From the NCBI GenBank assembly GCA_963815115.1, contig CAWFFN010000005.1, positions 960,001 through 1,024,000 of the forward strand: a stretch of DNA of 64,000 nt, in the 5' to 3' direction. Below, one piece after another: positions 1 to 64,000 of this stretch (the stretch's first letter is position 1; each line of letters starts with the position of its first letter). The notes under the pieces are model-generated. The model saw only the letters and a list, made by a program, of their open reading frames with translations, was not told the DNA's origin and did no database searches. The stretch comes from an uncultured delta proteobacterium. GTDB taxonomy: Bacteria; Desulfobacterota; Binatia; DP-6. Position numbers and translations under genes: made by a program.

Positions 1-1822
1 TCGATGGACGCGCTCCACACGGTGTACTCCGCCGGGCTCGTGTCCGACGGCTACCAGCTCGCGAAGACCGCGATCATCGATCTCCGCGGCAACCAGGGCG
101 CCGTCGACATCCACCTGAACTGGCGCGCGCTCGAGGTTCGCGCCCGCCTCGACAACGCGAATGGCAACCACGACAACCAGCTGATCTGGGCCTTCGGCAG
201 CCCCATCACGCCGGGTGCGGCGCTCGCCCTCAGGTCCTTCCTCACCATGGACGCATGGCTCACGAACATCGAGAACGACGCCAGCAACGACCCGATCGAG
301 CTCAAGGTGGTGAACGACAAGCCCGTGGGCGCGACCGACATGTGCATCGTGGCCAACGGCGCCACCGACGCGCAGATCGTCGACGTCGGCCTCTCCAATC
401 CCGCCTGCCCGGTCAAGTTCCAGTCGTCGCCCCGCCAGGTCGCCGGCGGGCCGCGTAGCGAGGACGTCTTCAAGTGTCAGCTGAAGCAGCCCGACTTCGA
501 CAGCCCCGACTACAACGGCGTGGTGTTCTCGGACGATCAGAAGGCCCGGCTGGCGGCCGTCTTCCCGGACGGGGTCTGCGACTGGACCCTCCCCGGCGTC
601 GGGCAGGTGCCCTCGGACGGTGGCTCGACCTTCAAGAACGGTCCGGGCGGCGAGCCGCTCGGTGAGGCGCCGACCTCGATGGTGGTCCCGCCGGTGTGTG
701 GCGACGGAGAGGTGATCGGCGAGGCATGCGACGACGGGAACACGGCCAGCGGTGACGGCTGCTCCGCCACCTGCACCGTCGAGCCCGGCTATGCGTGCAC
801 CGGAAGCCCGTCCGCGTGCGTCGCCATCTGCGGCGACGGCCTGATCGTCGGCGGCGAGACCTGCGACGACGGGAACACGAGCGGCGGCGACGGCTGCGCG
901 GCGACGTGCACGGTCGAGGAGGGCTGGACCTGCGCCGGCAGCCCGTCGGCGTGCGCGCCGATCTGTGGCGACGGGCTCGTCCGCGGCGGCGAGGCGTGCG
1001 ACGAGAGCGCCGCCAACGGCACGCTCGGGAGCTGCTGCTCGGCCACGTGCCAGTTCAAGGCCAGCGGCACGGCGTGCGACGACGGCAACGCCTGCACCAC
1101 CGGCGATGCCTGCGACGGCGGCACCAGCTGCGTCGGCGGGGCGCCGCCGAATTGCGACGACGACAACACCTGCACGGTCGACTCCTGCGACACGGCGACG
1201 GGATGCATGCACGATGGGCCCGCGCGTGACGGCTTCGCGTGCGACGATCACAACGGCTGCACGCAGGGCGACGTGTGCGCGAACGGGCAATGCGCCGGGA
1301 CCAGCGGCGCCGACGCCGACGGAGACGGATACTGTGACGCCACGGAAACGGCGGTCGGGTGCAATCCGGGCGACGCCGCCGAGATTCCGGCGCAACCGAC
1401 GACCTACGGCGGGGGACACGCGGCGGGAGACGTCCTCGTCACCTATCTCGCACCGAAGGACCGCAAGGTGAACAGGGCGACCGACCCGAGCTGTGCGACC
1501 GCGGGCATCTGCGGCGCGAACGGCTTCTGCACGGCGGGCAAGATCGCCGACCCGTGCACGACGAACGCGGAGTGCAACCTGCCGGCGAACACCTGTCGGG
1601 TGGTGGCGAACTACGGGGCGGCGCCCGATCTCGCGGTCCGGCGGCCGTTCAAGCTGAACCGGACGATCGTGACGAGCTTCGAGCCACTGACGCCAGGCTG
1701 CTCGCGCAAGGTGGGATCTGGCGATGGATCAGTCGCACAGGTCCAACAAGCTGAAGATCCAGGTGAGCGGGACGGTCGGCGGCCGGGTGCGCCGCGACAC
1801 CGACACGTTCACCTATCGCTGA
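1..1822 (+). CDS. DUF6351 (tannase-like) domain protein with myxococcal Cys-rich repeats, 5'-truncated by the window, apparent +1 frameshift at ~1713
   Basis: Contains the DUF6351-type C-terminus (IIDLRG...DIH...RARLDNANG...DVFKCQLK...RLAAVFPDGVCDWT), then CGDG..GEACDDGN..GDGCSATC repeats and CDDGNACT repeats. After GCSRKV the listed frame becomes low-quality. Removing one G from GTGGGATCTG gives VDLAMDQSHRSNKLKIQVSGTVGGRVRRDTDTFTYR-stop at 1820-1822, directly before a hairpin. Confidence 0.75.
694..1300 (+). repeat. Cys-rich protein repeats (three CGDG...CDD/CDE myxococcal-type units followed by CDDGN/CDDxN-CT units)
   Basis: Visible in the translation: VCGDGEVIGEACDDGN, ICGDGLIVGGETCDDGN, ICGDGLVRGGEACDES, then CDDGNACTTGDAC, CDDDNTCTVDSC, CDDHNGCTQGDVC. 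Confidence 0.85.
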
Positions 1823-1831
1823 GACGGGGGA

Positions 1832-1861
1832 GGAGGGGCGGGCGATGCGGCCCGCCCCTCC
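1832..1861. terminator. GC-rich hairpin between convergent genes (probable bidirectional terminator)
   Basis: GGAGGGGCGGGC-gatgcg-GCCCGCCCCTCC is a perfect 12-bp stem between stops at 1822 (+) and 1876 (-). No U-tract. Confidence 0.6.
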
Positions 1862-1875
1862 GGTCTCCGCGGACG

Positions 1876-3174
1876 TCAGGTGGCCGAGCCGTGCGGCCGC
1901 CGAGCTCGCTCGCCAGAGGTCCGGCCCTGGGCGTCGAGGATGAGGAGCGCGAGATCCACGCGCAGGCGCGCCTCGGGGTCGGCGAGGTCGATGCCGAAAC
2001 GGCTGCGGAGCTGCTTCAGGCGGTAGGTCAGCGTGTGCGGGTGGACCGAGAGCGCCGCCGCCGCGACCTTGACGCGATAGCCGCTCCGGGAGAGGTGGCG
2101 CAGGGTCTCCAGGTAGGCGCGCTGGCCGCTCGGCGTCAGGGGAGCGAGCACGCGCTGTACGAAGGCATCGGCCTCCGGAGAGCCGATGCCGACGAGGTCG
2201 AGCACCGCGAGGTCGGCATAGCGGTGCACCCGCTGCTGGTGACGCAGGATCGTTCCGATGCGAAGCGCACGCAGCGCTTCGCGGGCCGACCGGCGCGCGC
2301 CCGCGAGGTAGCGTGCGGCGCCCCCGAGGCCGACGCGCCGCTCGTCCCCGTGCAGACCCTCGGCGACGGCCTCCAGGTATCTGGCGTCCGGCTCTCCGGG
2401 CAGGAGCGCGACGAAGCCTTCACGGGAGTGGCCGACCCAGGTCGCCGCTTCCGGCATGCGGCTCGCGAGCAGGCGGCGCACGTCGTCGGGCGCGACCGTC
2501 GCGCTTTCCGTCGCCGTGGAGGCCGCCGGACCGAAGATGGCGACCGCGTGCAGCTCGTCGAGCGGGACGCCGAGCGCCCGGGCACGCGCCTCGAGCAGGC
2601 TGTCCGCCGCGTCCTCGGAGAGGAGCAGCTGGAAGAACTCGTCGACGTCCTGCTCCCGGAAGCGTGACAGGCGCTCGCGCTCCTCGACGTAGGACTCCGT
2701 CAGGGCGCTCATCAGCCTCGTCTGATTGGAGAGGATCAGGTCGACCCGTTCGAGGAGCTGGGCGCGCAGGACCGGATCCTGGCCGACGAGCTCGATCAGG
2801 TGCTCCCAGAGCAGCGTGAGGCCCGCCGCGAAGAAGGTGAGGTACTCGCCCAGCGGCGTGCCCTGCGCCGCGCGTTGCCGCGCCATCTGGCGCGAGTGCT
2901 CGAGATCCTCGGAGGTGAGCGCGCGGCCGGCCTGGAGCGTGACGCGGTAGAAGAGCGTGACGTGGTGGAGCACGCTCTCGCGCACCTGGGCGAGGCGGGC
3001 CCTCGGCAGCCGGCGGTAGTGCGGCAGCCGCTTCAGGCAGTGCTCGACGATCAGGCGCGCCCGGGTACGCCGCCCCAGGTACGCACGTCGGATCAGCGCG
3101 AGAAGCTCGGTCGGGACGGTGGCTCGGTCGGCGCGCTGCGCCTCGCGCCGGGTGCTGCGGCCCGCGCCCTCCAT
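1876..3174 (-). CDS. PucR/CdaR-family transcriptional regulator (RsbRD_N-like domain plus C-terminal HTH)
   Basis: C-terminal LETLRHLSRSGYRVKVAAAALSVHPHTLTYRLKQL is the HTH_30 signature. SAREALRALR...VHRYADL is typical of the family. Start codon uncertain. Confidence 0.88.
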   Translation of the reverse strand: MEGAGRSTRREAQRADRATVPTELLALIRRAYLGRRTRARLIVEHCLKRLPHYRRLPRARLAQVRESVLHHVTLFYRVTLQAGRALTSEDLEHSRQMARQRAAQGTPLGEYLTFFAAGLTLLWEHLIELVGQDPVLRAQLLERVDLILSNQTRLMSALTESYVEERERLSRFREQDVDEFFQLLLSEDAADSLLEARARALGVPLDELHAVAIFGPAASTATESATVAPDDVRRLLASRMPEAATWVGHSREGFVALLPGEPDARYLEAVAEGLHGDERRVGLGGAARYLAGARRSAREALRALRIGTILRHQQRVHRYADLAVLDLVGIGSPEADAFVQRVLAPLTPSGQRAYLETLRHLSRSGYRVKVAAAALSVHPHTLTYRLKQLRSRFGIDLADPEARLRVDLALLILDAQGRTSGERARRPHGSAT

Positions 3175-3377
3175 CTGCCGGAGATTGACCCGCGGAGGCG
3201 TGACGGGAAGATCGCTCGGATACGTGCGAGCCGCTGATGCCGTCCCCCTGCGATTTTCGCCACGAGTCATCCAGGCCGACCGGACAACCCGCGATGTACG
3301 CGACGTGCTCGCGGACCGTCAAGGGAAACGATGGCACGCGCGGCGTCGAGCCGCCGGCGAGCCGGCTGCGCGGTCGT

Positions 3378-4274
3378 TCAGCTCGATCGCCTGAGCAATC
3401 CGTCGGACGGCGCGGGCGGAGTCTGCCCGTAATCGTAGAAGCCCCTGCCGCTCTTGCGGCCGAGGAAGCCGCCGAGCACCATCCGGCGCAGCAGGCCGGG
3501 GGCGGCGAAGCGCGCTTCCTTGTACTCCTCGTGCAGGAGCGAGGCCATGTGGAACACGATGTCGAGGCCGATGAAATCGGCCAGCGCGAGTGGTCCCAAC
3601 GGGTGGTTCGCGCCGTTCTGCATGGCGGTGTCGATGTCCGCGATCGAGCCGAGGCCGCGCTCGAGGCAGTCGATGGCGTCGACCATGTAGGGGACGAGCA
3701 GCCGGTTCACGATGTAGCCCGTCGAGTCGGCGACCAGCACGGGCAGCTTGCCGAGCTTGCGCGCGAAGGCCATGCAGGTGTCGATCGTCTCCGACGACGT
3801 GCGCAGCGAGGGCGCCACCTCGACCAGCTTCATGGCGTGCACGGGGTTGAAGAAGTGCAGTCCCACGAAGCGCTCCGGCCGGCGCGTCGCGGCGGCGAGC
3901 TCGGCCACCGTCAGGGTCGACGTGTTGGTCGCGAAGATGGCGTCGTCCTTCACGACGTCGTCGAGCCGCGAGAAGTGCTCGCGCTTCACGGGCAGCTCCT
4001 CGACGATCGACTCGATCACCAGGTCGACGTCGGCCAGGTCGTGGAGGTGGGTGGTCCAGCGGAGGCGCTCGAGCAATGCGCCGTGATCGGCCGCGGTGAG
4101 CTTGCCCTTCTCGAGGTCCTTCTGGAGCTGCTTCTCGACCCTGCCGCGCTGCGCATCGAGAGGGCCCGGCGTCGCCTTGGCCATGTACGTCTCGAAGCCC
4201 GCGCGCGCGGCCGACTGGGCGATGCCGAGCCCCATCTGTCCCGCGCCCAGGACGCCAATTCTGCGAATCTCCAT
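3378..4274 (-). CDS. hbd: 3-hydroxybutyryl-CoA dehydrogenase
   Basis: Motifs GVLGAGQMGLGIA, ATNTSTL, GLHFFNPV, HPLGPLALADFIGLD, LGRKSGRGFYDY. Confidence 0.9.
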   Translation of the reverse strand: MEIRRIGVLGAGQMGLGIAQSAARAGFETYMAKATPGPLDAQRGRVEKQLQKDLEKGKLTAADHGALLERLRWTTHLHDLADVDLVIESIVEELPVKREHFSRLDDVVKDDAIFATNTSTLTVAELAAATRRPERFVGLHFFNPVHAMKLVEVAPSLRTSSETIDTCMAFARKLGKLPVLVADSTGYIVNRLLVPYMVDAIDCLERGLGSIADIDTAMQNGANHPLGPLALADFIGLDIVFHMASLLHEEYKEARFAAPGLLRRMVLGGFLGRKSGRGFYDYGQTPPAPSDGLLRRSS

Positions 4275-4381
4275 GTGCAGATCCCCCTCCTGCCGAGGTC
4301 CCGGGGCGATACGACACTCGAGCCGGTGGCGTCAATCGAAGGGCTCTGGTCTTTCGCGCTGCCGCGGTGCTAGATGCCCGC

Positions 4382-6019
4382 ATGGAGAACGAGGTGAGCG
4401 CGATCCTGCCCGCTTTGCGGGCCGTCATGGACAGCGCGCTCGAGAGTGGCCGCCGGCTCACGGAGGGCGGCCGCGCGATCGACGATCACCAGGTGCACGC
4501 CGAGCGGCTGGCTTACGCCGCCACCGAGGTGAAGGCGGCCGAGGCCCTCGCCGCCTACGCCGCGGCACGGCGCGAAGCGGGCGCGTCCGATGCGACCACG
4601 GATGCGATGGCGGGAGCCTTCGCAGGAGAGGTGGCGGCGAAGCTGCGGGGCGCGATCGAGGCCCATCGCGACGACTTCGGCGTCTCCGACGACGTGCTCG
4701 CGCGCACCCTCGCTTCGACCGAGATGAGCAGCGCCGTGCGCGCCGCGCAGCACGAGTCGCGCTTCCGTGCCATCGGTCAGGAGGTGATCCGCACCCGCGC
4801 CGCCAACAACGGCTACATCGACGGCGACCTGGCCGAGATGGCCCGCGACTCCGCGCGTGCCTTCGCCCGCAAGGAGGTCGCCCCGCTCGCGGAGCACATC
4901 CACCGGCACGACGACCTGGTGCCCGAGTCGATCATCAACGCCATGCGGGAGCTGGGCTACTTCGGCATGTCGGTGCCCGAGGAGTACGGCGGCCAGGGCA
5001 TGGGCAACCTGCCGATGATCATCATCACCGAGGAGCTGTCGACGGCGTCGCTCGCCGCCGCGGGCAGCCTGATCACGCGGCCGGAGATCCTCACCAAGGC
5101 GCTGCTGAAGGGCGGCACCGAGGCGCAGAAGCGGCACTGGCTGCCGCCGGTGGCGGCGGGCGAGCTCATGGTCGGCATCTCCGTGACGGAGCCGGACACC
5201 GGGTCCGACGTGGCGTCGGTCCGCTGCCGTGCGGAGCGCGGCGAGCAGGGCGGTGCCGCCGGCTGGTTCATCAACGGCGCCAAGGCGTGGTGCACCTTCG
5301 CGGGCCGCGCCGACGTCCTCGCGCTGCTCGCGCGCACCGATCCCGACGCGACGAAGGGAGCGCGCGGACTCTCGCTCTTCGTCGTGCCGAAGGATTCGTT
5401 CACGGGGCACGAGTTCGAGATGAAGCAGCCGGGTGGGGGAGTGCTGCACGGCAAGGCGGATCGCACGCCGGGCTACCGCGGCATGCACTCCTACACGCTC
5501 GGCTTCGAGCGCTACTTCGTTCCTGCCGCGAACCTGATCGGGGAGGGCGACGGGGAAGGCAAGGGCTTCTATCTCCAGATGCAGGGCTTCGCGGCCGGTC
5601 GCCTGCAGACCGGGGGGCGGGCCAGCGGCCTGGCCCAGGCCGCGCTCGAGGTGACCGCCACCTACGCCGGGGAGCGCAAGCAGTTCGGCCGGCCCATCGG
5701 GGAGTTCCAGCTCACGCAGTACAAGCTCGGCCGCATGGCGACGCACCTCGCCGCCGCACGCCAGCTGACCTACGCGGCGGCGCGCCTGATGGACGGCGAC
5801 GAATCGATCTCCCTCGAGCCCTCCATGTGCAAGCTCTTCGCCTCCGACGTCGCGGTGTGGGTGACCCAGGAGGGGCAGCTCATCCACGGGGGCTGGGGCT
5901 ACGCCGAGGAGTACGCGATCTCCCGCCACGTGGTCGACGCCACGGTCTTGCCGATCTTCGAGGGCGTGAAGCCCATTCTCGAGCTGAAGGTGATTGCGCG
6001 GCAGCTGTTGTCGGGTTAG
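4382..6019 (+). CDS. acyl-CoA dehydrogenase, (2S)-methylsuccinyl-CoA dehydrogenase (Mcd)-like
   Basis: ~545 aa ACAD with an N-terminal extension (DDHQVHAERLAYAATE), plus TEELS...GSLITRPEI, TEPDTGSD and GYRGMHSY as in Mcd. ccr lies nearby. Confidence 0.8.
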   Translation: MENEVSAILPALRAVMDSALESGRRLTEGGRAIDDHQVHAERLAYAATEVKAAEALAAYAAARREAGASDATTDAMAGAFAGEVAAKLRGAIEAHRDDFGVSDDVLARTLASTEMSSAVRAAQHESRFRAIGQEVIRTRAANNGYIDGDLAEMARDSARAFARKEVAPLAEHIHRHDDLVPESIINAMRELGYFGMSVPEEYGGQGMGNLPMIIITEELSTASLAAAGSLITRPEILTKALLKGGTEAQKRHWLPPVAAGELMVGISVTEPDTGSDVASVRCRAERGEQGGAAGWFINGAKAWCTFAGRADVLALLARTDPDATKGARGLSLFVVPKDSFTGHEFEMKQPGGGVLHGKADRTPGYRGMHSYTLGFERYFVPAANLIGEGDGEGKGFYLQMQGFAAGRLQTGGRASGLAQAALEVTATYAGERKQFGRPIGEFQLTQYKLGRMATHLAAARQLTYAAARLMDGDESISLEPSMCKLFASDVAVWVTQEGQLIHGGWGYAEEYAISRHVVDATVLPIFEGVKPILELKVIARQLLSG

Positions 6020-6052
6020 CCAGAATCCCGGACCTGCGTCGTCTGATTCCCG

Positions 6053-6478
6053 ATGCAACGCCTGCTCGCCGATGTCGGCACCATCGCCCAGCTTGCGCAG
6101 CGCAGCCTCGTCGGGGGTACGGTACATGGATACTGGCGCGACATCGATGCGCACTGCGAGAGCGACGGTACGAGCGCATTGATGGTGCGCGGGGTTGCGG
6201 GCGCGGTCTACGCGGCGCTGCTTCCGATCGTCCCGCTCATGGCCGCGCGGCGTCGCTGGCTCGTCGGCCGAGCCCTCGAGGCGGTGGTGCGCGCCATCGT
6301 CGCCGGGGTCGAGGTCCCGATTGCCGTCAACCGCGCCGTCGGATGGCTCGCACGCAGGGGGCTGGACGCCGTCCAGGCCCGCGCCGACCTCGAGCGCCTG
6401 CTCTCCGGCTTCCTGTCGTCGCGGACGACGTCCACCGCCGCCGCCGACACGGCCTCCGGGCTCAAGTCGGCCGGGTGA
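6053..6478 (+). CDS. hypothetical protein
   Basis: 141-aa ORF fills the gap between the ACAD and ilvD, with plausible composition. No recognisable motif. Confidence 0.45.
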
Positions 6479-8141
6479 TCGCTCCCTCGGCCGCGGAGGT
6501 GACGAGCGCGACGTACTTGGCGAACACGCCGCCGGTGTAGCGTGGCGCCGGGGGGCGCCAGCGGGCGCGACGCTCCGCCAGCATCGCCTCCGGCACGTCG
6601 AGATCGAGACGGCGCTCGGCGACGTCGAAGCGGATCTGATCGCCCTCCTCGACCAGCGCGATGGGTCCACCCACCTGCGCCTCGGGTGCCACGTGCCCCG
6701 CCATGAGTCCTCGGGTGGCGCCGCTGAAGCGACCGTCGGTGAGGAGGGCCACGCTCTCTCCGAGGCCCGCGCCCATGATCGCGGCCGTCACGCCGAGCAT
6801 CTCGCGCATGCCGGGTCCGCCGCGCGGCCCCTCGTAACGGATCACGACGACGTCGCCGGGCCGGATCCGTCCAGCCAGCACCGCGGCCATGGCGTCCTCC
6901 TCGCGCTCGAAGAGCCGGGCCGGGCCGCGATGCTGGAGGCGCTCGTGCCCGGCGACCTTCACGACGCAGCCCTCGGGCGCGAGCGAGCCCTTCAGGATGA
7001 CCAGGCCGCCGGTCGGCTTGATCGGCCGGTCGAGCGGCCACACCACGTCCTGGCCCGGGGTCTCGTGCGCGCGCGCCGCCTCCTCCGCGAACGTGCGTCC
7101 GGTGACGGTCACCGCGTCGCCGTCGACCAGCCGCGCCTCGACCAGGCGGCGCGCGACGACGCCGGTTCCTCCCGCCCGCTCGAGGTCGACGGCGGTGTAC
7201 TTTCCGCCGGGCTGCATGTCGGCCCACAGCGGCGTGCGCTGGCCGATGGGATCGAAGTCGTCGATGGTGAGCGGCACCCCGGCCTCGCGCGCGATGGCGA
7301 GCAGGTGGAGCACGGCGTTGGTCGAGCCACCGGTCGCGTTGACGCCGGCGATGGCGTTCTCGAGAGCGCCGCGCGTGACGATCTGGCGCGGCAGGAGGCC
7401 GCGCCGGAGGATATCCATCGCGAGCCGCCCCGCGTCCTCGGCCACGACGTCCTTCGCCCGGTCGGTCGCGGCGATGCTGGCCGATCCCATGGGAGAGAGG
7501 CCGAGGAACTCGAGCGCCATCGCCATGGTGTTGGCGGTGAACTGACCGCCGCAGGCTCCCGGTCCCGGGCAGGCGCGGTCCTCCAGCTCCTTCAGATCGG
7601 CATCCGACAGCTTGCCGGCGGCGTGCGCGCCCACCGCCTCGAACAGGTTCAGCACCGTCACCGACTGGCCCCGGAAGCTGCCGGGCTGGATCGACCCGCC
7701 GTAGAGCACGAGACCGGGGACGTCGAGGCGCAGCAGCGCCATCGCGCCGCCCGGGATGGTCTTGTCACAGCCCACCAGCACGACGAGCGCGTCGAACATG
7801 TGTCCGCGGGCCACCAGCTCGATGGAGTCGGCGATCACCTCGCGGGACACGAGAGAGGTCTTCATGCCCTCGGTGCCCATGGTGATGCCGTCGCTGATGG
7901 CGATGGTGTTGAACTCCATCGGCGTGCCGCCGGCCTCGCGCACGCCGCGCTTCACGTGCTCGGCGAGCGCGCGCAGCGTGAAGTTGCACGGCATGGTCTC
8001 GGTCCAGGTGCTCGCGATGCCGACGATGGGGCGCCCGATGTCGCGATCGGTGAGGCCGATCGCCTTCAGGTAGGACCGGGCGGGAGCGCGGTCGGGGCCG
8101 TCGTAGAGCGTGCGGCTGCGGCGGCGAAGGTCCTCTGCCAT
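6462..8141 (-). CDS. ilvD: dihydroxy-acid dehydratase
   Basis: Motifs [73 protein letters not shown]. Confidence 0.96.
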
Positions 8142-8153
8142 GGTGCCCGGAGA

Positions 8154-8179
8154 TTGACGCCGGGGGCCGCCCCGGTCAA
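8154..8179. promoter_or_regulatory. palindrome containing back-to-back TTGAC -35-like hexamers between divergent ilvD and peroxiredoxin
   Basis: TTGAC-G-CCGGGG-GCCG-CCCCGG-TCAA. The minus strand reads TTGACC-N17-CAATCT upstream of ilvD. Confidence 0.4.
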
Positions 8180-8218
8180 ATAGGGTCAGCGTCGCACTCG
8201 ACGAGGAGGGAACGGACC

Positions 8219-8707
8219 ATGGCGATCAAGGCCGGTGACACGCTGCCCGCGGACGTGAAGCTCATGGAGATGGGAGACGCGGGCCCGAAGCAGGTGACGG
8301 TGGGCGAGCTCACGAAGGGCAAGACCGTCGTGTTCTTCGCCGTTCCGGGTGCCTTCACCCCCACCTGCTCGATGAAGCACCTGCCGGGCTTCGTCGACAA
8401 GGCGGGCGACATCCGCAACAAGGGCGTGGACGAGATCGTCTGTCTGTCGGTGAACGATGCCTTCGTCATGGGAGCGTGGGGCAAGGAGCACGGCGCCGGC
8501 GACAAGGTCCGCATGGTCGCCGACGGCAACGGCGACTTCACGCGCGCCGTCGGCCTCGAGATGGACGCCAGCGGGTTCGGTATGGGCTCGCGTTCGAAGC
8601 GGTACGCCATGCTGGTGAAGGACGGGAAGGTGACCGAGCTTCTCGTCGAGCCGGCGGGCGGCCTCAACGTGTCGAGCGCGGAGTCGGTGCTCGGCAAGCT
8701 CGGCTGA
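8219..8707 (+). CDS. peroxiredoxin (Prx5 type)
   Basis: Motifs PGAFTPTCS and [18 protein letters not shown]. Strong SD (GAGGAGG). Confidence 0.95.
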
Positions 8708-8780
8708 GCGGGCACCCCGCCCGCGCCACCCGATCGTGCGCTGGAGTCCGCTCCGGCGCCGCGCGGGTGATCCATTCGAC

Positions 8781-9923
8781 ATGGTGGGCTCCGGACGGCT
8801 GCTCGAGCTGATCGGCCTGGCGTACGACGCTGCCGCCGATCCCACCCGCTGGTCCGTCTGCCTCTCCGCCCTCGGCGAGGCACTGCGGTGCCCGGCCATC
8901 GGCGTATTCCCGCTCGAGCCGGGTCCGGCGAACTCGTACGCGAGCCTGTGCGTGGGCCATGATCCCGTGCTGCTCGCGCGCTACGACACCTACTACGGGC
9001 GGCCCGACGTCAACCCGTACACCCAGCGATCCGAGCCATGGATGCTGGCGCCGGGCACCGTGGTGCGCGCCGAGGCGGTGTGCCCGGATCGCGAGCTCCA
9101 CCGCACCGAGTACTTCGAGGACTGGCTGCGGCCGCAGGGTCTCGGCGCAGGCGGTTTCGCCATCGTCGGCACCCCGCGCCAGCCCGTGGTGCTGAGCTTC
9201 GCGCGCGCACCTGCGCGCGGCCATCTCGGCATGCAGGAGGTCGCGCTGGTGCGAGCGCTGGTGCCGCACATCGGGCGAGCGCTCGCGCTGGGAGAGCACC
9301 TCGAGCGGCTCGAGGCGGAGCACGACGCGCGCAGCGCAGCGCTCGACCGCGTCGGCGTCGGCGTCATCCTGGTCGACGCGAGCGCTCGACCGCTGCTGAT
9401 GAACCACCGCGCCCAGACGCTCCTGGACGCGTGCGACGGTCTCGGCGTCGGTCGCGACGGGCTCGTCACCATGCGGCGGGAGACGACCGACACGTTGCAC
9501 CGGCTGGTCGCGGAAGCGGCGGACACGACCCAGGGGCGCGGCACCGCGGCCGGGGGTGCGCTGATCCTTCCCCGGCCGTCCGGCCTGCGGCCGCTGATGG
9601 CGCTGGTGACACCGTTCGCACGCGATCGCTGGCCGGTGCGCGGGGTCGCCGCCGCGGGGGTGCTGGTGAGCGACCCCGAGGACGTCACGCCACCGCCCGT
9701 CGAGGTGCTGCGCCGCCTCTGGGGTCTGACGGCAGCCGAGGCGGCGCTCGCGTGTCAGCTTGCCGCGGGCCGGAGCCTCGAGGAGGCGGCGCAGGTGCTC
9801 GCCGTGCGCCTGCCGACCGTCCGGACGCAGCTGGCGCGCATCTTCGCGAAGACGGGCACCCGCCGGCAGGCCGAGCTGATCCGCCTGCTCGTGGGTGGCA
9901 TTGCTCCGCCGCTCGTCTTCTGA
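8781..9923 (+). CDS. LuxR-type HTH transcriptional regulator with GAF/PAS-like sensor region
   Basis: LAYDAAADPTRW N-terminus, a PAS-like GVILVDASARPLLMN segment, and C-terminal WGLTAAEAALA...TVRTQLARIFAKTGTRRQAELI. Confidence 0.88.
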   Translation: MVGSGRLLELIGLAYDAAADPTRWSVCLSALGEALRCPAIGVFPLEPGPANSYASLCVGHDPVLLARYDTYYGRPDVNPYTQRSEPWMLAPGTVVRAEAVCPDRELHRTEYFEDWLRPQGLGAGGFAIVGTPRQPVVLSFARAPARGHLGMQEVALVRALVPHIGRALALGEHLERLEAEHDARSAALDRVGVGVILVDASARPLLMNHRAQTLLDACDGLGVGRDGLVTMRRETTDTLHRLVAEAADTTQGRGTAAGGALILPRPSGLRPLMALVTPFARDRWPVRGVAAAGVLVSDPEDVTPPPVEVLRRLWGLTAAEAALACQLAAGRSLEEAAQVLAVRLPTVRTQLARIFAKTGTRRQAELIRLLVGGIAPPLVF

Positions 9924-9935
9924 GCGGCGCCCGGC

Positions 9936-10304
9936 TCAGCTCTCGTCGCGGCCCCCGCTACCGGTGAAGCGGTCGGCAGGGTCGGCGAAGAGCACGTTGA
10001 ACGTCGTGAGGCTGCCGTAGATGCGGGTGATGTAATCCTGGAGCTGCAGCCGGTCCTCGTCGGACAGCTTGGGATGGCCGTTGATGCGCTGCTCGAGCAC
10101 CCGGAGCTTCTCGCGCACGGCGATGATCTTGCGGAAGAAGCTCTCGATGGGCACGACCTTCTCCTGCGTGCCTGCCTTCCCGGGCCGCAGCACGAGCTGG
10201 CCACCGGTCCAGCGCTCGGCGATCTCGCCGGTGACCGATTCCTCGGCGTGCATCACCGCCTTCACGGCCTGCACGATCTTGCGTACGTCGCCGTCGTCGA
10301 GCAT
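9936..10304 (-). CDS. conserved hypothetical protein, translationally coupled to ccr
   Basis: ATG overlaps the ccr stop (TGATG). Contains the conserved-looking ERWTGGQLVL...IESFFRKII..REKLRVLEQRIN...YITRIYGSLTTFNVLF. Confidence 0.75.
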   Translation of the reverse strand: MLDDGDVRKIVQAVKAVMHAEESVTGEIAERWTGGQLVLRPGKAGTQEKVVPIESFFRKIIAVREKLRVLEQRINGHPKLSDEDRLQLQDYITRIYGSLTTFNVLFADPADRFTGSGGRDES

Positions 10305-11560
10305 CAGCGGGAGGTGTCCATCTGCCCGGCGGCGGTCGCGTTCACCAGCACCCCCATGTTCCCGTGCGGGTGGCGGTTGTCGTGCATGAGCTGGTGCACG
10401 CGGGGAATCTCGTCGAACGGGAAGGTCTGCGACAGGCAGGGATCGACCTTGCGCGCTCGCACCAGGTCGTTCAGCGCCCGCGCGTCGTCGTCGTTCGCGA
10501 AGTGGGAGCCCTGGAAGCGCTTCTGCCGCATCCAGTGGTAGCGCAGATCGAGGGTGGCGTTGTAGCCGCTGGTGCCGGCGCAGATCACCACCATGCCGCC
10601 GGTGTCGCAGACGAAGATGGAGGTGGGCACGGTATCCTCGCCCGGGTGCTCGAACACCAGGCGGGGGCTCCTGCGCTCGCCGACCGCTTCCCACAGCGCC
10701 GCGCCAAAGGCGCGCGCGCCCTTGAGCCACTCGCCGTAGGCCGCGCCGTCCTTCCAGTGCGGCAGCATGCCCCAGTGGGAGAAGTGCTTGCGGTTGACGG
10801 TGCCCTTCGCACCGAGCTTGGTGCAGAAGTCGATCTTGTCGTCGCTCGAGATGACGGCGACGGGGATGCCGCCTGCGGCACGCGCGATCTGGATGGCCTG
10901 GCAGCCGAGCCCGCCGGCCCCGCCCCAGACCAGCACCACGTCACCCGACCGCACCGTGTGCGGGGGCCAGCTCATCAGCATGCGGTAGGCCGTGGCCCCG
11001 ACCAGCATGTAGGCCGCAGCCGCATCCCAGGAGAGGTGCTCGGGCTTCGGCAGGCACTGGTGCGCCTGCACGCGCGTGAACTGGGCGAAGCTTCCCCAGT
11101 TGTTCTCGTAGCCCCAGATGCGGAAGGTGGGGCTGAACATCGGGTCGGTGCCGGCCTTCACCGCGGGGCAGTCCGCCTTCCACATGCCGCAGTGGATCAC
11201 CACGCGGTCGCCGACCTTCACGCTGGTGACCGCGCTTCCGATCTTCCACACGATGCCCGACGCATCGCTGCCCCCGATGTGGAAGGGCGAATCGTCGGGC
11301 CAGTCCTTGTCACGCTGATGTGCCTTGATGACGTCGACCGGCGAGCCCAGCCCGGCCCAGACGTTGTTGTAGTTGATGCCGGCGGCCATGACCCAGACCA
11401 GCACCTCGTCGGGCTGCAGGTCGGCGGGCGTGGCGATCTCCTCGATCTCGAACGCCTGCATCGGCTGGCCGAAGCGCTCCTGGCGGATCACCTGCGCCAG
11501 CATGCGGGGAGGCACCTCGCCGAGCGGCGGCGTGTCTCCGAGCTGGTAGAGGTCCTTCAT
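10304..11560 (-). CDS. ccrA: crotonyl-CoA carboxylase/reductase
   Basis: Motifs [59 protein letters not shown]. The CO2-binding Asn/aromatic/Glu/His positions appear present. Confidence 0.93.
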
Positions 11561-11586
11561 GCGTGTGGTCTCCCGGGCAGGTCCGG

Positions 11587-12276
11587 TCAGAACCGGAGCG
11601 GGCTCATCACGGAGAGAAACTCGGTCAGGGTCCTGAAGCGCATCATCGGGTTGGTGCGCTTCTCCTCGCCGATGGTCGAGGAGCTGTCGGCGGCGTAGTT
11701 GTGTCCCGGAAAGAGCCGCGTGTCGTCGGGCAGCCCGGCGAGCACGTCGTGCAGGCTGCGGTACATGTCCTCCGGATTCGATCCCGGCAGATCGACACGC
11801 CCGCACGAGCCGATGAAGAGCGTGTCGCCCGAGACCACGGCGTTCCCGACGAGGAAGCATTGCGAGCCCGGCGTGTGCCCCGGGGTGTGGAGGAGCTTCA
11901 CCTTGAGCTGGCCGATCGTCACGTCGTCGCCGCCCTCGACTGCGATCAGGTCGGAGTCGGAGAGCCCGGTGAGCCGGTGCACGAACGGCAGCTCGGCCTT
12001 GTGGATGACCACCTTCGCGGGCACCCGGGCCACCAGCTCCGCGGCGCCGATGACGCTGTTGCCCATGAACGCTCCGCCCAGGTGATCGGGGTGGAAGTGG
12101 CTGACGAGATCGTGCGTGATGCGATAGCCGTCGGCCTCGGCGGTCTCGACGATCGTGTCGATGTCCCACGCCGCGTCGACCACCGCGGCCTCGTGGGTAT
12201 GCGGATCGCCGAGCAGGTAGACGTAGTTCTGCATCGGCCCGAGCTCGAGCTGCTTGAAGTAGATGGGTTGCTTCAT
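11587..12276 (-). CDS. MBL-fold metallo-hydrolase (glyoxalase II-like)
   Basis: Motifs [38 protein letters not shown]. Confidence 0.9.
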
Positions 12277-12896
12277 GAGGAGGTCTTCCTGGCCTTCAGG
12301 GCCTCGCGCTCGAGCGGCCGCTCCCAGAGATATTCCTGCTCGCCCAGGCGGTGTCCGATCCAGCGCGAGAGCACGAACAGCAGATCGGAGAGGCGGTTCA
12401 GGTAGGCGAGCGGCTGATCGCCGATCGCCTCGTGGCGCATCAGGCGCAGGACGTCGCGCTCGGCGCGCCGGCAAACGGTGCGGGCCACGTGGAGCAGCGC
12501 GCTCACCCGGCCGCCGCCCGGAAGAATGAACGAGCGCAGCGGAGCGAGCTCCTCCTGACAGTGGTCCATGACCTGCTCGAGTGCCGTCACCTCGGCGGTG
12601 CCGACGCGGAACATGCCGGGCTGGAGGGCCGCCGGCGGCGTGGCCAGCTCGGCGCCGAGATCGAAGAGCTCGCTCTGCAGGCGCCGCAACACGACGTCGA
12701 GCTCGCGGCAGGCGGGCGAGCGTTCGAGCTCGGCGGCGTTGAAGGCCCGCGCCACGCCGACGGCCGCGTTGAGCTCGTCCACGGCGCCGTAGGCGTCGAT
12801 CCGGAGCGCATCCTTCGGGATACGCGCGCCGCCGACGAGATCGGTCTCGCCCTGGTCGCCGCGTCGCGTGTAGACGCGCGTGATCCGGATCGCCAC
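12273..12896 (-). CDS. pduO: PduO-type ATP:cob(I)alamin adenosyltransferase
   Basis: Motifs [46 protein letters not shown]. Confidence 0.93.
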
Positions 12897-12951
12897 GGCT
12901 CCATTCCTACCGTCGCCCGCCGGGGGTTGTCCACCCGCGGCACGCGCCGGC

Positions 12952-14076
12952 TCAGGCCGGCATGTTGTCGGGACGGCGCGCGTGTCGCTTGATGATGGTG
13001 CGCAGCTTTTGGGGGTCGATCGGCTTCTTGTAGACGACGTCTTCCAGGCCGGCGAGCTTGCTGCGCTTGATGATGTGGTCCTTGTCGAAGTGGAAGGCGG
13101 TCATCAGGACCACGGGCAGCCCCGGGTGCCTGGCGCGCACCTCCTGGAAGAGCTCGTGGCCGTCGAGGTCGGGCATGACGACGTCGCTCAGCACGAGGTC
13201 GACGGCCTCGGTGTCGAGGCGGGCGAGGCCCTCGCGTCCGCCCGTTGCCACGAGCACGTCGCAGCCTTCCTGCGTGAGCAGATCGCGTAACGACTGGCAG
13301 ACGCCGAGATCGTCGTCGACCACGAGGATGCGCACGCCCGCGAGCTCCGAGTCGGCCGCGTCCCGGCGCGGCGAGGTGGACGCGTTGGCAGCGGCCACCG
13401 GCGCGCTCCCGAGGTCGGTCATCTCGCGCCCGGGGAGGTACTCGCGTGTGGCGTACTCCGTGCCTTCCGCGAGCTCGGTGAGCCGGGTCACGATGTGCTG
13501 GATACGGGCGATGGCGGCGTTGGTCGAGTCGAAGCGCTCGCTTTCGACGATGAAGTCCTCGTCCGAGCTGACGCGCGCCATGTGCTTCTCGACCAGGTTC
13601 AAGTTGTTGACGATGACCTCGAGCGGGTTGTTGATCTCGTGCGCGACGCCGAGGGCGACCTCGCCCAGCGTGACCAGCCGATCGTGGCGCCGGATCTGGC
13701 GCAGGTCCTTGGCGAAGCCGATCGAGCCGAGCTCGACGCCGTCGTCGGTATTGATCAGCGAGCCCGAGATGGCGACCGGCATGATGACGCCGCTCCGGTC
13801 GACGAACGTGGTCTCGAAGTTCCGCACCTTGCCGGGTGCCTGAGCGCCGTACCCCTCGCGCATGGCGATCATCACCTTGCGGGCCTCGGCGAGATCGGGA
13901 TACAGGCGCGTGACGTGCTGGCCGAGCACCTCGTCCTGCGAGTAGCCGAGGGTGCTGCGCGCCCCGTCGTTGTAGAAGATGATGATGCCGTGCCGGTCGA
14001 CCGCGACGACGATGTCCGGCGAGCTCTCGAGCAGCTTCTCGAAGTAGATGGCGGGGAGGCGGGAGACGGGCTCCAT
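12952..14076 (-). CDS. PAS-HisKA-receiver signalling protein lacking an HATPase domain
   Basis: PAS (LLESSPDIVVAVDRHGIIIFYN), H-box (AHEINNPL), then a short linker and a REC domain (ILVVDDD...LSDVVMPDLDG...MTA...KP). No N/G1/F/G2 boxes. Confidence 0.85.
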   Translation of the reverse strand: MEPVSRLPAIYFEKLLESSPDIVVAVDRHGIIIFYNDGARSTLGYSQDEVLGQHVTRLYPDLAEARKVMIAMREGYGAQAPGKVRNFETTFVDRSGVIMPVAISGSLINTDDGVELGSIGFAKDLRQIRRHDRLVTLGEVALGVAHEINNPLEVIVNNLNLVEKHMARVSSDEDFIVESERFDSTNAAIARIQHIVTRLTELAEGTEYATREYLPGREMTDLGSAPVAAANASTSPRRDAADSELAGVRILVVDDDLGVCQSLRDLLTQEGCDVLVATGGREGLARLDTEAVDLVLSDVVMPDLDGHELFQEVRARHPGLPVVLMTAFHFDKDHIIKRSKLAGLEDVVYKKPIDPQKLRTIIKRHARRPDNMPA

Positions 14077-14092
14077 GCGGAGGCGACTGGGC

Positions 14093-14614
14093 ATGGTAGG
14101 GCCCGCAACGGCGTGGGTCAAGGGAATCGCCGTGCTGCTCGCGGTCGCGGGCGGGGGCTGCTTCTGGCGCTCCTACGCGCCACGGCTGCGCACCCACAGC
14201 GAGCTCATGGTGGCAATCGCGCGCAAGGGCGTCGACCTGGTGCGCGGCGACCGGCTGACGGCCGAGAACATGCCCGAGCTCACCTACCCCCTCGAACGCG
14301 CCGAAGCCTTCGCCCGGAGTGCGCACGCGCGGGTGGGGAATGCGGTGCCGCCCTCGCTCGCCGCCTTCGACACGCTGATCGCGCGTTACCGAGCCCTCGT
14401 GGACACCCTCGACAGCACGCGGCGTACACAGCGCGGCGAGGAGGCGGGGGCGACGCTCGCGGCGCCGCTCGCTGCGGTCGAGGACGCCGGGCGTGCCGTC
14501 GAGGACGCGCTCCGCGCCGAGCATCGCGGGGCGGCGACGGACGCTCAGCCGCGCGGCATCAGCACGACGCGCTTGTCGTCCTTCACGGTCGCGAGCATCG
14601 TCGACACCGTCTGA
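14093..14614 (+). CDS. putative lipoprotein, hypothetical
   Basis: Hydrophobic leader ending AGGGC, then a helical body. Overlaps the folK 3' end convergently. Confidence 0.6.
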   Translation: MVGPATAWVKGIAVLLAVAGGGCFWRSYAPRLRTHSELMVAIARKGVDLVRGDRLTAENMPELTYPLERAEAFARSAHARVGNAVPPSLAAFDTLIARYRALVDTLDSTRRTQRGEEAGATLAAPLAAVEDAGRAVEDALRAEHRGAATDAQPRGISTTRLSSFTVASIVDTV

Positions 14615-15042
14615 CCGAGCTGCGGGTGGATCACCTGCGGCGCCAGCTCGGCGAGCGGCAGCAGCACGAAGCGCCGCTTGTGCATCTCGGGATGCGGGAT
14701 CTTGAGCGTGCGCTTGTCGACGACGTCCTGATCGAACAGCAGGATGTCGAGGTCGATGATGCGCGATCCCCAGCGCTTGCCCTTCACGCGCTTGCGGCCC
14801 ATCGCCTCCTCGATCGCTTTCAGCTTCTTGAGCAGCGCGTCGGGGGCGAGGTCGCTCTCGAGCTCGATGACGCTGTTGACGAACCAGGTCTTCGCGTTGC
14901 CGAGCGGCTCGCTCTCGTACAGGGACGAGGCGCGCACGACGCGCGTGCCGGGGAGCTTGGAGACCTTCTCGATGGCCTCCGCCGTGTTCGCCCTCCGGTC
15001 ACCGAGATTCGACCCGATGCCGATGTGCACGCGGTGCGGCAT
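14545..15042 (-). CDS. folK: 2-amino-4-hydroxy-6-hydroxymethyldihydropteridine diphosphokinase
   Basis: Motifs IGIGSNLGD, SSLYESEP, RWGSRIIDLDIL, IPHPEMHKRRFVLLPL. Confidence 0.96.
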   Translation of the reverse strand: MPHRVHIGIGSNLGDRRANTAEAIEKVSKLPGTRVVRASSLYESEPLGNAKTWFVNSVIELESDLAPDALLKKLKAIEEAMGRKRVKGKRWGSRIIDLDILLFDQDVVDKRTLKIPHPEMHKRRFVLLPLAELAPQVIHPQLGQTVSTMLATVKDDKRVVLMPRG

Positions 15043-15231
15043 ACGCGGTCCCGCCTGCTCCTAGGGGGCGGGGTCCCCGGTGCTGAGTCCTCGCTCGTGG
15101 GCGGCGCTACACGACTGGATTTGCTCGGCTTTGTCGCTTTCCTGCGGCAAGCGAACCACGATTGGCGCGTGCTTCTAACCGACTCGGGCGCCGTTTACAA
15201 ACCGCGGCTCTCCCAGGCCGCGCCAACCGCC

Positions 15232-16593
15232 TCAGAGCGCTGCCTGGTAGGCGAAGCCGGGGCCTGTCGGCGGGCCGAGCAGGGGCGTGACCGTCGCCTC
15301 GTCCCCCAGGTAGTGCTCGACGAAGGGGACGACGTAGCGCAGCACGTCCGCATGCGCCTCGTCCTGCGTCAGCGTGGCGGGTGGATTGCAGTCCGGCGAG
15401 GGGAAGCACCCGTCGGAGAACGCGAAGTGCCCCGCGTGCTCGATCTCCACCAGGAGCTTCGGCGTGACCGAGGCGTCGTACGCCGTCCGGGTCAGGGTGT
15501 TGTTCACGACGCTGTCGATGCCGCCCAGCATGGTGAGCGAAGGAACCTCGAGATGGGGGTTCATGAGCGCGGCCGGCGCCATGGCGACGGCGACCTTCAC
15601 GCGCGGCTCGCGCTGGCTCACCAGGTAGACCGTGAGGCCGCCGAAGGAATGGCCCGTCATCGCCACCCGGCTGCCGTCGATCGCGCCGTTGAACGGCGAT
15701 GCGGGATCCTGCCCCGCGGCCAGGATCTGATCGAGCACGAAGATCATGTCGGCCGGGCGCTCGACGAACGACGTCACCTGGGCGGTGGCGGTCCCGCACG
15801 TCGACAGCTCGGCGATCGTGTTGCCCGGGTGTGGCGGGGCCACCACCACGAACCCCCGCGAGGCGAGCACCGAAGTGAGGAAGGTGCTCTGCGCCGGGTA
15901 GCCGCACGAGCCATGCGAGAAGAGCACCACCGGGTAGGGCCCGCCGCTCGGGTCGAGCGGCGCGTCGACGACCGCGCGGAACTGGCCGGAGATCGGAGCG
16001 CTGCCCTTCGGGGCGGGATACCAGATGACGGTGTCGAGCGTTCGCGGCGTGCCGGGCAGGAAGGCCGAGTCCTTGGTCCACGAGATGGTCCGCACGCCCG
16101 CGGCGAACGGCCCCTCGTCGCGTGGATCGAAGCACGTGCCCGCCGTCCACGTGACGACGTCGGTGCACGAGGTCTCGTCGGTGCACGCCGTGCGGTCGAT
16201 GCGCCGCGAGTCCTTGCAGGTCGCGGGCCGGGAGAGCTTGCACGACGGCGTCCCGGTGGCGGCGGTGGACACGCCTCCGCAGGCCACCTTGGCGCTGCCG
16301 CACGACGTCCCGCGAATGGTCGCCTTCGCCGCCTTCACGCAGGGCGCGCGCAGCGCGCCGGCGGTGATCCCGGCGCGCAGGGTGCCGCGGGCGCAGCGCT
16401 GGTAGCTTCGCCCGCTGGCGGCCTCGGCGCAGGGGCAGGCGGCCTCGGTGGTGTCCGCGAGGGCGGCCAGGCTTCGCTGATCCGCCAGGGTGGAGTCCCC
16501 CGTGAGACAGGCGTCGTCGGCCCATCCCCGGGCAGGCACGAGGAGGCAGCTCACCAGGAGGAGGAGGGAGAAGGACCGCATGCCGGGAGACAT
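15232..16593 (-). CDS. secreted alpha/beta hydrolase (PAF-AH/dienelactone-hydrolase-like) with N-terminal Cys-rich domain
   Basis: Signal peptide ending ARGWA. Motifs PYPVVLFSHG, LASRGFVVVAPPHPG, GHSFGG nucleophile elbow, AGHFAFSD. Confidence 0.85.
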   Translation of the reverse strand: MSPGMRSFSLLLLVSCLLVPARGWADDACLTGDSTLADQRSLAALADTTEAACPCAEAASGRSYQRCARGTLRAGITAGALRAPCVKAAKATIRGTSCGSAKVACGGVSTAATGTPSCKLSRPATCKDSRRIDRTACTDETSCTDVVTWTAGTCFDPRDEGPFAAGVRTISWTKDSAFLPGTPRTLDTVIWYPAPKGSAPISGQFRAVVDAPLDPSGGPYPVVLFSHGSCGYPAQSTFLTSVLASRGFVVVAPPHPGNTIAELSTCGTATAQVTSFVERPADMIFVLDQILAAGQDPASPFNGAIDGSRVAMTGHSFGGLTVYLVSQREPRVKVAVAMAPAALMNPHLEVPSLTMLGGIDSVVNNTLTRTAYDASVTPKLLVEIEHAGHFAFSDGCFPSPDCNPPATLTQDEAHADVLRYVVPFVEHYLGDEATVTPLLGPPTGPGFAYQAAL

Positions 16594-16687
16594 ACCGTGT
16601 CGGCGTGCTCTGTCCACGGACCGCGAGCCCTACGGTCAAACGAACGACCCAGGGGGTCGCGCGGCCCCTCCCAGCGGGCGTGCGGGC

Positions 16688-17500
16688 TCAGAGGCCCAGC
16701 ACGTCGCGCATGGAGTAGAGCCCGGGGGGTTGGCCGGCGACCCATCGCGCCGCCCGCAGGGCTCCGCGCGCCAGACACTCGCGGCTCTGGGCCCGATGCG
16801 CCAGCTCGAGGCGCTCCCCGGGACCGCCGAAGACGACGGTGTGGTCTCCCACGGCGTCGCCGGCGCGCAGCGCGACGATGCCGATCTCGCCCGGCGTCCG
16901 CGCCCCCACGAGGCCCTCGCGGGCGAGCACCGCCGTGCGCTCGAAGTCCTGACCGCGGGCCGCGGCCACGGCGCGTCCGAGCGCCAGCGCCGTGCCGCTG
17001 GGCGCGTCGCGCTTGGCGTGGTGGTGGAGCTCCACGATCTCACTCTCGAAGCTCGAGTCGAGGAGCCGGGCGGCCGCGCCCACGAGCTCGGTCAGCACCG
17101 TGACGCCGACGCTGAAGTTGGCGGCGACGACGCTGCGCGTGCGGGCGGCGAGCGCCGACAGCTCGGCGCGCTGGCTCGCATCGAACCCGGTCGTGCCGAC
17201 GACGAGCGCGGCGCCGCGCTCGACCGCGAGCCCGACGTGGCGCAGCGTGGCCTCGGGCACCCCGGTGAAATCCATCAGGACGTGCGCCGGCTCGAGGATC
17301 GCGCCCGCGTCGTCGCCGATGAGCACGCCGATGTCCGCGCCCCCCGCGACGGCGCCCGCGTCCTCGCCCATCCGGGAGTGGCCGGGCGCCTCGACCGCAC
17401 CCACCACCCGCACGGCGGGCTCGTCACGTGCGAGGCCGACCAGGAGCCGTCCCATGCGGCCCGCCGCCCCGCAGACCACGATGGGAGCAGCGTCAGACAA
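16688..17500 (-). CDS. dapB: 4-hydroxy-tetrahydrodipicolinate reductase
   Basis: Motifs GAAGRMG, VGTTGF, ANFSVG, ELHHHAKRDAPSGTA. Confidence 0.96.
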   Translation of the reverse strand: MSDAAPIVVCGAAGRMGRLLVGLARDEPAVRVVGAVEAPGHSRMGEDAGAVAGGADIGVLIGDDAGAILEPAHVLMDFTGVPEATLRHVGLAVERGAALVVGTTGFDASQRAELSALAARTRSVVAANFSVGVTVLTELVGAAARLLDSSFESEIVELHHHAKRDAPSGTALALGRAVAAARGQDFERTAVLAREGLVGARTPGEIGIVALRAGDAVGDHTVVFGGPGERLELAHRAQSRECLARGALRAARWVAGQPPGLYSMRDVLGL

Positions 17501-18371
17501 GCTCGTACTCGCGCAGGACCTGCTCGAGCCGCTCGCGATTTCCGGCGACCATGCGGGTGAGCGGCAGCCGGAACTCCTCGGCGCACACGCCCATCAGGGC
17601 GACGGCGGTCTTCACGGGAATCGGGTTCACCTCGAAGCTCATGGTGAGCGCGCGCACCAGCGGGAAGATGTCGGCGGATCGGCGCCGCGCCCGGGGGAGA
17701 TCGCCGGCGAGCAGGGCGTCGGTGATCTCCACCATCCGCCGCGGCACGACGTTGGCGCAGACGGAGACCGCTCCGCCGCCCCCGGCCGCCATGATCGGCA
17801 AGATGGTGGCGTCGTCGCCCGAGTAGACCGTGAAGCCGGGCTCGACCGAGGCGATGATCTCGATCACCTGCGCGATCGAGCCGCTCGATTCCTTGATCCC
17901 GACGATGTTCTCGATCCGCGACAGCCTGGCGATGGTCTCGGGAAGAATGTTCGACGCCGTCCGCGCCGGAATGTTGTAGACCAGGAGCGGCAGCTTCGTC
18001 GCCTCGGCGACGGCCGCATAGTGCTGGTAGATGCCGTCCTGCGTGGGCTTGTTGTAGTAGGGCGACAGGAGCAACGCGCCGGCGGCGCCCACCTCCTCGG
18101 CGGCGCGCGTCAGGCGCACGGCCTCCGCGGTGGAGTTGGAGCCCGTGCCCGCGATCACCGGCGCGCGCCCGCGCGCGAAGCGGATCACCGCCTCCACGAC
18201 CTCGATGTGCTCGTCGTGCGTGAGGGTGGCGGACTCGCCCGTCGAGCCGCAGGGGACCAGACCGTTGACCCCGCCGGCGATCTGCTGCTCCACCAGCTTC
18301 TCGAGGCCGCCGAGATCGAGCTCTCCGTTGCGAAACGGAGTCACCAGTGCCGTCAGGCATCCTCTCCACAT
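17493..18371 (-). CDS. dapA: 4-hydroxy-tetrahydrodipicolinate synthase
   Basis: Motifs GSTGESATL, PYYNKPTQ, YNIPART, GIKESSG, NPIPVK. Confidence 0.96.
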   Translation of the reverse strand: MWRGCLTALVTPFRNGELDLGGLEKLVEQQIAGGVNGLVPCGSTGESATLTHDEHIEVVEAVIRFARGRAPVIAGTGSNSTAEAVRLTRAAEEVGAAGALLLSPYYNKPTQDGIYQHYAAVAEATKLPLLVYNIPARTASNILPETIARLSRIENIVGIKESSGSIAQVIEIIASVEPGFTVYSGDDATILPIMAAGGGGAVSVCANVVPRRMVEITDALLAGDLPRARRRSADIFPLVRALTMSFEVNPIPVKTAVALMGVCAEEFRLPLTRMVAGNRERLEQVLREYELV

Positions 18372-18372
18372 G

Positions 18373-19209
18373 TCACACCTCGATGGAGCCCTCGAAGACC
18401 TCGACCGCGTCGCCCGTCATGCGGACGTGGTCGTCGGCTTGCCACTCGATCTCGAGCGGGCCGCCGGGCAGCGCGACCCGAACCCGCCGGCCCGTGCGCC
18501 CGGTACGGGCCGCGGCCACGGCGGCCGCGCACGCCCCCGTCCCGCACGCCAGCGTCTCTCCGGCGCCGCGCTCCCAGACCCGCATGTCGAGCCGTGCGGG
18601 ACTCTCGACGCGGACGAACTCCGTGTTCACGCGGCGAGGAAAGAAGGGATGGTGCTCGAAGCGCGGCCCGAGCACAGCCAGGGGCAGCGACGCGACCTCG
18701 TCGACGAACACCACGCAGTGCGGGTTGCCCATCGAGAGGCACGTGACGCGATACTCCTGCCCGCCGACCTCGAGCGCGCGCTCGACGACCTCGCCGTCGG
18801 CGTCGACGGGGATGCTGCGGCCGTCCCAGACGGGCGTGCCCATGTCCACGGCGACCCGGGCGACGCGGCCGCTCGCCAGCTCCGGCTCCACGACCTTCAC
18901 CCCGGCGTCGGTTTCCACCCGCAGGGGAACCCGGGTGATCAGCCCACGGTCGTGGACGAACTTGGCGAAGCCGCGGATCCCGTTGCCGCACATCTCGGCG
19001 AGGCTGCCGTCGGGATTGAAGATGCGCATGCGGCAATCGGCTCGCACCGAGTCGAGGAGCAGGATGAGACCGTCGGCGCCGATGCCGCGATGGCGGTCGC
19101 AGAGCACCGGGGCGAGCGCCGCCGGGTCGCCGGGCAATCCCCGGCGCGCGTCGACGTAGACGAAATCGTTCGCGGTGCCGTGGAGCTTGGCGAAGGAGAG
19201 CGTGGTCAT
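18373..19209 (-). CDS. dapF: diaminopimelate epimerase
   Basis: Motifs KLHGTANDF, NPDGSLAEMCGNG, MGNPHCV, WERGAGETLACGTG. Confidence 0.96.
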   Translation of the reverse strand: MTTLSFAKLHGTANDFVYVDARRGLPGDPAALAPVLCDRHRGIGADGLILLLDSVRADCRMRIFNPDGSLAEMCGNGIRGFAKFVHDRGLITRVPLRVETDAGVKVVEPELASGRVARVAVDMGTPVWDGRSIPVDADGEVVERALEVGGQEYRVTCLSMGNPHCVVFVDEVASLPLAVLGPRFEHHPFFPRRVNTEFVRVESPARLDMRVWERGAGETLACGTGACAAAVAAARTGRTGRRVRVALPGGPLEIEWQADDHVRMTGDAVEVFEGSIEV

Positions 19210-19240
19210 CTCGGGAGCGGCGCCTGCGTGGCGTGCTCCG

Positions 19241-19269
19241 TCATTACTGCCCCGCCCGAGGAGGGTCAA
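19241..19269 (-). promoter_or_regulatory. possible sigma70-type promoter for dapF-dapA-dapB
   Basis: Minus strand reads TTGACC-N17-TAATGA about 30 nt upstream of the dapF ATG. The -10 match is weak. Confidence 0.35.
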
Positions 19270-19311
19270 CCTTGAAACCCCGATCCGCCGCGCGATGTCA
19301 CGTGGAGCGCG

Positions 19312-19737
19312 TCACGGCGGGGTGAAGGTCACCTCGACCGGCCCGGCGGGCTTGCTGCGATAGCCGTCGAGCGTGTAGCCGATGACGCGATAGCGATAGC
19401 TCGCGCCGGGAGCTGCGCTCGCATCCGTCCACTCCAGCCTGCGGTTCTGCCGGAAGCGCTGCTCGTCGCTGAGCTGGAAGTCGCCGATTCGGACGAACGC
19501 TTCCGGGCCGGCGCCCTTGGGGGCACGCTCGATCTCGAAGCCGCCGAGGTCGTTCATGCGCTTGCCGCCGGTGTACTCCGAGGGTCGGCGCCAGACGAGC
19601 TGCACGCCGCCGGTCGTCGAGGTGGCCGTGAGGGCGGTTGCCTCGCGCGGCTGCACCAGCTCGGGGGCGAGCGGCGGCGTCTTGTTGCCGCAGGCCGCGA
19701 GCAGCAGCACGACCGACAGGATCGCGGCGGTTCTCAC
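19312..19737 (-). CDS. lipoprotein (LptM/YifL-like N-terminus, fibronectin-III-like body)
   Basis: Lipobox LLAAC followed by GNKTPPLAP, and an FN3-like YRYRV. GTG start overlaps the argH stop. Confidence 0.75.
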   Translation of the reverse strand: MRTAAILSVVLLLAACGNKTPPLAPELVQPREATALTATSTTGGVQLVWRRPSEYTGGKRMNDLGGFEIERAPKGAGPEAFVRIGDFQLSDEQRFRQNRRLEWTDASAAPGASYRYRVIGYTLDGYRSKPAGPVEVTFTPP

Positions 19738-21143
19738 GCGCGCACCTCGCGGGCCGCGCGCGCGAGCTGGCGGCGCACCTCGACCGGCGCCGTGCCGCCG
19801 ACGACCCGGCGGCGGGCGATCGAGCGCTGCGGGGTCAGCGCGCGGACGAGCGCCGGGTCGAGACGGGGCGCGTGGCGCCGGAGCGTGGCGTCGTCGAGAT
19901 CGCGCAGCGCGGTGCCGGTGGCGAGACAGTGGCGCACGAGGCCGCCGACCATCTCGTGCGCGCGGCGAAACGGCACGCCGCGCTCGACCAGCAGGTCGGC
20001 CAGGTCGGTGGCGAGCAGCAGGCCGTCGGCGGCGCCGGCCATGCGCGCGGTGTCGAAGTCGAGCGCCGGCAGCATGGCGCCGAGTATCCCGAGGCTGCCG
20101 CGAACCGTGGATGCGGCGTCGAAGACCAGCGGCTTGTCCTCCTGCAGGTCGCGGTTGTACGCCAGCGGCAGGCCTTTCAGCGTGGTGAGGAGCGCGACCA
20201 GCGCGCCCACCACCCGGCCGGTACGCCCCCGCACCAGCTCGGCGACGTCGGGATTCTTCTTCTGCGGCATCATCGAGCTGCCGGTGGCGAAGGCGTCGGG
20301 CAGGTGGACGAAGCCGAACTCCTCGCTCGCCCACAGCACCAGCTCCTCCGCGAGCCGGCTCAGGTGCACGGCGGCGATCGCGGCCGCGGCGAGGAACTCG
20401 GCGGCGGCGTCGCGGTCGCCGACCGTATCGATGCTGTTGCGCGACACGCGCGCAAAGCCGAGGAGGCGGGCGACGTAGGCGCGGTCGAGGGGAAACCCTG
20501 GCCCCGCGAGCGCGCCGGCGCCGAGCGGCAGCTCGTCCGCCCGCGCCCGGCAGTCGCGGAAGCGGCCGCGATCGCGGCCGAGCATCTCGTGGTAGGCGAG
20601 GAAGTGGTGCGCCAGGAGGACCGGCTGCGCGCGCTGCAGGTGGGTATAGCCCGGCAGGACGGCCGTGACGTGGCGCCGCGCGACGGCGACGAGCGCGCCC
20701 TGGAGCCGGGCCAGGTCGCGGTCGATGGCGTCGCACTCCGCCCGCAGCCAGAGGCGGAGGTCGAGCGCCACCTGGTCGTTGCGGCTCCGGCCCGTGTGCA
20801 GCTTGCCGCCGACGGGACCGACCAGCTCGGTGAGCCGCCGCTCGACGGCCATGTGGATGTCCTCGTCCACCGGCCGGAAGCGGAAGCGGCCGCCGTCGAG
20901 CTCCGCGAGGACGCGCCGGAGGCCGGCGTCGAGCCGGCGACCCTCGGCCGGCGAGAGGAGCTTTGCCCGCACCAGCGCGCGTACGTGCGCGCGGCTGCCG
21001 GCGATGTCGTGCGGGTAGAGCACGCGATCCACCGCGAGCGAGGCGGTGAAGTCCTCGACGATGCGCGCGGTCGGCGCCTCGAAGCGCCCGGCCCACGCCT
21101 TCGCAGCGGAACGACCGCGCCGGGCGGCCGGCCGCCGGCTCAT
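19734..21143 (-). CDS. argH: argininosuccinate lyase
   Basis: Motifs [49 protein letters not shown]. Confidence 0.97.
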
Positions 21144-22375
21144 CTGGGGGTGCTCTTGGTGGCGCCTTTGGCGCCGCGCTCGACCAGCGCCCGGATGCGG
21201 AGCCGCAGCCCGGAGAGCCGGATGAAGCCGCTCGCGTCCGCCTGCTGATAGCCGCCCGCCTCGTCGAAGCTCGCCAGCTTCGGATCGTACAGCGAGCGTG
21301 GCGCCGCGCGGCCGACCGTACGCACGCTTCCCTTGTAGAGTCGCAGCCGCGCCGTGCCCGTGACCGCGCGGGCGGCATCGTCGACGGCTGCCTGGAGCAT
21401 CGAGCGTTCGGGAGCGAACCAGTAGCCGTAGTACACCAGCTCGGCGTAGCGCGGTGCCAGCGAGTCACGCAGATGCAGCACCTCGCGGTCGAGGGTGAGC
21501 GACTCGACGGCCTGGAACGCCTGACGCAGGACCGTACCGCCCGGCGTCTCGTAGACGCCGCGCGACTTGAGGCCGACGTAGCGGTTCTCGACCAGGTCGA
21601 CCCGGCCGACGCCGTGCGCCCCCGCGATGGTGTTCAGGCGGGCGAGCAGGGCCGCGGGCGACAGACGCTCGCCGTCGACCGCCACCGGCACGCCGCTCTC
21701 CAGCTCGACCTCGATCTCCTGCGCCCGGTCCGGCGCCTGCTCCGGCGCGACCGTGAGCTGAAACATGTCGTCGTAGGGCGCGCGCATGGGATCCTCGAGG
21801 ATGCCGCCCTCGTAGCTCACGTGTAGCAGGTTGCGGTCGCTGGAGTACGGTTTCTCGGCGGTGACCGTGATGGGAATGCGCTGGGCATCGGCATAGGCGA
21901 CGAGATCGGCGCGTCCCTTGAAGTCCCACTCGCGCCACGGGGCGATCACCGTCAGCTCGGGACCGAGGGCGGCGAACGTGAGCTCGAAGCGGACCTGGTC
22001 GTTGCCCTTGCCCGTGGCCCCGTGCGCCACGGCGTCGGCGCCTTCGGCGTGCGCGATCTCGACCTGTCGCTTCGCGATCAGCGGACGGGCGATCGACGTG
22101 CCGAGAAGATACTGGCCCTCGTAGATCGCGCCGGCGCGGAACATCGGGAACACGAAGTCGCGCACGAACTCCTCGCGCAGGTCCTCGACGATGCACTTCG
22201 TGGCCCCGGTGGCACGCGCCTTCGCGTCGAGCCCGTCGAGCTCCTCCGCCTGGCCCAGATCGGCGCAGAAGGCGATCACCTCGGCCTGGTAGCGGTCGAC
22301 GAGCCAGCGCAGGATCACGGAGGTGTCGAGCCCGCCCGAGTAGGCGAGCACGATGCGGCGAACCGTGGCGCCCAT
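21140..22375 (-). CDS. argG: argininosuccinate synthase
   Basis: Motifs [44 protein letters not shown]. Confidence 0.97.
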
Positions 22376-22503
22376 GGAGGATCGCCTCCTAGCACAGGCC
22401 ATGAGCATCGACCAACGCGGGACTCGCCCTGCTCTCTACGTCGTGCTGCGCGCCGTCCGCGAGGACGCGCGCTGGCTGTCCACTCGCGCCTGAGCGCCCT
22501 GGT

Positions 22504-23433
22504 TCAGCGTGCGGGATCGTCCGCCGCCGTCGTCGCGCCGGCGAGCCATGCCATGACGGCCTTCTGCGCGTGCAGGCGGTTCTCGGCCTGATCGAAGACG
22601 ACGGAGCGCGGTCCGTCGATGACCGCGTCGGTGATCTCCTCGCCGCGATGGGCCGGCAGGCAGTGCATCACCAGCACCTCCGGACCCGCGAGGGCGACGA
22701 GCCGCTCGTTCACCTGGTACTGGCGAAAGGCGCGCCGGCGGGCGGCGGCCTCGCTCTCCTGACCCATGCTGGTCCACACGTCGGTGTAGATCACGTCGGC
22801 CCCGCGGACCGCCGCCTCGACGTCGTGCGTGACCGTCGCGGAAGCCCCCGCCTCGGCGGTGATGGCGGGGTCGGGCTCGTAGCCACGGGGACAGGCGAGC
22901 ACGAAGTCGAACCCGAGGCGCGCAGCCGCGTCCATCCACGAGTGTGCCATGTTGTTGCCGTCTCCGACGAAGACGACGCGAAGCCCGTCGACGTGGCCGC
23001 GGTGCTCGAGGAGAGTCAGGCAGTCCGACAGGACCTGGCAGGGATGATGGAGATCCGAGAGCCCGTTGATGACGGGCACCCGCGCGGCGTGTGCGAGGTC
23101 CGTGACGCTCTGATGGAGGAACACGCGCGCCATGATGAGATCGACCCAGCGCTCGAGGTTGCGCGCGATGTCGCCCGCCGTCTCGCGCTCGCCGAACTGG
23201 ATGTCGCCCGGCGCGAGACTGATGGCCGCGCCGCCGAGCTGCACCATGCCGACCTCGAACGTCACCCGCGTCCGGAGGCTCGGCTTCTCGAAGATCATCG
23301 CCAGGGTGCGTCCCGGTAGCAGCGCGTGCGGCCGGCGCGCGCGCAGGTCGGCTTTCAGGCGGCGCGCCAGGGCGAGGATGGCGTCGATCTCCGGCGTGGA
23401 GAGATCCGCGATGCGGAGCAGATCGCGCTTCAT
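22504..23433 (-). CDS. argF: ornithine carbamoyltransferase
   Basis: Motifs FEKPSLRTRVTF, HPCQ, GDGNN, TDVWTSMGQE, HCLP. Confidence 0.96.
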   Translation of the reverse strand: MKRDLLRIADLSTPEIDAILALARRLKADLRARRPHALLPGRTLAMIFEKPSLRTRVTFEVGMVQLGGAAISLAPGDIQFGERETAGDIARNLERWVDLIMARVFLHQSVTDLAHAARVPVINGLSDLHHPCQVLSDCLTLLEHRGHVDGLRVVFVGDGNNMAHSWMDAAARLGFDFVLACPRGYEPDPAITAEAGASATVTHDVEAAVRGADVIYTDVWTSMGQESEAAARRRAFRQYQVNERLVALAGPEVLVMHCLPAHRGEEITDAVIDGPRSVVFDQAENRLHAQKAVMAWLAGATTAADDPAR

Positions 23434-24617
23434 GCCGCGGCGAGGGCACCGTCGAGAATCTCGAGGGCTTCGTCGATCTCGTCGGCGGTGACGATGAGCG
23501 GGGGCGTCAGCCGCAGGACGCGCTCGGCCGTGCAGTTGATCAGCAGTCCGCCCTCGCGGCAGCGCGAGACGACGTCGCCGCCGGGGCCGTCGAGCAGGAG
23601 GCCCTGCATGAGGCCGAGCCCGCGCACCTGCCGAACCTGCCGATGGCGCGCGGCGCGGCGCTCGAGGCCGTCGCGCAGCCGCCGCCCCGTCGAGTTCGCG
23701 TGGGCGAGGAAGTCGCGTCCGGCGATCGTCTCGAGCGCAGCCACCGCCGCGGCGCAGGCGAGCGGGTTGCCGCCGAAGGTGGTGCCGTGCGCTCCGGGCG
23801 TGAAGGCGGCGGCGATGCGCTCGGTGGTGCAGAGCGCGCCGATCGGCACGCCGCCCCCGAGCGCCTTGGCGAGCGCCATGATGTCGGGAGCGACACCGGT
23901 GTGCTCGTAGGCGAAGAGCTTCCCGGTACGGCCCATGCCGGTCTGGATCTCGTCGTAGACGAGGAGGAGATCACGCCGTTCGGCAAGCGCGCGCAGGCCC
24001 TGGAGGTAGTCCGGCCGCGGGACGACCACGCCGCCTTCGCCCTGGATGGGCTCGATCATGATCGCGACGGTCTCGGGTGCGACCGCGGCCTCCATGGCGT
24101 CCAGATCGTCGTAGGGCACGAGCCGCACGCCCGGCAGAAGGGGGAAGTAGCCGCGGTGGTACTTCTCCTGCCCGGTGGCGCTGAGCGCGCCGAAGGTGCG
24201 GCCGTGGAACGAACCGTGGGTCGCGAGGATCTCGTAACGCCCGCCGCCCATCTCGGCGCCCCAGCGCCGCGCCAGCTTCATCGCCGCCTCGACGGCCTCG
24301 GTGCCGCTGTTGCACAGGAACACCCGCTCGGCGAACGAGTGGCGGCAGAGCAGTCCGGCGAGCTCGCCTTCGATCGCGGTGTGGTAGTGGTTGGAGACGT
24401 GCAGCAGCTCGCCGGCCTGACGGCGAATCGCCTCCACCACCGCGGGGTGGCAATGACCGAGGCTGTTCACGGCCACGCCGGCGAAGAAGTCCAGGTACCG
24501 CTTGCCGTCGACATCCCAGACCGAGCACCCCTGCCCCCTGGCGATGGCCAGGGGCTGCCGCGCGTAGAGCCCGATCTCGTGTGCGGCGTTGCGGGCGAAG
24601 ACCTCGGCGCTGGTCAT
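23430..24617 (-). CDS. argD: acetylornithine aminotransferase
   Basis: Motifs [51 protein letters not shown]. Lies within the arg operon. Confidence 0.94.
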
Positions 24618-25492
24618 GCCCGCGCCAGACGGCGGCGCGGGCGGCGCGCGGCGCCGCTCAGCACCTCGGTGCCCACACCCTGGCTGGTGAGCACCTCGAG
24701 CAGCAGCGCGTGCTTCACCCGCCCGTCGATCACGTGCGCCTGCTTCACGCCCCCACGCAGCGCCTCCATGCAGCACTCGATCTTCGGGATCATGCCGCCG
24801 TCGACGACACCCTCCGCGATCAGCTCGCGTGCCTCGTCGGTGGAGAGCGTGGAGATGAGCGTGCCGTCGCGGCCCTTCACGCCTTCGACGTCGGTCAGGA
24901 GGATGAGCTTCTCCGCGTGGAGCGCCTCGGCGATCTTCCCCGCCACCAGGTCGGCATTGATGTTGAACGTCTGGCCGTCCGAGTCGGCGGCGGTGGGGGC
25001 GATGACCGGCACGAAGCCCGCGAGCGATTCGATCACCTGCGGGTTCACGCCCACGACCTCGCCGACCAGCCCGAGATCCACCGCGCCGCTGCGCTTCCGG
25101 GCGACGACGAGCTCGCCGTCCTTGCCCGAGAGCCCGACGGCGCGCGCGCCGTGACGGTTGAGCAGCGCGACGATCTCACCGCTGATGCTCCCGGCAAGCA
25201 CCTGCTCGACGATCTCCATCGTGGCCGAGTCGGTCACCCGCATGCCGCGCACGAAGCGCGGCTCGATGCCCGCCTGGCGGACGGCGGCGTCGATCTGCGG
25301 CCCGCCGCCGTGGACGATCACGGGGTTCATGCCGACGTACTTGAGGAGCGCCACGTCCTGGGCGAACGCGTCCTTCAGGTCGTCGCGCTCCATGGCATGG
25401 CCGCCGTACTTGATGACCAGGATCTTCCCGGAGAAGCGGCGGATGTACGGCAGCGCCTCGAGGAGCACCTCGGCCTTATCCACCGGATCCAC
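24614..25492 (-). CDS. argB: acetylglutamate kinase
   Basis: Motifs [33 protein letters not shown]. Confidence 0.96.
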
Positions 25493-25633
25493 CAGGGGTT
25501 TATGCCTCGCAGCGGGAGAGGGTACAACCCGCGGGCGGTACGCCCGATCGCGTGCTCGCCGGTCGGATGCCGCGCCGGCCACACAGACGCGCGTGCGGGC
25601 GGCCCTCGCGTCCATGCGCAGTCGAGGACTCGG

Positions 25634-27988
25634 TCAGTTCTGCTCGAGCGCGATGGTCGCGGCGTTCAGGTTCGTGGTGCTCCCGCCAGACAGGTTCGTG
25701 GAGCCAGCAAAGATCCCCAGGTCGACGGCGGAGGTGCTCAGGTTGTCACTCTTGGAGACGGTGTTGGGGGTGGCGGAGCCGGCCTGCACGCTGCACGTCA
25801 GGGTACCGGCCGTGCTCCAGTTCACGATGAGCGTGTACTCGGTGTTCACGACCACGGATGAGCTGGGGACGGTTAGACACGTGGCGGTGGTCCCGGCACC
25901 GCTGCAGCAGCGCCAGACGTTTCCAGGGCTGACGCTGGTGTCGAAGCCGACTCCGACGAAGGTGAGGCTGGTGGCGCCGCTGTCCGCCATCGTCTGAGTC
26001 GTCAAGGCCGCGGAGGCCAGGGCGAACCACACGCGACGATTGGCGGTGCCATCGATGTACAGCACGCCGTCCAGCTCCGGCCGATAGCTCGGTCGCGTGA
26101 GCGTGAAGGGACCGCTCAGCCCGGAGAGCGTGTTCACCGTGGTCGTGCCATTCGCGACCCTGAGATACATGCGCGTCGCACCGGTGAGCCCAGGCTGCGC
26201 CGTCACGGTTCCGGAGATGTTCGGGGAGCCCGTCGGCCCCGTGATCCCGATGGCGGTGACCGTTGCCACGTTGGTCGAGGCTGCCACGTACTCTCCAACG
26301 CGGCGCCCGGCTGGGGGCCCGGCTGTTCCCTGAGAACCGGTCGCGCCGGTTGCGCCAGCTGTCCCGGTGGACCCGGTGGCGCCGGTGGACCCGGTCGCTC
26401 CCGTCGTTCCGGCGACCCCTGTGGCACCGGTCGGGCCGATCGGACCTTGAGACCCGGTTCCACCCGTTGCACCGACCACGCCCTGCGATCCGGTCGCGCC
26501 GGTGGCGCCCGCCGTACCGGTTGCCCCGGTGGCGCCTGTGGACCCGGTCGCTCCCACCGTGCCGGTGGCACCCGTGGCACCGGTGGATCCGGTTGCTCCT
26601 GTCGTGCCGGTGGCGCCCGTCGCGCCGGCGATTCCTTGCGTGCCCGTGTTGCCGGTCGCTCCGGTTGGCCCGATCACGCCCTGAGGTCCGGTTCCACCGG
26701 TGGCGCCGACGGCGCCCTGCGATCCGGTTGCGCCTGTCGGTCCGACGACGCCCGTGGTCCCCGTCGCGCCGGTCGCGCCGACGAGGCCCTGCGCACCGGT
26801 GGTGCCCGTGGCGCCGGTTGGCCCGATGAGCCCCTGCAAACCCGTTGGACCCGTCGGCCCGATCGTGCCCTGCGGACCGGTGGGCCCGATCTCACCCTGC
26901 GCGCCGGTCGCGCCGCTCGGTCCGACGACGCCAGTGGCGCCCGTCGCGCCGGTCGTGCCGACGAGGCCCTGCGCACCAGTGGTGCCCGTGGCGCCGGTGG
27001 GCCCGATGAGCCCCTGCGGCCCGATGGTACCCGTGGGCCCGATCGTCCCCTGCGGACCGGTGGGCCCGATCTGGCCCTGTGGGCCGGTCGCGCCGCTCGG
27101 CCCGACGACGCCAGTGGCCCCCGTCGTCCCGGTTGCCCCTGTGGCGCCGACGAGGCCCTGTGCACCCGTGTTACCGCTCGGGCCCTCCGGTCCGGTCGCC
27201 CCGGTAGGTCCGGTTGGACCGGTCGCTCCGGTCGGTCCAGTGGATCCACTGGGACCGGTGACTCCGGTCGCGCCGCTGATGCCCGTTGTTCCGGGAATTC
27301 CTTGCGGTCCGGTTGATCCCGTTGGCCCCGGCGTGCTGCTCGCACCGGTCGGACCTGGTGCGCCCGTGGCGCCCGTCGGCCCCGTCGAACCCTCCAGCCC
27401 TGTCGCTCCTGTCGGGCCCTCGGGAGTGGGTTTCATTTCGTAGCTGATGAAGAGCTGCGGCGTCCGGGCCAGGTCCTCCTGACTCGCGAAGATCACCCGC
27501 ATGGGCGACGCGCGCAGCGCGACGCCGTAGTTCTGCGACGGAGTCGTGACCCATTGCTGCACCAGTTGCGTGATGTCCCAGGCCACCGCTCGTCGTGGCG
27601 CGTTCGCCAGCACGGTGGTCGTGGACTCCGCCGTGGAATCGATGGGTGGAGGCGCGACCCCGCTGACCGTGTCCTCGTCCCACGGGCCCAGCACAGCCGA
27701 GACCGAGACCGTCGCCTGCGGCGGATTGCCCTTCGGCACCATCCGCAGGACGGCCTGGACGATCGTGGTGTCGGGCGTGAGACACGTGAGGTCGAACTTG
27801 ACGAGGATCGTCCGGAGGCGCCCGGTGAGGAGCTTGCGCGCCTGGCCGTTCTTGCGCGGCGAGCCGTCGCGAATCCACGTGTCGTCGGTTGGCGTGAGCG
27901 TCGTGCTCGGGTTCGCCCAGCCTCGCGCGGGAAGAACGAGGAGAGCGAGCAGCATCGCCGCCTTCCTGCCGGCACCGACCCGCGACAC
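25634..27988 (-). CDS. secreted DNRLRE(CBM96-like)-domain collagen-like protein
   Basis: Signal peptide ending ARGWA. DNRLRE-type domain (DDTWI...LVKFDL...W.E..V...[10 protein letters not shown]...NYG...FASQE...PQL). ~123 Gly-X-Y triplets, then a Ser/Thr-rich beta C-terminal domain. Start codon uncertain. Confidence 0.85.
26312..27418 (-). repeat. collagen-like Gly-X-Thr/Gln repeat region with 180-189-bp higher-order repeats
   Basis: [12 protein letters not shown] triplets throughout. The DNA motif ccgacgaggccctg recurs at about 26778, 26958 and 27147. Confidence 0.9.
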
Positions 27989-28485
27989 GGCGGGGGTTGT
28001 ACGCGATGTTCCGCAGAGTTCAACCGAAACCTCACAAAGCAGACATCCGAGTTCGGGGTATCGACAGCGGTGAGTCATTCTCGATCGAATGGATTCCACC
28101 AACGCGGCCGTGAGCGTGTGCCCAACGCGATGCGCTCCGATGGTCGTCCATCGCCGTCGTGAGGCGCTCGGCCGCCGTCGCCGCGAGGTTCGTCTCGGCA
28201 TGTATGATAGATTGCAACCCCTCTACCTGGCAGCGGATCGGACGCGGGAAGGGCGCTGACACGGGAGTACTGTGGGCGATCCGGAGCTGCCAACCGAGTG
28301 TTGCAATGGCGCAGCCCTCACGCGCGCCTGATCCGCCCGGCCCTTTGGTCGTAGGACGAACGTCGGCCTCGTGACGCCGACAAGGCTTGATTCCGTTGAC
28401 AGTCGCCCGCGATGCCGCTGGGGCACGGTTCCTGCTGTGATCCCCGAGGCCGTTTCGGCTTGCAGGCCGGGGAGGGGCGACCACG

Positions 28486-29112
28486 ATGAAAAGACGGACA
28501 GCGGGCCGGCGGGTAGGAGTGCCGGCGATCCTGATGGTGTTGGTCTGGAGCGCGCTCTGCAGCGCGACGGCGTTCGCGCAGGCTCCGGGGTGCGTTCCGA
28601 TCGATCAGAACAAGCTGCGCCTGCGCAAGGTGGGCGACAGCGGGACGGGAAACGAGCGCATCCTCTTCCGCGGCGTGTTCGACGTCGACCCCACCGTGAC
28701 GCTCGATCCCGCCACCAACGGACTGCAGTTCCAGATGCTCGGGTCTGCCGCCGGGGCGCTCATCGACGTCACGTTGCCTGGGGTCCGCTTCGACGTCGGT
28801 GGCTTCGGCTGGCTCGCCAACGCGAGCGGGACGGTGTGGAACTGGCGCGATCGCGACGGCCACGTCTCGGGCATCAGACGACTCGTCCTCAAGCGGCACG
28901 GGGCCTCCTCGGCGCGGCTCTCGCTCTTCGGCCAGGAGCTCACCTTCCCGCTTCCCACGCTGCCGATCACGATCCGCGTGCTGCTGCCCGGCGCCGGAGG
29001 GAGCGCGGGGATATGTGGCGAGGAAGTCTTCCCCGACACGGAGTGCTTCTTCCGCAATCAGGGCAACAAGCTGATCTGCCGCACCGAGGGAGGGCGGCAG
29101 CCGATCGAGTGA
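28486..29112 (+). CDS. secreted hypothetical protein (single Cys-capped beta domain)
   Basis: Signal peptide ending AFA. Body: KLRLRK...ERILFRG...LDPATNGL...GWLANASGTVWNWRD...GIRRLVLK...CG...C...KLICR. SD GGGAGG. Confidence 0.75.
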   Translation: MKRRTAGRRVGVPAILMVLVWSALCSATAFAQAPGCVPIDQNKLRLRKVGDSGTGNERILFRGVFDVDPTVTLDPATNGLQFQMLGSAAGALIDVTLPGVRFDVGGFGWLANASGTVWNWRDRDGHVSGIRRLVLKRHGASSARLSLFGQELTFPLPTLPITIRVLLPGAGGSAGICGEEVFPDTECFFRNQGNKLICRTEGGRQPIE

Positions 29113-29131
29113 GCAGGACGACTCGGACGAC

Positions 29132-30892
<1,761 letters not shown>

Positions 30893-30978
30893 GGTGGGGT
30901 TCCTCCCTTGCCCGCTCGGTCCAACCGCTCTTTGCTCCCTTGCAGAGTCGGCGGAGAAGCGCAATCAGATCCACCCAG

Positions 30979-31644
30979 ATGACCGTGGACGGGGAGCAAC
31001 GCCGAGGGGCGCCGGAACCGCCGGCCCCCACGACGCACCGGCTGGCCGACGGCACGCTGGTGCGCATCCGTGCCATCGAGCCCGGCGACCGCGAGCGGCT
31101 GCGCAACGGGTTTGCCCGCCTGTCGCCGGAATCGAAGTACCGGCGGTTCTTCGCCGCTCCCGCCACGCTCTCGGAATCCACCCTCGACTACCTCACCCGA
31201 ACCGACGGCTGGAACCATGTGGCGCTCGGCGCCGAGCTGGCCGCGGCGGACGCGGACACGAGCTACGGGCTCGGCATCGCACGCTTCGTGCGCCTGGACG
31301 ACGACCCGACCACCGCCGAGGCCGCCGTGGCCGTGATCGACGAGGTACAGCACAAGGGTCTCGGCCGGCTGCTGCTCGCGGCCCTGATCAGGGCCGCGCA
31401 CGAGCGTGAGCTGACGAAGTTCGTCTGCCACGTGTTGCCCTCGAACGAGCCGGTGAAGAGCATGCTGCAGGAGGTCGACGCGGAAGCGAAGCCGACGCTG
31501 CGCGACGGGCTCCTGGTCTACGAGCTCAGCCTTCCCGAGGTCCTCCCCGAGGGCCCCGACCAGGGTCCGATCTACCGGCTCTTCCGGTTGGCGGCAGCGG
31601 GCCTGCGAGTGATCTTCCCCCGCCTGCCGGCCGCGACCGACTGA
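30979..31644 (+). CDS. GNAT N-acetyltransferase (Pat-GNAT-domain-like)
   Basis: LADGTLVRIRAIEPGD...LSPESKYRRFF...GIARFVRL...AEAAVAVIDEVQHKGLG...VLPSN. Confidence 0.88.
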   Translation: MTVDGEQRRGAPEPPAPTTHRLADGTLVRIRAIEPGDRERLRNGFARLSPESKYRRFFAAPATLSESTLDYLTRTDGWNHVALGAELAAADADTSYGLGIARFVRLDDDPTTAEAAVAVIDEVQHKGLGRLLLAALIRAAHERELTKFVCHVLPSNEPVKSMLQEVDAEAKPTLRDGLLVYELSLPEVLPEGPDQGPIYRLFRLAAAGLRVIFPRLPAATD

Positions 31645-31660
31645 GCGGCGTTCGCCGCGC

Positions 31661-32998
<1,338 letters not shown>

Positions 32999-33007
32999 CG
33001 CGTGTCC

Positions 33008-33568
33008 TCAGTCGGTGCCCGACTCGAGCTCCTCGAGCACGAGCTGGTCGTTGGTGTAGACACAGATGGAGGCCGCGATGCGCAGGGCCTCCTCCACCAC
33101 CTGTCGGGCGTCGAGCGGCGAGTGGCGCACGAGCGCGCGCGCCGCGGCCATCGCGAAGTTTCCGCCCGAGCCAATGGCGCACACGCCGTCCTCGGGCTCG
33201 ATGACGTCGCCGGTCCCGGACACGATCAACGAGGACTCGCGATCGGCGACCACCAGCAGCGCCTCGAGCCGCCGCAGCAACCGGTCGGTGCGCCAGTCCC
33301 TCGACAGCTCGACGGCCGCCCGCCGCAGATTGCCGCTGACCGCTTGCAGCTTCACCTCGAAGCGCTCGAAGAGCGTGAGCGCGTCGGCGCCCGCGCCCGC
33401 GAAGCCGGCGAGGACCCGATCGTGGTGGAGGCGACGCACCTTGCGGGCGTTGTGCTTCAGCACCGTCTGCCCGAGGGTGACCTGGCCGTCGCCTCCCAGC
33501 ACCACGCGGTTCCGGTGACGCACCGACAGGATGGTCGTGCCGTGCAGCTCAGGCTCTCGGGTGCGCAC
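33008..33568 (-). CDS. hslV: ATP-dependent protease peptidase subunit HslV
   Basis: Motifs [38 protein letters not shown]. Confidence 0.96.
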
Positions 33569-34445
33569 GATCGTAGGCGTCCATGAGGTGTCGCAGGTCG
33601 ACGTGGGTGTAGCGCTGGGTCGTCGACAAGCTGGCGTGTCCGAGCAGCTCCTGGATGGCGCGCAGGTCGGCGCCCGCGCCGAGGAGATGCGTCGCGAAGG
33701 TATGGCGGAGCGCGTGCGGCGTGGCGCGCGCCGGCGTCCCGGACGCGGCGACGTAGCGCGCCATCAGCCGGTCGACGCTGCGTGACGTCAACCGACCACC
33801 CGCTCGATTGCGGAAGACGGGACCGCCCGTGGCGTCGAGGCCGGCGGCGGCGCACCCCGTCCGGTAGCGCGCGAGCGCGCGCAAGGCCGGCCGACCGACC
33901 GGCACCACGCGCTCCTTGCGACCCTTGCCGAGGACGCGCACCGAGCCGCTCTCCGCGTCGAGGTGCGGCCAGTCGAGACCGGTGAGCTCGGAGACGCGGA
34001 GGCCCGAGGAGTAGAGCAGCTCGAGGATGGCGGCGTCGCGCAGTCCGGACAGCGTGTCGGCGGACGGCACGGCCAGGAGGCGATCGACGTCGTCGAGGGT
34101 CAGGTGGGTGGGCAGCGAACGCCGCACCTTCGGGGTGGCGATGCCTGCCGTCGGGTCACGGGCGAGCCGTCCGGTCCGCGTGCAGAAATGGAAGAAGCCG
34201 CGCACGGCGGCCAGCTTCCGGGCGATCGACGTGCGCTCTGCCTTGCCGTCCAGGCCCCGCAGCCAGTGTCTGACCGCGTCGGGGCCGATCGAGGCGAGGG
34301 TGGACCCCGGCGCGGCGTCGAGAAAGCCGCGCACGTCGGCGAGGTAGGCTCGCGTGGTGTGCGGGGAGGCGTGTCGTTCGGCACGCAGATGGGTGGCGAA
34401 GGCGGCGACGGCGTCCGCAGTGCCCTGCGCCGTCCTTGTCGGCAT
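33549..34445 (-). CDS. xerC: tyrosine recombinase XerC
   Basis: Motifs [49 protein letters not shown]. Syntenic with hslVU. Confidence 0.92.
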
Positions 34446-34485
34446 ACGCGACGCGATGCTATCAACCGGGTCCGGACGGAACAAG

Positions 34486-34914
34486 GTGACGGTGTCGACG
34501 ACGCGCGCGGCGAGTCTCCGCGTCTGGCTCAGCGGCGCGGCGATGTTGCTGGCCGTCGCCTGCCACCCCGATCCGGCCACGCCTCGCGGCACCGCGGAAG
34601 GATTTCTCGACGCGCACTACGTCCACATCGATCTTCCGTCGGCGCTTCCGTTCACCAGCGGGGTGGCCCGCCACAAGGTCGAGTCGGAGATCGAGCTGGT
34701 GAAAGGGATCACGATCGACGACGCAACCCGCAAGCCGACGGTGCACTACTCGCTGCTGGAGGAGCGTCCGGACGGCGCGGAGGCGGTGAGCTACGTCTAC
34801 CGGGGCAGCGTCGCCGTCGAGGGGGCCGACTCCTTCGAGCGGCGCTGGCTGGTCACCGTGCGCCGGGAGCCCGAGGGCTGGCGCGTCACCAACTACCAGG
34901 AGTTCGAGCAATGA
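34486..34914 (+). CDS. putative lipoprotein
   Basis: LLAVAC lipobox and a NTF2/DUF4878-like ending (RREPEGWRVTNY). Overlaps the next gene (ATGA). Confidence 0.65.
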   Translation: MTVSTTRAASLRVWLSGAAMLLAVACHPDPATPRGTAEGFLDAHYVHIDLPSALPFTSGVARHKVESEIELVKGITIDDATRKPTVHYSLLEERPDGAEAVSYVYRGSVAVEGADSFERRWLVTVRREPEGWRVTNYQEFEQ

Positions 34915-35705
34915 GTCGTCATCTCTCGATCGGGCTGCTCGTGGGTCTCGTCCTCGTCGGCGGTCCAGTGGCGGCCATGACCGGGCGCGAGGTCATCGAC
35001 ACGGCGCAGCAGCGCAACGGCTTCTCCACCTGGCACGACCGCACCGCCGCCGCGACCATGGAGACGTGGGACAAGGGAACCCTCGCCCGCACCCGCGAGA
35101 TCGACGTCACCGAGCAGACCGACCCGCGCGGCGAGCATCGGACCTTCCTCCGCTTCACGTCGCCGGCTGACGTCCAGAACACGCGGTTCCTCCACCTCTC
35201 GCCGCGCGACGACAAGGATCAGCAGTGGCTGTGGGCGCCCACCACGCGACGGGTACGACGCCTGGGCGACGCCCAGCGCGACGAGAACTTCTTCGGTACC
35301 GATCTGAGCTACCGGGACCTCGAGCTCCTGGTGCGGATCCAGCAGTGGAACGACGCCGAGGCCACCGCCACGCTGGTCGGAGAGGAGACGGTCGAAGGAC
35401 ACCCGTCCCGCATCGTGGAGCTGGTGCCCAAGAACAAGGAGTTTCCGTACTCCAAGTACCGGCTCTGGTTCGGCACCGACGATTTCCTGCTCTGGCGCGT
35501 CGACTTCTACGAGGACGACACGACCGTCCTGAAGCGCGTCACCCCGAAGCGTTACGAGAAGGTCGGCGCCTACCAGACCGCCGTCGAGTCGGACATTGCC
35601 AACCTCCCCGCGAACACCCGCACGAACTTCACGCTGCGCAACGTGCGCTACGACAACGGCGTGCCCGAGGGCATCTTCACGGTCTCCAACCTCGACAAGG
35701 GGTGA
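34911..35705 (+). CDS. outer-membrane lipoprotein-sorting (LolA-like) protein
   Basis: Signal peptide. FTSPADVQNTRFL...DQQWLWAP..RRVRRL...FFGTDLSYRD...FTVSNL. Confidence 0.88.
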   Translation: MSRHLSIGLLVGLVLVGGPVAAMTGREVIDTAQQRNGFSTWHDRTAAATMETWDKGTLARTREIDVTEQTDPRGEHRTFLRFTSPADVQNTRFLHLSPRDDKDQQWLWAPTTRRVRRLGDAQRDENFFGTDLSYRDLELLVRIQQWNDAEATATLVGEETVEGHPSRIVELVPKNKEFPYSKYRLWFGTDDFLLWRVDFYEDDTTVLKRVTPKRYEKVGAYQTAVESDIANLPANTRTNFTLRNVRYDNGVPEGIFTVSNLDKG

Positions 35706-35809
35706 GGCCTCTCGCTCGACTCCCGCGACGTCCGCCCTTTCCCTCGTGACGGACGCCCGACGAGTGCGATAGAGTCGCTGGACATGCGCGGGAGAGCCTT
35801 CAGGTAGCA

Positions 35810-37225
35810 ATGAGCAAGCACGTCGTGATCCTGGGCGCAGGCCTCGCCGGCCTGGCATGTGCGTACGAGCTTGCCAAGGCCGGCCAGCGCGTCACCGTGC
35901 TCGAGCGCGAGGAGCACGTCGGCGGCATGGCGTCGTCCTTCGTCGAGGAGGGATCGGAGCACTGGTCCTACGACTTCGGGCCGCACCGCTTCCACACCCA
36001 CGACGAGGATCTCAAGGCACACGTCAAGGAGGTCCTGAACGGGAACTGCCGCGAGGCGAAGCGGCTGTCGCGCATCGTGCTGTTCAACCGCTTCTTCGAC
36101 TACCCTCTCAAGGCCGGAAACGTGCTGCGGAACCTCCCGACCCGTCTGCTCGTGCGGGCGTTCCTCGACTACGCGTGGGTGCGATTCAAGGACGTGACCC
36201 GCCTCGAGCGCTTCCAGGACGACAACTTCGAGACCTGGGTCACCCGCCGCTTCGGCCGCACGCTCTACCGGCTCTTCTTCGGTCAGTACACCGAGAAGGC
36301 CTGGGGCATGCCGCCGAACCGCATCTCGGCCGACTGGGCGAGCCAGCGGATCTCGCTCCTGAGTCTCGCCGACACGGTGAAGAAGACGCTCTTCCGGCCG
36401 CGTGACGTGCCGCGCACGCTGGTGACCGATTTCATCTACCCGGACCAGGGCGGGATCGGCGAGCTGGCGCGCGGGTACACGCGGGCGATCCGGGACCTCG
36501 GCGGCACGGTGCTCGTGGACATGCCCGCCGTGCGCGTGCATCGCGACGGCTCGTGGATCACGCGGATCGAATACGGCCTGAGGGAGCGGAAGTTCGTCGA
36601 GGGCGATGCCTACGTGTCGACGATTCCCATCACGGCGCTGGCCCGCGCGCTCGTTCCTCCGGCACCGCCGGAGGTTCGCAAGGCCATCGCCTCGCTGGGC
36701 TACATCTCGATCGTCTTCATCTACCTCAAGGTCGACAAGCCGCAGGTGTCGCCCGACAACTGGCTCTACCTGCCGGAGAAGCACCTCACCGTGCACCGCA
36801 TCTCGGAGTTCAAGAACTTCAGCCCGCATTGCGCCCCGTCCGACAAGACGATGGTCTGCGCCGAGATCACCTGCCGTGGCGGCGACGAGATCTGGCGCGC
36901 GAGCGTCGAGGAGCTGCGGGACATCGCCGTGCGCGACCTCGAGAGCGTCGGCCTTCTGCATCGCTCCGAGGTGCTCGGTGCGTTCGTGAAGAAGATCCCC
37001 TATGCCTATCCGGTCTACGACGTGGAGTACCGCACGCACCTGACGCCGATCCTGGAGTACGTCCACACCCTCCGCAACATCCGCACCGGGGGACGCCAGG
37101 GGCTGTTCCGCTACAACAACATGGATCAGTCGGTCGAGATGGGCCGCCGCATGGCGTGGTCGATCCTGCAGGACGCCGACGCCGGCCACGAGGCGGTCGC
37201 CACCGGGGAGGGCTACTTCGGTTGA
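35810..37225 (+). CDS. FAD-dependent oxidoreductase (HemY/UDP-galactopyranose-mutase-like)
   Basis: Motifs GAGLAGL, DFGPHRF, YTEKAWG, ISADWASQRI, AYPVY, GRQGLFRYNNMDQS. Confidence 0.85.
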   Translation: MSKHVVILGAGLAGLACAYELAKAGQRVTVLEREEHVGGMASSFVEEGSEHWSYDFGPHRFHTHDEDLKAHVKEVLNGNCREAKRLSRIVLFNRFFDYPLKAGNVLRNLPTRLLVRAFLDYAWVRFKDVTRLERFQDDNFETWVTRRFGRTLYRLFFGQYTEKAWGMPPNRISADWASQRISLLSLADTVKKTLFRPRDVPRTLVTDFIYPDQGGIGELARGYTRAIRDLGGTVLVDMPAVRVHRDGSWITRIEYGLRERKFVEGDAYVSTIPITALARALVPPAPPEVRKAIASLGYISIVFIYLKVDKPQVSPDNWLYLPEKHLTVHRISEFKNFSPHCAPSDKTMVCAEITCRGGDEIWRASVEELRDIAVRDLESVGLLHRSEVLGAFVKKIPYAYPVYDVEYRTHLTPILEYVHTLRNIRTGGRQGLFRYNNMDQSVEMGRRMAWSILQDADAGHEAVATGEGYFG

Positions 37226-38193
37226 CGCCCGCCCTCGAGGCCGGCGCCCCGCTGACGCCGGCGCCGCCGGAGAGCGCCCCCGGGCGCATCGCGGTCCCGC
37301 GCTGCCTGCTCTGCGGCAGCGAGCGCGCCGATGCCCTGTTCGTCGAGCCGCCCCACACGGTCGTGCGCTGCGTCTCGTGCGGTCTCGTCTGGGTGACGCC
37401 GCGCTTCACGGAACGGTCACTCGCTGCGGTGTACGACGCGAGCTACTGGCGGTCGGTCGCGCCGCGGGCGCGCGGCTACGCCGATTACCGGCGCGACCAG
37501 CCCCTGTACTTGAAGACGTTTCGCAAGCGGCTCGCGGTCGTGCGGCGCCACGTCTCCCGTGCGGGTACGCTGCTCGACGTCGGCTGCGCCGCCGGCTTCT
37601 TCATGCAGGTGATGCGCGACGAAGGCTGGACGGTGTACGGCGTCGAGCCCTCGGCGGGGATCGTCGCCCATGCGCGCGAGCACCTCGGGCTCGGCACCAT
37701 CCACGTCGGGACGCTCGACGGCGCGCCGCACGCCCCGGGCACGTTCGACCTCGTCACGTTGTGGGACGTCATCGAGCACGTGCCCGATCCGATCGCCTTG
37801 CTGCGGCGTGCGCGCGAGCTGCTCCACCCGGACGGCACCCTCATCCTGGAGACCCAGGACGTCGACAGCCTGGTGGCCCGCCTGCTCGGCAGGCGGTGGC
37901 ATCACTTCAAGCACGACGAGCACCTCTATCACTTCGGCCGTTCCACGGTCCGCGCGCTGCTCGCCCGCGCCGGCCTGCACGTCGTCGAGATGGCCCACGG
38001 CTCGGCGGGGAAGTACGTCTCGCTGGGCTTCGTCGCGGAGCGCGCGGCCCGGATCCACCCCGCGCTGTCGCGCCTGCTGCGGCCGCTCGCCCGCGCGGAG
38101 AAGGCCAACCTCTACGTCAACCTGGGCGACGAGATGATCGTCGTCGCCCGCCCGGACCGCGCTTCGACCGAGCGCGGCCGCGGCGAAACGTGA
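37222..38193 (+). CDS. class I SAM-dependent methyltransferase with N-terminal CxxC/CxxC zinc motif
   Basis: Motifs CLLCG...CVSCG, LLDVGCAAGFF, FDLVTLWDVIEH, EHLYHF. Confidence 0.88.
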   Translation: MTPALEAGAPLTPAPPESAPGRIAVPRCLLCGSERADALFVEPPHTVVRCVSCGLVWVTPRFTERSLAAVYDASYWRSVAPRARGYADYRRDQPLYLKTFRKRLAVVRRHVSRAGTLLDVGCAAGFFMQVMRDEGWTVYGVEPSAGIVAHAREHLGLGTIHVGTLDGAPHAPGTFDLVTLWDVIEHVPDPIALLRRARELLHPDGTLILETQDVDSLVARLLGRRWHHFKHDEHLYHFGRSTVRALLARAGLHVVEMAHGSAGKYVSLGFVAERAARIHPALSRLLRPLARAEKANLYVNLGDEMIVVARPDRASTERGRGET

Positions 38194-38200
38194 GACGCGG

Positions 38201-38941
38201 ATGGACGCGACCGCCTACCGGCAGTTCGCAGAACTGGAGGACAGCCATTTCTGGTTCCTCGCCCGGCGCCGGATATTCTTCCATCTGCTCGATCGGCTGC
38301 TCGAGGGACGCCAGGGACTTCGCATCCTCGAGATCGGGTGCGGGAGCGGCGGCATGCTCCGGACGCTGTCACGCTACGGCGAGGTCATGGGACTCGACAT
38401 CTCGCTCGACGTTCTTCGCTTCGCGCGCTCCCGGGGTGGGGAGGGGCTGTGTGTCGCATCGGGCCACGCGCTGCCGGTCCAGCCGCATTCGCTCGATCTG
38501 ATCACGCTGTTCGACGCCATCGAGCACATCCCGGACGACGTCCAGGTCCTCCAGGAGTGTCATCGTGCGCTCAAGCCGGGGGGCCTCGTCTTCCTGTCGG
38601 TCCCCGCGTACCAGTTCCTGTACGCGAACAACGACCGGGTCGCGCACCACTTGCGTCGCTACACGCGACGCCAGCTCCGGCATCGACTGTCGGCCGCCGG
38701 CCTGGCCCCGGTCAAGGTCACCTACTTCAACACGCTCCTCTTCCCGCTGATCCTCCCCACCGTGCTCATGAAGAAGCTCCAGGAATCGTTCCGGCCGGTC
38801 GGGGATCGGACCAATCTGTCGCACCACGTGCCGGCGCCGCTCAACCGGCTGCTCGCCGACGTCATCGGCAGCGAGCGACATCTGCTCTCCGGCATGAACT
38901 TCCCCTTCGGGCACTCGATCATCGGCGTCGGGCGCGCCTGA
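38201..38941 (+). CDS. class I SAM-dependent methyltransferase
   Basis: Motifs EDSHFWFLARR, LEIGCGSG, FDAIEHI, SVPAY...HLRRYT. Confidence 0.9.
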   Translation: MDATAYRQFAELEDSHFWFLARRRIFFHLLDRLLEGRQGLRILEIGCGSGGMLRTLSRYGEVMGLDISLDVLRFARSRGGEGLCVASGHALPVQPHSLDLITLFDAIEHIPDDVQVLQECHRALKPGGLVFLSVPAYQFLYANNDRVAHHLRRYTRRQLRHRLSAAGLAPVKVTYFNTLLFPLILPTVLMKKLQESFRPVGDRTNLSHHVPAPLNRLLADVIGSERHLLSGMNFPFGHSIIGVGRA

Positions 38942-41243
38942 CGCCCGGCCGTCGGAGCGAGGCCAGCGAGACGGCGAGGATCGCCGCCAGGGCGAGGCTG
39001 CTGATGGTGGCGCCGGTCCGGAAGGTCGCCGGGCGGTAGGCGAACTCGACGCGATGGTCACCCGCGGGGACGGGAACGCCCCGGAACAGGTAATCGGCGC
39101 GCAGGATCGGCGCGGGCTCTCCGTCGACCGTCGCCTGCCAGCCCGGATAGTACTGGTCGGTCAGCACGAGCAGCCCTGGTGGACCGCTCGTCTCGACCAC
39201 GACACGTCCCGGACGATACTCGCTGATGCGAGCCTGCGAAGGGCCCGCCGTGCCGCCCGCGGCGGGCGGCACGGCGACCGGTTGCTCGACGAGAGCCACC
39301 TGGAGCGGGTCGATCGCGCTCAGTCGATCGAGCAGCCGATCCGGCTCCTCGATGGTGACGATGCTCGGTGCCACGAAGGCACGCGGCACGGCGTGCGGGT
39401 CCTCGTAGAGAGACACGCCGGCCTCTCGCCGGACGAGTCGCCACGCGCGCTCCACGTCCAGGGAGGGATCGAGGTAGCGCTCCTTGTCGCTGTCCTGGAT
39501 GAGGAAGAAGCGGATGCCGAGAAGGGACGCGAGCCGGACGTTGCTCGGGGCGAGATGGAGGGGAACGTAGCCGAAGGGATCGATCGGCCATCCCTCGAGG
39601 AAGGCGCCCGGGGCCTGAAAGCGCAGGTAGCGCTCGATGCGGGCGCTGGCGAGCCCCTCGTAGTCCGTCGGCAGCCAGAGGCCGTGCACCTGGCCCGCCT
39701 TGGCGACGTCGGAGAAGAAGTAGAGCGGGTCGTCGGGCCGGAAGGAGGCCCAGATGTACGTGCGCTCGAGCCCCTGCGCACCGAGGACCTCGCGGACGAA
39801 TGGATCGAGGCGCGCGAAGTAGGTGCCGAGCTGGGAGGGCAGCGCGCCGTGCACCGGGGTGCCGCGCCAGAGATCGACCAGCACGAGCGCGGCGATCGCG
39901 AGTGCCAGGGCGGACCGGGCACGGTGGCCCCGCAGTGCGCGCGCCGGCCAGCCGACGAGCGCCGCCGCGACGGCACAATAGAGCACTGCCAGCCAGGCGC
40001 CCGTACCGCGGGCCGCCGCGAGTGCGCCGATGGCGACGATGGCGAGTGCGCCGAGCGCGGGCCGCCACGCGCTGGATCGCCGTCCGATCTCGTCCAGCCC
40101 CGCGCCGCACAGGACGGCGACCGCGAAGCCGAATACCACCAGGGCGCGGTCCGGTCCGCGGAACCAGCTGCCGCCGGGCAGGTGATAGAGGATCGGATAC
40201 ACGAAGGCGTGCGGCCCGAAGGCGTAGAGCACGGAGCCGGCGCCGATGCCGGCGATTGCCAGGGCCATGCCTCTCGCCCGCCACAGCACCACGCCGGCCA
40301 GCGCGAGGGCGAGCGGGACGATCCCGACGTAACCCTCGCGGAGCACGCCGGGGTAGGCGAGCCCGAGCTGCGGGTGCGGGCTCGGCTCCGCGCTGACGAG
40401 ATTGCGCAGGAAGATGCTCGGGTCCGCGGACATGCTCGCACTGACCTCGATCGGCAGGCTTCCCGGCGGTCGCCAGCTCTCCCGGGCGAGCTCGGCCGCG
40501 GGGACCAGCCGCACCGCGGCGAGCGCCACTCCGAGCCCGAACGCGCACGCCAGCACCGCGGTCGCGCGGAGCGCAACGCGTGCGCCGGCGTGGCGCCAGC
40601 GCCGGACGACGCCGTAGGCGACCAGCGGCACCAGGGTCCAGGCGGTGAAGTAGGCGAACTGGAGTCCGTGACCACCGAGCAGGCTCACCCCGAAGGTGGC
40701 CGCCAGCAGAGCGCAGCGGCGCGGGGTGGGGCGCTCGAGGATGCGGTGCGTGAGCAGGAAGATCGCGGGCATCCAGGCGACGGACGCGAGATAGCTCGGA
40801 TAGTGCAGCTTGATCATCATGCCGCCCTGGAAGGCGAACACGATCCCCGCGACGAGCGCGGCGGGGGCGCGCATCCCGAGGGCCCGGCAGAGCAGGTGCA
40901 TCGTGACGCCAGCGATCGCGAGGTGCAGCACGATGTCCACGGTGATGGCGGTCGCCGGCGGCAGGAAGAGAAACGTCACGTACAGCGGATAGAGGAAGCC
41001 GACGATGGGCGAGGCGAGCAGCGGCACGCCGGCCAGCTGGTGGGGGTTCCACAGGGGGAGTGCTCCGGCGCGCATCTGGTCGAAGCCGTAGCGCAGCATC
41101 GGGTAGTAGTAGGCGACGAGATCGCTGACCGACGGCCCCGTCGGGCTCTGGGCGACGCTCAGCACCTTCACCTCGAGGAAGACGGCGCCCAGCACGAGGT
41201 AGAGCGCCGCCGCTCGGAGGAGCGTCATCGGGACGCGAACCAT
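38919..41243 (-). CDS. YfhO-family polytopic membrane protein (GT-C-like)
   Basis: Motifs DLVAYYYP, LPLWNPHQLAGVP, many TM segments, C-terminal LVLTDQYYPGWQATVDG...RADYLFRGVPVPAGDHRVEFAYRP. Confidence 0.9.
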   Translation of the reverse strand: MVRVPMTLLRAAALYLVLGAVFLEVKVLSVAQSPTGPSVSDLVAYYYPMLRYGFDQMRAGALPLWNPHQLAGVPLLASPIVGFLYPLYVTFLFLPPATAITVDIVLHLAIAGVTMHLLCRALGMRAPAALVAGIVFAFQGGMMIKLHYPSYLASVAWMPAIFLLTHRILERPTPRRCALLAATFGVSLLGGHGLQFAYFTAWTLVPLVAYGVVRRWRHAGARVALRATAVLACAFGLGVALAAVRLVPAAELARESWRPPGSLPIEVSASMSADPSIFLRNLVSAEPSPHPQLGLAYPGVLREGYVGIVPLALALAGVVLWRARGMALAIAGIGAGSVLYAFGPHAFVYPILYHLPGGSWFRGPDRALVVFGFAVAVLCGAGLDEIGRRSSAWRPALGALAIVAIGALAAARGTGAWLAVLYCAVAAALVGWPARALRGHRARSALALAIAALVLVDLWRGTPVHGALPSQLGTYFARLDPFVREVLGAQGLERTYIWASFRPDDPLYFFSDVAKAGQVHGLWLPTDYEGLASARIERYLRFQAPGAFLEGWPIDPFGYVPLHLAPSNVRLASLLGIRFFLIQDSDKERYLDPSLDVERAWRLVRREAGVSLYEDPHAVPRAFVAPSIVTIEEPDRLLDRLSAIDPLQVALVEQPVAVPPAAGGTAGPSQARISEYRPGRVVVETSGPPGLLVLTDQYYPGWQATVDGEPAPILRADYLFRGVPVPAGDHRVEFAYRPATFRTGATISSLALAAILAVSLASLRRPGVRRARRR

Positions 41244-41289
41244 ATCCGGCGGTCGAACCGGGCGACAAGGGAGCGCGCGCGGACCGACT

Positions 41290-43851
41290 TCACTCGTCCC
41301 GCAAGGCGTCGAGGACCGGCAGCCGCGCGATCCGGCGGGCCGGCAGCAGGCCGGCGGGCACGCTCACCAGCGCGGCCGCGAGCGCCGCGAGCGGCACGCT
41401 GCCGAGCGAGAGGTGGAGATCGAGGTCCCAGCCCAGCTGGTAGGCGAAGTTCACCCGCACCCAGAGCACGGAGAGCAGGCAGCCCATGGCGAGACCGCCG
41501 ACGAAGCCGAGCACGCCGACGCCCGCCGCCTCGGCGACGACGCTGCGAGCGACCTGGCTCCGGGTCGTGCCCGCGGCGCGCAGCAGCGCGAGCTCGTGGC
41601 GCCGGTCGAGCGCGACCGCGAGGAGTGCCTCCGCCAGTCCGAGCGCGGCGACCACCAGGGGCAGGACCTCGAGCGCATGCGTGAAGCGGAAGGAGCGGCG
41701 CACGACGTCCTGGTGATAGGCGTAGAGCTCGCGCTGCGTCAGCACCTTCAGGCCCTCCTCGCGGCCGATGTCGGCGGCGATGGCGCGGCGCACGTTCTCC
41801 ACGGTGGCGTCCGGCGCCAGCGAGACGTGGAACCGGGTCACGGTCGGGTCTCCCCACCATCGCGTCCATGCGTCGCGGGTCATGATGATGCTGCCGCGCG
41901 GCGACACGTAGTCGACGACGATGCCCGCCACGGTCGGCTCGAAGCGTCCGCCGGGCGTGTCGAGGGCGAGGTGATCGCCGACGCGGACGCCGAAGAGGCG
42001 CGCGAAGTTGCTCGACACGAGGACCGCATCGCCCGCCCGCACCGCTGCCAGGGCGGCGGTCGGATCGCCCGCGGAGAAGACGAAGTCGTCACGCCGCTCG
42101 GACGCGAAGGCGCCGGTCTCGAGCGAGTCGACGCCGACGCGCTGGCCACGAAAGTCGTACTCCGCGAGACGCACGCGCTCGACCCGGACCACGCCGGGCA
42201 GCGCGGCGAGCCGGTCGCCGATCGATTCGGGAAGCGGCGACTCGATCCAGCCCGTCGCGGCCGTGGACGCGACCACCAGGTCGGCCCGCACCTGGTGGCG
42301 GATGAAGTCGAGGACGGACGCCTCGAAGCTGCGCGCCAGCGTTCCGGCCATCAGCATCAGCCCGAGCCCGAGGGCGAGCACCGCCCCCGCCAGCGCGAGT
42401 TGGTCCGGGATGCGAACCAGCCGATCCACGGCGAGCCGCGCCGCGAACCCGACGCGGGTTCGCAACGGACCCAGCACCACCGCGCTGAGCCCGCCGGCCA
42501 TCCGCATGAACAGGCAGACCAGGGCCACGTCCGTGGCGATCGCGGCGATGTTGCCCGCCCAGGCAGAATCGAGGCGAATCTGGGCCGCGAATCCCGCCAG
42601 CGCGACGAGGATCGCGCCGGGCACCACGCCCGGCGCGGGCCAGCGCCGTCCGACCGGCGTGCTGCCGGCCGTCCGGACGGCCGCGAGCGGCGAGATGGCG
42701 GTCGCGGTGCGGGCGGGGAGCAGCGCCGCCACCAGCGTGGCCCCGAGGCCCGCCGCCGCCCCGAGGGCGATGGCACGCGGCGACACGTCGAGGGCGGATC
42801 GGAACAACCGGAGCGAGAAGACCAGCTCGGCGGATTCGGTGACGGTGTCGAGCAGCAGGCGCGCCAGGACGACGCCCAGCAGGACGCCGAGCGCGGTGCC
42901 CACCACGCCGAGGAGCGCGGCCTCGCCAAGCACCAGACGGAGCACGTGGCGGCGCGCGGCCCCGATGCAGCGAAGCAGGCCGATCTGCTGCCGGCGTGCC
43001 GCGACGCTGGTGGAGACCGCGCTCGCCACCACGAAGATCGCGGCCAGCAGCGCGAGGCCCGAGATCCCCGAGAGCAGCGTGCGGTAGGAGCGCAGGATGC
43101 GCTCGATCTGCTCGCCGCGCCGGGCCGGGCGCAGTACCTCGGTGCCGGGCGGCAGCACGGCCCGCGCGGCGCGCTCGGCGGCGTCGACGTCCACGTCGGG
43201 CGCGAGGGCGATGTCGACCTGATCGATCAGACCCTCGCGACCGAGGACGGCCTGCGCCCCGACGACGTCCATCAGGAGCAGGTTGCCGCCGAACGCGCGT
43301 CCGACGCCCCCCGGGGGCAGGATGCCGCGCACGGTGAACGTGCGGACGCCGACCGGCGTGCGCAGCCGGAGCGTGGTGCCGACGCGGGCATCGATCCGGC
43401 GAGCGAAGACGTCGGTCAGGATGATGCTGGCCGGGTCGACCAGGAAGGACAGCGGATCGTCGACCACGTGGTCGCCCGAGCGCACGAGGCGGAGGGTCTT
43501 GATGGCATGGCCGTCGGTGACGTCGGCCGCGAAGACCGAGAGCGCCTCGCCGGCCGCGGCACCGTCGACGACGAAGAAGGTGTCGGTGAGGATCGGGACG
43601 GCGTGCTCCACGCCGGGCAGATCGCGCAGCCCGTCCGCGACCGCTTCGGGGAACGGGCCGTGGCCGCGCACCTGCAGGGCGGCGGTGCCGGCCAGATCCT
43701 CGATCGCGTCCGTGAAGGCGCCGAGGGTGCTCGCGTTGATGACCTCGATGGCCACCACGAGGGCGACGCCGCAGGCAATGCCCGCCGCGGTGAGGGCAGC
43801 GCGCGCCCCGTGACTGCGCAGCTGGCGGCGCATGAGGAGGAGGAGGGGCAT
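41290..43851 (-). CDS. FtsX/MacB-type ABC transporter permease (duplicated domain)
   Basis: LTAAGIACGVALVVAI, two FtsX domains (RRQQIGLLRCIGA; RRHELALLRAAG), C-terminal LLPARRIARL..LDALRDE. Confidence 0.9.
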   Translation of the reverse strand: MPLLLLMRRQLRSHGARAALTAAGIACGVALVVAIEVINASTLGAFTDAIEDLAGTAALQVRGHGPFPEAVADGLRDLPGVEHAVPILTDTFFVVDGAAAGEALSVFAADVTDGHAIKTLRLVRSGDHVVDDPLSFLVDPASIILTDVFARRIDARVGTTLRLRTPVGVRTFTVRGILPPGGVGRAFGGNLLLMDVVGAQAVLGREGLIDQVDIALAPDVDVDAAERAARAVLPPGTEVLRPARRGEQIERILRSYRTLLSGISGLALLAAIFVVASAVSTSVAARRQQIGLLRCIGAARRHVLRLVLGEAALLGVVGTALGVLLGVVLARLLLDTVTESAELVFSLRLFRSALDVSPRAIALGAAAGLGATLVAALLPARTATAISPLAAVRTAGSTPVGRRWPAPGVVPGAILVALAGFAAQIRLDSAWAGNIAAIATDVALVCLFMRMAGGLSAVVLGPLRTRVGFAARLAVDRLVRIPDQLALAGAVLALGLGLMLMAGTLARSFEASVLDFIRHQVRADLVVASTAATGWIESPLPESIGDRLAALPGVVRVERVRLAEYDFRGQRVGVDSLETGAFASERRDDFVFSAGDPTAALAAVRAGDAVLVSSNFARLFGVRVGDHLALDTPGGRFEPTVAGIVVDYVSPRGSIIMTRDAWTRWWGDPTVTRFHVSLAPDATVENVRRAIAADIGREEGLKVLTQRELYAYHQDVVRRSFRFTHALEVLPLVVAALGLAEALLAVALDRRHELALLRAAGTTRSQVARSVVAEAAGVGVLGFVGGLAMGCLLSVLWVRVNFAYQLGWDLDLHLSLGSVPLAALAAALVSVPAGLLPARRIARLPVLDALRDE

Positions 43852-43924
43852 CGGCCACTCCGAAGTCGCACGAGTCCGGCTCTCGCCTCAAGTCCGGCGT
43901 GTCGAGCGGACCCATCGACCTGAC

Positions 43925-43953
43925 TTGCGCGGAGCCCGGCCCCTTGCTACCCG
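43925..43953 (+). promoter_or_regulatory. possible sigma70 promoter giving a leaderless transcript for the dodecin operon
   Basis: TTGCGC-N17-TACCCG with an extended TG, ending 6 nt before the GTG at 43960. No SD present. Confidence 0.3.
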
Positions 43954-43959
43954 ACCTTC

Positions 43960-44160
43960 GTGGCAGTCGCGCGGGTGACGGAGATCATCGCCTCCTCCCC
44001 GGACGGGTTCCGGGAGGCGGTCGAGGAGGGCATCACGCGCGCCACGCGCACGCTGCGCAACATCACGGGACTCGAGATCACGGGCAAGCGCGTCAAGGTG
44101 GCGCGCGGACAGATCGTCGAGTACCGGGTGGACATGAAGATCGTGTTCCTACTCGAGTGA
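43960..44160 (+). CDS. dodecin-family protein (copy 1)
   Basis: VARVTEIIASSPDGFREAVEEGITRATRTLRNI...IVEYRVDMKIVFLLE. Confidence 0.9.
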   Translation: MAVARVTEIIASSPDGFREAVEEGITRATRTLRNITGLEITGKRVKVARGQIVEYRVDMKIVFLLE

Positions 44161-44184
44161 GCCGCCGGGTCGGAAGGGAGGACC

Positions 44185-44391
44185 ATGGCCGTCGCGCGCA
44201 TCACGCAGGTGATCGGGGCGTCTCCGCACAGCTGGGAGGATGCGGTGCGCAATGCGCTCGAGCGCGCCAACCGGACGCTGCGCGGCATCACCGGCATCGA
44301 GGTGCTCAAGGAGAATGCCGCCGTGGAGGACGGCAAGATCGCCGAGTACCGTGCCACGGTACAGGTCACCTTCGTTCTCGAGGGCACCTGA
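44185..44391 (+). CDS. dodecin-family protein (copy 2)
   Basis: VARITQVIGASPHSWEDAVRNALERANRTLRGI...IAEYRATVQVTFVLE. SD GGGAGG. Confidence 0.92.
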   Translation: MAVARITQVIGASPHSWEDAVRNALERANRTLRGITGIEVLKENAAVEDGKIAEYRATVQVTFVLEGT

Positions 44392-44400
44392 GAGGGTCCC

Positions 44401-45855
44401 ATGGGCGACCGCATGACCGCGCTGGACGCGGCGTTCTACCATCTCGAGCGCACCGGCCAGCTGCTGCACGTCGGCGGCATCTACACCGTCGCCGGCGCGC
44501 TCGACTACGAGCGCACGCTGGCCGACCTCTCGGCTCGCATGCACCTCATCCCGCGCTACACGCAGCGCGTGGTGCCGGTGCCGCTGAACCTGGGCCATCC
44601 CACCTGGGAGCCCGCCCGCGGGTTCGACATTCGCCTGCACGTCGTCCGGCACGCGCTGCGGCGCCCGGGCGACGACGAGCAGCTCCGGAGCCTCGCGAGC
44701 CGGCTCTTCGCCGAGCCGCTGGTTCGCTCGCGGCCGCTGTGGGAGCTGCACCAGATCGACGGCTATCGCGGCGATCGCAGCGCCATCCTGGCCAAGGTGC
44801 ACCACTGCATGATCGACGGCGTGAGCGGCGTGCAGCTCCTCGGCGTGATGTTCGATCCTTCGCCCAGCCCGGCGCCGCCGCCGCCGGCGCCCGAGGCGAC
44901 CCCGGTACCACCGCTGCCGACGCGATCGGCGCAGGCCTGGCGCGCGCTGGCCGACGGTGCGGCAACCTCCGTCGAGGGCCTGCGCGGGCTCGGCGGGCTG
45001 CTCCGCCATCCCGCCGAGGGGTGGGAGGAGGTGCGCACGACCCTGACCGGGATCGGCGAGCTCGTGCGCCTCGCGCTCGCGCCGATCCCGCACACGCCCT
45101 TCAACGGCTTCGTCGGGACGCTGCGGCGGATCGAATGGGCCACCTTCGATCTCAACCAGGTGAAGGCGATCAAGAACCGGCTCGGCGGCACGGTGAACGA
45201 CGTCATCCTGGCCACGATCAGCGGGGCGCTGCGGCGCTACCTGGAAGGCCGCGGCGTGAATCCCGATCGTGTCGAGCTGCGCGCCATGTGCCCGGTGAAC
45301 CTGCGCACCGCCGCCGAGCACCTGAAGCTCGGCAACCGCGTCTCCGCCCTGATGGCGCCGCTGCCCGTCGGCATCTTCGATCCGCTGGAGCGCCTGCGCC
45401 AGGTGCGGGCCGCCATGGAGCAGCTCAAGCGCTCCGGCGAGTCGCTTCGCATGAGCCGGATGATGGACCTGCTCAGCTACGTCCCGGTGCCGTTGCAACA
45501 CCAGCTCGGCTGGGTGCAGAGCGCGCCGCCGGTCAACACCATCTGCACGAACGTCCCCGGGCCGCCGGTGTCGCTCTACTTCCAGGGTCGACGCCTCGAT
45601 ACGATGGTGCCGATCGTGCCCCTCGCCCAGGGTGTCGGACTCGCCTTCGCCATCCTGAGCTATGCCGACACCATCACCATCGGGGCGAATCTCGACCCCG
45701 GCCTGATCAGCGATGGCGAGCGCATCAGCGCCGCGCTGCGTGCCTGCCTCGACGAGCTGCGTGCGCTGGCGGGCGTCGAGCCGATCGCTCGCCGGGATCC
45801 GGTCCGTTCCGAACGGCAGCGCCGCGCCGACGCGGTCCCGAGCCAGGTGGCGTGA
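44401..45855 (+). CDS. wax ester/triacylglycerol synthase (WS/DGAT) O-acyltransferase
   Basis: Motifs MTALDAAF, RPLWELH, catalytic HHCMIDG, GTVNDV, GNRVS, TNVPGP. Confidence 0.93.
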   Translation: MGDRMTALDAAFYHLERTGQLLHVGGIYTVAGALDYERTLADLSARMHLIPRYTQRVVPVPLNLGHPTWEPARGFDIRLHVVRHALRRPGDDEQLRSLASRLFAEPLVRSRPLWELHQIDGYRGDRSAILAKVHHCMIDGVSGVQLLGVMFDPSPSPAPPPPAPEATPVPPLPTRSAQAWRALADGAATSVEGLRGLGGLLRHPAEGWEEVRTTLTGIGELVRLALAPIPHTPFNGFVGTLRRIEWATFDLNQVKAIKNRLGGTVNDVILATISGALRRYLEGRGVNPDRVELRAMCPVNLRTAAEHLKLGNRVSALMAPLPVGIFDPLERLRQVRAAMEQLKRSGESLRMSRMMDLLSYVPVPLQHQLGWVQSAPPVNTICTNVPGPPVSLYFQGRRLDTMVPIVPLAQGVGLAFAILSYADTITIGANLDPGLISDGERISAALRACLDELRALAGVEPIARRDPVRSERQRRADAVPSQVA

Positions 45856-46631
45856 GCGAGTTCGACGTCGTCGCCTTCGCGGCCCTGGGCTGGGAGGCAC
45901 GCGCGGTGCTCGCCGGGCTGCGCGACGTCCGCCCGGCGGATGGGCCACGGCGCTGGTGCGGGGGGCTCCCCGACGGCGGGACCTGCCTGGTGGTGCAGAC
46001 CGGGATGGGATCGGCTCGGGCCGCGGCGGCGGCGCGTGCCGTCCCGTCGGCGGACGCCTTCCTGTCGCTCGGCTGTGGCGGCGGCCTGGTGCCGTGGCTG
46101 CGCACGGGCGACGTGGTCGTTGCCACCGAGGTGGTCCAGCTCGATGGGTGGTGTCGCCCCGAGGCACGGGCGGCGGCGGTCGTGCCGCGCATCGACCTGG
46201 GAGCGCACGAGGGTGCGGTGGCGTCGAGTCCCGGCGTGCTGCTGACCATCGCCGAGAAGACGGCAGCGGCCGGGTGCGGCGCGCTCCTGGTCGACATGGA
46301 GAGCTGGACGTTCGCCGACGAGGCGGAGCGTCGCGGGGTTCCCTTCGCCGCCGTGCGCGTGGTGCTCGACGGCGTCACCGACGAGCTGCCGGCGCTCTCC
46401 GACGCGATCGACGCCGCCACCGGCGACATCGATCTCTGGCGGGTGGCACGCGCCCTCGTGCCGAGGCCGTGGAGCTGGCCCGCGGTTCTGCACATCGCGC
46501 GCCAGCAATGGGAGGCCGAGCGGCGGCTGAAGGAAGCCGTCACGGTGCTGCTGAGCTGCCACCCTTCCAGGTGGAGCGCCGAGGACGCCGGGGGTCACCG
46601 CCATCCCGTGGTACGAGGCCGACCGGGGTGA
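45852..46631 (+). CDS. nucleoside phosphorylase/nucleosidase family protein (HpnG-like)
   Basis: Motifs ALGWEAR, TGMG, LSLGCGGGL..LRTGDVVV, VDMES, PFAAVRVVLD. GTG start overlaps the WS/DGAT stop. Confidence 0.8.
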   Translation: MSEFDVVAFAALGWEARAVLAGLRDVRPADGPRRWCGGLPDGGTCLVVQTGMGSARAAAAARAVPSADAFLSLGCGGGLVPWLRTGDVVVATEVVQLDGWCRPEARAAAVVPRIDLGAHEGAVASSPGVLLTIAEKTAAAGCGALLVDMESWTFADEAERRGVPFAAVRVVLDGVTDELPALSDAIDAATGDIDLWRVARALVPRPWSWPAVLHIARQQWEAERRLKEAVTVLLSCHPSRWSAEDAGGHRHPVVRGRPG

Positions 46632-46674
46632 AGGCGCTGCACCCGCGCGGCACGAGCCTCGGCAGGAGGACCCC

Positions 46675-47240
46675 ATGGCCGACGACGACGGACACATGCA
46701 CTTCCGGCGCATGGACCAGGGCACCGACGCGGACTTCGCCGTGCTGGCACGGGTGCACGGGACCAACATCCGCAAGCTACCTGATCTGCTCATGGGACTG
46801 CTGACGAATCTGCGAGCCGACGAAGCCTTTCCGGTGGATAGGCTGCAGCACAGCCTGCAGGCTGCCACGCGCGCGCTGCGCGACAAACGGGACGAGGAAT
46901 ACGTCGTCTGCGCGCTCCTGCACGACATCGGCGAGTCACTCGGGCCGTTCAATCACGGCGAGGTCGTGGCGGCGGTCCTCAAGCCCTTCGTCTCCGAGGC
47001 GAACCACTGGATGCTCGAGCACCATCCGGTCTTCCAGGTGTACTTCTACGGCAGCCATCTCGGGGTCGATCCCAACGCGCGCGAGCGCTATCGAGACGAC
47101 CCGCACTTCGAACGCGCAGCCGAGTTCTGCGCGCTCTACGACGAGATCCGTTCGACCCCGCCTATCGGTCCGAGCCGATGTCGACGTTCGAGCCGATGGT
47201 GCGCCGTGTGCTGCACCGCGACTGGACGCCCCCGCAGTAG
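46675..47240 (+). CDS. HD-domain metalloprotein, apparent -1 frameshift at ~47149
   Basis: Motifs RLQHSLQAAT, CALLHDIG, NHGE, HHPVFQ. The family-type tail FDPAYRSEPMSTFEPMVRRVL...stop(47240) lies in another frame. Confidence 0.8.
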
Positions 47241-47290
47241 GTGATCATCGTCCCCGGGATCCTCGTCGCCATCGAGGCGAGTCGGCGCGC

Positions 47291-47659
47291 CTAGGCGTGC
47301 GGCCCTCTCGGGGCCACGAGTGCGACCACGATGCCCGCCACGAGCATGGTGAAGGCGAAGAGGTGGAACTCGGCGTGCATCCACCACTCGGCGGCGAACA
47401 CGGCGGCTCCCGCGGCCGCGAGCGTGAGGGCCAGCGCGACGACGGGGAGCCGGAGCACGCCGAGCGTCGCCGCGGCGAGCGCGATGCCCGCCGCCACGAG
47501 ACCGAGACCGGCCGCGTGCCAGCCGGCCAGTCCGCCGAAGAACTTCGGACCGTACGGGTAGAGCCGCACGCCGACGACCTCGTGGACGACGCCGATGTAG
47601 GCGAGGAGAGTCGAGCCCGCGAAGGCGAGCGCCTGGCGGCGGGAAACCATGACGCTCAT
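47291..47659 (-). CDS. small 4-TM membrane protein
   Basis: Four hydrophobic segments with His residues (VVHEVVG, WHAAG, HAEFH). Lies downstream of the GbsR gene. Confidence 0.7.
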   Translation of the reverse strand: MSVMVSRRQALAFAGSTLLAYIGVVHEVVGVRLYPYGPKFFGGLAGWHAAGLGLVAAGIALAAATLGVLRLPVVALALTLAAAGAAVFAAEWWMHAEFHLFAFTMLVAGIVVALVAPRGPHA

Positions 47660-47699
47660 CGCCGTGCTGGCACCGTTGCGAGCAGGCGCCCGACCATGA

Positions 47700-48239
47700 C
47701 TAGGCCCTCCGCCCGGCGCGGGCGACCGGCATCGGCAGCACGTTCTGCAGGGTCGCGGGGCTGAACGGCTGCCCCTGGTTGATGGCGCTGATGGCGGCGT
47801 CGAGCACGGAGAAGAAGGTGAGCAGGGTGTCGAGCCGCGCGCCGAGGAAGGTACGCCCGGCCTTGCTGCCACCGGAGGCGGCGCCGAGCGCGCGTTTGGT
47901 CTCGGTCGCCGTGGCCATCACCTGGCGAACGTTCCAGCGGAAGCGGCGCTCCATGACCTCCTGCATCACGCGCCAGAGATTGCTCGCAGCCTCGTAGTGA
48001 TCCTTGCGCGAGCCGGGGACCCGGACCCGACGGACGAGGTGCCAGTCGACGAGCCCGCGGATGTTGACGGAGATGTTGCTCTTGCTCTGCCCGAGCGCGC
48101 TGGCGATCTCCTCGAGAGCCAGGGGTTCCTCGTGAAGATAGAGGAGGGCGAAGATCCTCCCCTCGAGCTGGGTGAGGATGCCCGAGGTGGCGGCTGCCGC
48201 CCCCATGCCGTCGACGAAGATCGCAACCGCGTGCTCCAT
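47700..48239 (-). CDS. GbsR/MarR-family transcriptional regulator
   Basis: GRIFALLYL.EEPLALEEIASALGQSKSNIS...GSRKDHYEA. Confidence 0.9.
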   Translation of the reverse strand: MEHAVAIFVDGMGAAAATSGILTQLEGRIFALLYLHEEPLALEEIASALGQSKSNISVNIRGLVDWHLVRRVRVPGSRKDHYEAASNLWRVMQEVMERRFRWNVRQVMATATETKRALGAASGGSKAGRTFLGARLDTLLTFFSVLDAAISAINQGQPFSPATLQNVLPMPVARAGRRA

Positions 48240-48254
48240 GACCAACCGTTGCGA

Positions 48255-48284
48255 ACGTTTAGATACTTCTGAACGTCAAGTCAA
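48255..48284 (-). promoter_or_regulatory. promoter with overlapping palindromic operator for the GbsR-family gene
   Basis: ACGTTTAGA-TACT-TCTGAACGT (8/9 inverted repeat) overlaps minus-strand TTGACT-N17-TAAACG in an AT-rich patch. Confidence 0.6.
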
Positions 48285-48364
48285 TCTCGGGCGCCCGGCA
48301 GCCGCACGGCGGACCCGCGCCGGCCTTTGCACGTGGGGGCGCACCCGGGTACGACGCGGGACGG

Positions 48365-51151
48365 ATGAGAGAGCGTGCGCTGCTGGCGCTGTCGTCGCGG
48401 CAGACGCAGTGGGTCGGTCTCGAAGCCGTCGCGATCGCGGCCGACCTCGGCGACGAGCTGCTGCGCGAACTCGCGCTCGAGGTCGTGACCATCACGCTGG
48501 CGGCGCCGGACGTCCAGGTCACGCGCGGCCAGATCCGGGACGCCACGAACTCACCGGTCGAGTACCGCGTCTCGCTGGGCCGCGACGGCCAGCTCGGTAC
48601 GCTCGCAGCCGCGGCGTGCCGCGCGAGCTTCCCGGACGCGGAGGAGCGGCTGGTGCTGGAGGTCGCCGCCCGCCAGCTGGCGGCCGCTCTCCTGTTCGCG
48701 CGCGAGGCGAGCCAGCGGCAGCAGGCCGAGCGCCGGCTCGCGACCCAGGACGCCGTCACCCGCGCGCTGGCCGAGTCGCGTACCCTGCGCGAGGCGGCGC
48801 CGCGCATCCTCGAGGCCGTGTGCGAGCACCTGGGCTGGGAGCTCGGCGGTCTGTGGCAGATGGACCACCAGGGCGGCGAGCTCCGCTGTGCCGACGTGTG
48901 GCGCCGGCCGTCACTCCGCGTGACCGCCTTCGAGGAGATGAGCCGGCGGCTCACCTTCCGCTCGGGCGTCGGTCTCCCGGGACGCGTCTGGTTCGCCCGG
49001 GGCCCCGCGTGGATACCCGACGTCGCCATCGATTCCAATTTCCCGCGTGCACTTGCCGCGCGGGAGGGCGGCCTGCACGGCGCGCTGGGCTTCCCGATTC
49101 TGCTCAACGGCGAGGTGCTCGGTGTGCTCGAATTCTTCAGCCGCGAGATCCGCCAGCCGGACGAGGACCTGCTCGAGATGCTGACCGCGATCGGCAGCCA
49201 GATCGGGCAATTCCTGGAGCGCACGCGGGCCGAGGAGGCGTCGATCGCGAGCGAGCAGCGCTTCTCGCGCTTTGCCCACCATCTGCCCGGCCTGGTCTGG
49301 ATCAAGGACCTGGAAGGGCGCTATCGCTATGCCAACGACGCCGCGCTGCTGGCCTTTCGCACCACGCGCGAGGCGCTCTACGGCTGCCGAGACGGCGACA
49401 TCTTCCCGCCCGAAACCGCCGCGCAGTTCCGGGAGAACGACGAGCTGGCGCTCGCCGGCGGAACGGGCGTGCAGACCATCGAACGGCTCGAGCACGACGA
49501 CGGCCTCGTCCATCACTCGATCGTGGCGAAGTTTCCGATCAAGAGCGGGGCCGGCGCGCCGATGCTCGTCGGCGGCATCGCCATCGACGTCACCGATCGG
49601 CTGCGCGCCGAGGAGGCGCTGCGCCGGAGCCAGGAACGGCTCGAGCTGGCCCAGCGCGCGGGGCGCATCGGGACGTTCGAATGGACCATCCCGACCGGCG
49701 AGGTGACGTGGACCGAAGCCGAGGAGGCGCTCTACGGACTCACCCCCGGCGCCTTCGGCGGCCGCTACGAGAACTGGCTGCAGGCGGTGCATCCGGACGA
49801 CCGGAACCGGGCCCAGGGTGACGTGACCCGGGCCGTCGAGGAGCGTGCGCCGTTCGACACCGAGTTCCGCGTCATCTGGCCGGACGGCACCATCCGCCGG
49901 ATCGCCGCGAAGGGAACGGTCTTCTACGACGACGCGGGGCAGCCGCTCCGGATGCTCGGCATCAACATGGACGTGACCGAGCGCAAGGAAGCGGAGGAGG
50001 CGTTGCGGGAAGCCGATCGCCGCAAGGACGAGTTCCTCGCGATGCTGGCGCACGAGCTTCGCAACCCGCTCGCGCCCATTCGCGCCGGCCTTCACCTGCT
50101 CGGCGTCGTCGAGCAGGACGATCCCCGGTCCGCGCGGGTGCGCGAGATGCTCGACCGCCAGGTGCAGCACCTGGTCCGCCTCGTGGACGATCTGCTCGAG
50201 CTCTCCCGCATCTCCCGGGGCGACATCGAGCTGCGCCGCGAGCCCGTCGGGCTCGAGTCGGCGATCGCCGGCGCGATCGAGACCAGCCGTCCGCTGATCG
50301 ACGAGCGCGGCCACCGCCTCGTGGTCACGCTGCCCTCCGAGCCGCTGGTGCTGGACGCGGACCCGGTACGCCTTTCGCAGATCGTGGCGAACCTGCTGAA
50401 CAACGCTGCCCGCTACACCGATCCCGGCGGCCACATCACGCTCTCCGCCGAACGGCACGACGACGGGGTCTCCATCCACGTCGCCGACGACGGCGTCGGC
50501 ATCCCGCCGGAGATGCGATCGCGGGTCTTCGAACCCTTCACCCGGGTCGATCGTTCGTCGTCGCGTTCGCACAGCGGCCTCGGCATCGGTCTCGCGCTGG
50601 TGAAGACCCTGGTCGGGATGCACGGAGGGAGCGTGTCGGTGTACAGCGCCGGTTCGGGGAAGGGCAGCGAGTTCACCGTCCGGCTGCCGCTGGCGCGATC
50701 GGATGGAGCCGTCGGAGCGGCGCGCGACGGCGAGCCGCCCCGCGCGAGTGCCGGCCGCCGCATCCTCGTGGTCGACGACAACCGGGATGCCGCCGAGACC
50801 CTCGCCCTGCTGCTCGAGACCATGGGGCACGAGGTACGCGTCGCTCATGCCGGCGAGGACTGCCTCGTCGTGATGCGCGCATTCGCGCCGGTGGTCGTCC
50901 TGCTCGACATCGGCATGCCCGACATGGACGGCTACGAGGTCGCGCGGCGGATCCGCGACGAGGAAGGCTCCGGGCGTGCCGTCCTGGTCGCGATCACCGG
51001 CTGGGGGCAGGATGACGATCGCCGGCGGGCCAGGGAAGCGGGCTTCGACCATCATCTGACCAAGCCCGTCGATCCCGCCCAGTTGCAGAGGCTGCTGGCG
51101 GCCGGGGAGCCGACGGACTTCCGCGACGCGGAGCGCCCCGTCTCGCGCTGA
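48365..51151 (+). CDS. hybrid sensor histidine kinase (GAF-PAS-PAS-HisKA-HATPase-REC)
   Basis: GAF (GLPGRVW), PAS domains, FLAMLAHELRNPL, NLLNNAARYT, DDGVGI, GLGIGL, REC (ILVVDDN...LLDIGMP...TKP). Confidence 0.93.
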   Translation: MRERALLALSSRQTQWVGLEAVAIAADLGDELLRELALEVVTITLAAPDVQVTRGQIRDATNSPVEYRVSLGRDGQLGTLAAAACRASFPDAEERLVLEVAARQLAAALLFAREASQRQQAERRLATQDAVTRALAESRTLREAAPRILEAVCEHLGWELGGLWQMDHQGGELRCADVWRRPSLRVTAFEEMSRRLTFRSGVGLPGRVWFARGPAWIPDVAIDSNFPRALAAREGGLHGALGFPILLNGEVLGVLEFFSREIRQPDEDLLEMLTAIGSQIGQFLERTRAEEASIASEQRFSRFAHHLPGLVWIKDLEGRYRYANDAALLAFRTTREALYGCRDGDIFPPETAAQFRENDELALAGGTGVQTIERLEHDDGLVHHSIVAKFPIKSGAGAPMLVGGIAIDVTDRLRAEEALRRSQERLELAQRAGRIGTFEWTIPTGEVTWTEAEEALYGLTPGAFGGRYENWLQAVHPDDRNRAQGDVTRAVEERAPFDTEFRVIWPDGTIRRIAAKGTVFYDDAGQPLRMLGINMDVTERKEAEEALREADRRKDEFLAMLAHELRNPLAPIRAGLHLLGVVEQDDPRSARVREMLDRQVQHLVRLVDDLLELSRISRGDIELRREPVGLESAIAGAIETSRPLIDERGHRLVVTLPSEPLVLDADPVRLSQIVANLLNNAARYTDPGGHITLSAERHDDGVSIHVADDGVGIPPEMRSRVFEPFTRVDRSSSRSHSGLGIGLALVKTLVGMHGGSVSVYSAGSGKGSEFTVRLPLARSDGAVGAARDGEPPRASAGRRILVVDDNRDAAETLALLLETMGHEVRVAHAGEDCLVVMRAFAPVVVLLDIGMPDMDGYEVARRIRDEEGSGRAVLVAITGWGQDDDRRRAREAGFDHHLTKPVDPAQLQRLLAAGEPTDFRDAERPVSR

Positions 51152-51160
51152 CGCGCGGGC

Positions 51161-51937
51161 TCAGGTCGCGCCCTGCCGCCGGAACGGCAGCACCAGCGCG
51201 CGTTGCAGGGGGACCGTCTCGAGGCCGGGCAGGCCGGTCTGGATCTCGGCCGCCGAGTCGCTGTGGAGATAGGTTCCGAACAGCCGATCCCACGCGGAGA
51301 AGACGGTCCCGAAGTTCGAGTTGCGGGCCGGCCCGACCCGGGCGTGATGCCGGCGGTGCAGCGCCGGCGTCACCAGCAGTCGCCCGAGCATCCGTTCGAC
51401 GCCACGGGGCGCGTCGATGTCGCCATGCTCGATGAGGTTGGCGAAGCCGAAGACGACCTCGAAGAGCAGCACCGCCTGGGCCGAGGCGCCGACGAGGGCG
51501 ACCGCGGCGACCCGCACCGGAAGGGAGAGGAGAAGCTCGCCGGGATGGAAGCGTACCCCCGTGGAGACGGTGAAGGTCGGGTCGGAGTGGTGCACCTGGT
51601 GAAACAGCCAGAGCAGCGGTACGCGATGATTCGCCATGTGCCAGCCGTAGGAGACGAGATCGAGGAGCAGGAGCGAAGCGGGGATCGTTGCCCAGACGGG
51701 TAGCGCGACCCCGTTCAGGAGACCGAACCCCGCTCCCTTCGCCCAGCGGGCCGCGGTGAAGCTGCATGCCCCGCACACCATGCCGACCACGACCAGGGCG
51801 AGGAGCCACACCGCTCCGTTGACCTGCCAGCTTCCGCGCACGCGGGCATGCGGCGAGACGCGTTGCAGCAGGGCCGCCACCAGCATGGCCACGACGAACG
51901 CCGCGCCGCGCACCGCCTGGAGCTGCCCGTCCGACAC
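51161..51937 (-). CDS. sterol desaturase/fatty acid hydroxylase family protein
   Basis: His boxes HMANHR, HQVHHS, HRRHH, plus NSNFG..FSAWDRLFGT. Confidence 0.9.
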   Translation of the reverse strand: MSDGQLQAVRGAAFVVAMLVAALLQRVSPHARVRGSWQVNGAVWLLALVVVGMVCGACSFTAARWAKGAGFGLLNGVALPVWATIPASLLLLDLVSYGWHMANHRVPLLWLFHQVHHSDPTFTVSTGVRFHPGELLLSLPVRVAAVALVGASAQAVLLFEVVFGFANLIEHGDIDAPRGVERMLGRLLVTPALHRRHHARVGPARNSNFGTVFSAWDRLFGTYLHSDSAAEIQTGLPGLETVPLQRALVLPFRRQGAT

Positions 51938-52101
51938 CGGGGCGAACGTAGCGTGCGGCGAGCGACCGTGCCAGCCGATCCCGTCACCGTTCCGGCTCGC
52001 GCACGGGGAAGGCGTGCCGGTGCATTTTCTGGCTTGTCTTCCATCGATGGCTGCTACAGAGTCGCAGCCATTCAACGTCCTTCGGTGGAGGGAGGCTTCC
52101 G

Positions 52102-53580
52102 ATGGCGCCGATCAGGGTCCGTGACCACGGTCTGATTGCCCTCTTGCCGCTGCTCTCCGTTCTGGGGATGTCCGCGCCGGTCGCCGCAGCCTCGCGACCG
52201 AACATCGTGTTCATCCTTGCCGACGACCAGCGCTGGGACACCATCGACAAGACGCACTCCGTCGACGGCAAGACGCCGGTGATGCAGAACGTGACGACGC
52301 TGCTCGTCAAGAAGGGCGTGCTCTTCCAGAACCACTTCGTCACCACCGCGCTGTGCGCCCCGAGCCGCTCGAGCATCCTCGCGGGCAAGTACGCTCACAC
52401 CACGGGCGTCCACTCGAACGGCGGGAGCGACGGCGGCGTGCAGGCGTTCGACGACTCGTCCACCGTGGCGGTCTGGCTGAAGGCCGCCGGCTATCGCACC
52501 GGTCTCTTCGGGAAGTACCTCAACGGCTACAACAAGATCGCGCCGTACCAGCCACCGGGGTGGGACGAGTGGCACGCCTTCAAGGCGCCCGGCTACTTCG
52601 GCTACCACCTCATCGAGAACGGCGTCGACGTACCGTACGGATCGGCCGAGACCGACTATTCCGCCGACGTGCTGCGCGACAAGGTCGTCGACTTCATCAC
52701 CACGGCGCGACAGCCGTTCTTCGTCGAGTTCACGCCCTACAATCCCCATGGGCCCGCGACGCCGGCGCCGCGCCACGTCGGCTCGTTCTCGGGCGTCCCG
52801 CCGTGGCGCCCGCCGAACTACGCGGAGCCCGACGCAACCGACAAGCCTGCATGGGTGCAGGCGATCACGTGGACGCAGCAGGACCAGCAGAGCACCGACA
52901 CCTTCCGCCAGAAGCAGCTCGAGTGCCTGCAGTCGGTGGACGAGGCGGTCGCGGCCATCGTGCAAGCGCTGGCGGCGCGCGGCGTGCTGGACAACACCCT
53001 CATCGTCTACTCGGCCGACAACGGCTACTCCTGGGGCTCGCATCGCTGGAAACCCAAGCAGTGCGAGTACGAGGAATGCATGCGCGACCCGCTGATCATC
53101 CGCTACGCACCGCTGGTGACGAAGGCGCGCAAGGAGAAGCGGATCACGCTCAACATCGACTTCGCCCAGACGTTCGCCGAGCTCGCCGGCGCGACGCCCG
53201 ATCCCGGGGTCGAGGGAGCGAGTCTCGTCCCCCTCCTCCGGAACAATGCGACCACCTGGCGCAGCGATCTTCTGAACGAGCACTGGGACGGGAACATCCC
53301 CGACTACGCCCAGGTGCGCGGCCTGTTCGCGAAGCCCGGGAAACCGGCCCACACCTGGAAGTACGCCGAGCTGGCGAGCGACGAGAAGGAGCTCTACAAC
53401 GAGGACACGGACTCCTTCGAGCTCGGCAACGTCGCCGGCAACTCGGGAAACGCCGCGTTGATCGCCATCATGGCGGCGCGCCTGCGCGCGCTCGATCCGG
53501 GCTGGCCGGAGACGGCGGTCTCGCGCGCGGACAACCCGGTCGGTGGCGGATCCGACCCCGACGATGGCGAGTTCGAGTAG
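52102..53580 (+). CDS. secreted Cys-type sulfatase (GlcNAc-6-sulfatase-like)
   Basis: Signal peptide, RPNIVFILADDQ, CAPSRSSILAG, GYRTGLFGKYLNGY, ADNG. Confidence 0.92.
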   Translation: MAPIRVRDHGLIALLPLLSVLGMSAPVAAASRPNIVFILADDQRWDTIDKTHSVDGKTPVMQNVTTLLVKKGVLFQNHFVTTALCAPSRSSILAGKYAHTTGVHSNGGSDGGVQAFDDSSTVAVWLKAAGYRTGLFGKYLNGYNKIAPYQPPGWDEWHAFKAPGYFGYHLIENGVDVPYGSAETDYSADVLRDKVVDFITTARQPFFVEFTPYNPHGPATPAPRHVGSFSGVPPWRPPNYAEPDATDKPAWVQAITWTQQDQQSTDTFRQKQLECLQSVDEAVAAIVQALAARGVLDNTLIVYSADNGYSWGSHRWKPKQCEYEECMRDPLIIRYAPLVTKARKEKRITLNIDFAQTFAELAGATPDPGVEGASLVPLLRNNATTWRSDLLNEHWDGNIPDYAQVRGLFAKPGKPAHTWKYAELASDEKELYNEDTDSFELGNVAGNSGNAALIAIMAARLRALDPGWPETAVSRADNPVGGGSDPDDGEFE

Positions 53581-53613
53581 CGCCGTCCCGTCGTCGCGAC
53601 CGGGGAGGATCGA

Positions 53614-54378
53614 TTGAGGAAGCGCACCCCGCGGGTGCTGCTCTACTACTGGCCCACGATCCAGGGGCGCGGCGAGTTCGTTCGCCTGCTTCTGGAGGAG
53701 GCGGGCGCGGACTACGTCGACGTCGCCCGCCGGAAGGGCGGCATGGCGGCGATGTCTCGCTTGATGGAGGGCGAGGAACGCGGCGCCCTGCCGTACGCGC
53801 CGCCGTTCGTGCGCGTGGGCGACGTGGTGGTCTCGCAGACCGCCAACATCGTCGCCTTCCTCGCGCCGCGCTTCGGCCTCGTTCCCCGCGACGAGGCGCT
53901 GCGCGCCGAGGCGAGCCAGATCCAGCTCACCATCGCCGACCTGGTCGCGGAGGCGCACGACACCCACCACCCGATCTCCGGCGCGCTGTACTACGAGGAC
54001 CAGAAGCGCGAGGCGAAGCGTCGGGCGAAGGACTTCGTCGAGGAGCGCATCCCGAGATATCTCGGCTGGCTCGAGCGGGTTCTCGCACGCAACCAGCAGA
54101 GCGCCGGGCGCTGGCTGGTGGGCAGGAATCGTACGTACGTCGACCTGTCGGCGTTTCAGATCGTGGAGGGGCTGCGCTACGCGTTTCCGAACGCCATGGT
54201 CCGCCACGAGGCCGAGATCCCGCGCCTCGTCGCCCTGCGCGATCGAGTGGCGGCGCGGCCGCGGATCGCGGCATACCTGCGCTCGAAGCGGCGCATCCCG
54301 TTCAACCAGCAGGGCATCTTCCGGCGCTATCCCGAGCTGGACGAGCCCGCCCCGAGGCGGGCCGGGCGGCGGCGGTAG
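53614..54378 (+). CDS. glutathione S-transferase
   Basis: LYYWPTIQGRGEFVRL, SQTANI, HDTHHP, YVDLSAFQ, GIFRRYPELD. Confidence 0.9.
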   Translation: MRKRTPRVLLYYWPTIQGRGEFVRLLLEEAGADYVDVARRKGGMAAMSRLMEGEERGALPYAPPFVRVGDVVVSQTANIVAFLAPRFGLVPRDEALRAEASQIQLTIADLVAEAHDTHHPISGALYYEDQKREAKRRAKDFVEERIPRYLGWLERVLARNQQSAGRWLVGRNRTYVDLSAFQIVEGLRYAFPNAMVRHEAEIPRLVALRDRVAARPRIAAYLRSKRRIPFNQQGIFRRYPELDEPAPRRAGRRR

Positions 54379-54477
54379 AACCGGCGGAGACTCCCCGGCG
54401 CGGACACGCCCGCACGTTCGCCTTGTCGCGGCGGACTGCTAAGATGTCGCGGCTCGACGAGGTGGAAGGGGAGGACG

Positions 54478-56763
<2,286 letters not shown>

Positions 56764-56766
56764 GGG

Positions 56767-58677
56767 ATGGCGGCAAGCTACACCGCGAAGGACATCCTGG
56801 TGCTCGAGGGCCTCGAGCCCGTGCGGCGCCGTCCGGGCATGTACATCGGCGGCGTCGATGGGTCGGGATTGCACCATCTCCTGTGGGAGATCGTCGACAA
56901 CTCGGTCGACGAGGCCATGAACGGCCACGCCGATCGCATCACGGTGGTGCTCCACAAGGACGGCGCGTCGGCCACCGTCACCGACAACGGCCGCGGCATC
57001 CCGGTCGACCGCCACACCCAGTACAAGAAGCCCGCGCTCGAGCTGATCCTCACCACGCTGCACGCGGGTGGCAAGTTCGAAGCCAAGAGCTACTACCACT
57101 CCGGCGGGCTGCACGGCGTGGGGGCGTCGGTGGTGAACGCGCTCAGCGAGAAGCTGGTGGCGCACGTGAAGCGCGACGGTGCGGAGTGGGAGCAGGCGTT
57201 CGTCCGCGGCAAGCCGGCCGGTCCGCTCAAGAAGGTCGGCGCCGCGCGCGGGAGCGGCACCAGCATCTTCTTCAAGCCCGACGGACAGATCTTTCCGAGC
57301 ACCCGCTTCGACCCGACGCTGATCCGGGAGCGCCTCGAGGCCAAGGCCTACCTGCACGGAGGTCTCACCATCGAGCTGCGCGACGACGCCGCCGGTACCT
57401 CGGCTTCGTTTCACTACGAGGACGGGCTGCGGGCGTATCTCGAGAAGCTGGTTCGTGAGTCGGGTGGTGCGCCGCTGGCAGGGGAACTCGTCACCATCCA
57501 GAAGGAGCAGGACGGCCTCCATCTCGAGTGCGCCCTGGCCTGGACGGAGGACACGAGCGAGCGGGTGCAGTCCTTCGTGAACGGCATCCCCACCACCGCC
57601 GGCGGCGCGCACGAGAACGGCCTGCGCGCCGGGCTCGTGAAGGCCGTCCGGAACTACCTGACCACCCACAACCTCGTCCCGCGCGGGCTCACGATCGCGG
57701 CCGAGGACGCCCGCGAGGGGCTGGTGGCGCTGCTGTCGATCAAGATCGCGCAGCCGCAGTTCCAGGGCCAGACCAAGGAGCGCCTGAACAACGCCGAGGT
57801 CACGCCGCTCATCGACGGCATCGTGCGCACCGCGCTCGAGAACGCCCTCAACGCCAACCGGACGGTGGGCGATACCATCGCCGGCCGCGTGATCCTGGCG
57901 GCGAAGGCCCGCAGCGCATCGCGCGCGGCGGCCCAGCAGGTGCAGCGCAAGAGCGCCGTGTCCCACCGCCTGAACCTGCCCGGCAAGCTGGCCGATTGCA
58001 GCTCGACCGACCCCGCCGAATGCGAGCTCTTCCTGGTGGAGGGCGACTCGGCAGGCGGCTCGGCGAAGCAAGGCCGCGACCGTGCCTTCCAGGCCATCCT
58101 GCCGCTGCGCGGGAAGGTGCTCAACACCGAGCAGGCGTCGACGGCCAAGGTGCTCGGCAACAAGGAGCTGTCCGACCTCGTCTCGGCGCTGGGATGCAGC
58201 GCGGGCAAGGACTTCGACGCCGGCAAGCTGCGCTACCACAAGATCTGCCTGCTCATGGACGCCGACTCCGACGGCAACCACATCTGCACGCTGCTCCTCA
58301 CCTTCTTCTATCGCCACCTGCCCGACCTGATCCGCCAGGGGTACGTCTACATCGCGCAGCCCCCGCTCTATCGCATCGACGCCGGCAAGCAGGTTCTGTG
58401 GGCGCGCGACGACGCGGAGCGGGACCGGCTGCTCGCGGGTTTGAATGGACGGCGGGATCGGGTACAGGTGCAGCGCTTCAAGGGACTCGGCGAGATGAAC
58501 CCCTCCACGCTGAAGGAGACCACGCTCGACCCCGCGCGCCGTGCGTTGCTTCGCGTGCGCATCGCCGATCCCGCGGCCACCGAGCAGGCCATCCAGACGC
58601 TCATGGGGCGTGACGTGGCGCCGCGTTTCGAGTTCATCATGGAGCGTGCGCCGCGCGTGGACGAGGTCGACGTGTGA
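56767..58677 (+). CDS. parE: type IIA DNA topoisomerase subunit B (topoisomerase IV-like)
   Basis: Motifs LEGLEPVRRRPGMYIG, EIVDNSVDE, GGLHGVG, VEGDSAGG, PLRGK, DADSDG, RFKGLGEM. No proteobacterial GyrB insert. Confidence 0.85.
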   Translation: MAASYTAKDILVLEGLEPVRRRPGMYIGGVDGSGLHHLLWEIVDNSVDEAMNGHADRITVVLHKDGASATVTDNGRGIPVDRHTQYKKPALELILTTLHAGGKFEAKSYYHSGGLHGVGASVVNALSEKLVAHVKRDGAEWEQAFVRGKPAGPLKKVGAARGSGTSIFFKPDGQIFPSTRFDPTLIRERLEAKAYLHGGLTIELRDDAAGTSASFHYEDGLRAYLEKLVRESGGAPLAGELVTIQKEQDGLHLECALAWTEDTSERVQSFVNGIPTTAGGAHENGLRAGLVKAVRNYLTTHNLVPRGLTIAAEDAREGLVALLSIKIAQPQFQGQTKERLNNAEVTPLIDGIVRTALENALNANRTVGDTIAGRVILAAKARSASRAAAQQVQRKSAVSHRLNLPGKLADCSSTDPAECELFLVEGDSAGGSAKQGRDRAFQAILPLRGKVLNTEQASTAKVLGNKELSDLVSALGCSAGKDFDAGKLRYHKICLLMDADSDGNHICTLLLTFFYRHLPDLIRQGYVYIAQPPLYRIDAGKQVLWARDDAERDRLLAGLNGRRDRVQVQRFKGLGEMNPSTLKETTLDPARRALLRVRIADPAATEQAIQTLMGRDVAPRFEFIMERAPRVDEVDV

Positions 58678-59912
58678 AGAGAGCCGTGATCACGGGGTTG
58701 GGCGGTGTCACGCCGATCGGCATCGGGGTGGACGCCATCTGGGACAGCGCCGCCGCGGGTCGCTCGGGCATCGGCCCGATCACGCTCTTCGACGTCTCGC
58801 GCCAGAAGTGCCGCATCGGGGGCGAGGTGCGCGGGTTCGACCCGGCGCGCTGGATGCCGGCCAAGCACCTGAAGCGCATGGACGATTTCGCTCGCTACGC
58901 CGTGGCGGCGGCCGTGATGGCGGTCGACGATGCGAAGCTGCCGATCGGCGTCGAGAACAGCCAGCGCATCGGGGTCATGCTCGGCAACAACAACGGCGGC
59001 GCGCGCACCATCTTCAAGACCGTCACGCAGTTCAACGCGGAGGGGCCCGATGCGGTGTCGCCGTTCTACATCACGGCCATCACGACGAGCCTCGGAGCGG
59101 GGCAGGTGGCGATCCGGCTCGGCGTCCGCGGCCCGAACTTCACCATCGGCAACGCCTGCGCGTCGGGCCTCAACGGCGTCGGCGAGGCCTGGCGCCTGGT
59201 GCGCGAGGGCAGCTGCGACGCCGTGCTCGCCGGCGGCACCGATGCGCTCATCGATCCCACCGAGATCGCCGGCTTCTCGAACTCGCGTGCGGTCTCCCTG
59301 CGCAACGACGAGCCCGCGCGGGCGAGTCGGCCATTCGACCGCGATCGGGACGGCTTCGTCCTGTCGGACGGCTCCGCGATGCTGGTCGTGGAAGAGCTCG
59401 AGCACGCGCGCGCGCGCGGCGCCCGCATCTACGCGGAGATCCTCGGCTACGCGACGGGCAGCGAGGCGTTTCACATCGCCGCGCCCCTGCCGGACGGGAT
59501 CGGCGCGGCGGCGACGATGCAGGGGGCCATGGCGAGCGCCGGCGTGCGGCCGGAGGAGATCGACTACGTGAACGCGCACGCGACGTCGACGCCGCTCGGC
59601 GACGTCAACGAGACCCAGGGCATCAAGCTGGCCCTCGGCGATCATGCCAGACGGGTGCCCGTGAGCGCCACGAAGTCGATGACCGGTCACCTGATCGGCG
59701 CCTCGGGAGCCCTGGAGGCGCTCATCGTCGCCAAGACGCTCGCGACCGGCATCGTCACGCCGACGATCAACCTGGACCACCCCGACCCGGAGTGCGACCT
59801 CGACTACGTGCCGCACGAGGCACGGCGCGCCGATGTCCGTACCGCGATCACCAACTCCTTCGGGTTCGGTGGGGCGAACGCGTCGCTGATCATGCGACGC
59901 TGGGAAGGCTGA
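58674..59912 (+). CDS. fabF: beta-ketoacyl-ACP synthase II family protein
   Basis: C-H-H triad in NACASG, NAHATST and TGHLIG, plus NSFGFGG. Start overlaps the parE stop. Confidence 0.85.
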   Translation: MKRAVITGLGGVTPIGIGVDAIWDSAAAGRSGIGPITLFDVSRQKCRIGGEVRGFDPARWMPAKHLKRMDDFARYAVAAAVMAVDDAKLPIGVENSQRIGVMLGNNNGGARTIFKTVTQFNAEGPDAVSPFYITAITTSLGAGQVAIRLGVRGPNFTIGNACASGLNGVGEAWRLVREGSCDAVLAGGTDALIDPTEIAGFSNSRAVSLRNDEPARASRPFDRDRDGFVLSDGSAMLVVEELEHARARGARIYAEILGYATGSEAFHIAAPLPDGIGAAATMQGAMASAGVRPEEIDYVNAHATSTPLGDVNETQGIKLALGDHARRVPVSATKSMTGHLIGASGALEALIVAKTLATGIVTPTINLDHPDPECDLDYVPHEARRADVRTAITNSFGFGGANASLIMRRWEG

Positions 59913-59957
59913 GCCGCCGGCGCCCCGCGCCGCGTCCCGCTCCTTCGACCGGACCTC

Positions 59958-61130
59958 GTGGACCGCCGCCTTCTCGTCATCGTCCTCACGCTCGTCGTCA
60001 ACCTGATCGGGTTCGGGATCATGATCCCGCTCCTGCCGCTGTACGTGAAGTCGTTCGGCGCGTCGGAGCAGGTGATCGGGCTGGTGATCGCGACCTTCTC
60101 GCTGTGTCAGCTGATCGCCTCCCCGGCGCTCGGGGCGCTGTCGGATCGCTGGGGCCGGCGGCCGATCCTCGTGCTCAGCCTGGTCGGAACGGTCGCGAGC
60201 TTCGTCATGCTGGCGCTGGCGCGCAGCGTCCCGATGCTGTTCGCGGCGCGCCTCGTCGACGGACTGTCGGGCGGGAACATCTCGACCGCGCGCGCCTACA
60301 TCGCCGACATCACGACCGAGGACGAGCGCGCGAAGGCCTACGGGCTGATCGGGGCGGCGTTCGGGGTGGGGTTCGTGCTCGGGCCGGCGCTGGGGGGTGC
60401 GCTCGGACACGTGAGCTACACGGCGCCGATCTGGGCCGCGGCGGCTCTGACGCTGGTGGCGACCGTGCTCGCCTGGGCATGGCTGCCCGAGACGGTCCAC
60501 CGTGGTGCAGCGAATCCGAGCCCGCTGCTCGCCGGGCTGCGCGCCGCGTTCGGCCGTCGTACCCTGCGGCCGCTCCTGATCGTCGATCTCGCGTACTGGA
60601 CCGCGACGGCCGTGTTCCAGGGCACGTTCGCGCTCGTCTCGGCGCATCGCTTCGGCTTCGGCGTATCGCACGTGGGATACGTCCTGGCAGTGTTCGGGGT
60701 CCTGGGCGTCGTCGTGCAGGTGGGACTGGTGGGCCGCGTGGTCGCCGCACTCGGCGAGCGCCGGACGTTCGCGCTGGGTCTGCTGGCCTCGGTGGTGGGC
60801 CTCGGAGGCGCCGCCGCCTCGTCCGGGCTGATGCCCTTCCTCGTCCTCCTCGTCCCCCTCGCCGTGGGCTCGGCGCTGTGCACGCCTGCCCTCTCGGCCC
60901 TGATCAGCCGTCGGGCCGGAGCGGAGGAGCAAGGGACGGTGCAGGGGGCCGCCTCGGCGCTGGAGAGCCTGGGGCGCACGGTCGGGCCGATCTGGGGAAC
61001 CGCGGTGATGCAACGCCTCGGCGACGGGGCGGCATTCGGCCTGGGCGCGTTCCTGCTCGCGGGCACCACGCTCCTGGTCGTCGCCGGCACGAGCGACGCC
61101 GGCACGGAAACGCCGCGCGCCGCGGCCTGA
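59958..61130 (+). CDS. MFS transporter (TetA/DHA1-like)
   Basis: GFGIMIPLLP, motif A GALSDRWGRRP, ARAYIADIT, motif C GFVLGPALGG. Confidence 0.9.
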   Translation: MDRRLLVIVLTLVVNLIGFGIMIPLLPLYVKSFGASEQVIGLVIATFSLCQLIASPALGALSDRWGRRPILVLSLVGTVASFVMLALARSVPMLFAARLVDGLSGGNISTARAYIADITTEDERAKAYGLIGAAFGVGFVLGPALGGALGHVSYTAPIWAAAALTLVATVLAWAWLPETVHRGAANPSPLLAGLRAAFGRRTLRPLLIVDLAYWTATAVFQGTFALVSAHRFGFGVSHVGYVLAVFGVLGVVVQVGLVGRVVAALGERRTFALGLLASVVGLGGAAASSGLMPFLVLLVPLAVGSALCTPALSALISRRAGAEEQGTVQGAASALESLGRTVGPIWGTAVMQRLGDGAAFGLGAFLLAGTTLLVVAGTSDAGTETPRAAA

Positions 61131-61294
61131 GCGGCCGGCCCTTTTTCCTGCCGCGGCGGCTTCGCCGCCGGTGCGAGGGGGCGAGCGCCCGGCGAGAAGC
61201 CCGCCGGCTCGACATCAACGGTCAAGCTTGTGTCCGTGGATGCTGACCTGACATCCAGCGTCACCCCTAGCGGCATCGGCAACAAAGCCCTAGC

Positions 61295-61333
61295 AAAAAT
61301 TGATTGACAGACACGCTTCCCATCAGGTACGGC
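61295..61333 (+). promoter_or_regulatory. possible sigma70 promoter of the thioester-domain gene
   Basis: AT-rich AAAAATTGA followed by a perfect TTGACA (61304-61309) and N18 TACGGC (weak -10). SD GGGAGG lies before the ATG at 61396. Confidence 0.4.
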
Positions 61334-61395
61334 GCACGCACACATCGACATGCCGACAGATGCGGTCGCCGGGGGCGCCGCGAAAGGGAGGGACC

Positions 61396-64000
61396 ATGAG
61401 GGAGCGACGAGATGCGTGCACACGCCCGGGCGGGCTGCACGTGCCAGGGCGCCTTGCCGTAGCCGTCCTCGCGGCAGCGCTGGTCTTCACCGGACCGGCC
61501 CGCCGGGCCTTTGCCGGGACCGGCTGCCTGATCAACGAGAATCCGCCGGCGCACGGCGCCACGGCCACGGGCAGCATCGTGCCGATGGTGGGCTTCACGT
61601 GCCCGCCGGCCGGGCCGGTGGACGGCGGCGGTCACTTCTACGCCGGCACGTTCAACATCACCGTCGACGGCGATCCCACCCTGGGCTACTGCATCGACAT
61701 CACGCACCCCATCAGCAACGGGCAGTGCGAGCCGCAGGCGCAGTTTCCCGATCTTCCCTGCGAAGCGGTGTGGATCCTGAACAACTACTACCCCAAGGTC
61801 GCCAGCCCGCCGGGAGCCCTGGCGAGCCCGGGGGACGAGGCCGCCGCGACCCAGATCGCGATCTGGCACTTCACCGATTGCTTCACCGCCGAGCCGGACA
61901 CCGACTCGGACATCCTCGACCGCGCCGACCAGATCATCGCCGACGCGGCCAACCATCACAGCTGCGTGGCGCCGACGGCGCCCCAGAACATCACCATCAC
62001 GCCGCCGAGCGCGACCAACGTCCTGCCGCAGGACCCGCAGCACTGCGCCACCGCCCACGTCGCGGACACGAACGGCGACCCCGTCGCCGGGATCGAAGTG
62101 GTCGTCACGGTCGCCAACGGTCCCTCGGGCTCGGTCGGGCCGATCACCGGGACGACGGACCAGAACGGCGACTTCCCCTTCTGCTACAGCAACGCGAACC
62201 TGCTTGCCGGCGGCCCGGACCACATCACGGCGACCGCGCACTACACCGTGTCGACGGGCATCGCGTTCAAGCAGCAGGGCATCCAGGGCATCGTGATCGC
62301 CGGGCAGGACGCCGACGCGGCCGCCACCGGCACGGCGGTCAAGAACTGGGTCACCAACCAGTGCGGCGACGGCAGCGTCAACCAGGTGACCGAGCAGTGT
62401 GACGACGGCAACCAGGTCAACGGGGACGGGTGCGACAACAACTGTACCCCCTCCACGTGCGGCAACGGCATCGTCGCCGGGAACGAGCAGTGTGACGACG
62501 GCAACACGATCGACGGCGACGGCTGCGATTCGAACTGCACGCCGACCGCATGCGGCAACGGCGTCGTCACCGGCATCGAGCAGTGCGACGACGGCAACCA
62601 GGTCGACGGCGACGGCTGCGACCACAACTGCCAGCCGACCGGGTGCGGCAACGGCGTCGTGACGCCCCCCGAGCAGTGCGACGACGGCAACGCCGTCGAG
62701 GGCGACGGCTGCGACACCAACTGCACCACCTCGGGCTGCGGGAACGGCATCGTCGCCGGGAACGAGCAGTGTGACGACGGCAACCAGATCAACGACGACG
62801 GGTGCGACAACGACTGCCGGCCGCCGCGCTGCGGCAACGGCATCGTCGACGCTTCGCACGGCGAGACCTGCGACGACGGGAACGCCGTCAACGGCGACGG
62901 CTGCGACTCGAACTGCACGCCGACGGGCTGTGGCAACGGCATCCCGACGCCGCCCGAGCAGTGTGACGACGGCAACCAGGTCAACAACGACGGCTGCGAC
63001 ACCAACTGCACCTTCCCGGGCTGCGGAAACCACATCGTGAACCCGCCGCTCGAGCAATGTGACGACGGTAATCACAACAACGACGATGGCTGCGAGAACG
63101 ACTGTACGCTGCCGAAGTGTGGCAACGGCATCGTCGATGCGTCGCACGGCGAGCAGTGCGACGACGGCAACCAGGTCAACGGCGACGGGTGCGACGACAA
63201 TTGCACCACGAGCGTCTGCGGCAACGGCATCGTCGCCGGCAGCGAGGAGTGCGACGACGGCAACCAGACCAACGGCGATGGCTGCGACACCAACTGCAAG
63301 ACCACCCGGTGCGGCAACGGCGTGGTCAGCGGGACCGAGCAGTGCGACGACGGCAACAACGCGAATGCGGATGGCTGCGAGGCCGACTGCACGCTGCCGC
63401 GGTGCGGCAACGGCGTCGTCGATCAGGCGCAGGGCGAGCAGTGCGACGACGGCAACACCGCCGACGGCGACGGCTGCTCACACGACTGCAAGCTCCAGGA
63501 GATCTGCACCGACCTGATCGACAACGACGGCGACGGGCTGGTCGACTGCGACGACGTGCTCGATTGTCACTGCCAGGTCTTCGGCAAGGACCCGGCATCG
63601 ATCGTGTTCGTCCCGAACAAGCCCGGTCTGGACAAGTTCAAGGTCCACGGGCGCATGACGCTGGCAAACGCCAGCGCGATGTTCTCTTCGAAGTTCGGCG
63701 TCCTGCTGACCAACGCCAACGGGACCATCTTCCGCGGCGTGCTCGACGCCGGACAGCTGGTGAAGAAGGGCAGCGGCGCGCTCTTCAAGAACAAGACCGC
63801 CAACCACACCGGCGGCCTCTACAAGGTCCAGATCAAGAGCAAGCTGGGCTACGTGAGGATCCAGATCCAGTCCTACTCCGATCTCGGCCTGGCGACGGTG
63901 CCGCTCATGGGCGTGCAGGTGCTCCTCGCCGGAGAGGAGGCCTACTACAAGGCCTCGTGGCAGAAGCGGCCGAACGGCTGGAGGCTCCAGCTCCCGCCGA
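61396..64000 (+). CDS. secreted thioester-domain (TED/TQXA) adhesin-like protein with 12 myxococcal Cys-rich repeats, 3'-truncated by the window
   Basis: Translated by hand; absent from the ORF track because there is no stop in the window. Order: signal peptide (...ARRAFA), GYCID, WILNNYYP, AAATQIAIWHF, Ig-like insert, IQGIV, 12x CGNG...EQCDDGN...GDGC...C, EICTDLIDNDGDGLVDC, Lys-rich C-terminal domain. Confidence 0.88.
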   Translation, partial: MRERRDACTRPGGLHVPGRLAVAVLAAALVFTGPARRAFAGTGCLINENPPAHGATATGSIVPMVGFTCPPAGPVDGGGHFYAGTFNITVDGDPTLGYCIDITHPISNGQCEPQAQFPDLPCEAVWILNNYYPKVASPPGALASPGDEAAATQIAIWHFTDCFTAEPDTDSDILDRADQIIADAANHHSCVAPTAPQNITITPPSATNVLPQDPQHCATAHVADTNGDPVAGIEVVVTVANGPSGSVGPITGTTDQNGDFPFCYSNANLLAGGPDHITATAHYTVSTGIAFKQQGIQGIVIAGQDADAAATGTAVKNWVTNQCGDGSVNQVTEQCDDGNQVNGDGCDNNCTPSTCGNGIVAGNEQCDDGNTIDGDGCDSNCTPTACGNGVVTGIEQCDDGNQVDGDGCDHNCQPTGCGNGVVTPPEQCDDGNAVEGDGCDTNCTTSGCGNGIVAGNEQCDDGNQINDDGCDNDCRPPRCGNGIVDASHGETCDDGNAVNGDGCDSNCTPTGCGNGIPTPPEQCDDGNQVNNDGCDTNCTFPGCGNHIVNPPLEQCDDGNHNNDDGCENDCTLPKCGNGIVDASHGEQCDDGNQVNGDGCDDNCTTSVCGNGIVAGSEECDDGNQTNGDGCDTNCKTTRCGNGVVSGTEQCDDGNNANADGCEADCTLPRCGNGVVDQAQGEQCDDGNTADGDGCSHDCKLQEICTDLIDNDGDGLVDCDDVLDCHCQVFGKDPASIVFVPNKPGLDKFKVHGRMTLANASAMFSSKFGVLLTNANGTIFRGVLDAGQLVKKGSGALFKNKTANHTGGLYKVQIKSKLGYVRIQIQSYSDLGLATVPLMGVQVLLAGEEAYYKASWQKRPNGWRLQLPP
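62362..63492 (+). repeat. 12 tandem myxococcal Cys-rich repeats (93-99 bp; DUF4215-type)
   Basis: Units start at about 62362, 62458, 62551, 62644, 62737, 62830, 62929, 63022, 63118, 63217, 63310 and 63403. Confidence 0.92.

Follow-up and report, generated by a model that had tools for sequence, protein, structure and literature searches.

A thioester-domain head on a disulfide-rich repeat stalk in an environmental bacterium with an outer membrane

At the end of the window, the 64,000-nucleotide stretch of DNA analysed here, an open reading frame (61396-64008) encodes a secreted protein of 870 residues. The window closes before the final two codons and the stop codon, which lie at 64001-64008. 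The frame has been open since 61300 and closes at a stop codon at window-equivalent positions 64006-64008 (1300-4008 of locus L004). The ATG at 61396 lies 5 nt downstream of a strong Shine-Dalgarno sequence, AAGGGAGGG, and a terminator-like hairpin is found directly past the upstream MFS gene. The initial annotation had proposed a gene at this position. The open frame, the Shine-Dalgarno sequence and a GC3 of 0.93, the same as that of the neighbouring genes, agree with this proposal, and the reading frame is essentially complete within the window. The features of the gene are as follows.

61396..61515, + strand: start codon and Sec-type signal peptide, residues 1-40 (sequence; homologues likewise begin with signal peptides)
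61516..61977, + strand: N-terminal lobe of a thioester domain (TED), residues 41-194 (Pfam TED, TQXA_dom, conservation, AF2)
61978..62265, + strand: Big_1 (intimin/invasin)-type seven-stranded beta-sandwich inserted past helix 3, residues ~195-290
62266..62361, + strand: return segment, residues 291-322, bearing Gln297 as thioester candidate as well as the final long strand (conservation, AF2)
62362..63495, + strand: stalk of 12 acidic Cys-rich repeats, residues 323-700 (Pfam, TIGR02232, repeat table)
63496..63582, + strand: Asp-rich linker QEICTDLIDNDGDGLVDCDDVLDCHC with 4 Cys, residues 701-729 (sequence, homologue listing)
63583..64000, + strand: basic C-terminal beta-sandwich domain, residues 730-870 (last two codons and stop at 64001-64008)

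The N-terminus contains a basic n-region, a hydrophobic core (LAVAVLAAALVF) and a cleavage site between AFA and GT, which was read by eye with no predictor. Homologues also have signal peptides, and the Sec signal described in the initial annotation thus stands. A lipoprotein reading was rejected, as Cys44 lies 13 residues beyond the hydrophobic core and is unique to this protein, and inspection of the signal region revealed no lipobox. A Tat signal was also rejected, by eye only, since the RR at residues 4-5 does not match the consensus and is not close to the hydrophobic core.

The identity of the head was established with curated models. Pfam TED (PF08341) scores 46 bits across residues 98-185 (cut-off 22), and NCBIfam TQXA_dom (TIGR03934) matches residues 125-161 with 32.5 against 30.4 bits. 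The initial annotation had suggested a thioester domain and proposed a search with the TED/TQXA and DUF4215 profiles, all of which matched over their cut-offs; the head is thereby confirmed as a member of the bacterial thioester domain family. Its N-terminal lobe contains beta-strands and three helices. The TED motif [YFL]C-Phi-zeta is present as YCID, with Cys99 (TGC, 61690-61692) at the end of predicted strand 53-59 (head numbering), and TQxx-Phi-W is present as TQIAIW (residues 152-157, 61849-61866) inside predicted helix 105-121 (head numbering), the second of the three. [quoted passage not shown] The residue numbering that had been given for Tyr98-Cys99, TQIAIW and Gln297 was correct. The alternative glutamines, numbered 292/293 there, are in fact Gln293/294, and these vary in the head alignment.

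PF08341 matches 43 of the 45 aligned homologues. Across these heads, which share 26-53% overall identity, Cys99 is kept in 44/45, whilst conservation of the remaining head cysteines is limited to 2-16 sequences. Position 98 is Tyr in 41 and Phe in 4 (Tyr/Phe in 45/45), Gln153 is kept in 44/45 and Trp157 in 45/45, and the Thr of TQIAIW is Val in most homologues. Gln297, the partner glutamine suggested by the initial annotation, proved to be the conserved one (44/45, with one gap). The +2/+3 positions that follow it are aliphatic throughout the alignment, and the zeta position, Gly here, is Gly in 16 homologues and Lys in 10. According to the available parts of Walden 2015 (PMC4450167) and Miller 2018 (PMC6194298), the Cys and Gln are the only universally conserved residues of proven TEDs, and Walden 2015 places the reactive glutamine in a separate Phi-Q-zeta-Phi-Phi strand motif. 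Because of this strand motif, as described in these parts of both papers, and the conservation of Gln297, Gln153 of TQIAIW was rejected as the thioester glutamine. The mature head contains 9 Cys, as had been counted, and Cys99 is the sole conserved one, consistent with one free reactive cysteine. One homologue, P0054, has Ser in place of the reactive Cys, so not every family member need be reactive.

We further characterized the head by structure prediction. The AF2 model (pLDDT 83.6, pTM 0.76) shows the beta-barrel lobe and the three-helix lobe of the TED fold, with helices at 82-90, 105-121 and 131-147 (head numbering, as for all model positions here). Helix 131-147 is followed by seven strands (158-245) and then by the Gln257 strand; the return-segment strands 259-262 and 266-280 lie in a block of pLDDT 88-96. 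The best structural matches, as ranked by Foldseek, are the three solved class II heads, those of BaTIE (6FWV, 3.8e-10), EfmTIE86 (6FWY, 9e-10) and SaTIE (6FX6, 9e-5). Class I Cpa ranks next, and the class I TEDs (Cpa, SfbI, FbaB, CpTIE 5A0G, FNE 5DCQ), which have a short linker and no sandwich insert, give E-values about six orders of magnitude weaker than class II. The alignments to TED structures cover model residues 14..266/292 and take in both the Cys and the Gln, with global superposition on the class II TEDs being loose (TM 0.34-0.42, rmsd ~10 Å across both lobes). A single-sequence phmmer search of the head against PDB sequences returned nothing significant (best E 0.65; FNE 5dcq, E 1.4). 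With a head profile, the Big_1 insert dominates the PDB matches, and TEDs are found at 7.5e-4 (4c0z), 1.2e-3 (5dcq) and 0.043 (6fwv, BaTIE).

Class II TEDs are described in the available text of Miller 2018 (PMC6194298) as three helices, a seven-stranded beta-sandwich and then the Gln strand. The AF2 model of the head has the same order, with a seven-stranded sandwich between helix 3 and the Gln-delivering strands. The Ig-like insertion noted in the initial annotation is therefore real as judged by AF2 and Foldseek, and is located where class II TEDs, in that description, have their beta-sandwich. The head resembles class II TIEs in its YC.., TQxx-Phi-W and C-terminal Gln strand motifs, in the position of the sandwich, and in its placement, N-terminal behind the signal peptide with a repetitive stalk to follow. 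It differs in sequence, with only 14-17% identity in structural alignments, and in the insert, which measures ~95 aa compared to ~75 aa in class II TIEs and can be recognised as an Ig domain of the Big_1/intimin type; Big_1 itself is subthreshold in Pfam (residues 218-263). On the basis of the model, the protein is a predicted variant of the class II type whose stalk and tail are new. Complement C3/C4 and alpha-2-macroglobulin (A2M), including Gram-negative bacterial A2M, contain an unrelated alpha-alpha toroid thioester domain with a CGEQ motif, and the MG likeness to these proteins corresponds to a generic Ig-like fold.

The stalk spans 378 residues with a pI of 4.05, and consists of repeats of 31-33 aa with exactly 4 Cys per unit in 12/12. 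Pfam DUF4215 (226 bits) and NCBIfam TIGR02232 myxo_disulf_rpt (316.7 bits) each match 12 times and well over their cut-offs, in agreement with the twelve acidic, myxococcal-type Cys-rich repeats that had been described. Class II TIEs, by contrast, have stalks of CnaB isopeptide or ester domains; between the head and tail of the present protein, Pfam finds only DUF4215. Repeats of this type are frequent in the host genome (52 matches), and some also carry enzymes. The tandem 4-Cys repeats are those of the DUF4215/TIGR02232 family, and here they form the spacer of a TED protein; no published function of the repeat was found among the matches listed. The linker that follows is conserved in homologues (consensus EICTDLxDNDGDGLxDCDDPDC), gave no Pfam match and has low AF2 confidence. 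Its sequence may resemble MopE/TSP3-type metal-binding motifs.

The C-terminal 141 residues are Cys-free with a pI of 10.2, as expected from the basic domain initially proposed, and are confidently predicted to form a beta-sandwich for which no known fold relative was found. Therefore, it is their position and charge that point to an anchoring role. This tail is basic and Lys/Arg-rich in 16/16 homologues, with no invariant lysine in the alignment. It is nearly always coupled to this TED, in 9/12 proteins of a profile search and in 18/26 Binatia-type loci, with the same tail also present on an RCC1-propeller protein (P0156); a word-index search for the domain scored the 8000 best candidates. 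In the host genome the tail strongly matches only the protein from which it comes; a MopE-repeat protein (E 2.7e-6) and one further match (E 0.0098) are weak. The tail thus does not resemble a multi-cargo signal, and we rejected it as a general sorting signal.

The host genome encodes three Omp85 proteins, including BamA, as well as LptD and 4 secretins, and carries only this one TED. Sortase (PF04203) was not found in this 100%-complete genome, in a search whose control was positive in 3 Gram-positives. The diderm host that the initial annotation had assumed is thus supported. Its statement that LPXTG is absent also extends beyond the window, where the full protein ends in ...WRLQLPPNS, two residues on, without a hydrophobic tail. 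No Pfam match to Por_Secre_tail was obtained for the protein at E up to 1, and no PEP-CTERM or other known anchor was seen in it. In contrast to class II TIEs, therefore, the TED protein has no C-terminal LPXTG, and its host has an outer membrane and no genomic sortase. Across 20 related loci there is no conserved secretion or anchoring neighbour. The sole recurring neighbour family is that of sensor histidine kinases (9/20 loci); their architectures differ and none occurs at this locus, and we rejected them as a non-specific association.

The nearest relatives are encoded in Candidatus Binatia MAGs, where the head, 6-14 repeats and the same tail are found in one frame in 18/26 Binatia-type loci. 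More distant relatives come from Ignavibacteria/Melioribacteraceae (P0048 and loci L033-L084, unpublished) and belong to the same head subfamily with 30-39% identity. They share the AAAVQxAIW helix, the Big_1 insert, the N-terminal head, a long stalk and diderm hosts, and differ in having an SdrD_B/CnaB-like stalk and a Por_Secre_tail C-terminus. By our own motif pattern, confirmed by Pfam for P0048 (Por_Secre_tail, 30.5 bits) and one member of alignment A1, 31/53 Ignavibacteria/Melioribacteraceae-type loci end in a T9SS-like tail. The head subfamily comprises 406 cluster representatives at E<=1e-3, and among the best 150 of these, 109 contain the TED N-lobe. Of the 109, at least 28 carry T9SS-like tails and 9 the tail of the Binatia type; an LPXTG-like signal occurs in just 1. 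In the distant relatives the head is N-terminal and the T9SS tail or LPXTG is C-terminal, an arrangement that speaks for a head far from the cell and a C-terminus close to it.

We consider it probable that the protein is an exported, predicted thioester adhesin, its head carried on a rigid stalk and its basic tail holding on to the cell surface or matrix; this is the best explanation of the findings. After Sec export, the protein would fold oxidatively in the periplasm with up to 30 disulfides, of which the stalk could contribute 24, the linker 2 and the head 4. Cys99, left free, would attack the side-chain amide of Gln297 with loss of ammonia to form a buried Cys-Gln thioester, and on the TQIAIW helix Gln153 and Trp157 would support the backbone of the Cys, as the equivalent residues do in solved TEDs. 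The protein would then cross the outer membrane, an export that the genome's secretins could serve, and the rigid stalk would keep the N-terminal head away from the C-terminal end. A nucleophile on the target surface, most likely a Lys amine, would open the thioester and thereby become joined to the head by an isopeptide bond between the two molecules. The C-terminal domain occupies the position of LPXTG in Gram-positive relatives and of the T9SS tail in Ignavibacteria. Most likely, it holds the protein on an anionic cell surface or matrix, which is the weakest step of the proposal. Formation of the thioester, a stalk stabilised by Ca2+, the pairing of head cysteines into four disulfides, display at the surface and the adhesin role itself are inferred.

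Alternatively, the protein may be released, with the TED attached covalently to one polymer or to a surface while anionic polymers (EPS, LPS, DNA, mineral surfaces) are bound by the basic tail, so that biofilm matrix or particles would be cross-linked. We regard this as rather unlikely. It is consistent with the lack of a recognisable anchor in the sequence or its Pfam/NCBIfam matches, with a tail that is strongly basic in all 16 homologues next to a strongly acidic stalk, and with the occurrence of the tail on the RCC1-propeller protein and of DUF4215 repeats on host enzymes. However, the recognisable C-terminal signals of the relatives, T9SS tails and LPXTG, attach proteins to cells, which favours a cell-proximal C-terminus.

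It is improbable that the head has the TED fold without the thioester chemistry, acting as a non-covalent binding or structural module in which Cys99 is reduced, disulfide-bonded or otherwise used. The 8 other head cysteines could mispair, P0054 has Ser at the Cys position, and Gly occupies zeta of the Gln motif. Nevertheless, both Cys and Gln are kept in 44/45 heads despite 26-53% identity, whereas the other head cysteines are not, and because the cysteines of the head are odd in number, one of them stays without a partner.

Still less credence is given to a reading in which the tail is the TED's own partner, with the thioester capturing a tail lysine of the next molecule to build covalent head-to-tail fibres. 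The coupling of tail to TED (9/12 proteins, 18/26 loci), the Lys/Arg-rich tail in 16/16 homologues and the lack of another anchor fit such fibres, but the tail has no invariant lysine and is also found on the RCC1-propeller protein. If true, the fibres would be a sortase-free, self-assembling diderm counterpart of Gram-positive pili. Finally, a covalent tether inside the envelope, bonding for example a peptidoglycan amine or an outer-membrane protein, is very improbable: the only evident signal is Sec, and neither a dedicated signal for export across the outer membrane nor a partner gene was found, but a 378-residue extended stalk of 12 repeats is unlikely to fit the periplasm, the TEDs characterised in the available literature excerpts and the T9SS- or LPXTG-tailed relatives are all surface proteins, and the four secretins could serve export.

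As for the favoured surface adhesin, TED adhesins are described as a Gram-positive feature in the available parts of Walden 2015 (PMC4450167) and Miller 2018 (PMC6194298), and the accessible portion of a 2026 preprint speaks of TEDs for Firmicutes and Actinobacteria. Among the matches listed for thioester domain and Gram-negative, a TED of this type in a diderm was not described. A TED recognised by curated models is now found in a sortase-less, BamA/LptD-bearing soil-type bacterium, and the anchoring solutions are new, among them the basic tail domain. Should the thioester form, “harpoon” adhesion through covalent bonds would be a general bacterial strategy that includes environmental diderms, whose TED targets would not be host proteins. 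The head is small, predicted to be self-activating and tolerant of a disulfide-rich context, and may therefore be of interest for protein-ligation engineering.

The TED (thioester domain) gene occupies the 3' end of the window. Its reading frame, open from 61300, ends at a stop eight bases beyond the window (L004:1300-4008, on the stretch that holds this gene), and thus the encoded protein, with 870 residues from the ATG at 61396 and the C-terminus ...WRLQLPPNS, is essentially complete. The Shine-Dalgarno sequence AAGGGAGGG lies 5 nt upstream of this ATG, and the third-position GC of the gene (0.93) is similar to that of the adjoining genes. Curated Pfam and NCBIfam models agree with the TED/TQXA domain and the 12 Cys-rich repeats that the initial annotation had recognized by eye. 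Residues 98-185 match the Pfam TED family (PF08341; 46 bits against a cut-off of 22), and the NCBIfam TQXA domain (TIGR03934) scores 32.5 bits against a cut-off of 30.4. The stalk yields 12 matches to Pfam DUF4215 (226 bits) and twelve to the NCBIfam cysteine-rich acidic repeat TIGR02232; each of the 12 repeats spans 31-33 residues and contains exactly four Cys, and the pI of the stalk is 4.05.

We followed the conservation of the candidate thioester residues in an alignment of the query head with 44 homologues, selected from the 406 proteins that an exhaustive HMMER search returned at E<=1e-3. In the excerpts of Walden 2015 (PMC4450167) and Miller 2018 (PMC6194298), the TED thioester Cys sits in the motif [YFL]C-Phi-zeta, and the TQxx-Phi-W helix merely braces the Cys backbone. 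The Gln of TQIAIW was considered as the thioester Gln and dropped, since the literature puts the reactive Gln elsewhere, favouring Gln297. The proposed pairing of Cys99 with Gln297 fits both papers and the conservation of Gln297.

Conservation of head residues across the 45 aligned sequences
Tyr98: kept in 41, Phe in the remaining 4
Cys99: kept in 44
Gln153: kept in 44
Trp157: kept in all 45
Gln297: kept in 44, one gap
Gln293 and Gln294: free variation
Head Cys other than Cys99: kept in 2-16

As overall identity to the query is just 26-53%, the conservation of the motif residues is selective. The mature head has nine Cys, of which one had been expected to be unpaired; conservation singles out Cys99, because the other head Cys are kept in so few sequences. 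One homologue, P0054 (417 aa), has Ser at the thioester-Cys position and retains the partner-position Gln, and from its sequence may be an inactive or ester-forming natural variant.

The head was modelled with AlphaFold2 on the 45-sequence alignment (pLDDT 83.6, pTM 0.76), and poor definition is limited to the 16 residues at the mature N-terminus and to the first stalk repeat. The predicted order of elements begins with N-terminal strands, one of them ending at Cys99, and three helices, the second containing TQIAIW, followed by seven strands, the Gln297 strand and a long final strand. In class II TEDs, according to the excerpt of Miller 2018 (PMC6194298), helix 3 is followed by a seven-stranded sandwich in place of the linker, and the Gln returns to the N-lobe; the query head is predicted to have the same layout. 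The top three Foldseek hits are solved class II TEDs (BaTIE, 6fwv, 3.8e-10; EfmTIE86, 6fwy, 9e-10; SaTIE, 6fx6, 9e-5), with class I Cpa next, near 4e-4. The element order and these ranks uphold the suggestion of a class II-like beta-sandwich insert before the Gln. Superposition on TEDs gave a large rmsd across both lobes, so the modelled lobe arrangement differs from that of solved TEDs or is uncertain. The Pfam Big_1 Ig domain matches residues 218-263 below threshold and was found in 36 of the 45 aligned sequences, and the profile of the head alignment matched intimin at 2.4e-10.

The C-terminal domain follows a conserved linker rich in Asp and Cys (EICTDLxDNDGDGLxDCDDPDC). The last 141 residues have a pI of 10.2 and no Cys, and are predicted to form a beta-sandwich with a core pLDDT above 90. 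Structure searches found no convincing relative, no Pfam or NCBIfam family matched, and matches in the Atlas were to unnamed clusters only. All 16 homologues in its alignment share the basic character of the domain (pI 8.7-11.6, net charge +2 to +14). Residues 700-870, used as a search sequence, returned 8 proteins including the query, five with a TED, one RCC1-propeller protein from a Binatia MAG (P0156) and two weak partial matches. Among longer proteins, a profile of the domain found 12 including the query, nine with a TED; the rest were a DUF4215 fragment, the Binatia RCC1 protein and two unannotated proteins. The domain is thus tightly coupled to the query-type TED. From its position and charge, its most likely role is attachment of the protein to the anionic cell surface or matrix. 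It is unlike a multi-cargo sorting signal, because the host genome holds only two weak extra matches. That the domain is the TED's own target, giving covalent head-to-tail fibres, is very improbable; the alignment of the domain contains no invariant lysine, which counts against it. Elsewhere in the host genome, one frame carries a C-terminal stretch weakly like the basic tail (hmmsearch E 2.7e-6):

G000:C5:1406045-1407634 (L085:1-1590), +, stop-to-stop frame with seven MopE-type metal-binding Cys motifs

The host genome (6.9 Mb, 70% GC, 100% complete by marker genes) encodes only this one TED. A sortase search of the complete genome gave no match, with the identical search positive in three Gram-positive controls, and the genome encodes three Omp85/BamA-type proteins, one LptD and four secretins. 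Together these indicate that the host is a diderm, and the contrary case, a monoderm with an LPXTG signal past the window, is not what is found here. DUF4215 matches number 52 over many frames. A further DUF4215-bearing ORF lies in the window:

1-2667, +, 5'-open ORF with a tannase-like DUF6351 domain, DUF4215 repeats and a Dicty_CTDC-like repeat

Thus, DUF4215 stalks also carry enzymes in this genome.

Relatives' loci were taken from a species-level genome collection (340 of 599 pattern matches confirmed, best 80 kept). The closest of these 80 belong to MAGs labelled Candidatus Binatia, 'Polyangiaceae bacterium UTPRO1' or 'delta proteobacterium' (42-51% identity), followed by Ignavibacteria, Melioribacteraceae and similar (30-39%). 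Since only 8 of 40 relatives' genomes have a homologue, the best 56% identical, the gene is patchy and fast-evolving. Among the best 80, 26 loci are Binatia-type (L006-L030 and L072). In 18, one frame joins the head and 6-14 repeats to the C-terminal domain of the query type; 5 contain repeats and are broken off by a contig end or an apparent frame change; 2 have a different, DUF7450-like tail and 1 is a short fragment. A second Binatia-type architecture has a TED head without Cys-rich repeats and DUF7450 at the end (L024:5821-7770, L029; proteins P0020, P0025). A T9SS-like tail, by our own motif pattern, occurs in 31 of the 53 non-Binatia loci among the best 80. The protein P0048 combines Por_Secre_tail, TED and nine SdrD_B domains (Pfam), and P0098 combines a TED, six SpaA-like domains and LPFTG. 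Tails were also sorted in the 109 proteins with a TED N-lobe among the best 150 of 406 cluster representatives.

Tails of the 109 TED-bearing representatives listed
T9SS-like: 28 under a strict pattern, with about ten others judged by eye
Binatia-type: 9
C-terminal membrane helix with basic end: 7
WGxIK-type end: 5
LPXTG-like: 1
Other or truncated: 59

The head is always N-terminal in the relatives listed and the tails differ, indicating that one head type serves with various envelope-specific C-termini. Five short TED-head proteins of ~300 aa (P0042, P0045, P0055, P0057, P0103) end in W-G/S-x-I/V-K-x-x-Y/F-R.

Judged from its sequence, the protein would be exported by Sec and fold oxidatively with at most 30 disulfides, as Cys counts allow. 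Family membership, residue conservation and the predicted fold suggest that the Cys99-Gln297 thioester would then form autocatalytically. Passage through the outer membrane would follow, after which the rigid acidic stalk may present the head, by analogy with TIE proteins and T9SS-tailed relatives, and a target amine would be captured by nucleophilic attack, as for SfbI in the excerpt of Walden 2015 (PMC4450167). TEDs are treated as Gram-positive in the excerpts of Walden 2015 (PMC4450167) and Miller 2018 (PMC6194298), and a 2026 preprint places them in Firmicutes and Actinobacteria. Among the matches listed for 'thioester domain' with Gram-negative, the literature contained no diderm TED, only Gram-positive TED work and complement/alpha-2-macroglobulin, and none of the matches listed for T9SS, Bacteroidetes, diderm, Myxococc* or PEP-CTERM mentions a thioester domain. 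Automatic Pfam labels already call query-type proteins TED in the sequence collection; what sets the query apart is its class II-type head, which passes curated models, together with its DUF4215 stalk and its dedicated basic tail.

The genes around the TED gene are housekeeping or unrelated: a sulfatase, GST, topoisomerase subunits, ketoacyl synthase and MFS transporter upstream, and a glyoxalase, esterase, GH1 glycosidase and TetR regulator downstream. A 265-bp intergenic stretch lies 5' of the gene, with a terminator-like hairpin at its start, directly after the MFS transporter gene. The TED gene looks like a separate unit. In 9 of 20 Binatia-type loci, sensor histidine kinases are encoded no more than 6 kb away from the TED gene; they differ in architecture (CHASE8/HAMP, PAS, GAF), and none occurs at the window's own locus. 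This proximity may be chance in kinase-rich genomes.

Sensor histidine kinases near TED genes in relatives' loci
L008:8327-10294
L009:1510-3501
L014:1717-4245
L017:3451-5292
L021:3212-4834
L072:2306-5620

In one MAG, a further gene lies 3 kb downstream of the TED gene:

L006:11040-12623, +, lysyl-oxidase and CARDB protein

Lysine amines are what lysyl oxidases modify and what TEDs target; the proximity of the two genes may be a coincidence.
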